DNA of 48,249 nt, the filler included, from Dimargaris cristalligena (Eukaryota): assembly GCA_003614675.1 (NCBI GenBank). It is 2 parts of 2 records of this genome, joined end to end, with 100 filler letters (N's around TTAATTAATTAA, not from the genome) between each part and the next. Parts side by side here need not be neighbours in the genome. Positions count along the whole stretch, not along the records: positions 24,194 to 48,249 come from ML002597.1; 1 more part is not named here. One strand, given 5' to 3'. Made by a program: the position numbers and the translations under genes. Positions 1 to 48,249 of this stretch are shown here, piece by piece; within the stretch, counting starts at the first letter, position 1, and each line of letters begins with the position of its first letter. The notes under the pieces were generated by a model. It saw nothing but the letters and a program-made list of their open reading frames with translations. It was not told the DNA's origin and searched no databases.

Positions 1-545
1 AATAACAAACGTAGACGGCATCTATTCACGATAATGCATGAGATTGTTTACTAAAAAGGCAATGCCCAAACAATTCACGCAACTGGTATAAACAACCCAC
101 CCCAAGCACCCATGGGGGTAATTTCAACCTGCCTCTGCCTACAGTTCTCTAGCGAATTTTGCAAGCCTATCATATGGTATAAAACGGAGGGAAGGGCTTA
201 GAGAAAGACGTCCTTCATAGTCACAACATTGCAAGGTAAATATAGCCAGGTTTATTGATTAAACCAGTGAAAATAGTCGAGCGGAGAGGCAATAGTGTCA
301 TAATGAACGAGCTTACAATAAAAGAGCAAGAAAACGTCCGAGACTAATCACAGCGCAGGCGAGTTTTGCTCGGAACGGAAGCTATTTCCATATGGCCCCG
401 CTAAATAACAATCAACAGACATCGTACACTAATAATATATAGATGAAACTAAAGTAACAAATTAACAAATCAAACTATTCCCAGTAGATCGGTCTCTAAC
501 CCCCAACCTCCTTTCTCCCTTTTTCAACCCCCCTCTGGATTAGAG

Positions 546-2771
546 CTAGTGCTTGATCCGAACTCTTGAAGAACGCCGCATTTTAAGATAGCGCGGGTAG
601 ACATTATTGTACAGCATGTTGAGGACCTCCTTGAGGGCATCATCGAACATGGTGATGCTGTACTTGCCGGCGAGGATGTTTTGGGATACTTCATTAATGC
701 ACGGTCCGGGGACATTGAGGGCCAAGGCCGAGTCAGGGTCAATGTAGCGCTGGAAAAAAGAGTGGAACATGGAGCGTAGATGCTTGGGTACGGGTGGGGC
801 CTGTACAATAGCTACGCGAGGGGTACTGGTACTCGTGATGTTTTTCGGGTTAGTGTGCGATCCCCCCATTTTCTCGTCGCTGGGGGAAGCGTACTGAAGG
901 TTGAGTGGTCGGTAAATGGGGCCGATGGTCTCGTAAATGGTGATGTAGGACGGACTGGGAATCTCGTCACTGTCCCAGGCGGCATCGGACAGGCCGGGTG
1001 AAAACCGAGCGGAAAGGGGAGGTGATAAGATAATCGAGACGTTGCTGGGGCCTGCCCCCGCTGGTGACGCGGTGTACACTTGCAGAATGGGTCGGGACTG
1101 GCCGGCTTGCCAAGTCACCGGAGCAGCGGGCTTCAAGTTCGTCGCCGAAGCCGAAAAGGGCATACCGTGGGGATAGTTCGGTGGCGCTCCCACCTGTAAA
1201 GTCGACTCGGACGGCCGGCCTTCCACTATTCCCCGGCCACCCATTTCCATGGGTGCCGGATAAGTAGGGGAGGTAGGGGCCGAGTGAGTTGGTTTGGTCT
1301 CACTATTGGTAGGCTGACTGGTCTCTTGGGGCACGTAGTACGGGTACACCCGGGCCTTGAGCTGTTGGTAATCCTCTAAAAACAAGGTCAGTTCCGTACA
1401 AAAACAGGCCGCGGCATAATACTTGAATTGTTCGAATTTCTGAGGGCTCTGGAGCAATTGGGTGAAGGCCATCCAGCGGGTTGTGGGTACCGCCGCCTTT
1501 TGGGACCGGTGGTTAGTGATGATTTGGTGCTCCAGGGAATTGGTGGCGTCGGGTCCTACCGCCGTGGCGTAACGGTTGGGCCGCACTGGTGGGGGCGGGG
1601 GCAGCGATGCCCGACCGGCCATTTTCGTTTCCGCCCGCTCTTGGCTCATGAGCGACTGTCGTTTGATGGTCTGCGATAAGCGATAGTTCTCGTTTCTCCG
1701 ACAGAAGGGCATTTTCCGCCGCCCGCCGCAGCCGTTACCGTTGCCATTGCCGCTTACTGAGTCGCCCGCCTCGCTATCACTATCCAGATCCTCCTCCTCC
1801 ACCAAAGCGGTGGGGCCCAGGCGATCGGCATGACGACTAAAGGTTTTCCATAGCGGGGCCACGACACCCACGAAGTGGATGATACTCAGACCCGCGAATA
1901 AGAACACGGTGTTACCCACATAGGCCTTGATAGCGGGCACCAGTTTCCGCGCGCTGAAGAAGAGAATGTACGATACCGCCGCCACGATAATTTCAATGAC
2001 CAGGTCCCGCCGCATCCCGTAGGCGTCGTGCATATCCCATAGCCAGTAGACCATGAGGGGTCCGAACACGAAAATGTGGGCGAAAATCATGCCGTACATC
2101 AGTCCGTACTCCCACGAAATATGGCAGTGGGTGTTGGGTGGGTGGATGCGGAATTGGGGCGAGAAGATTTGGACAAAGACCATGTACACGAAGACCACGA
2201 AGGTGCCGATGAGCGTGGCCCGGATAAGTGTACGTTCCGAAAACCAGTGCCGCTTGCGGTCCCACGAAATTCTTTCCAGCAGCCGGCCGAACCGATACTT
2301 GCGGGTTTCGATGCGACTCTTGAGCTCGTTCTTCTCGAGTACCTGGTCCCACCTCTGCGAGTCCCCGTGAATGGACCCCGAGTCGGGATGTAGGGCGGTT
2401 ACGTGCAGTTTGGCCTGATGGAACTCGGACTGGAAGAGCAGGCGTAGGGTGCGGGCGATGAAGCCAAAGAGCCAGAAAATCACACCAATGTAGAGGCCCC
2501 AGAAATTGAGGAAACAAGGCCAGTGGGGGTTGAAGGCATTGCTTAGACCGGCCACCACACAGAGGGATAGGGCGCCAAGGGTTTCAATGGTCATTAACCG
2601 GGCCGACCGGTACTTATCCTTTTTAGTGCGCTGGATGAAAGCGATGGTGGTGATGATGACAAAGAGAGTGTAAATAACCGTAAGACTGGTGTAGACTAGG
2701 GTTTTAATATGCAGTACGTCGGTACTGTATTGAGTAGGGCTAGTCTTGGCCAGCTCCGTCTGATAAACCAT
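546..2771 (-). CDS. Seven-transmembrane receptor with C-terminal RGS domain (GprK-like 7TM-RGS), 741 aa, intronless
   Basis: Seven hydrophobic segments lie in the first ~310 aa, with WPCF before TM3 and a DAYGMRRDL motif before TM6. RGS motifs are FTQLLQSPQKFEQFKYYAAACFCTELTLFLEDY and FQRYIDPDSALALNV...MFDDALKEVLNMLYNNVYPRYL. Confidence 0.85.
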   Translation of the reverse strand: MVYQTELAKTSPTQYSTDVLHIKTLVYTSLTVIYTLFVIITTIAFIQRTKKDKYRSARLMTIETLGALSLCVVAGLSNAFNPHWPCFLNFWGLYIGVIFWLFGFIARTLRLLFQSEFHQAKLHVTALHPDSGSIHGDSQRWDQVLEKNELKSRIETRKYRFGRLLERISWDRKRHWFSERTLIRATLIGTFVVFVYMVFVQIFSPQFRIHPPNTHCHISWEYGLMYGMIFAHIFVFGPLMVYWLWDMHDAYGMRRDLVIEIIVAAVSYILFFSARKLVPAIKAYVGNTVFLFAGLSIIHFVGVVAPLWKTFSRHADRLGPTALVEEEDLDSDSEAGDSVSGNGNGNGCGGRRKMPFCRRNENYRLSQTIKRQSLMSQERAETKMAGRASLPPPPPVRPNRYATAVGPDATNSLEHQIITNHRSQKAAVPTTRWMAFTQLLQSPQKFEQFKYYAAACFCTELTLFLEDYQQLKARVYPYYVPQETSQPTNSETKPTHSAPTSPTYPAPMEMGGRGIVEGRPSESTLQVGAPPNYPHGMPFSASATNLKPAAPVTWQAGQSRPILQVYTASPAGAGPSNVSIILSPPLSARFSPGLSDAAWDSDEIPSPSYITIYETIGPIYRPLNLQYASPSDEKMGGSHTNPKNITSTSTPRVAIVQAPPVPKHLRSMFHSFFQRYIDPDSALALNVPGPCINEVSQNILAGKYSITMFDDALKEVLNMLYNNVYPRYLKMRRSSRVRIKH

Positions 2772-2799
2772 GGTGGTATTTTCCTTTCTCCAGTCAGGG

Positions 2800-2821
2800 A
2801 TATATATATATATATATATAT
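2800..2821. repeat. (AT)n microsatellite followed by a G run
   Basis: About 11 AT units are directly visible just upstream of the 7TM-RGS start codon. Confidence 0.9.
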
Positions 2822-5422
2822 GGGGGGGGTTACGAGGGATTTAGATAAGCGCCAAGGGTCTCTACCGGCCTCCTGGGTTGGGCAGGAACTCCGGGTAAAT
2901 ATTAAACACAGGCAACGAAACTGGATCACCCGAACTCAGACAACAGTCCAACTTAGATAGCCGAGGACGGATCTCAATTAGACGGGGTCCTAATGAGAGG
3001 TATGCAGTCTTATGCACTGTAAGTTGGTAGAATCCTTTGAAAATAGAGAAGCGGTCGTAACCTTGCCAATAATACCGGCATGCGACTCTGGGCTACGGTA
3101 AACAGCCTAAATAGTATAAAGGTAAAGTGACGCACTAAACCCCCCGGGGCGGGGAACCGATTAGATTATACAATGGATAAAAATCGGGCAGGGGGTATGT
3201 TTTCAGAAAAAACCTAGCCTGGCCTATTCACTGGACCGTAGGATATAGGGATAACAACGGTGTCTTGGGGGCTAGAATGTCCGTGCGTTGGTCAATAGTG
3301 GGAAATAGTAGTAGCGCTGATAAAGGTATGAAAGTGCCCACTAGTATAATCAGATGGCCCAAATTAAAGTAAATGTAACAGAATAGGCAAGGTCTGGTAG
3401 TAGTGGTGGGCCATTTAGATATAACCGAAAATAATACTGAGAAACAGATTAACAAAGAACAGAACAGAAGAGAAGAGATGGTGGGTGGCATCTATTGATA
3501 TTTTGGGGGATTTCGTAAGGGCCACCTCTCCATATACCCGCTGGGGTCGGGGGGTTGGTTTATTGCTACACGCTACTCAGGTAAGGTTACTCTGAGCCAA
3601 CGGTCATTGGAGCCCGCCTGTCTAGCAGCCTAGCGGCACTTCCATCTATAGCACTATCTCTATATCTCAGCCTCAGCTGACGCCAAAACAATATACCGAG
3701 AGGGAAAATTAGCGTATTGGGGATAAGTGGAGGTAGATGTGAATGGTAAACAACCTAGCTTCCGCCTTCCAATAATCAAATATGAGCGGGTATAGTAAAT
3801 CCTATGTATTACATTTTGGCTTAGATATTCAAGTGGGAGCAAGAAAGACGGAACTTTAAACGGGGGAAACGGCCAAGGGTGTACTTGACGAAGCCGTGGT
3901 TTCACCAAGGCGAAATGGTGGCAGTTTTATGGGTACGGGAGTATAGCTCATTGGCCATTCAAACGTTCCTTCGCTGTTGATGAATTCCTCAATTCATTGA
4001 CGTAGTTTCCTACATATCGGAGGGGGAGGCTATTCAAAATAAGGATACGTGTTTGGGGGGTTTGCTGGTGTTAAATGGCTAAAAATCGGCCAAACATCTA
4101 CCCCAGCGTACCCATTCACCCGCCTACAAGCCACCCCATTAAAGCAAGCACGCGACGACAAGGAATGGAAATCAAGCAAAAGGAGCATTATTCACTTGCC
4201 GGAGAAAGGCAGCGGAGGTCACACGGACCTCTATTGCAGGGGTCTAGAGTGCTACCGCTAGCTGGTATAAATGGGACTCGTCCTGCCTAGGTGGGAGAGT
4301 TGTGCCACATTGGCGGAAGCCCATGTACGACCACCACAAGTCTACCTTCCCTGCAGCGACGGTTTATCGACCACCCCCTAGTCCATCTTTCCTATTACTA
4401 AGCCTATGGCCGTACTTCCAGCTGTCACTGTGGCGACTTTCAGTAGGAAAATGCCATGTCTAGGGAGCTTGGGGGTAGCTAAAGTGGCAACCACAGGAAG
4501 ATTCAGTCGAATTCGACAGGCCCGTCAATATGTAGGGCCTTCCGTCGATACGCTTTTCATGCATATCCAAAGAATAGGGAAGCCCCGAACCGCCAGTGTT
4601 GTTGGCCATTAACTCCGCTTACTCCATGGGCTCTGAATCTTGCGAGAAACCCGTGCTTCAGTTGTTGAAAATGCAATATATGATGGGTTTCAAACAATGG
4701 GGCGATTGGTATTCAGGGAATGAGTGTTGGTAAACAGCACCTTGTTCAGATGGCGATGGTCGCAAGTATTAGAATGAACCTCTTATATTTCACTATTCGG
4801 GAAATGTAGTTATCTGAGTTCTAGTCGGCTATAGGTCCAAATATGGTACCCAATGGTCGCCACGTCTCAATCAATGGTGATTAAAGTCAAGTATTCTGGC
4901 TATTCATCGCGCTAAATACTTATAAGATTTGTCGGTGAGTTGTCCTACCCCCGTCCTTCCGAGCCGCTATATTTAGCCCTAAGCCACAATAATTAAAACC
5001 AAGCTCGCAATGCTTCGAATCCCGTCTCCATATACTGGCACGTTGACCCTAAAGTACAGTTAAATTAGGAATTTAATCTTTACTAATAGCCATTCCGTAA
5101 CTGCGCCAACACCCACGCGTTCCAGAGGTGAAACAGTCAGGAGGCCCCGGCGACTCTACCCACCCTCCAGTGCCAGTCTCTGATAGACTCCGTCATTTTT
5201 TTTTCGGAGTTCTGAATGGACGCGTTTGATCCTAGAGCGAATGCCCCTGTGTCAATTGCGATTTTAGTCCATTCCTGCACATTGCTCAATTACCCATTTC
5301 AACTGATTGCTTACCTTCCTGTATCCTTATTGTTTTACCCCCCCGCCCAGATTCTACCATTGAGCTATTTATTCACCTCCATTACTTCACACCCCTCCCG
5401 TAGTTCACTACATATTTGAACC

Positions 5423-7367
5423 ATGTCGTGCACACCCCTCGTTCCCAGTGAAATGAAAGTGGTCGACTTGCGGAAAGAGCTCGCTGCCCGTAATTTGTCC
5501 AACAAGGGTCTGAAAAAAGAGCTGGTCGATCGTCTGGAGGAAGCCATGCAACAGGATGAGTCACCGACCGATATTCCCGCCACTGGCAGTCCTTCCCCTC
5601 CTGCATCCATTCCGGCCGATTCTCCGCCCGCCCAGCAACAGGACGAAAGTGACACGGCCGTCGAGGTCGATAGGCCAGCGGAGCCTATTGCGGTGGCAAC
5701 CACTGCTGAACCCATTCCTGAAAAAGACGCGTCTCCCACACCTGTACTGGCCCAAACCGAGCCTGAGTCTGAGTCTGAACCCAAGTCTGAGCCTAAAGCC
5801 GAGCCCGAGGCTGCGATTGAGGAAGATAAATCAGCACCGCCGACTCAAGGGTCCCCAGTAAACAGTGACGAGTCGGCCAGTACCCCAGTCGATCAGCCCA
5901 TAGCCGAAAAAACCGAAACCATGAACGTGGATATAGACGAGCCCGAGGAGCCCCTTAAACGGAAAGGTAAGTCCCGGCCCTAGTTTCTATCTCACTCACA
6001 TCGGCCATTAAATGACAGACTATATCAACTGATATGGTTTTAGGTTTGCGTGATCGACTATGGACGGTATAGTATCCTCTTGGGCTGCATGTGCTCCTTT
6101 ATTTTTTTAAGAAATATGTCTAATATTGCACCTTCGTTCATTTTGACTTGGTAATTTAATCAATTATATAACTAGTGAGCGTGGCAAGCGACGCTTTCAT
6201 TGCTGATAAGAAGGCTCGCACGGATCCGGAGGAAATTGCCTCAGAATCAGTCCCGGCCGGAGGTAATCCATAAGCGCGATATTATATATTATATCCAAGT
6301 ATTGATCGACTGTAGTGGGTCGTTATGTAATTGTCCGATGACTGCATCGCTGACCAGGCATTCCCAGTAGGAAGTGCCTTAACTGAGTATAGACAGTAGC
6401 CACCTAACATCAACATTTTTACACCCCCGCTTTCCTCCCTTTTCAATTGCATCTCGATAGGAAAGTCCACTCAGGTCCCGCCCAGTCGCTTCGATGCCAC
6501 CACCATTCTTTGTGTACGCAACCTGATCCGCCCTTACACGCTCGATCAATTCCTAGCCCTTTTCCGGCCCTACGGCGAAATTACCTATTCCCACCTTAAT
6601 ATTATTAAATCGCATGGATTCATTCAGGTAAGCCACTGTTTTACGGCCTCCCCTCCCGCCTTTATGATGCCCTTGGATTAGGTCGAACGTCAAATATTGC
6701 GAGAAAAATTACCCGGTCCATCCCAGGCCGTCAGTATGATTTACTATATAATTATTGTCTGGTATAGATAGCCCAATGCTTACTATGGGCACATACTATT
6801 TGGTTATATACCCGTCTCTTATCATATAAAGGTAGCATTTCTATCCTATTCTAACCGATTACAATATAGCCCTTTTTCTAAATACCATATCCCCCTTCTT
6901 GGTTCGATTTTTATATATATAAAAAACGTTAGTTCACAACAATCGAATCGGCTACATCCGCCCGGGAAGGGCTCTACAACCAGATCTTTCCCAAGCTCTC
7001 GGGGCGGCCCCTCGTCCTGGACTTTATTACCGAACCCCGCATGATGGAACTCATGCGCGACGAGGCCAGTTTGATCAGCAACGGCTGTTCCCGCCCCAAA
7101 ATCATCAACGTGGAAACCGGTCCCGACGTCCCCGCCGAGTGGTACGGGTTGATGGTGGTGAATTCCAAAACCGGGAAACCGTTCGTTAATCAGCCGGAAC
7201 CTAAAGAGGCCCCTGCGAAACCAAAAGCACCGGTGGCCACCGAGGCCTCTCCTTCTCCTCCTTCGACAGGCCTGGGTCTCGACGACCTTTTCAGCAAAAC
7301 ACAAACCCAGCCTAGTCTGTATTTCCAGCGGGCGGTTCCCCTCCCTTTGTCCCCATCCCACGAGTAG
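5423..7367 (+). CDS. ACIN1: Acinus-like protein (SAP + RRM + RSB motif; ASAP/exon-junction complex), ~410 aa
   Basis: Exons 5423-5966, 6176-6262, 6461-6627 and 6933-7367 (GT-AG, in frame). SAP domain is MKVVDLRKELAARNLSNKGLKKELVDRL. The Acinus-type RRM reads LCVRNLIRPYT...IKSHGFIQF...AREGLYNQIFP. The RNPS1-SAP18-binding-like motif is LDDLFSKTQTQPSLYF. Confidence 0.85.
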
Positions 7368-9732
7368 AACTCTAATCCAATATACATAGTGCCTAATGGT
7401 TGTTTCCATCCGATGTTTTTTTTTGGGGGGGGTGATACATTTGTCTGTTTTTCATTAAACATCGTTTTTTTTATTAGCCGACACTAGAATAAACGACTAA
7501 TTGATCAGGGGGTGAATTGCCTCAACCTCATTTTTTTAATCTGTATGGCTTAATCTCTTGACAGCCGGATTGTTGAACTTCACCATTAATGTCCGACTGG
7601 ACACTGTTTGCACCATTTAGGCCTTCACACGACTTGGGCCCGTTTAGGAGGCTTATCCTTGCTGCTTGCCAACAATGAACTGACAATGTACCTGCATCTA
7701 TACCCGCTATCTCCATGTCCATTCAATAATCTGAAAGTCCGACTTGGGTAAATATTACCTGTTCCCACTGAAGGCACCCAATGTTTAATTATGTATACCT
7801 ATGCGTTACTGGAAATACGCGGTGGATTATCTGAGGTGGGCTCGGGTTCATTTTAATACCCAATGGAACCGAGATGAAAAAGCTGACTAGCTAATGCATC
7901 CTGAGTCAACCGTCGGCCACCATGTATGGCATACATGCCTAAATACATACCTTTTCGGCCAGATCATAATGGGGCGGGTAAATAACTGGGCTTAATTTTA
8001 AGCTGGGCACTGTAGTAGTGGTGATGGGAGGGGGGAAGTAAAGGAACGTGGTTCTAAGCAAACCAGTTTAATGCCAGCGGTATGCCAACGTGACGTCTCA
8101 GAGATACTCCTGCAAGACTTATCCGCCGGCCACTGGTAATCTAAAGGGCCTGGCGCCAGTCTAGGAAGCAGTTACTGGCGGTGTATACTAAAGCTACTTC
8201 CGATTCGCTCCAGCCAATCCTCTTCCACTATTTGGTGTATTTGATACACACATGTGGTATACAGGGTGCTTGTTCATGTGATGAAGCCAACTCCGAGTGT
8301 GGTAGCTACTTTGTATTAATTTGAACTTGGCATATGTCTTTTCCGGTCTCCACTGTAGCCTCCCTTCCCCTGAATATATAATTACCGATTGAGTGGCTAA
8401 TGGGGCCGGGGGCGGAAAATAAGGAGTAAAGGAGCATAAGGGGGGACACTGGCCTTTGCAAAATTGGCATGGGTGTAAAGGTTAGTCGGGCTGATTCCCA
8501 GCCCCGGTCCGCTTGGGCAGGTAGGTTGGATGGGAACGTAGAAGGGGGGAGCGGGGAATTGGAGGCTTGCAGAAAATGACCCCCAAAAAGAATCAACAAT
8601 GGAGACCAGTCAATCAGCAACGTTTCGGAGTGACGAATGCCATGATTAAGTACAGCAAGCCATGTAACGATACGGAACACGACAACGGACCAGATAAAGG
8701 GGAAATCAGGGAAGAGAGATACCGTCGCACTATCCTATTTGGCCCATTGGGCGTATCACGCGCATCCTCGGGTTGTTAGCCCTGGACCGAGTATGGCTTA
8801 ATTCAAACCCGAAGCAACTAGGCTCAATTCCCCGTGTGTGCAAGCGCGGAACTAGTAGTAGGTCCGAGGGGGGATGGCTACAAACTGCGTTGGGTAAAAC
8901 GCGGCTGGTCTTTAGAGCCGGCGGTACGAACCCACCCGAAAGGGTCCCTCACCGATTCCATAGCCACTGTCTCTTAAAGGGCCCAGCCTTGTCGCACAGC
9001 TTCACTGGTGTCTCGTTGGCCGATGGCGACATTTACGATCCTTTTATCGAAATATCCCAACCATTAATATCCCTAATTTTAGTTCCATTCCACCCTTCGC
9101 CATCTCATCGTCCTCCGCCTAATACAGAGCCCCCTTGTCCTCATCTGCTGATATTCCTTTTTGTTTACCATGTTAAGCCGTCAATAGTAGGCCACCTTTT
9201 TTAGGGCCCTGGTCACTCGCCCTATGACGCGCAAGCTGTTTGTCACGCCGTACCGTGCATCAAGGCCCTCCTCATTTCTCTCCCAGGGGGAGGCGATATC
9301 ATAATTTTTGCTCATTAGCCCGAAACGACATCTTGCCAATCATCCGATTCCAGTTTTAGAGAAAGGGGGAGGAGGAATGCTGATGATAATAAACGTTCTA
9401 ATAAAAGTAATGTGACACGGTCCGTGGACCCACTTCCGTTAATTAGGGAAGTGAAAGAGCCCTATGATCTAATCAACTACATCGCCGCCTTAATGAGGCG
9501 AGTATGTCGGTGATGTGGGTGAGTGGGGGGAGGGGTGGGGTAGGGAATGTATCATCTATATATCGGTATGGGTGGGGCGAAAGAAAAGGGGGCGCGGGCA
9601 GCCGCACTTAGGTTCCCCTCCCCCTCCTTATGATGTTTCTTTGTTCAACCTACTCACTGCCCCTTTCCCCCTGATCCACCAGTGGTGAGAATCTCCTCTC
9701 CCCCCCATTAACAGCCCAACAACGCCCTCCCC

Positions 9733-10052
9733 ATATATAAACCAAGTCTTATAACCCCTCGAATCAATATTCAGCTATTCAAGCTATAGTTACCGGTTTG
9801 CCTCATTTTCAACTTCAACTAGCAATTTGGGGTCATTTAAATTTATACTCCTTCTTATATTATACTATATACATATACATTTCTATATATGCCTTGCTTA
9901 ACCACGAGGTAATTTGCGGATATTGCTTAATCTCTAAGCAAGCCCAGCCACGACTCGGCCATCTACCGTATTGATATTTAATTTACATTTGTAAGAAATC
10001 AGGTCCGGCCGGCCCCTTTTTCGACCGTACCTTCGCTATTTATTAGATTAAC
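9733..10052 (+). promoter_or_regulatory. Putative TATA box and 5'UTR intron of the GCL gene
   Basis: TATATAAA lies near 9734. A donor-like GTAAGA at 9991 (alternative GTAATT at 9909) pairs with a pyrimidine-rich acceptor TATTAG ending at 10046, 6 nt before the ATG. Confidence 0.4.
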
Positions 10053-12300
10053 ATGGGTTGGCTAGGCAGTGGAATGCCCCTGGACTGGGATGACTCGGCA
10101 CCCTATCGCGAATCAGTTCGCCAGGCCGGTCTTAATCAATTCATCCGGCTCGTTCAAAAGGGTCGTTATCGGCACGGTGACCTCATGAAATGGGGCGACG
10201 AGATTGAATACACCATGGTTAGCCTCGACTCCCAGCGCCGCACGACCCGGCTCAGTGCCCAGGCCGGTCTCATGTTGAACGAGTTCCATAAGGAGGAGCA
10301 AGTGGCCTTGGAAAAGGGGACCCCCGAGGAATTACCGGCCCTTTGGCGGACCGAGTACGGGCGCTACATCATTGAAGGAACCCCGGGTCAGCCGTACGGC
10401 CCAACGCTCGACCACTTGCTGCAGGTGGAGGCAAGTATGCAGCTCCGGCGCCGCATCCTCAAGGAAAAAAGCCGGGGCTGTGCTATACCCCTAACCATCA
10501 CCGCATTCCCCCGCTTGGGCACTCTGGGGTTCATGGACACCCGGGTCAACGGGGAAACCGAAGCGGAGGCGGAAAAGGTAGTACTGCCCGGTCTCTTAAC
10601 CGCTAGTCAGGCCATTCCTGATGCCGCGGTCAGTCAAAATTCCCGCTACCAGACTCTACCCCACGTCATGATGGGTCGTCGCCGAAACAAATTCGGGATG
10701 CTGGTGCCGATTTTCCCGGACTCCCAGGCTTTATTGGACACACCGGATCCGGACCACCTGGCGGATGACTTACTCCTTACCCGCCAGCCTGCTCTCCTGG
10801 CCCATGCCACCCCGGAAGGCTCCGCTTATTTCGACGCCACCTGTTACGGGTTCGGCGCTTGCTGTTTGCAAGTGACTATGCAGGCCTACGACTTCAATCA
10901 AGCCCGGCGTCTCTACGACCAACTCGCCCCTTTTTGCGCCATCATGCTGTCCCTGACCGCGGCTACCCCCGCCAACAAAGGCCGTTTGCTTACCACGGAT
11001 ACCCGGTGGTTGTACTTGTCGAGCGGCAGTGACGACCGTTCCGAAGAAGAAATGGCGGCCTGTAACCAGTCGGGCCAACTCATGTACCGGCCCCGGTGCG
11101 ATTCTATCCACGCCTACGTGGGAAGTAACGACGGATTTTTCCGCGATTCCTACAACGACGTACCCTACGCGCACGATCCCCGTCTGTACGATCAACTGCG
11201 CGCCGCCGGCTTGGACTCCCGCTTCGCCCAACATACCGCCCATGTATTCACCCTGGACCCCCTGGTCGTCATGCGCGAGCACCTGCCCGCCGAAGATTAC
11301 GCCGGGCTACACTGCGACACGTTCACGTCTACCCTTTGGCAGGCCATGAAGCTCAAGCCCCCTACGTTGGACGGTTCAGCGGGTTGGCGGGTCGAATTCC
11401 GGCCCATGGAAATCCAACTGTCCGATTTCGAAAATGCCGCCTTCTCCATCTTTATCGTGCTTCTGGCCCGCACGATTCTGCATTTCCATTTGAATTTTTA
11501 TATTCCGGTATCCCACATTGACGCCAATATGAGTGAGGCCAATAACATCGACGCCGCGCATCGCTCCCAGTTTTATTTCCGAACCAATATCTTCGGGAAC
11601 CAGGCGAATGAGGCTTCGCAAGGAATTCCGGCCGACCCACCCATCTCCCGCCTTACCGTTGACGAAATCATGAACGGAAAGGTAAGCCACCATCAATTAC
11701 TATTCGTTAACTGTGGTATAATTATTATAGCATGCGGCTGGGCAGCCCCGATATCAGATGGCCACTCATTCACAACTAGCCCTTTATTTTAATCTGGTTA
11801 ATTGCCTTTATGTTGCTGAATATCCATCTCGTAGGAAAATCTATTCGCCGGGATCCTGCCCCTGATCCACGCCTATCTAGATCAACAGGAGGTTGACATC
11901 ACCACCCGTCTGAAGATTAACAAATACCTCGGATTCATCCGCAAGCGGGCAAGCGGTAAGTATAGTTAGGAAAATATCGCACTGGTAATCCTACCCCCTA
12001 TAAAAAATGTAGGCTCTTTGGGAGATATCCGCCCCCCCTATCACTACCAGTATCCACAATGAAACACTAATGACCTAATAATGAGTTCTACCCCACTTTC
12101 TTTTATCTATAAAACACGAATACATGATGTCCACCGATTTAGGTGCCCTGCTGACCGATGCCCAGTGGATCCGGGAGTTTGTCCGTAGTCACCCCGAGTA
12201 CCAACACGATTCGGTCGTATCACACCCCATTAATTACGATCTTATGCAAGCCATTGAGAAGATTGGCCAAGGAATCTCCCGGCCCTCGAATCTCCTTTAG
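10053..12300 (+). CDS. GSH1: Glutamate-cysteine ligase catalytic subunit (eukaryotic type), divergent, ~635 aa
   Basis: Exons 10053-11681, 11835-11955 and 12143-12300. Motifs are WGDEIEY, EYGRYIIEGTPGQPYG, CCLQVT, GWRVEFRPMEIQLSDFENAA, and the C-terminal KRASG|ALLTDAQWIREFVRSHPEYQHDSVV. Confidence 0.93.
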
Positions 12301-12905
12301 ATTTCATCCAAGTCTGGGCCCATAACTTTAATTTTAAGGCTGCTTCAAATCTATATATAATCCACTCACTCATTGTTAGGAATGTATTCGTTGGCACGCC
12401 ATTAGTTTGGCCTTATTGACACACCTATAGTCCCATACGACCTATTATTATTATCCCGATATCCTTTTTCTAGTATACCATTTTGTTTCTAAAACTATAT
12501 ACCATCACTGTTCCCCTATACCAATTTCGCATTTATTAATCGGCTATTTGGCCTTCAAGGAAGGCATAAAAATAAATGAAAGTACCACGACATCATATTT
12601 AGCGGTAGAGGCCCAAATCAGAGATAAATGGTTGCTCTAAGGGCCATTCTTTCGTCATCTTCCATTACTTGAATTCACGCTAAATAGCATTCCGATTTAT
12701 ATGGGTTTCAGATTTGGTCTTCGAGATGGCAGTGTACACATAATAAGAGTGAAGTGATTGGGGTATTCCCCCTACTAATGTTCCAGGATAGCCCGTGCAA
12801 ATTCAGATCACAGGCCTGTCCTTAGATAGCAGAAACACGGTAGTAAGGGCTCAGTGCAATACAGGGGTGGTTGGTGCCAATGCTTTTGACAAAAGAAAAC
12901 AACAA

Positions 12906-15343
12906 CTATTCGTCTTCATCTATTTCCTCCACAATCAAAGTAGTGCTGGGCCAGTGGTCTTTGAAGGCTTCTTGGATCGTTAAGCCGCGCTCTTTGAACT
13001 CCTGACGGGGCATCGGGGAAACTAAGATAAAATCGTAGGCATGCTGGTAGTCAGCTGGCGGGGGTAGGGCAGATGTGGACTCATCCAGATCATCGGCTCG
13101 GCGGACCTCAACGAAATCGTAAACGTCCTAAAGATGATATAGGCGTAGGTAAGGAGCGGGGAAAGAAGGCTGGTTAGTCGACAGAAATACATTATAGGGT
13201 TTAGCCAAACTGCAGTAAGGAATACAGTTTTGTATAGGTGGGGAGGGGAGAAGTATGGTATAGTCACAGTAAAGTACCTTGAGCGTTTCCGTCGCCCGGA
13301 ACTTGCGCGTGATACGTTGGCCATCAGGGAAGCGAATGCCGAACCGAGCTACATTTTTCTCATCCGGCCCAGGCTCGGAGGCCAGATGAGATGCAATATA
13401 CTGGCGATATTGCTGTTTAAGCTAAAAGAGAGTGGTAGGTGATAATCAATATTGGTAAACCCATTAAAATAAACGTTAGAAGAGTCGCGTGTATAATCCA
13501 AAAGAAATGGCCGTATGCAGCCGACCGCACTTCTCAGACTAACGTCGATGAACCATGTAAAACGTACCTCTTGAAGCCGGGCTTTTTCTTCCTTTAGCCG
13601 TTGCATTTCCAGCTGTCGGCGCTCCTCCGCTTCGCGCTTTTCACGGAGTTTTCGTTCCTAAAGCGATATCAAGTGAGGGTCCGGGTCATATAGAAACACC
13701 AACAGTGTTAGTCATTCTTTACGATAGCAGCACTGTAGTCACATAATACATGGCGTATAAAGTTGCAATGATAACAACCCACGGGTCCCACAAAACTCTC
13801 GCAGGAAGCGCACTCGGGCTCGGGCCGAGGTTTATACTAAATGATTGCCAATAGTACCTTTTCCTGGTCGGCCCGTAGGCTCTCCATGTAGGCCTGGTCT
13901 TGCTGTTCCCGGAGAAGGCGGGCACCCTCGCGTTCCTCGCGCGCCCGACGAAGCGAAGCAAGGGCGTCGTTGACTTCCTGAACTTTCGCTAAAATTTGAG
14001 CCATCACTTGGTCGATAGGCAGTAGGCCTACAAGATGCAATAATAGGGATGGTGAAAATACAAAGGGTTACTATTATGGTGGAGTTTACTCGCCCGAGAG
14101 GTAGGAGGGGAATGGGTATTGCGGATTGAAGTCCATAGCGAGATTCTCAGATCGATGCATGGTTACGTAGTCTAGGGGATATAGGAAGCTAAATAACCAA
14201 AATTACGCCAATGGTTTACCTTCAATCCGCTCCACCACGCTCATACGGACGCTACCATTACGGGAGCGTGGTGCTACCACTGCGAGGAAAGGGTAGCGTG
14301 AGGCTTGTAGAGTACAGCTGACTTCATAGGCGTCCTTGTAGCGCGCACAGCCGCCCCACACCAGGATATCGTGCTGGACGAGGAAGGTAAGGAAATTTTC
14401 GTTGGTCAGTCTCCTGTATAAATGGTACCAAAATATTATGAAATATCAGAGATACGGTACGAGGGGCACATGAGGATCGTATACAAGTTTATAATCGCCA
14501 TTGAGCGTAAGCGAGCCAGCTATACATTTTCTTGATGTTCTATAACGGATAGAGTTAAATATGGTTTACCTACCGGCTGAATTCGGCGGTGTCGTCGTGC
14601 TCGGGACTCACTAAGACAACCAAGAGACATTTCATTTCCCGCTTGGCCTGTTCAATAGCCTGTTCAATAGTTCATATACCAGTCGGAAAATCGTGGTAGT
14701 TAGTACTAGTTGGATAGGGTAGTTCCCTTTTTATAATTACAAATGGCTAAACCCTGAAAATCGATCGAGAGACCGCATAGGTAACGGTTGAGGAAGAGAA
14801 TGCCCCGTTTAGATCTAATAAATGGCGCTCCCGCGGATTGCCCCTCGAAGTAGCTAATGCACTGAAAGCCATACAGACGATTTAACGTACCTGTGAGTAA
14901 GCCTTCTCTAGAAACTGGGGGCGAGACTCCCCGTATTCCCGTTCAAATTCGCTAATGAATCGACTGGCCTGAAGACGAGGGCTGTCTTCCACCGAGTCTT
15001 CGCCGTGGGTAACCATACCGCGATCTTTGGCGATGAATCCCGCTAGAACATATTTCGGTGTGTATTGTTTACCATGTAATAATACAAAAAGGAAATTCCC
15101 GGGTTGATAAACATAAGCAAGGCAGTGTATAAACATGCTACTCAGTAGTCAGTTGGGAAGGGCAGCTCTTCAGTGACATACCAGCTCATAGGCCAGGGAA
15201 AATTCAAGTCTGGGGTGGAGCCAAGACTGTAACTTACCCATGATGCCGAGGATGACATTGAGGATGCGGTAGGATAGGCGCCAGGGCCAAGCCAGAAAGC
15301 TGAACACCAGGGATTCCTGCCCGGGGGCAGCGGAAGGGGGCAT
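12906..15343 (-). CDS. UAS + coiled-coil + UBX domain Cdc48/p97 adaptor (FAF2/Ubx3-like), ~387 aa
   Basis: Exons 15343-15238, 15042-14891, 14659-14574, 14413-14220, 14027-13858, 13657-13568, 13421-13278 and 13127-12906 join in frame. The protein has an N-terminal hydrophobic segment, a UAS domain (SPEHDDT...VWGG...SRYPFL...VERIEG), LREQQDQAYMESLRADQEK, and a UBX domain (IRFPDGQRITRKF...VYDFV...SPMPR). Confidence 0.9.
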
Positions 15344-15818
15344 GTTGGGTATGGTGGCTATTGAGAAAGGAGTGGTGGGAGTTGTTTCCAACCCAGTTTG
15401 CAAATTTACAAAGGAGGGTAGATGGACAAATGCCTCTGAAAGGGGGGTGGGATTCGGTCCTACTGGCTATATTGCTCTAGAGGCCAATGAAGGAATGCAG
15501 TTAAAGTGTAAAAGGTTTAAGGCAAGTAAAGACCCAATTGATGCAGAACTAAGCAAACACATTGTTTGACAGTGACAGCCGCCACCCACCAGCTCTATCG
15601 GTGGGACCCTGACTCCTTGTGGGGCACCTTAGTCAAAAGTCAGCATGACGTGCAGTCAAAGAACATTCCCTCCTCCCTCTCCCGCCTTCCTTCCACTTGA
15701 GACTATAGTATGGCCAACTCCATGCCAGGACCTAGGACTTCCCCCCTTCTTCTTCACCACTTAAATCCATTTCCTCTCCAGCCTTTCCTATATTACTCTA
15801 TCCGGCCCTTTTGCCATC

Positions 15819-18800
15819 ATGTTTAGTTTCGAAGGCAATTTTAAGTCCAAGCGTAACATTAACCTAGGTGGAAGTCGCAATGAAAACCGGGAAGTGGTAC
15901 TGAAGCGGGCCCAGGCCGAGCGACTCGCCCGGGAACGAGAGCGAAGTCGCCAGAAAGCGGCCACGCTCATTCAGGTAAGTTGCTGCTTCTCGAGCGTTGG
16001 TCGGGCGGAGTCCAAACCATCCCCCTTTTTCTTTTTGAATTACTCGGTTCGCAATGGGACTGGCTGAACCGCTTACTGCGTCCGTTTCCTGGTACCTTTG
16101 GTTTTCGGCCCACTTATTGCTGATTATTAGTGCATTGCTAATGTTATACTGTAATGGGAAATATTGAATAGGCATCGTTTCGTGGTTTCTCGCACCGGCG
16201 CTCCCTGCGGAGCCGACTGCGGCTTACTTGGGATGCCCAAATGGGCACTAATTCAAATGACGGCGGTCCCCCGATGCCCGTATCATTGCGCCTAAGACTA
16301 CTATCCCACCTCTTGTTTTTCTTCGATTCGGCCCAGGATCAGGACCGCCTGGGCCGGTTTACTTCTCGATTTTTGGGTAACGCAACTGTTGCTCGAGGTA
16401 AGTTAATACCCCCCCCCCCCTCACACTCCTGTCGGTGGACTGATACGCCAGCATTTGACTAGCGGCTGGTTATACTAATTTACATCAATACAGGCCTTCT
16501 TGGCCTGATGGATCGGCATTCCGTCAACCATACCTCCTTCCTTTTTCCATTCAACTCCATTGATACCCGTATGTGCTGACTAATGAATTTTTATTGGACC
16601 TCGCATGCCATTTGCCATCGTTGTTACCTACCCTCATACAGAATTGTTGATTGACCCCCACACTTCGCCATCACCAACATGTTTTCGACGGTTAATCCAA
16701 CTCCTGGCCCGCAGTATTTCACCCGGAAACCCCCATAACCAACTGTACTTCCTAGCCCTTCAGACCCTGTGTCATAGTTTACTTCATCTCGCTTCATCAG
16801 GCACCGCCCAGTTCCTTCGAACAGCGGTTTCTGGTGCTATCCGGGAGGGATTGGTGGTTGATTTAGTTCGCGCCATTCACGCTGCACCCGAGCTAACTTC
16901 AGGGATCTATTCCCTTGTTCAGGAATTAATGCGAGCCGAGCTCGCCGATTCCCTCGAACCCGCCCATGCCGACCAGGTTGGCCTTATTTTTGTTCGCGAT
17001 GCCCTAGCCGCCCATTGCCTAAATTCCAACCCTGAGCTATACCAAATGACCAGCCGAGATCTAGCCCCCACATTACTCCATACCATGTTGACCCCCGCTG
17101 GTCGAGATACTCTAGCGACACTGACCGCAATTGGTGCCTCAACCCTTTTAGCCAACCTGAGTTTGGCGGGGCCCATGGTCCTCGCTACTGCAGACAACCT
17201 GGATCGAATTAAGGCCTACCTGGAAGTTATCCGGATATTGTTGCCTGCTGTCCCGCTCTTTTTAATCCAGTCAGATACGCCTATATTCGAAGCCCAGTTG
17301 TCGGATAGCGAGAGCGAAACAGAAGAACCCGAAGGCATGGCCCCATCCGCCAAGTCCCCTGCCATGACGGCGACTCAATTTGCTAGTGAAGCTGGCTGGA
17401 GCTCTGAAGTACAGACCCAGATTGTCGACCGCCTCCGGGCCCTGTTTAGCCCCTCCTTTCTACAAGCCATTTCGGAGTCCCTGCGCGACGATCCCCACAC
17501 CTTCACTTCATTCCTGGCCTCTCTTCTGATAGCATGGGCGCCCGCGAAGTCCCCCGTCCTCCACTACATCCTCTACAGTCCGACTTTTCCCCTGGTCCAG
17601 TTCGTATGGAAGGAGTGCCTTAATCACCGGGACTGGCTGGCGCTCGTAGGTACACACAACATTCCCAGCTCGGCTTGGCGGGACCCCCGTTTCGCCCACC
17701 CATGGACTCTGTTCTATCTATTAATCGAGGCACTAAGCCGACATTTAATGACCAGTGGCGACGACGAGTTCTTTAAATCGGAACACCAGCCGTCGACTAG
17801 CTCCAAGTTACTCCCCTTAGCTGATATAGTGACTCTGTCTACCTACTGCCGTAACGTGGCTTTTGCCATTTTATGGAGTAATGAACCTGCTATAGTGGCG
17901 GCGGGCCCCCGGATCGCCGATTGTCTATCGATACGGGCTCTACGGGATACTTCGATAAAGTTGGTTCGGCAACTTCACGATATCGACGCTCGGCGTTCCT
18001 TCACCTCTCCCGACCATTGGCTTATTCAGCCGGAAATCGATATTTCCATACTGGCCGCTCAAATGGCCCGGCACAAATTCAAAGCGGAACAGGGGGATGG
18101 GGAAGATGGTGATGAAGGTGATAACCGACTGCCTGCCATTCCCCAGCCGGACTTCCACCGAATGGGCCCCAGTCACCGGGGCGCCGCGCTTCTGGCTGGT
18201 CATGTCGCTCCTTATGCACACACTCGTTCATCTGGACCATCGAGCATTGAAGTGGCTGTCGAATCCCGTTGGCGCATCCTTACCCATATCCCCTTCGTAA
18301 CCCGGTTTAAACACCGCGTCCAGGTATTCCGAGAATTGATCCAGCTGGATAAAGATGCCGCTGGGTTCCATCCCTTTCAACCCACTGTACAAGCTACGAT
18401 CCGGCGCGACCACGTTTTTGAAGATGGGTTCACCCACCTTAATGCCATGCGGTCCCAATTGAAGCAGCGTATCGCCATCTCATTTGTGGACCAATTTGGC
18501 ATCGAGGAGGCGGGGGTGGATGGGGGTGGCGTATTCAAAGAGTTCTTCAATCTACTCGCCCGCGAGGCGTTTGATCCCAACTACGGGTATTTCCTGCACA
18601 CCTCGGACCAACTACTCTATCCTAATCCCCATGCCTATGCCAAGCAATCCTCCCAGTTGGCCTATTACGCCTTTTTAGGACGCATCATGGGCAAAGCCCT
18701 CTACCAGGGTATTGTCGTGGAAGTGGGGTTCGCCGGATTTTTCCTGAACAAGTGGTTGCGTAAAACCAACTACCTCAGCGATCTAGCCTCGTTGGACCCC

Positions 18801-19463
18801 GAACTCTACCAGGGTCTGATGCAACTGCGCAGCTACCCGGGAGACGTCGAGTCGGATTTTGCCCTAAATTTCACCATCGCCAGCCAAGAATTCGGCCAAA
18901 TCCGTACCGTTGACCTCATCCCGGACGGTGCTTCCATTGCGGTAACCAGGGAAAACCGGCTGCATTACATTTACCTCGTCGCCAACTACCGCCTCAATAT
19001 CCAAATGCAGGCCCAGTGCCGTGCCTTTTTGACGGGCCTCACCGACCTCATCCAACCCACCTGGCTGGCCTTTTTCGACCAGCGTGAGCTGCAAACCCTC
19101 ATCAGTGGAGCGGCGGTACCCATCGACCTGGCTGATTTGGCGAAACATACAGTCTACGCCGGGGGCTACACGAACCAGCACCCCGTCATTGACCGGTTTT
19201 GGCGCGTCGTGACCACTTTCACCGAAGACGACAAACAACGACTCCTTAAGTTTATCACCTCGTGCTCACGGCCGCCCCTGCTGGGGTTCCATGAACTGGA
19301 GCCTAAACCGTGTATCCGGTGCGCCGGTGAGGATGCGGATCGCTTGCCGACCGCATCCACCTGTGTGAATCTGCTGAAGTTGCCGCCTTTTCCGGATGAC
19401 GAGACGATGCGGGCGAAATTATTATACGCCATCAACGCCGAGGCGGGCTTTGATTTGTCTTAG
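15819..19463 (+). CDS. HUL5: HECT E3 ubiquitin ligase, UBE3C/Hul5 family, ~1092 aa
   Basis: Exons 15819-15974, 16172-16397, 16494-16568 and 16642-19463. The N-terminus MFSFEGNFKSKRNINLGG is followed by an IQ motif AATLIQ|ASFRG. The HECT domain contains EAGVDGGGVFKEF, LPTASTCVNLLKLP (catalytic Cys) and the terminal AGFDLS. Confidence 0.95.
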
Positions 19464-20172
19464 GGGGGGGGGGGGGGTGATGTACCTGACTAATTGTCGG
19501 CAATAAATATATATCCTAGGAGAGCTGTGAGGCGCTTCGCTTCGCCTCTGTATTTTATTTTATTTTACTTTATTCATGTTGAACGGCCTCCTTACTAAGC
19601 CCCGTGAACAAAGTCGATTTTTATTTTTTATTTTCTAAACCTTAACAGATAGCATCGGCCGTGGCGTTCTAATTACACCGTTCATGGTAATGCTTTTCAT
19701 TTTACAAGGCTGGTCTATCCAATACAACCAATATCCACTAAATGTAATCCAAGTGAAAAACTGCATCGTAATAGTATGCCAAGAGATTATACATGCTATT
19801 TTACTTTAGGTATTTATATATTTTATCAGAAAACTAGGCCGAATGCTACTTAAAAATATAATGGTTGAATAGACAGGGATATATAGAAGCTGGTAATAGA
19901 CTATAATCCTACTTCATCAAACAGGGAGGGCAGAATTGTATACACGCATCCCAAAATAGCAAGCACCACAAAAGCAGTGCCTGATAGTTAAACATAGAGC
20001 TATAGTAAAAGAAAAAGTAATTAGGGTAGGAGGGGTTATAATTGAAATAGGACAGTTATAGTGTCATATACGAGTGGCCCACATTCGAACGGTATCTTCA
20101 AAACAGTTTAGCGTACTTGCTGACGGTGGTAGGTACCCGTAACTATTCCTTTTACCCCCCCCCCCTATTTAA

Positions 20173-23100
20173 TTAATCATCCTCCGACCAACTCGGCCCG
20201 GAGATATGGGTCATGATGGCACAAATATCCGGTCCTAAGGCACGGTACTCCGCCACCAACCCGGCCAGTATAGGCTGGAAAGGCCGTAAGAGCGACCGCA
20301 TTTTTGGGCTCAGCGCCATGCATTTGGTAAACTGTAGGAGTTTCAAAAAGAGCTGCCGGCGGTAATTAATCCGAATGTCCGCTGGTTCGGCGGGGACATT
20401 GCCCCAAATGAGGGAATCCCGATCCTTATCCCCCCGGGACGAAGTAGCGGTAGTCGTCGTCGTCTTGGTGGTAGTGGCGGGGTTGGTGGCGGGGGCAGGG
20501 ACAGGGGCGGAGCTGGCCAGAGCAGCAGGCACGTGGGGTTTACCCGAAGGGTAAAAGGTCGGTTTGAAGGTGGGAATATGCGTCTTGAAGTGCATGGTGG
20601 TTTGCAAGTGGTAAATCCGGGGTCGTAGGCCCTTGCGGATGCCGAATTCAAAAGGGCAGGTACCCCATTGGCATTTCCATTCCATCCCGGATTTGGGGGC
20701 CGGGCTGGTGCCAGCTGTGCCAGTTGAGTCGGCGGAGGAAACGGCTGCTTCGATTTCCATTTCGGTGAGGGCGTGGGTCTGGATTAAATGGTGGATAAAT
20801 GTTTTCTGGGCCGCCTGGAACTCCGTCGGAGCGTTGGAATCCGTGGTTTGTTGATGGTCCACGGCAAGCGTAGTGGACAACTTGGTATGGGTGTCTTCCC
20901 CCCAGGCAGAAGTCGATCGCTGGGATGCGGTAGAGGCGTTCGATTTAGCGCTTATGAGGGGAGCGGTGAATGTTAAGCGGTAATTGCAATCCTTCCACTG
21001 ACAGCAAAAGGTGTATGAATCCCGAGGTAGTTGGCTCTCCTCGGGGGTGGGTTTGGGCATGTCAGCCGTTCTTTCACCACCCCCCGCTGATGAAGCAGCT
21101 GTACCATTATTGCCGGTGGCACTGTCGTTAGGTTTGGGAATAACCGTAGTATAGGCCCCCAATTTCTTGCGCAAGTGAAGACAAAGCAGCTGGGCCGTCT
21201 TGGGGTGGTTGATGGCATGGCTCATCGGGAAAGCCGCTTTAACGGTGGCAAGTACGTCATTCACATTAAGGGGCCCGTCGCCCATAGTGACTGAGTCCGC
21301 CTGGGCCTGACGGGTGGCCTCAAAGGCCCGCGCATAAGCATCATAGACTTCCGGAAAGGATACGAAACTCGGGATCACGGGTTTATCAGGCCCAGCGGGG
21401 TTCGACATGGGGGGCGAGAATTCCAGATTGGTGTTTAGCCACTGGGTTACTGAATCTTGGCGGGGCTTGGGGACGTTGGCAGTAGAGGTGGGGTCTGTTG
21501 ATGGCGGAAGAGGCTGGGGGCCTGCAGCGGACGGCAGAGCGGCCAGGGTTTGGGGGGCCTGCTCAACCATCCGGTGGATCACAATAGAGATCAGGTCGGT
21601 CGGGGAAAAGGGGCAATCCGTCACGGCCAAACGCCCTTTACTGGCGTCGGTCAATAGCGCTTCGAATTCGTGTTCCTTAATCTCGGTCAACTTGAGTAGA
21701 ATATCGATGGTCACCATGAGCACCTCCATATCGGGCGCCAGCAGGAGATGTGATATACGATTGAGAACCGTGGGCTCGACAATTTGGTCCACATTGGGGT
21801 GCTCCCGCAGCAACAGGAAGGCCAGTGATTTGAGTGCGTTCAGCAGGGTGGCCCGGTCGGGGCTGAAGAGGTTGAGGCGGAGGACCGGGATCAGTGACGC
21901 GGGGATGACCTGGACAGGGGCCACCAGGCAGACTGACTCGAGAATATCCTGCAGGTGACGGTACAGCTCAGTGTAGTAGAAATGGACGTCGGATGCAATG
22001 ACTCGCTCCCACTGGGCGTCTAGCTGTTCCACAGAGGTGCGCAGTTCCATCAGAGCCGTGGGCCCCAGGCTTAACTCGGAAAGGGCGGTCGTTTGGGCTG
22101 CCAAACGCCGGTCCGGTATACTCTGGTGGCAGAGATGTCCCCGTAAATACCAGCCGATAAAGTTAAGAAGGGTGGAGTCTGACGTGACCAACTGGGCTGT
22201 GATGGATTCCAGCTGCGACAGATTATGGACAATGGTGACGATCTGCAGAATTCGCTCCAGCTGGGTATTTTCGTACCATGTAAATATATGGGGGGAAACT
22301 GATTTAGACGACGATGGAGACGATGTTCGGACTTGGGCTTGGATAGCGGAGGCTGAGGAGTCTAGTAAATGAATTACAGCTAATTTGAGATGCATCATAA
22401 TGATCGGAATCAAATCCGGAATACAACGGATATCGAATTCATCGGGGCAGAGCTTGGAGACCCGAAGCAGGCGGTTGAAGGCCCAGTCAACTTCATTAGG
22501 GAGATTGGATAGGAGGGCCAGCCGGATTCGGTTTTGGAAAACGCCGCCTAAATATTCGTCCGCGTCGTTTTGGAGGGGGTTACGCGGTACGGTGACGAGG
22601 GTGGTGTCCCGGTAGGTACGGCGGGGTCGTTTGGAGGAAAGGACTGGAGTTGGTTCGGAATCAAACGGATTGTCCGATTCTGATGATGCATCGGAGTGGT
22701 TAGACGATGGTGACAAGGCCGACTGACCCGGGGCAGTGAACGGATTCTCCTTATCGGGTGGCGAAGAGGTCGTATCTATGATCGGGGGCTTTTCCGCGTC
22801 TAGTTGGAAGGTATTGTTGCGGAGTATCCGCCTAAAGGTCTCGATTAAACGACTAGACGGTTGGGTTGGGGGATGGCTGAATAGCTGCTTGAGCTGATGG
22901 ATACGTTTGGGATCGGCCTTATCATCTTGGACGAGATTCCAGTATTCTTGATTGAGGTGAATGGCAAAGGGGTGGATAGATTGAAAATAGATACCCTTGA
23001 GTAGCACTAGGTTCTTGATTGACTGCGGTAAAGAGAGGGCCTGGGCCAATATACCCCAGCCACCAGTTGTGGTCAGCTAGTATCGGTCATATCGAAGGTT

Positions 23101-23758
23101 AATTTGGGTATGGATAACAATGAGGCAAGAGGAGTGCGCCCATGGATAGTAAGTTAGCTAGTGGCAGTGAAGGTTCTACGCAGGTATATAATATACCTAT
23201 TTAAATCTCTTAGACAGGCAATTAGTCGATAACACTGGTTACCGGGGAACATGAATTAACGAAGTATGAAGTGGCATGGTCCTCACAACGAGCTATAGTA
23301 TCAACTGGGGAAATGTATTCTCACTTACCTTACTTATGCCCCCAATGGCCTGAATGCGGTCGAATATCTCATAGGGTCGAATAACGACCTCGCCAAATGT
23401 GTAGAGCTTGGGCAACTCCTTGTGGCTGCAGGGGGTTTACCATTAGGTTCAGATAGATACGCAATAGTATTGAAACACAGGCTACATGTTAGGGGGGTAG
23501 TCGGTAACGGAGATCTCGTGATGGGGTTGCCCTTCAACAGACCATAACTTAAACACGGTGTCGACTAATATAACTGCACGCATAGGGAAAATGCACGAAA
23601 AAAAATTAAACATACCGATGTTGTTCATTGAACGCCTCGAATTCCTCATCGAATACCGCTGAGGAAGTGACGGCCCCACCCTGGCTGAGTTTCATGGGTG
23701 CAGGAGCAATGGGAACCTGCTCTTTGGAACCTGGGGTCGAATGAGAAGCCGCAGTCAT
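20173..23758 (-). CDS. RSC9: ARID2/Rsc9-like chromatin-remodelling subunit (ARID, ARM-like, RFX-like winged helix, two C2H2-like fingers), ~1047 aa
   Basis: Exons 23758-23616, 23425-23329 and 23076-20173. The ARID is built across exons (IRPYEIFDRIQAIGGISK|LTTTGGWGILAQALSLP...LKGIY...PF). Other motifs are NRIRLALLSNLPNEVDWAF, QWLNTNLE...EVYDAY...VKAAFP, CQWKDC...HLIQTH and CQWGTC...HFKTH. Confidence 0.85.
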
Positions 23759-24092
23759 GGTAGCACGCCGTAAGGTTTATCTATAAATAAAAAAAGGATT
23801 AATGAACAACGCGTTGGGAAAGTGGAAAGTCGGCGGATGGAAGCATCCAAAGCGAAGAGACGCGTCAACGGAAAACTATGAATGACCGGATTGTGTGGAA
23901 AGACTATTGGAAAAGAGAGGTACATGTACAATGGGTGAATTCCAGTTCCAATGTAAAAATAAGGTAGAGTTAAGGTGTAAACACCACAAATAGTCCAGCG
24001 AAACTAGGGGAATGTCGATGGGTGGTGATTAATAGGTCAAGGACTAAAAGGGTTGGATGGGGTTGACTGGATTTGCTTTGTTGTATTTGTAG

Positions 24093-24193
24093 ANNNNNNN
24101 NNNNNNNNNNNNNNNNNNNNNNNNNNNNNNNNNNNNNTTAATTAATTAANNNNNNNNNNNNNNNNNNNNNNNNNNNNNNNNNNNNNNNNNNNN
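24093..24193. other. Artificial contig-joining spacer (N45-TTAATTAATTAA-N44)
   Basis: TTAATTAATTAA at 24138-24149 sits between two N runs and places stop codons in all six frames. Confidence 0.95.
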
Positions 24194-25016
24194 AGGGAAA
24201 GGGAAGGGAGTTCCCAGACAATCATATTAGTCATCACAAAGGATAGGTTTGATGAATAATTGGTTTTACAGGATGAATTGATAGAGTATGATTCGAGGAG
24301 CTGTGCTTTACGTTGATAAATGGGTTCTAATTAGTAAAGGAATCAGGTAATTAAATATACTTCCAGTTACCTGCACTCTGCAGCACCACAAATGCACACC
24401 TATTCCAAAAATTTTATGGTTGACTAATCATGTCCACAGATGCCCTACTTTCTGGAATGCCTTCATTTACCTCTGTTTTACATTCCAAAATGTAATTAAT
24501 AAGCTTCAACAGTCTGCCCCTCAATTATTACATGTCTTGAATATCTAAAGACAATATAGAATATCAATTGGGCTTTTTATCACCCAGTCTGAGATTCAAG
24601 GTCACAATCAGTATACTTACTGTAGCCAAACTGCACGCAATATCTTTGTAGGGCTACTTTTGGGTTTTCTAATTATGACTAAGCTAACTACTAAGGCCTG
24701 ATCATTTTGCTATGGGATAGCTCAATCAAATACCAATCCACTGGAATTCTAGCTGCTGCTTATAGCCTATACGTTTGGCCTCTGAAAAAATTACGAATTC
24801 ATCCACTATTTCTCTATCACTGTATAAGAAGAATTATGTGCCTAATCACCCTCCGCTTAATATGCTTGCCACAATAATCCATCAGAGCCCCAAAGCTCGA
24901 AAATAACTTTATAGAATGAACTCAGATTTCTAAAATATAATATAAATGGCTATGTAAAGAAAACCCCCCGCAATCGATTAAAAGAATCAAGTAGCTCAAA
25001 AGGGGAATAGTCCTAA

Positions 25017-25775
25017 TTATTCGTCTTGCAATGAAATTCCGGATACTCTAGCAAAATATCTGAATGTTTGGCGAGGGCGATTGGAGCACTGCCTGCGCTT
25101 GTGGTCGTTCAAGGCGACTAAACGAGCAAATTCTAAATTGCAGCGTGGGCAATGGTAATATTTATCACCAGTGTAAATTAACATATGTCGGGTGCGATTT
25201 GATCCCTGACTAAATGTAGCTTGACACACGGGACAAGACAGGGGATTCTCTTGTTTGTGTCGCTCTATCTGCTGATAAAACACGGCATCTTTTTTTACCC
25301 ACTGGTCAAGGTTAGCGGGACTCCACAGGTTACCTTGTGAATTGTAGAAAGGTACTGGTCCCCCAGGAGCAGAGTGAGTACCAGTTTCCCCGTCGGTGCT
25401 GCCAACAACGAATCTGACTTTCTTTACAGGAGGAAGCGATCCAGGTTGAGGGATTAATTGACCCGAATGGTCCGAATGTCTAGAGTTCCCCGCCACAGTG
25501 ACGTTATAGTCCCCTCTAGAACTGCCAAAGTCCGCATTGAGATTCTAGAATTCCCGATTGTCAAGCTTAATGATGAGGGCCAAGATGTCCTCGGACGGGG
25601 TGTTCTCACAAATAAGCCCCTCGACTAATTGTTGAAGTAGGTCGTTGTTTTGGACATAGGGTCAGTCAGCCCCGAGTTGGTTTTTGGTGGCGGGGATTCG
25701 ACAACCCGACACAGAGACGTGGCTAAACACGGGCGAACCCAGAAGAAATAGAGAGGTTGTTCTGAAGGCACGCAT
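25017..25775 (-). pseudogene. Decayed zinc-finger gene with a signal-peptide-like N-terminus
   Basis: ORFs 25662-26162 and 25017-25496 share one frame, interrupted by TGA (25664-25662) and TAG (25547-25545). The fingers read CPVCQATFSQGSNRTRHMLIY-TGDKYY-HCPRCNLEFARLVALNDHKRRQC, and the last His of finger 1 is replaced by Tyr. Confidence 0.55.
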
Positions 25776-27420
25776 TCTGAGCCACGTGATAGTATCAAAC
25801 GTTACGGAAAAATGAAACCTTATAAAGTGGAGGTGGAAGAATATAACAAGAGGTGGTATTTGCTGTTTTATTTCGTAGAAATCTGAAAAGGAGGACGGTG
25901 GATAACATAAGTACGATGAACTAGTGGAATGGACAATAAAATATAGTAGGCGGTATCGTGAACGGCAGCAGGGAAGGTGGTACTTATACGTAGAGCCTGC
26001 CCATCCCCGTTTATTTGGATCTAGGAAACTCGTGGATAGCAAAATGTACATGGTTAGGGAATGCGTATAGGTTGAGTGCCATGTAAAACTCGCTATATCT
26101 ACAGTCCCTCTAATAATCCTAGACCTACTGGGACATTGTCTGCTGGCTGATTTTACTCTCAACGGAGTACAGCATGGTATGGTTTCTTACATCTACACAT
26201 GTTTGTATGGCGTAGCGGTGGTGCGAACATGTGCTCTGCCTTACTCTGGGCGGTGGCCTCCACTCTTTTGGTCGAAGAGCCCATGCCGCCGAGCCCCCCT
26301 TTCACCCTTCTCACAATATCCTGGGGCTAGTGGTACTACCCTAAAATGGCTGATAAAGAGCACTGGGATGGCCCTCACTGTGTGCTAAAAGTGACAATAT
26401 CTCTCCTACCTCCACCATTTCTTTCTGTATAGACCGGTCAAGGACACTCATTCACAAACAACTACAGCACTTTTTAGGGCGGGCTTGTCATATTATTCAC
26501 GACCTTGCTCGATAACTGCAGTGAAACCACCCTCTCACTACGCACACCACTCCAGGGGACTATTTTGGTTACAATTGTGGCACCTCCAAAGTTACCATTT
26601 ATATATGTATCTATCCCACCATCGTGTCTATTTTGAACCAGTATTATACATACTTATGCATGGGGGGGGTCTTGGATATCGCTTTTATTTAATTTTATTT
26701 AAGAAACCCCTGTTAGACTAGACAGAACGAATGGATGAGCGAGTAAGTGGCGGGGTAATGGTCCCCACAAAACCAGACGCACCATTGTCGTGACCGCTTC
26801 TTGTCTACCAGCATTTTCGTAAAAATAAGCATAAAGTTACCACGTGTTTTTATCAACTGTTCTATTATACAACATATGGAAGAAATTCAAACCAGCTGTA
26901 TGTTTTACATAATACATGTATGGATGAATATATGTGAGAATATCTTTTAACCAGTAATATTGACCTCATCCAATGGATTTTTCGTTATACAGCCTGAATG
27001 AACTTCTCCCATATGTTTTCAGTTGGTCTCTCTGGATCAGTTGAGTTGGCTATTGCACGCGCTACATTGGACTATGGATCCGGAGAGGGGGAGTCACGTG
27101 GGGTGTCAGGGGCTCCGAAGATCCCTTGATTTAATGGTTGCAAGCTACATTAGTGACCCATAGTAAATAAATACACAACCGCCTCCCTGAAACACTACAT
27201 CGCAAATTATTAGCGCATTAAGAATACCGGATTCAGTTCGGCTTACCCTTTGGCTGCCTTCTCTCGTTTTACTTGTTTATTCTACCGATTTACCGGTTAT
27301 TCTATTCACAGGCCCGGATGAAAGTCGCCAATCGTCCCTTTTGTACAGTACTTCGCATTATTATTTGATATTACGCCAACCTCAGACTCTCCTCTATCCC
27401 ATTTCGACCATCTTTACGCC

Positions 27421-29058
27421 ATGGATGAAAGCGATTTCGACCATCAACTTCAGTTGCTGGAGAGCGAAGTCGATTCCCCTATTGCCGCTGAAACAACAAC
27501 AGTCGAAGCGGAGGATTCCCTTGCTGCCCGCCAATTTCGGGACCTGTTAGTTGACCATGGGGTCAACGCCTTCGCATCCTGGGATCTCATTGTGGACCGG
27601 TTAAGCCAAGACCCCCGGTTCGATTTAGTTTCCGAACCAGCGCTGCGCAAAGAGTTCTTCGATGAATACTGCCGGGAATTGGTGGTTCGTTCCCGACGAT
27701 CCGCTGCTGACCCCCGCGAAGCCTATCAAGCCCTGGTGCGGGAATTCCTCCAACAAAACGTGAAAGGTACCTGGACTCAATTCCAAAACCAAAACCGCCG
27801 GGATAAGCGGTTTGTGGGCCTGAAGTCAATGAAGGACCGCGTGTTCCTATTCGATGCCGAAGTCAAGCAGCAGAAAGAACGGAAACCCTCTGAGACCGGG
27901 AAGGATAGTAAGCGGCGGGGCGATACGACTACTCCATCACCTCGCCAAGAATTCTTGGCTCTACTCAAAACTACCAATGGCTTGAATCGGGAGAGCAGCT
28001 GGACGTGTACCAAAGAACAACTACGTCACCATCCCGCCTACCGGGCCATCGTGTCCTCAGCCGAGCGTGAGCGGCTATTCCGGGATTACACAGCCGGCCT
28101 TGCCCGACGGGAACGGCGGTCGCGGTCCCGATCGCGCTCTAGATCCCGCTCATGGTCCCCAGCCGATAGAGGGGATAGGGACAAACAGCGACGGGTCCAT
28201 TCCAGTCTAGATGAACGGCGGCGCCAAGTGGAGCGGGACCAGCAGGCCCAGCGGCGGGAAATGGATCGCGAACGGGAGCGACTGCGGCTTCAAGAGGCCG
28301 AGCGGACCTTACAGGTCTGGTTAATTGACCACGAACGCGACCATACACGAGAGACCGACCAGGTGGTGGCGGACCTGCGGAACAGTCCCCGTTGGTCCAC
28401 TATGGGGCGGGACTTAGATCGGCGCACGTTACACCGCTTAATCCAGGACCACCAAGACCAACTCTACCGCAAGCATCTGGCTGCCTTCCATAAGCGACTC
28501 GACGACTTGGTGGTGTTGGGCCAAACCGAGTGGGACCGATTAGGGCCCCGGCTGGAGGCCGAACCGACGGTCAAGCGGTTGCGGGTGGCCCCGGAAAAGT
28601 TGAAAACTATCGTGGACGAGTATATTGCGGAACGCCACCGCCGGGCCCGCGAAGACCTGGTTCAACTCATCCGGGAAAGCTGGTTTGCCCAACACCAACT
28701 GCGGCTGGCCTGGACCAATGAAAGTATCCGGACTATTCTCAACCAAAAGGTGGCCGCCGATTTGATCGCTGCCGCAGCCGACGACGACGATAACGAGGCC
28801 AATCATGATGCTGGTGGGGAGGCGAAGGACCCGGATGACGCCCGCGCCCGGCTCCAGCGACTCCAGGGCGCTGCCAGTATTGACGACCTTCTGGTCAACC
28901 TCAAAGAACTCCATCAAATTTTACACCGAGATAGTCGATATCTGGTGCTTCAGTTCGACCCGGCCGAACGTAATCGAATCATGACTGAAACACTGAGCGA
29001 GATGGTCGAATCTGTTAAACAGCAGTCCCTCTATAGTTCAGCCAAGGGTCAGTCCTGA
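27421..29058 (+). CDS. FF-domain repeat protein (TCERG1/Prp40-related) with an RS tract, 545 aa
   Basis: FF repeats include FRDLL...SW...DPRF...RKEFFDEY, YQALV...TW...DKRF...RVFLF and FLALL...SW...HPAY...RERLFRDY. An RRSRSRSRSRSRS tract follows the third repeat. Confidence 0.85.
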   Translation: MDESDFDHQLQLLESEVDSPIAAETTTVEAEDSLAARQFRDLLVDHGVNAFASWDLIVDRLSQDPRFDLVSEPALRKEFFDEYCRELVVRSRRSAADPREAYQALVREFLQQNVKGTWTQFQNQNRRDKRFVGLKSMKDRVFLFDAEVKQQKERKPSETGKDSKRRGDTTTPSPRQEFLALLKTTNGLNRESSWTCTKEQLRHHPAYRAIVSSAERERLFRDYTAGLARRERRSRSRSRSRSRSWSPADRGDRDKQRRVHSSLDERRRQVERDQQAQRREMDRERERLRLQEAERTLQVWLIDHERDHTRETDQVVADLRNSPRWSTMGRDLDRRTLHRLIQDHQDQLYRKHLAAFHKRLDDLVVLGQTEWDRLGPRLEAEPTVKRLRVAPEKLKTIVDEYIAERHRRAREDLVQLIRESWFAQHQLRLAWTNESIRTILNQKVAADLIAAAADDDDNEANHDAGGEAKDPDDARARLQRLQGAASIDDLLVNLKELHQILHRDSRYLVLQFDPAERNRIMTETLSEMVESVKQQSLYSSAKGQS

Positions 29059-29302
29059 GGAAGTATGCTTTTCCGATTATTGCCCTCCTGGAACCATCTA
29101 CATTTCTGCTCTTATTTTCCCATGCCACTAGCCCTGCCAAAATCTAGACCCATGTGGCCCATTTCATGGTTTATTCCCCAGGGTTTTCAATTTGATTTTA
29201 AGGTTTGAAAATATTGATGGGACCAGCATCAAAGGAGTATTTACTGGGGAATACTGCGTCTATTTATATATAAAAAATGATTTGGAATCGTCTATATTCC
29301 TT

Positions 29303-31579
29303 CTAAAAGCTGCAAACGACTTCCACATGGAAATCGTCGTGTAGTGCAGCCACCGTATTCATGCGGTAAAGAACATCCAAATCGGTCTTACTTAGAGTTA
29401 ATCGGCTGGTGCGGGGCTCGCCTTCGACGGCAACACAGGTGCCCAAGTCGGGGCGGGTCATGAAGGCGGTGTTGAACCAAAAGTGGAAAATCGTGCTCAA
29501 ACCCAGGTAGGTCTGGGTTTTAACCTCGATGCGGATATCGCCGCAAAGTTGGAGTCCCTCGAAAGGTACGGTGATCTCGTAAAAGGGCCGACGTGCAACC
29601 AAAGGTAGCTAAGGCGATGAGTCCGATAAAGATACATTGGTTTAGAAGGGTTGTTGGAATTGTCGAGTAAAAAAGGAATCATTTAAATTAGATAAATAAG
29701 GCACGCCAGTAATTAACGGGTTAACCTACCTGGTTTAGACGCTCTTTATGGAGCTTGTCTTCGTTATTGTGTTTGCGATCAAACACGTAAATCTTCCAGG
29801 CTATAAAGCAGGCAGAGCAAGGGTTATATTATGGAATGTAGCATGTTTTTAAGTTAAATAAACGTACTCTAGATTTATACGAATTGATTGGTGAATGACA
29901 AGCTATACATCTGGAATAATGTATGCGTGATATTTTACAGGGCTTAGTATCGATTCTACCAATTCGGAAATATGTAATACGTCTAAAAGTCCCTACCATC
30001 TGCCAATATTTTGACCCGGTCCCGTGTATCCTTAAGGCGCAGAGTTATGGATTTGAGAAAAACGGGATGGGGCCGGAGTAGATTGGAGTCATCGAGCGTA
30101 TACGAGAAGTACCCGATGTAGCGTTTCTGACTGGGTATTGTGACTCCCTAAAAAAGTCACCATCGATTCCCCCATATTATAAGAAAGTTGGTGGTATAGA
30201 TTGGTAGGACAAATTGGTGAGGGGACCAAAAATATAGCTAGGATTGGACAATGGAACAGCAGGTGTAATCGGAGAGCGGTTGGTTAAAATCTTATAAGAA
30301 TATATATATATATATAATGTAGGATAATCAGGCCTTACCTTCCCATCGAGGGTTCGCAGTTGGCCGAAAATATCGATTGCATCGGCCGTGGTAGCGGCCA
30401 CTTTACTGTAAAGTAGAAAGGCGCAGATCATGGTCCCAGTCCGACCCTTGCCGGCTTTACAGTGTACGACGGCGACATTGGAGACGTCCTCGCCCACCCA
30501 CTGTTCGACATCCCGACAGAATGCATGCATTTGCTCAAGAGCTGGTGGTGTATGGTCAGAAAATGGGTAACGGGCCACTGGAAAATTGGCAATGGCGTGG
30601 TATATTCAGGAATGGGTAATAATGAGTAGTAAATACAAGTCGACAAGTTTAAGAGTGAGTCTAGCCGCTAGCCTGGTAGCCAATGTGGGTAGCATTTTTT
30701 CCAGTCTAATGGGGGATCTGGTCGGGTATCTGGACCACAACGTATTTACTTTGGTATCGGGCCCTCAATATTTTAAATCCAGAATATCTTACCTGGCGCG
30801 TTGAATTTGGTCGGTTGGTATTCCCGTTCTAGACACCTGATGGAAGAAACCAACGAAACAAAAGACAGGAGTATCGCGTCGCATTAGTCTCATTACGGTT
30901 GGGGTAAACCCTGGGCCATTATTATACAAAAGTCAGTGAGCGGACAGCATACCGAGTACGCGCACCTCATAAATAAATAGTCTATGCCGAGTATGGTCTA
31001 CTTACAAATTGTATACTTTATAGTGGTCGGTGTGGTGGCTGTCTAGGTACCTGTTGGCCATGTTCGGGTATTGCACGGATATTGTGGTTCAGAAAGAGCC
31101 GGGTATTAGTAGCAGCAATCGTTCAAATATAAAACCTTGCCTATATACATTAATTCGTCCGTAACCCAGGGCAATCTCCCCAAATATTAGCCGAAATATG
31201 AACTTACGATGCCACCTGGGATAGCTCATTGCGATACAGGCTTTCGAGGCCCTCGGACGGGAAGCACATGGCCACCACCTGGCCTGTGATATCTATGTAC
31301 CGGGGCACGTCAACATGCGCATACGTTAGCCGGAACCAAAGAGCAGCAAATGAGAAGGAGAAGGGACATGTACAGTGGGTTAAGAATAAACGTAGGATCG
31401 CTGGCGCGGTAGCCCGCTTCGCGAACAAGAGAATGCCCCCGCCTTCTGCCCGTTGCAGGCTGGGCCAAGCCAAAACTACAGAATGGTGGGTGCTTACATG
31501 ATAGGTTCAGGGCCTGCCCGGTGTCAGGGTTGGTGGCCTGGCGAAAGTTCTTGGCCGTGAAGTAGCGTAGCGAGTTCAT
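29303..31579 (-). CDS. PTEN: PTEN/Tep1 phosphoinositide 3-phosphatase with C2 domain, ~340 aa
   Basis: Exons 31579-31498, 31292-31208, 31050-31006, 30836-30793, 30577-30339, 30147-29997, 29800-29730 and 29608-29303. Motifs are YPFSDHTPP, HCKAGKGRTG, GVTIPSQKRY, CGDIRIE and FHFWFNTAF. Confidence 0.95.
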
Positions 31580-32229
31580 GGGTACAGAAGAAGAATAATA
31601 AGAAATTAAAGGGGCGAATGGTAAGGGCGTGGCGAACAAGTGGAATGCAGTAATTGGAAAGTACTTCGGGTGCCAAAGGAAACCGCACAAATATTGTTGA
31701 AAGCGCGACCGCTTAGTTATTATGTACAAAGAACCGTCCTGCCAATAGTACTCCGTCCGTGTAGTTTGTTGGTTTTAGTATGCCCTTTCATATATATCCC
31801 CCTCCCCTCCACTGGATGAAATAGTTCATTAAAAAGAGGCTGGCGGAATGGGAGCATATTTTATTCCATCCGCTTGTTATAAACTTCCCATTTTCGCCCC
31901 ATTACTTGGCTTTGGGCCCTCCTATATATCTCCCCTTTATTAAACAATGCAAGACGGCGGTGATCCAATTGACTTATTTCGCTAGTAATCCTTGGTGAAT
32001 CTAGCTTAAAGAAAGTCGGAATTCAGCTGTTCTCCGCGTCATTCAATGGGGCTTGAACGGGATGGTGGTCAGCCTATCCATTACTAGCAGCATACGTATA
32101 CTATATCCCCATTATCCTAGTATAGGCCATGGAAATTCAACAAACCAGTTGTATATTTATATTCAATGGCCACAGTCTTTGTCAGATCATACTATTAATA
32201 AAGAAAAGATAGGGCCGTTTCGGTTCAAC

Positions 32230-35200
32230 CTAAAACGACTTCCCCTCCTGGCCACCTTTCCGAAAACTCATACCGGACATGAACCGGCGTAGATTGTGAT
32301 TGATACGGGTGGTCGAATTAGCCGCTGCCAAAGAAGAGTGGTTGGGGCTAGTCGGTGCGTCAGGCGATGAGGTGCGGTGGGGGACTCGGGAAGAACGCAC
32401 CGTTTCACTGTTGGATTTGCCGAGAGGGGCCGTCTCACCCTCCCCAGTTTCCCCACCCTCAGCGTTTGCCTCGTCGATGGGCCGCAATGGTAAAGTGGGC
32501 GTCGATTCCGCAATTCCCCGGGCGAGACTGCTTTGGCCCGATGTCAGTGATAAAGTCCGCTGGGTATTTTGAATGGCGATACGGTCGGCCTTCTGCCGAA
32601 ATATATCCACTAGGGGGGCTTGGTCAGATTTCTTGATACCCTATTTACAATAAAGCCATATATAGCAACAATAATGAAGTTGGTTAGTTGTGTATGTATG
32701 AAACTAATGATGGAGGCAGAGACGTAAAGCACATCCGTCAACCTCGCATGTTCTTAGATTATTTTAGTGAACGGCGGATCGAATAGCCATAAAATGAAAA
32801 GATGACTTGCCTTGAGATCGAGTACTACTTGGAAACCACCTAATGTCGCATCTGGGAAAAGTAATAGGAAGTTATCAACCATGGCGCTGATGGGTTCCTG
32901 GGGTGCCAAAATGGCCTTCAATATGGCCTCGATTCGACTTACGCCCTTGTTCACCAGTTTGACAAATCTAAAGTCAAACCACGTAGTAGGTATCGATTGG
33001 GGCATAGATTGGCGAACTAGCATTAGTAAATGGGATAGTTACAAGTTGCCTAATAGGTTGTCCTTAGGCACCCATTAAGGTGGGACTGTAATCGTAAGAA
33101 AAACAAAAGGAGGTCCGCGATTAGAGCTGAGATTGAATTTATATTAGAGGAATCAAGAAGACTGCTGATCAGTTGGCGACTTACAGCGAAGGTGGCGGGG
33201 GTGGATTGTCCATCCCCATACTAGGCATCTCTAGGAGAATGGTTTTGGTGGCTTGAATATCAAGTAGCATCTACAGATCGCTCAATAAAATATAGACAAG
33301 ACATGTATATTGAATCGGATTAGACAAAACAAAACCCCTCCATAATTAGCTAATGTGTATTAGGTCATCAGATCACTGCAACGTAGAGTAAAGAAATGAT
33401 TTACCTGCTCCGCCCCAACTTCCGATATTTGTCGACAACGTTGCAGGGTAGTTAAATATTTCCCGGTAAAAGATCTAGATGCGATTGTTAGAATGCATGA
33501 CGATGTGGATGCAATAAAAAGTAGGTGATTAGACTATGGGTTATAGTAGGGTATACCAGGTGACACATATTTTGCGGAATCGTAATTCAAAGTAAGCCCA
33601 ACAACAATCGTCCACAGCCTCGCAGGCATAAACTTACTCAACAAATTTGTCACAAAATGTTCGGATATACCGCCCATTAGTGAGTGAACGCCGAATTACT
33701 CCCACGCACAGGCGAAGGGTGGCGATGACCATAGTTACATAGTCCGACTGGTCACCCACTGACTCCAGCGTACCCCAGGGAATTTTTAACATGGCCGAGA
33801 ATGCCGACTCGCAGCAACTCTCGATTCCCCGGATGAGGGACTTGATGCTAGCGTGGATGGTGTTAAAGAAGGCGTCCCGCTGGGGACCCAGCTGGATATG
33901 GTCCCGCATGGCCGGGTCGATGGTCGCCACAAGTTTCTTCTCCAGCTGGGCGGTCGATGACAAGCAGTAATCGGCCGTGTTAATGATGAGGCATACCTGG
34001 GTCAGCTCATCATGGGACATGGGACGCCGCTCGTCCACTGTGTAAAGCTTCGGTAGTTTACCCATCAGAATTTCACTGGTGTAGAGATGGAGGCCGCGTG
34101 CGAATACCTGGACGAGGTCCAACAGGGGCTGGCCGGTCGAGAAGCTTGAGCATCGCGCTAAAGATTCGCGGTAGAAATAGAGGAGGTCGGTGGACGACGA
34201 CAGGACCGAAATGCTGCTGTCTTCCTCGGAGTGGATGGATTTGGCCTTGAAGTTGTCAATGAGTGCGTTGATCTTGGTTTCTTCCGACTCAATATACAAA
34301 TGGAGGTAGGGCTCGAAACAGGACGATATACAACGAGCGAACGACGATCGGGGTGACTCGGGTGTGGAATCCGCTTCGAAAGTTGACGGGTCCCCGGTCG
34401 CCGGGTTCGCAGGAACCTGGAAGCGGCGTTCCAACTGCTTTTCGAAAGATAGGGTAAGCTGCATGGCCCGGAGGAGACTGGGCACATCCAAGTCTTTACC
34501 ACTCGCAACAATTTGGTCGGTAAGCTGCTTACGGGTAAGTTCCGCAAACTGGTGACACATGAGTTCCCCCATATGCCAGCTGGCGGGGAAAATGGCCGCA
34601 TGCTCCTCGTCGTGGGTCCGCAAGACTCGCCGGAGCCACGCATAGCGCCGGGAAACATTCTCCAGGCTAGCCATCTCATCACTGGGCTGAAAGATGGCCG
34701 AATACGGTAGCAGTTGGTTGGCACAGTACGTGCTCCGAATACGGTCCTTTTCCGGACTGGCCAGTAAGTCCATGATTTCACAGGCATCCTTGAGCTGAGC
34801 CTTATCCCCGGTACACACCCCTTGGTCATTAAACGCTACTTCGAAATCCTGCCGAATACGTTGGGCCAGATTGCGTTTGAGTGTGTCAATGCGACGGGAC
34901 AAGGTGACGACCTCGGGTATCCGATTGTAGCTGACGAAATATTCCTGGAGCTCCTGCACCGCCAACAGCAGGTGTGAGGCCTCCTTGTAATGGCCATTGT
35001 CGCAGATTATCCGTAACTGGTCAGTGGCAGTGGAGAGCATATGCATGCGCTTTAAAACGGTGATGGCCGCGATGAGATTCCGTTTCGCATTGTCGAGGGA
35101 CTTGATGTCCTGGGTGATGTTGAGTACGGTGCCCTGGGATAACTCAGCCCGCTGTTTCATCTCGGAAATGAGGCGGTAGAGCTCTTGGATAGAGAGCTGG

Positions 35201-35418
35201 GTTCGCTGGACTTCCTGGATGCTCTGTTGTTCGGTATCGACCTGGGTCCGCATCACCTGCTGGATTTGGGAGTCGGTTTGGTCAATGTGGGCCTTGATGT
35301 TGTCACTCACGGTGTCCAGCCCCCACAGTGCCATTTCGTTTGGGAACAGCGTATTAACGCAATCTACGGTGGGGAAGTGTTCGGAGTCGAGGGCTGAACT
35401 GCCCGGCGGAGAGGCCAT
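32230..35418 (-). CDS. VPS53: GARP/EARP complex subunit Vps53, ~834 aa
   Basis: Exons 35418-33638, 33474-33405, 33270-33185, 32967-32811 and 32640-32230 (last intron GC-AG). Motifs are ITQDIKSLDNAKRNL, SLENVSRRYAWLRR, IINTADYC, VGDQSDYV, ISEVGAEQ|MLLD and LDLK|GIKK. Confidence 0.95.
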
Positions 35419-37117
35419 GGTGACTACAGGGCAAATGGAATGAGTGAGAGGGGGGAAATATAGTAAGATGAATGCAAGAAAATGGCTAGAGATGCTAAGT
35501 TTCAAATAAAAATACAATGCGGACAATGGAGAGCCTAGTCACTCTATACAAGTATCTGAGAACTGGCATACTGCGAAAATCCAGTACAGCTCCTTGTTAC
35601 ACATATAGAACTTTAATAAAACGCTCTATTAGTCGTGAATATGAGTAATACAGCGGATCGTTGTGGAATTGGAGGATTAATGAGTGATTGCACCCCTTCG
35701 GTGTTCCTGCCGCTTACTCGATTACTCTCTAGAAGAGTAGATGCCATTTACTTGCCAATTTAGCTGCTGAAATGGCGGGACGGGTCTCTCTCTATTGGTT
35801 AACTAATGAACTGTCTGGTATAATTCAGATTCTTGAAATTCCGGGCTACTCTACGCAATCTTTTAATTGTATATTGTGGATTATGTACATATAAAAGCAC
35901 AAATCTCTTAACTATAGGCCTGGTTGAGGATTACTAAACTTTTCGAAGTTGCCCTAAGCCATACCTAGATGTATAGTTAGTAATTTACTGAAAGCATTTC
36001 CAGCTGCTATCTCTAGCTGCTACCGCGCAAAGCGCTAGTCTCAATCAACTTGCGGTATATTATGTACACGCAAGTATGAAATGTCGAATAGATGGGCCAT
36101 CATTCGGAAGGTTTCTTCAAAGCAAGTCACATCTACATAGCCAATTACACAATAATAAATAAATGGTGAATGTGAATAGTTTAGAAAAAACCACTGGTAG
36201 TAGTTTTGTTAGGTATTCGTCATAAATATAAATAGCACAAGTGAAAATACAAATCGATGGTCCATATTATGCAGCAGTGAGGGATAATAATATTAGAGTG
36301 GGTTATTAAGGTAGTATTAACAGGCTCGATATTTGGTATTGTATGGACATCCGCTCGGTAATGGGGATGAATGTAGCTGGCAAAATAGTTGTACATGAAT
36401 AACGGAGAAGTGAAGGCGCATTTTTCAGCCAATTGTACACAAATCAATCTCCATCAGGGGATGTTAGTGTTCTAGTAAAATAAAGCAGGGTTGAACTCAC
36501 AGGGCTGGGGTAGCAAACCGTCTTACCTGTGAAACTACATACTATTTGTCATCGACTGAATTGCTTGAGACCTAATAAACTGTTGTTACGTGTAAAAAAC
36601 GGAGGAAATACGACATCCCGAAGTAGGTTTATTACTATCCAATCAATATTTTTATAACATTCAATCACCAGGAATCATGGCCATATTCGGAGGAGCCCCA
36701 TGATAATACCGCTTTTGATTCGGAAAATCACCAAGCCTGGAGTCCAGTAAACATGTGCCACTCCCTAAAGTAAAGCTAGAAGTAGTAGTAAACCAGTCCC
36801 ACTCCGTCAGCAGCGGCCATTCTTCAAATACTTAGCCCAGGAACGATGAATGTGATACAGTAACAAGGGCTCACTCTGCTTTTCCTCGCTGTTTTATACC
36901 ATTTTGCAACACACGGCACCCGTGGCCCCAGCACCAGTACCATCCCAACGGGCTTTGCCTATGCCAGTTGACTTTAGAAACACGTCACAGTTAAACCAAC
37001 TCTTGCTTGGTTCCATCAATATATTGCTCATTCCGACATTTCCTTACTTCTGTCTATAACAATTCCGCTTCGGTTTTCCCTGGTATCTTTAGCTACCTGG
37101 TACCTATTTGGCTCACA

Positions 37118-40047
37118 ATGCACAACCCTCGTCACCTCAAAAGCCCTATACCAGTCGACCAGGTCAGCGCAATGGACGAACACCCCTCCATGTCCCTATC
37201 GACCCGCACCAACCCACTACCCCCACAGCAGCGCCCCATTCATGTAGTCATCCGCGTCCCATGGAATCGCCCGGCCAACTTCGTTGAACCTACTGCGGTA
37301 AGTCTTTTCAAAGGCCCTCCTGCCACGCGCATTTAACGGACAAGGCCACCAACGCCCATCCGGTGGTACCTAGCCTTTTGCCTCACTATGTCAATTGGCC
37401 CTTGTAATGGGCAAGGGATAGCCATGGATAGACATTAATCCGCTTTCTCCAACTTTTTTGCACAAACTGCTCCTCGACTACGATGTACCATGGGGTTCTT
37501 GTCCCTTTAACACCCTCCTCACCTATATAGACGGTTTGGACCAAGGCCAAACAACGGACCCTCTGGTACCACATCAGCCAGAACTCCCGAAATTCCATCG
37601 ACTGGGAAATGATATCGCGACAACTCGGCATTCCTATTCCAGAGCTGATGCGTTTTTCTACTTTCCTGTACGAAAAACAAATCCAACAGTTGAAAGAACA
37701 ACTGTATATCCACGAGCAACAGAGTCCGCACTCGTCACGCGCCTCCACTCACCCGGCGACGGAGTTCCCGCTTTTGCCGGTCCCGTCGCAAGCAATGTTA
37801 GTGGCTGCCACCGACTCTCTATTCCTTGGACCACCTCCCGGCTCACCAGTGGCCCACCCTAAGCCAGACCTGCTTTCCCCATCGACTCACTCGGCGCCCA
37901 CCCGCTCCCTCCCCCATTCGGAGTCGCCAGTCTCTAATCACCCTGAGGTTTCTATTTATAGTAATCCTCTGCCCCCACCCCATGTTGCCAACATGGCTTC
38001 CACCCTCTCCCGGCCCGATGATTCCGATACGGATCATCTCTCCTCGGCCGCCTTATCGACCCATCTAGCCAATGCGAACATTGTCAGTGTGGAGTCTCTA
38101 TCTCAACTTGACCAGTCTCGAGCTCCGACTGGCGCCTCCCCACTGGAGCTATCGAATGGTGATGCATTTGAGGCCCTGGAACACTCGGTTATTATTAGAA
38201 ACCCCTCGCGGGATAGTCAGCTAAATTCAACTGCCCCGAGCTTCGACATGGGCGCGTCTCTACCTATGACGGCTTCCACGTCGCTTACTAGCCCTTTGGC
38301 CCAATCCCTGTCCCCCCAGGGACCAACGGTTTCTAGCGTCCACTTATCCACCCATATATCTGAGGCTCCTAATGCGGCGTCTAGCCCTCCCCGATTTCCG
38401 ATCTATGAGACACCAAGTGATGGCTACGGTAAGAATTGAGCAACCTGTTTGTATTTACGCTGGATGTTATTGGCCCTTAGCTAGCCGAATCTAAAATACA
38501 CCCTTGGATTAAGTGGCTGTCTTGTAGCTCATATCTTCAGTTACATGGGCCTTTTCGATTAACTGGACGTAAATGCAATTGACCTGACTCAACCACTCAT
38601 TTCTATGTGTACCTATATATTTATCTATGTTTACATTGCCCTATTCTTTAGCATCAGTTATTCAAGAGGCAACTGCTCATAATATGGTCACGGTACCCCT
38701 TGTCCGAGCGCTTCCCCTCACATCAAGTAAACCGCCGTCTGGTGTAGCCTCCATTCAGCTATCACTTCCCAAGTCTCTCCCCCAGCCCCTACAAGGTAAG
38801 AATGCATTACAACGAGTTTTTCGAATATACTTCTAACACAGTAGTGGTTGTTTGTCTATAGGGTTATTAGGTCTCTAGAATACCCTCCTAGGTTGATCGA
38901 TTGCATACGGCGAATCATCTGACATATTTACTCAGCTACTTACCGCTTCTTTTCACGTGTGTACCTTATCTTATAGGTGTAACAGGGATATCCCAATCAC
39001 CCACCAAGCCCGATTCGAATCTAGGCCCCAACTCACTACCTCCTACCACCTCATACACCCAATCACCCGCTATGGCAAGACCTCCGCCACCCACGGTAGC
39101 CCGTTTGTCACTGGGCCGCCGAAATGAAGCGCTGCCATTACTGACGCGCCTGAACAGTCACTTGGAAATTCCTGTGCAATCAGCCACGTCCCCAGGTACT
39201 CCCCGCCGGTCTTCCCGATCGCCAGCTGTGATTCAGGCCGAATGTAATTTCTGGGTTCTTTTACCTTTAGTGCTCACCCTATCTGTCGCCTCGCCGATGT
39301 ACGGCCTCCCCATTACCACACCCATATATCTATCTATCTATCTGTCTATCGATATGTATCTGTACTCTTCCAGCCATCCTATTTCGATATGGATCATGTT
39401 GGCTAATAGTTCCCCTAGATAGATTAGACTTCTGATACAGGTCAAGCGCTACCGAAGTCGCCGTATTCTATTAATTGTTGATTGTTGACTAATCAACCCT
39501 TCTTTCATATTCATACACATGTGTATCACTTTATATTCGGCAACCGAAGCGGCCTCATCGCGTGCCTCAAGTATTTCGGGCTACTCATCATTTAGCGACC
39601 TATCAGGTGAGTATTTTTGCCACCATTAGTCCATCCGGGCCGGATACCCAGCTGACTAGCATTTTAATATTCTATACGTCCTGACGGCAATTTCCCACAG
39701 GCCTACTCTGCATTCTATTTACTAATCCTCGATTGAATCCATACAACTGCCATATTGCGCATATTTTGTAACCTCTTCATTTTCACTCCAAGATTCGTCA
39801 GTGACACAATCAGCCATGGTTGATGCCTTCATGTCGCGCATTGGGTCTCGTGTGTAAGTTATTTGATTTGGACTTTGATGGCCGGGTGTCCGGACTGACC
39901 TAGGACCTACCCTAGTTTGCATATTGTAGGAGCACTACACCGTTTTAACCACTTTTTGTGTACTGTCTCTTCTGAACACACAACATTCCTTTGTCCGTCG
40001 CTAGATCGATATTTTCCAAGAAGAGTCAACTTTTCCCCTGGAAATAA
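37118..40047 (+). CDS. ATG29: Autophagy protein Atg29-like, ~549 aa (middle and last exons uncertain)
   Basis: Proposed exons 37118-37297, 37531-38428, 38652-38795, 38977-39243, 39550-39606, 39793-39853 and 40005-40047 (or a stop at 39857 if the last intron is retained). The N-domain reads VVIRVPWNRPANFVEP..VWTKAKQRTLW...IDWEMISRQLG...FLYEKQI. The C-terminal motif is SSFSDLS|DSSVTQSAMVDAFMS. Confidence 0.75.
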
Positions 40048-40774
40048 ACCACCGTTTTAGCTGTCGTATACAACCTCCTCCCCAATCCCGTGAGCTTCTT
40101 TGGCACATTTGCAATAATATATATCATTGGTTTCAACAAACTAGAACTAATGGATCGGGTGGCCTTAATCCTACCCATCCCACTCAATACCTCCTATTAC
40201 CTACCTATATTGGCTCTTCCTGTAATTTAAGAGTTAACACCTTTTGTCCAATTCTGTATAATAATTTAATGCAATATGTTTGCTCAGTGAATTATCACAC
40301 CACCTGATTATATTTTTGGTAAAGTGACATGCGTTTGCATGAACTACAATATAGAGTAGGGGCTGGCGAAAACTTATTGCACAGAGGTTAGCTAACGTTA
40401 GAAGTTATTGCAATGGTTATGCAAGTGTTGGTGTTTGAATGCACAGCAGGCTGTCATTTCAATCACGTGAGTGGTATACACTGTCTCGCTCTCATATTTC
40501 CAAGGGCCAACTACGAGGGTTTGAACGGAAATAAGCGAGTGTTTCTTGGCTAGCCTTGTTGCGCTCCGTTCCAGCCAAAGCTGCCTTCCAAGCAACAGCA
40601 CTATTTAGCCTGAGGTTAAGCATAAACAAAGGACACAATTCCCCAGTCAACTTCCCGTTTTTCGGTTCCATATACGCCATTGCAACTTATTTCTAGGTAC
40701 ACTGTACATTGTCACCGAATGCTATATTTCGACTCTAACACCATTGGCCAATAACTTACCGACATTCCCTGACC

Positions 40775-42317
40775 ATGCCCTCCGATGGACAACCGCTAAA
40801 CTCTGTCTCCCATTTACAGTGGTCCGAAGCCCTGGAATGGCTATCGACGGCCCTTGCCTGTGCCTCCACTAGCTCCGGGGCCGGTTCCTTAGCTACTGAC
40901 CCCACCCGGTTAATAACTCCCCAAGTGGAAAAGACCCCCGAGACCTTGGCTTTATTGCAGTACCTCCGAAGACAGGTCGAACAGCGTGAGCGTACCGGTC
41001 CGGTGGTGGGACGGGCCCAGGACCGACTCCGAGCTGAATATCAGGGTACCTATGAACTTTATAGCCGGACTCTCCAGCGGTTAGGCGTGCCTTGGGAATC
41101 ACTTCCGGACTCGCTTCAATTGACACTAGAAGCCCTGGCGGATATCGCCGGGATCCTCCAACTCCGGGACTGTCACGCCAGCAGGTAGGTCGTATTATTA
41201 ATACATTGATGTTAGTCCTCAACCACTATCCCTGGATAGGCTGGGTCATAACGATCAATGGCCATGTCTATTGCTATATTGTCTTTTTTATATATTTCAA
41301 TATGTGCCAATAATAAGGTATGTCATTCACGCCTTCAGTGAGCATGGACTAGCGCTAACCTCCGAGACAGTTCGCCACTACTCGTGTATATTTCTATGAC
41401 ATGAAACTACTAGCTACCAGGGGGCTTTATTTGACTTGGCAAATCAGCAGCGACAGACTCAGCTAGAACTCAACCGTATAGAACGACAGCAACGCCGAGT
41501 CACTCACCATAAACGAGCTGCGCGCCAGCAACTGTCAGTTATCCGAAGGTAATGCACGGTATACCCATTCAGAGACATTATCGGACGGTACTCTAGCGGA
41601 CGTTTACCCGATGACTAACGAAACTGGGTTATATTAATGTATTTTTTTATGTATAACCAATCGGGCGTATTCAATATTTGCATCTATTGCTTGGTTTCCA
41701 CGCTACGACTTGGATTATTCGCGATAAACACGGCAAAATCAACAGTACCATCCGCGATAGTAGCGCAGTCAAACCCGCTGAAGAACAAAAGATGAGGGAA
41801 TGGCGGCATAACGCTCAGCTTCTAGCCCAAAAGGGCGAGGAATACCGGGATCGGGCCGATCATCTGATTAACCAGTACAACTCCTTGGGGGTTGAGACTA
41901 AACGGTTGGATTATGCTACGCTCAAAACTACCGATCGCCACGTCGATGAACTCTCGAAGTCTCTGGCCCAAAAGTCGTCCAAACTAGAAAGCTACATGGC
42001 CCTGCCACCGGTACGTAATAATACCAATGCATTTGAGGGCATTGTCTTGGGCCTCTAATATCATTTTTTTGAAAGACCGATGCGATTCTTTCCGGCTGGG
42101 CTCTGCGCTTATATTAACCACGGCAAGGAACCATTACTGACCAATTGCCAACCACTACAACCCACAATTGACACTGTAAACCCCTTTATCGTATATTCGG
42201 GATTGCTAGGATTTGACCTTGGCCACCATCGAGCTTACCGAAGCGAACATGGCCCTCAAGTCGCTCCAGGAGGACAGGGAAGAGCTACTTTGTAAGATTG
42301 CGGAGCAAATGCAATAA
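40775..42317 (+). CDS. HAUS1: HAUS/augmin complex subunit 1-like, ~305 aa
   Basis: Exons 40775-41184, 41414-41548, 41746-42010 and 42210-42317. The protein is coiled-coil with WL...PQVEKTPETL, LEALADIAGILQLRD and LESYMALPP|DLTLATIELTEA. Confidence 0.8.
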
Positions 42318-43521
42318 GGGCCTCTCTTTCACGCCAAGCCCATTTGTATATCATTACTCGGATTTCTGGGATGCCTTATTATTAATGAAATTACCTTTTG
42401 TCATTCATGATAAAGGATATGTATGACACGCTCTTGGTTGACTAGAAACCTACGGTATTTTGCCAATCCCAACGGATATGGTATTGTAGGTATACTTTCA
42501 AATAGCCGAGATAGATTGTAGTATTTAATAATAATAATAGTAATATGTATAAAATTGTAGCGGTCCTGAATACCCCAAGCAGGCCCATGTCTCCACCATC
42601 AATTCCACACTGGGGTAAATAACAAGGCGAGCATACCGTTATAGAAATGCTTTTAGTGGAAATTAGCGTATAAGGCATTACCTCCTTAATGGGAATGGAA
42701 ACCTTCCCGCCCCGTTGAAAGACTCTCTGGCATAAGTTGAACAGTGATATTAGTACAACTACGTAGTTACCGACAACCCGAAGTTAGCGGATTCTGTACT
42801 TTACTTATAGGGAGGGGGGGGCATTGGATAGAGGGAAGCCCCCACTTCCCTACTTCCATATTACACCAATCATTGGTGTACCACATTCTCTCCACATTAT
42901 AGAGCGGGTGGGCCCATGTAACCCATCTGTCTGTTCCCCACATACTAGTTTGCCTATGGCCCCACCGCTCGTTTTGTTTAAGGCAGTGGGGTCACTAATA
43001 TGTAAGACACGGATGCTTTTGATCGGCCATTAGCAAGAGTAGTTCCTACTTTGGCCCCATTCGCCCAGGCCTCCGTTGTCTCGCGCTTTGATAAGTCCCC
43101 CCGTCCCTGTCTTTCAATAATCTTCCGGCAGGGCTAAAGAGTAAAGCCAACATCCCCTCCCCATTCATAGCATACTAGCCTATGTGTAATACTTTTACTG
43201 AACCTGTAATATCAGAATAGTAATTCCAGAGGATATTCAGCTGTGCTTGATATAAATGACAGTGCGGTCGTATAGTGGTTATGCACATATATTTATTTAA
43301 TGGATTCTAGTGTATTCCATCCTTCTATGACTATTTAGTATAAAGCTGGATGACCAAACCCTCCAAACATACCACTTTCCCTCTCCATTTCTTTCTTCCC
43401 GATAGCATAACAGGTTCACTTCATTTCTATATGTTGTATGCCCCCTTCTATTCTCTGTTATGTAGACATTTCTATGTTAGCCTGTGATATTCTGAACGTT
43501 ATTTTATATCACCAATTCCCG

Positions 43522-45080
43522 ATGCGGTGGCCTTTACTTCACTTGATAATCTCAGTTTGGGCCCTACTCGCCATAGTTTTAGGCAACGAAACTTCAGTCA
43601 TTTTTGACAGTCATGACAGGTCAGCCACCATTCCAAACCCCAGGACTAATTCCAAAAGGACTACCTTTCCAAGTGAAATTATCGCTCAAGTATTCAATTT
43701 CGCGGATAAGGCAACGCTTCTTGGGTTAATTCTCGAAGAATCTACATTTGAGCAATACGCACGAACGGCGTTAGTCAATCAGGTACGTTGTTCGCCTATA
43801 TACCGGCCATTTAAACCGACAATTGGTTTAAGGTTATCCCAATATTCTTAATATATCGGCTATTCGTGATTCCTCCAAAAGCCACCCCTAATTGCACTTC
43901 CTTCTAAAATCCAATGGTATTCCCTGCTAATAATTTATCTATAATCCTAACTAAAAAGTTGGTATCGGAATGGGAGGCAACCACCGCCCAGTCCGAGCTA
44001 ATTCTATCGAACCAGGCTGATTGGAACCGGTTTGCCGTCGCCCTTAACCTCTTGACTCCACTAGAAACCTGGGACGTTTATCTTTCCAAAATCGCCACCC
44101 TTCTGGTGGGTCAATTGTCCTACAGCGACATTTACCGACTTCAGACATTCGGTACCGCAAGTATAACGCAGTTCATTCGCGCCCAGGCCTATCTTCGGTT
44201 TTGTCAAGTCAACCTGGCCAACCCCTATATGACCCAAAACCAACGCACCTCTATAGACCTGGCCCAACTGGCCCCCGTCGATGTATACCGCGAATTTCCC
44301 CTGGTGGCCCGAGCCTCGGCGGACACCCTGTTGGGATTATTTCGGCTGCTAACGGCGGTCAAAAAACCCCTGGGAGTCAAGGATCCGGTCATGACCGATA
44401 CCCTCCAGCACCTCGACTTACAGCCCATCTCCATTTACAGTGGCGTTTCCCACTTTTTACCCGATATCATACAACGTACCATTACAGCGGGCTTATGGTG
44501 GCTTCAGCGAACCGGGCAAACCGCCGAATTCGATCGTTTTTTCAACCAAGCGAAGGGGTATTTGTTCGGCGAGGTCGATCGCCATTCGGTTTCCGGCGGA
44601 CACTACTGGCCACGCTTAGCCATTTGGTTGGTGGACCACTTCGAGCGCTACGTGCAGTTCGGTATGGTTATGGCCACTTTCGATCAGAATCCAGCAGGCC
44701 GCATCGGTGGACTGGAGAAGCATTTAGTTGACCTGGAACCGATGCTGCCCTGGGCAGGTTCGGGATTACAGGAGCGCCGAACTCAGTTCATTGCGGCACT
44801 CAGCGAACTTAAATTAACCCGCCCTTTGGCGTATTTCCGTACCATCTGGCCCGGGATTAATTACGACCAGGGCAACTATGTGTTTAACTATCCATTACCT
44901 GGCAACTACCTACGACTGGATAACGAGGGGCATCTACATGTCGCGGTCCCGTCAGCCCGTCTTTTGGACCCGTCTTTACTCCCAAACGCTACTAGCTCAA
45001 ACGCCTTAATTGCCGAATGGAACCTAAAGGACTATCCTTTTGTGAAGCACATGCACGAAATGGCCACCGCACAAAGCTAG
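43522..45080 (+). CDS. Predicted secreted orphan protein with an N-terminal F-box-like motif, ~460 aa
   Basis: Exons 43522-43782 and 43959-45080 (GTACGT donor, CTAAC branch, AAG acceptor, phase 0). The signal-peptide-like start is MRWPLLHLIISVWALLAIVLG, followed by FPSEIIAQVFNFADKATLLGL. The rest is not recognised. Confidence 0.75.
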
Positions 45081-45304
45081 ACCGGGAGGACCATCGTTTA
45101 ATTATGGGGATACTATAATGGAATAGCCAGTTAGAAAAAGAGTGCCATTGTTTACTGCCATCAATATCCAGTTTGCGGGCCTATCTTTTTGGCAATTAAA
45201 TACATCACAATCGGCTTACAAAATACGCCTACACCTACATAAATAATTATATTTATACAAATTAATAAACTAATTACATTCTGATTGGATCTAATCAGGC
45301 TGGA

Positions 45305-46378
45305 TTAATAGAATTCCAAAGTACCGCTCATGGCTAACCCACCGTTGGGATTTTCCGCCCACAATTCGCAGGCGGTAGCGGTACCATCCGCTGCCGGGGT
45401 GGTCCATTTGCCCTTGACGGTAAATGGTTCCCCGCAAAACAGCGAACTCACAGCCCGATAGGTGAATTTCTTGAATTGCCGGGGTACCACTCGCTTGATT
45501 TTTCCACCTGGGGGGACGGTGATGATGGTGGGGGTGGCGTCTTCCGCCGCATTCCCACTGGCCGTCCGGAATTGGGCTCGGGCCAGGTTAAGCAGTAGCG
45601 TACAGGTCAAGGGACCGTGGACCAGGCAGTTACGGTGGCCTTCGACTTGGGTGGCATACGGCTGATCGTAGTGAATGCGGTGGCTGTTAAAGGTCAAGGC
45701 CGAATAGCGGAATAGCATTATTTCCGTCGGATCAATGGTGCGGCTAAAATCGGCCCGCCTGGTGATGGTCGAGCCTGAGCGCTTGGCAGCAGCGGCGGGG
45801 GGTGGGGTGGATTGTTTTTCGGGCGGCTGTGAATAAGCCAGCGACCGTTTCTCGGTGACGGACCAACCACGGTCATTCTGAATCTGCCGCAGTAAGGTGA
45901 CAAACACCAACGGACCCAGTCGAGCACTATGTTTTGTATCCATTGAGGAGCACTCGGACGTCACCGCGGCTTGTTGGCCGACTTGCAAGGGATTCGTGGG
46001 ACTCCATTCCAGTTCCCCCCCGGCCCAGACCCGGTTAAGGTAGGGGGCGGGTGGAGCGTAAGTGGCGTCGTACCCGTCGGCCGACAGTTCGGTCTCGGTG
46101 AATGCATCGGGGAAATAGATCAAGTGCCAATTCGGAGGGACTTCCGCTTGGGTGGCGCGGACTTCTGGGGCCGAGGCGGGGTCAATCGTTAGGGCCAGGA
46201 GATGCAAAGGGGTAGCGGAGATGGTGTCCTGGACTACACTGCGCCGTTGCTTGGCCTCGGCTTTCCAGGCGTCCAGGGGGGAAATGACTTCGCTGAAGTA
46301 ATGCGCGGCAGGGCCCCTAAAAGTGCCCCGGGGGGCTTGAAGTACCCGTCGGCCTAATTGGCTGACTAAGGGGGCCAT
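45305..46378 (-). CDS. HTD2: Mitochondrial hydroxyacyl-thioester dehydratase (HTD2 / double hot-dog MaoC family), 357 aa
   Basis: An Arg-rich presequence-like N-terminus precedes LSADGYD, RVWAGG and the hydratase motif LFRYSALTFNSHRIHYD...EGH..CLVHGPL. Confidence 0.88.
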   Translation of the reverse strand: MAPLVSQLGRRVLQAPRGTFRGPAAHYFSEVISPLDAWKAEAKQRRSVVQDTISATPLHLLALTIDPASAPEVRATQAEVPPNWHLIYFPDAFTETELSADGYDATYAPPAPYLNRVWAGGELEWSPTNPLQVGQQAAVTSECSSMDTKHSARLGPLVFVTLLRQIQNDRGWSVTEKRSLAYSQPPEKQSTPPPAAAAKRSGSTITRRADFSRTIDPTEIMLFRYSALTFNSHRIHYDQPYATQVEGHRNCLVHGPLTCTLLLNLARAQFRTASGNAAEDATPTIITVPPGGKIKRVVPRQFKKFTYRAVSSLFCGEPFTVKGKWTTPAADGTATACELWAENPNGGLAMSGTLEFY

Positions 46379-47778
46379 TGTCTACTAGCAACGGTCTGGG
46401 TTAGACGGCCTGCGAGTAGGTGGCAGACAGGCGGAAAAATAGGATAAAGAAGTAGCCCAATGGTGAAAGTAAAGTCCAGCAAAGTTCAAAAAGTAAATAG
46501 TAAATAGTAGTTAAGCCAAGGAAGCGGGATTGGTTTTTGAGGTCCGTGGGCCTTTCCCAGTGACACCCCCTCCCGGCCTGGCGTTCGCGGTTGCCCTGAG
46601 TTGGGAATTCCCACAGCCAAGTAGCTGCCCGGCTGACGAGGCCCTGAATAATAAGACGTGTGGTTTCTTTCCCACCAGTCGAGACGGGCAACCAATGGCC
46701 GTCATCGGCTCCCTTTCTTTAAAAGGAAAATACTTATTAACCCATGGTCAAAAGATAGTCACTAAATCTAGTCAGCTAAGTGACCATTATTGATAGAAGT
46801 AGACTAGAGAATAGGGCGCAGGCGAGTGTGGTATTAAATGCTCCCCCTACGGAATCGACGGCGCCTAGTATTTACTAATTATCTAGGCCATGCTGTCCCC
46901 ACCAAGCAGTATAGCCCACAAGGGTTTGGAAATAAAGATAACCAGGCCAGTCCCTGTCATCTCTGGTCAATAGAGGCGAAGGTATAAGTAAGTATATATA
47001 TGTTCCCATATAAAATCGATACACCTTAAGTCAAAGATTATGGACTATAGCTTAAACAACGGGCCTCTAAACATAATCGAATATCTTTGATCTGCATAAA
47101 GAAGGGCTGGGTATATTTCTCAAGTATACCAATGTCATTAAATGATGCCCTCATTCTGGTATACTGGCTAATATGGATTAATAGGATTGAGATCCTTCCG
47201 CGCAACTCGCCTACATTAGGCCTTGTTGTGCAATAGCGCCTTCCCATGGCGACATACTCTGCCATGGTAATCTATTGGTTTACCCCCCAGTTACATTTGT
47301 TGTATCCTACATCCTTCGCACTCAGGTATTCATCCAAAGACTGCTCTATTTCCATCAGAATCTTCCTAATACCGACAGATCTCTCAAGCAATGCATTTAG
47401 GACTACTCCACGGTGTTGTCCGAGCATATAAGTATTTGTCCCCATTTTTGGTGTATTAGTTCTTTAGATTATATTTTCTCGGGCATATCTAATAAACCAT
47501 TGATGGATATCCCTTTGATGGTAAACGTGCACCCGGCATTGTTTATTATCACCCCATATAGTTTATCCCCCGTACCTGCTGAGTAGGCGAGTTAGCCAAG
47601 AGTAATCCTGGTAACACACCCGATAGAAAAATACATATGTGGAATTTTTGCGGCTGAAGAGTGGTTAGCTATGGTGGCTCTTGGTATTATTTTAACATTT
47701 CATTGGATGTTTTTCGCATATCACCTTTAATTTTAAGTGTCTACATTAAGCCCATTTTTGTGACACCTTACCGATTTC

Positions 47779-47988
47779 TCATATATGCTTATGTGTTGCC
47801 AACGATTTGAGGGACTCCGCTGGCGCGCCTTTGGGAGGGTCGGCAGGAGGGGGAATCTCCGGTTTCTTTCCACTTGACGGCTCGCCATATTTTGTCATGT
47901 AATGCGGAACGTTGGGCTTTGCTGGGTTCGGGGGGGTTGAGACCGAGGTGGCCTTAGGGAAGTCGCCGCTGGTGTTCTGGTCGGCCAT
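47779..47988 (-). CDS. Small Pro/Lys-rich hypothetical protein, 69 aa
   Basis: This ATG-initiated, GC-rich ORF is embedded in AT-rich flanks. No family is recognised. Confidence 0.45.
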   Translation of the reverse strand: MADQNTSGDFPKATSVSTPPNPAKPNVPHYMTKYGEPSSGKKPEIPPPADPPKGAPAESLKSLATHKHI

Positions 47989-48249
47989 CGCGTCGTATGT
48001 CGTCGTCTCGCGTCGTCGGTTGTTAAAAAGGTCGAAATAAAGAAAAACGTTATAAGGAAAACGTTATGCTCAAATCGTATAATCAATTTGGTACTCGGAG
48101 ATACCACAAATTCAAACTAAGTAGATAAAAGTAAAACAAGTAGAAGTAATGGTAATAAAATAACTGATAATGATAAAACTGGGTAAAAGGTTAATCGTCG
48201 GTATCGTCTGGTGAAGTTAAAACAGATATTTATTCGTTTATCTCGAAAC

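Follow-up and report, generated by a model that had tools for sequence, protein, structure and literature searches.

Does the gene at 43522-45080 (+) of Dimargaris cristalligena encode a secreted F-box protein that is delivered into another fungus and hijacks its ubiquitin ligases, as an earlier note on this DNA proposed? The gene lies in a 48,249-nucleotide stretch of DNA, here called the window, which consists of two contigs; because positions 1-24093 (G000:C389) and the query gene (C390) sit on different contigs, gene order across the join is uninformative. Two stop-free exons (43522-43782 and 43959-45080) make up the gene, and its features are as follows.

43339..43344, plus strand: TATA-like box of putative function, 183 nt upstream of the ATG
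43522..43782, plus strand: exon 1, 87 aa holding signal peptide, linker and F-box-like segment, in a layout that matches deposited paralogs
43522..43584, plus strand: predicted cleavable signal peptide, residues 1-21, by a hydropathy heuristic
43585..43665, plus strand: linker of 27 aa, unconserved, with KR at residues 45-46 (43654-43659)
43666..43782, plus strand: divergent F-box-like segment, residues 49-87, with three predicted helices and without V-C/S-x-x-W in the third
43783..43958, plus strand: intron, 176 nt, phase 0, GT-AG, at a position common to the family
43959..45080, plus strand: exon 2, 373 codons plus stop, a predominantly helical domain that includes a small beta sheet

Exon 1 runs from the ATG at 43522 through 87 codons to a GTACGT donor at 43783, and the intron holds a CTAAC branch-like site (43947-43951) ahead of its AG acceptor (43957-43958). 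The exon 1 layout recurs in deposited full-length paralog models, for example P0006, P0007, P0010 and P0188; the splice point of the query gene is shared by P0006, P0007, P0010, P0011 and P0188, and paralog exon 2 starts in register with that of the query. It is on this comparison with paralogs and models that the 43783-43958 splice rests. The gene stands between HAUS1, upstream, and a MaoC-like dehydratase gene that follows on the opposite strand, so that the description of the gene as an orphan between housekeeping genes was right about its setting and wrong about its being an orphan, exon 2 having 36 matching places in its own genome. Both deposited models of the query gene are probably wrong. 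P0003 starts inside the intron and lacks exon 1, and P0185 joins HAUS1 (40739-42317, +) to exon 2 through the donor and acceptor given above; because HAUS1 has its stop near 42317 and the paralogs carry first exons of their own, we judged this fusion to be a prediction artefact. The signal-peptide exon is also absent from several deposited paralog models. That the family was overlooked is due in part to the missing first exon in both models of the query gene.

The strong signal-peptide-like start seen in the earlier note agrees with the hydropathy heuristic. Residues 1-21 carry Arg at position 2 ahead of a hydrophobic core of 16 residues, with heuristic flanking charges of +2 on the N-side and -2 on the C-side. 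By a hydropathy rule, 50/65 family loci are preceded by an exon that opens with an ATG and a signal-peptide-like stretch and closes on a phase-0 donor; the opposite strand gave 3 and shuffles 3.2. K, R or H lies near the start in 46 of the 50. In a set of 52 family first exons, left after 6 of 58 picks had been rejected by eye for being wrong or incomplete, the core has a median length of 15 residues, and C-side minus N-side charge is zero or below in 48, a pattern that favors a cleaved peptide and disfavors a signal anchor. The 63 family domains yielded no ER-retention tail and a possible membrane segment in four; no uptake motif common to the 52 linkers was found. N-glycosylation sequons occur in the query directly after the signal peptide and in exon 2 (one each). 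Just upstream of family starts ATGs are depleted, and A stands at -3 in 42/51 genes. The query departs from this: its start has a weak context with C at -3, and four further ATGs precede it, at -91, -84, -62 and -48, of which two are in frame. Its N-terminus is very similar to that of paralog L007. TATAAA was found in 28/51 family upstream regions (6.6 expected), with a peak 150-225 nt upstream.

The linker of about 27 aa with its KR dibasic site was found as described. Compared with six paralogs, its similarity is at shuffle level (0/6 conserved), and a KR or RR pair before the F-box is present in 4 of the 26 paralogs that have both a signal peptide and an F-box, and in 2/12 of the close clade. 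Kex2 processing, which the earlier note had included in its proposal, was dropped as a family mechanism since the dibasic pair is so rare and the linker unconserved, although Kex2 cleavage of the query copy itself is possible.

For the segment after the KR, Pfam (PF00646 / PF12937) returned 0 families with query exon 1 or the 45-aa segment. An independent HMM whose only training sequences were 13 ordinary cytosolic F-boxes from this genome gave query exon 1 5.2 bits (residues 48-67), a score reached by 1/300 shuffles. Of the close paralogs that had been classed by eye, 9/12 F-box-like ones scored at 1/300 shuffles or better, as did 0/13 of those classed as without an F-box. When the query-clade profile was aligned to the cytosolic F-box profile in hhalign, the segments being chosen partly by eye, the probability was 93.8% (E 1.7e-7). 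The query keeps P-x-E and the hydrophobic spacing of F-box helices 1-2. Its third helix is the poor match that had been flagged, with E-E-S-T-F aligned to the canonical V-C/S-x-x-W and Glu in place of the opening Val. This alteration is compatible with function, because two-helix poxviral F-boxes suffice for Skp1/Cul1 binding according to the available text of PMC9414399. We use the term F-box-like because the segment has neither a Pfam-level score nor the helix-3 motif.

The segment was modeled as three helices (pLDDT 88), a model that may be pulled to the F-box fold because the folded alignment included canonical-looking paralogs. In a structure search of 48,161 chains, F-boxes took 9 of the top 10 places (Z 4.2-5.9, rmsd 2.1-3.1 Å over 40-44 of 45 residues), the first place going to an unrelated non-F-box chain (Z 6.0, rmsd 6.3) and every Z lying under 8. 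Foldseek of the same model gave nothing at E <= 0.001 and ranked the CNOT3 NOT-box first. Co-folds of the 45-residue segment with a fungal Skp1, run without alignments and without folded controls, scored 0.01 and 0.02, which counts neither for nor against binding.

Judged by Pfam, several paralogs are F-box proteins. The deposited paralog P0194 passes the F-box-like cut-off (25.6 vs 24.3 bits), family-linked loci L042, L046 and L047 exceed theirs with 34.2, 29.1 and 27.9, and 20/38 family segments match a Pfam F-box at E <= 0.1. In 12 of the best 30 PF12937 loci the F-box sits on a short first exon behind a signal-peptide-like start, and four of these 12 are above the curated cut-off; 18/48 PF12937 matches lie directly upstream of the family domain. 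An automatic pass over 71 loci, 13 of which yielded no first-exon candidate, scored 51 as signal-peptide-like, 29 as F-box-positive and 26 as both, so that the combination seen in the query is found in paralogs as well. Against the PDB, 23/27 matches of a 38-member family-only profile were F-box proteins, compared with 4/14, all weak, for a 13-member profile of the query clade. Conservation of the motif among paralogs was also borne out: the segment is conserved against 7/7 (0/300 shuffles each), and against two distant paralogs it is conserved at least as well as the domain (39% vs 23% and 38% vs 28%). UniRef titles some relatives 'F-box domain-containing', with no mention of secretion in those titles. 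At L048, L053, L054 and L057, first exons with signal peptide and F-box are followed by ORFs that miss the family profile at E < 0.001; these may be distant members, broken copies or carriers of other partner domains.

Exon 2 is, as had been noted, a separate phase-0 exon with a domain of no recognized family, neither query exon giving a Pfam match. Its model consists of helices and three short strands (pLDDT 87, pTM 0.90), without a membrane segment or ER-retention tail and with one Cys. Foldseek against PDB and viral sets found none at E <= 0.001, the sequence had no match in the PDB, and Atlas matches reached only 0.88 or less. In the structure search no Z was 8 or above and residues 308-373 were barely covered; the best match was Est1, with Z 7.4 and rmsd 5.3 across 199 residues, which is within the range seen for generic helical repeat proteins. 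As modeled, the domain resembles no clear known fold. Across the family its identity is 19-34%, some subfamilies have conserved cysteines, and in 42 diverse members near-invariance is confined to one Pro and one Gly, a pattern that would suit a binding scaffold more than an enzyme. The suggestion of variable C-termini among paralogs is accurate as to divergence; mostly, these C-termini belong to a single domain family.

Two known repeat types were considered for this domain. For leucine-rich repeats, the region after the query F-box gave no Pfam match and was modeled as helical with three short strands. For ankyrin repeats there was an Atlas lead on a Tieghemiomyces relative (0.82), and four look-alike units were picked out by eye (33-residue helix-turn-helix repeats with the TPLH-A-G pattern being sought). 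Profile tests were not significant (hhalign 0.3-2%) and the scores of the four units were equaled by 145-450 of 2000 column shuffles, and an ankyrin origin was left as an unproven lead. Weak PRANC matches were seen on paralogs L025, L032 and P0027 (E 0.07-0.23).

Four seeds gave 36, 44, 27 and 44 own-genome matches, those beyond exon 2 bringing in additional subfamilies, and one further seed matched only itself. Merging the matches at E <= 0.001 and adding eight loci (six profile-linked, two weaker matches) brings the family to at least 124 distinct loci, spread over 117 contigs, which is a minimum for this search; 37 loci of one seed search are tied to the family only through seed P0049, itself a profile match, and some near-identical locus pairs could be alleles, because the species may be non-haploid. 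An iterated profile unites 71/89 ORFs of at least 200 aa (84 genome pieces) and was joined by 0 reversed decoys. The guess at an expanded, apparently undescribed family is supported. Searching 1.84 billion representatives with a profile of 23 close paralogs found 48 proteins at E <= 0.001. Of the 29 that were looked up, 26 fall in D. cristalligena clusters and 3 are from Tieghemiomyces parasiticus, and the remaining 19 are 90-100% matches to own-genome loci; by sequence, all 48 trace to these two species, both haustorial parasites of fungi, in line with the (myco)parasitic source that had been suggested. Other Dimargaris species and Dispira yielded no relatives at E <= 0.001 with this profile, built from the query clade alone, and word-index searches, an insensitive method, gave 2 matches each. 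Dimargaritales attack Mucoromycota and Ascomycota by means of an appressorium and a biotrophic haustorium, as described in the available part of PMC9866270. Most likely the family is restricted to Dimargaritales, with signal peptide, F-box and helical domain as its ancestral layout.

In-frame stops interrupt 4/36 exon 2 matches and 16/44 matches of a second seed, some of them perhaps at intron edges, which fits the expectation of birth-and-death evolution. The reading frame is split or holds stops in members L014, L020, L028, L031, L032, L071, L073 and L085, and the L014 domain also contains a repeated stretch.

A FastTree covering 71 domains, 68 from this genome and 3 from Tieghemiomyces, with long branches and a midpoint root, was used to follow the F-box through the family. 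With F-box labels assigned partly by eye and 10 entries unlabeled, all 14 members without an F-box fall in the query's clade of 29, two of the query's three nearest relatives are among those without it, and every labeled member outside the clade has a clear or weak F-box. Within the clade, supported branches force at least five changes in F-box presence. The simplest reading is that the F-box is ancestral and was then altered and repeatedly lost in the query clade. Since 14 members of the clade are without the F-box, the helical domain can persist without it, and the losses weaken the adaptor reading more for the query copy than for the family.

We give slightly better than an even chance to the query gene being a host-delivered SCF-adaptor mimic of a secreted family. 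Its signal peptide would take the protein into the secretory pathway and be removed; the lifestyle of the parasite suggests that release would follow at the haustorium, with passage into the host-fungus cytosol. There, going by homology and predicted fold, the F-box would dock on host Skp1-Cul1, and the fast-diverging helical domain, by analogy with SSGP-71 and RipG, would capture a host protein for ubiquitination and degradation, each paralog perhaps having a target of its own. The substrate-binding role of exon 2 is inferred from that analogy only. Adaptor function is better argued for the paralogs with canonical F-boxes, being fairly probable for the family and falling somewhat short of even for the query copy.

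Alternatively, the query copy could be an effector that derives from F-box proteins and no longer depends on the F-box, the segment in its clade being a structural cap or in decay and the helical domain acting on a host target by binding alone. This would account for the 14 F-box-less clade members, the repeated losses, the remodeled third helix and the query's lack of a Pfam match, and there are parallels: one SSGP-71 effector is also without an F-box (PMC4617103, available text), and some poxviral ANK/F-box activities need none, as reported in the accessible part of PMC9414399. A segment in decay would not be expected to be at least as conserved as the domain against the two distant paralogs, however, nor to retain P-x-E and the hydrophobic pattern of helices 1-2, and we regard this explanation as unlikely, though to be taken seriously. 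If the protein instead stayed outside the host cell, in the wall or haustorial matrix, with the F-box a relic of a cytosolic ancestor kept for folding, then the lack of an uptake motif in 52 linkers, the glycosylation sequons and the conserved cysteines of some subfamilies would be explained. Over-cut-off F-boxes behind the signal peptide of several paralogs are hard to understand without a Skp1 partner, and query exon 2 has a single Cys, making an extracellular role improbable.

The F-box evidence would serve equally well for a Skp1 sponge, which binds host Skp1 without a substrate and blocks SCF ligases by competition, and the want of a recognized substrate-binding fold in exon 2 agrees with it. 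A sponge has no need of so large and well-folded a domain in more than 100 paralogs diverged to 19-34% identity, nor of members without an F-box, and this we consider quite improbable. The query copy might also be barely made or not secreted, owing to an upstream ATG, a membrane anchor or another upstream exon; with the hydrophobic stretch as an anchor, the F-box would be left in the parasite's own cytosol. The four upstream ATGs, the weak context of the start and the omission of exon 1 from P0003 and P0185 speak for this. We hold it to be very improbable, given the similar N-terminus of L007, the two stop-free exons, the family-wide depletion of upstream ATGs and A at -3 that mark real starts, the charges that fit a cleaved peptide in 48/52 first exons, and the splice shared with full-length deposited paralog models.

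Established cases of F-box mimicry come from bacteria, viruses and one insect. The Hessian fly SSGP-71 effector family was reportedly described by Zhao et al. in 2015. SSGP-71 proteins combine an F-box with LRRs and interact with wheat Skp proteins, and one member has no F-box, as set out in the available texts of PMC4617103 and PMC7330099. Like SSGP-71, the Dimargaris family is a large one in a eukaryotic biotroph, is encoded by genes with predicted signal peptides, has an N-terminal F-box followed by a variable C-terminal domain, and includes members without the F-box. Unlike SSGP-71, with its LRRs and demonstrated Skp interaction between insect and wheat, it has an unfamiliar helical fold and a putative Skp1 interaction and belongs to a parasite whose hosts, too, are fungi. 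No sequence link joins the two, all 48 profile matches being from Dimargaritales. Ralstonia RipG/GALA proteins are F-box-LRR effectors (PMC4617103, in the part available), and like these and Legionella AnkB, whose F-box was the second-best PDB sequence match of the family profile (E 4.9e-4), the Dimargaris proteins have an N-terminal F-box and would be pathogen proteins mimicking host SCF adaptors. The bacterial proteins differ in their type III or IV delivery in place of the ER, their LRR or ankyrin partners and their small families. Judged on its sequence, which has no LRR and a link limited to the F-box, the query gene is not a member of SSGP-71, RipG or AnkB. Poxviral ANK/F-box (PRANC) proteins share a non-canonical F-box, of two helices there and with an altered third helix here (PMC9414399, as available), but are viral, are made inside the host cell and have a C-terminal F-box with ankyrin repeats. 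Ordinary fungal cytosolic F-box proteins (F-box/WD40, F-box/LRR) have homologous helices 1-2 and differ in their canonical third helix and known partner domains. Among this genome's long-ORF F-box genes, none has a signal peptide at a plausible start, with one doubtful case at L035.

A literature search for secreted F-box effectors in Dimargaris, Zoopagomycota and mycoparasites, with most subscription papers outside its coverage, found no such fungal family. The word 'F-box' is absent from the main text of two Dimargaritales genome papers (PMC9866270 and PMC6784888), as available, and from one supplement of the former, and the accessible portions of PMC8146833 and PMC13618815 describe no such family. 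A 2021 fungal comparative study called the role of the F-box domain in eukaryotic pathogenicity unclear (PMC8146833, in the portion available). That more than 100 ER-secreted F-box effectors with an undescribed helical fold would enter the host via the haustorium and redirect SCF to many targets seems to us evenly balanced between true and false. To our knowledge, the molecular control of a living fungal host by haustorial mycoparasites is almost unstudied. If true, the proposal would add a family of F-box effectors from fungi and offer a molecular way into the biotrophic parasitism of one fungus on another. The loci, at least 124, are named and testable candidates that grade naturally from canonical through remodeled to absent F-boxes, and their C-terminal domain is a confidently modeled fold without a clear match.

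The parasite's own Skp1 (L064, G000:C77; P0065-P0067) is only 66-68% identical to the Skp1 of Dispira and D. xerosporica, and its C-terminal half differs at several positions that are otherwise at least 90% conserved in a fungal alignment. One may speculate that this reflects either general fast evolution or self/host discrimination. A second Skp1-like gene (L065:718-1350, G000:C314) has a long low-complexity insertion between both Skp1 parts. Elsewhere in the window, a 967-aa open frame at 20173-23076 (-) has no significant Pfam match, and a 764-aa frame at 546-2840 (-) combines an RGS domain above the cut-off with a weak 7tm_3 match, a receptor-RGS fusion which we take to resemble fungal GprK-type proteins.
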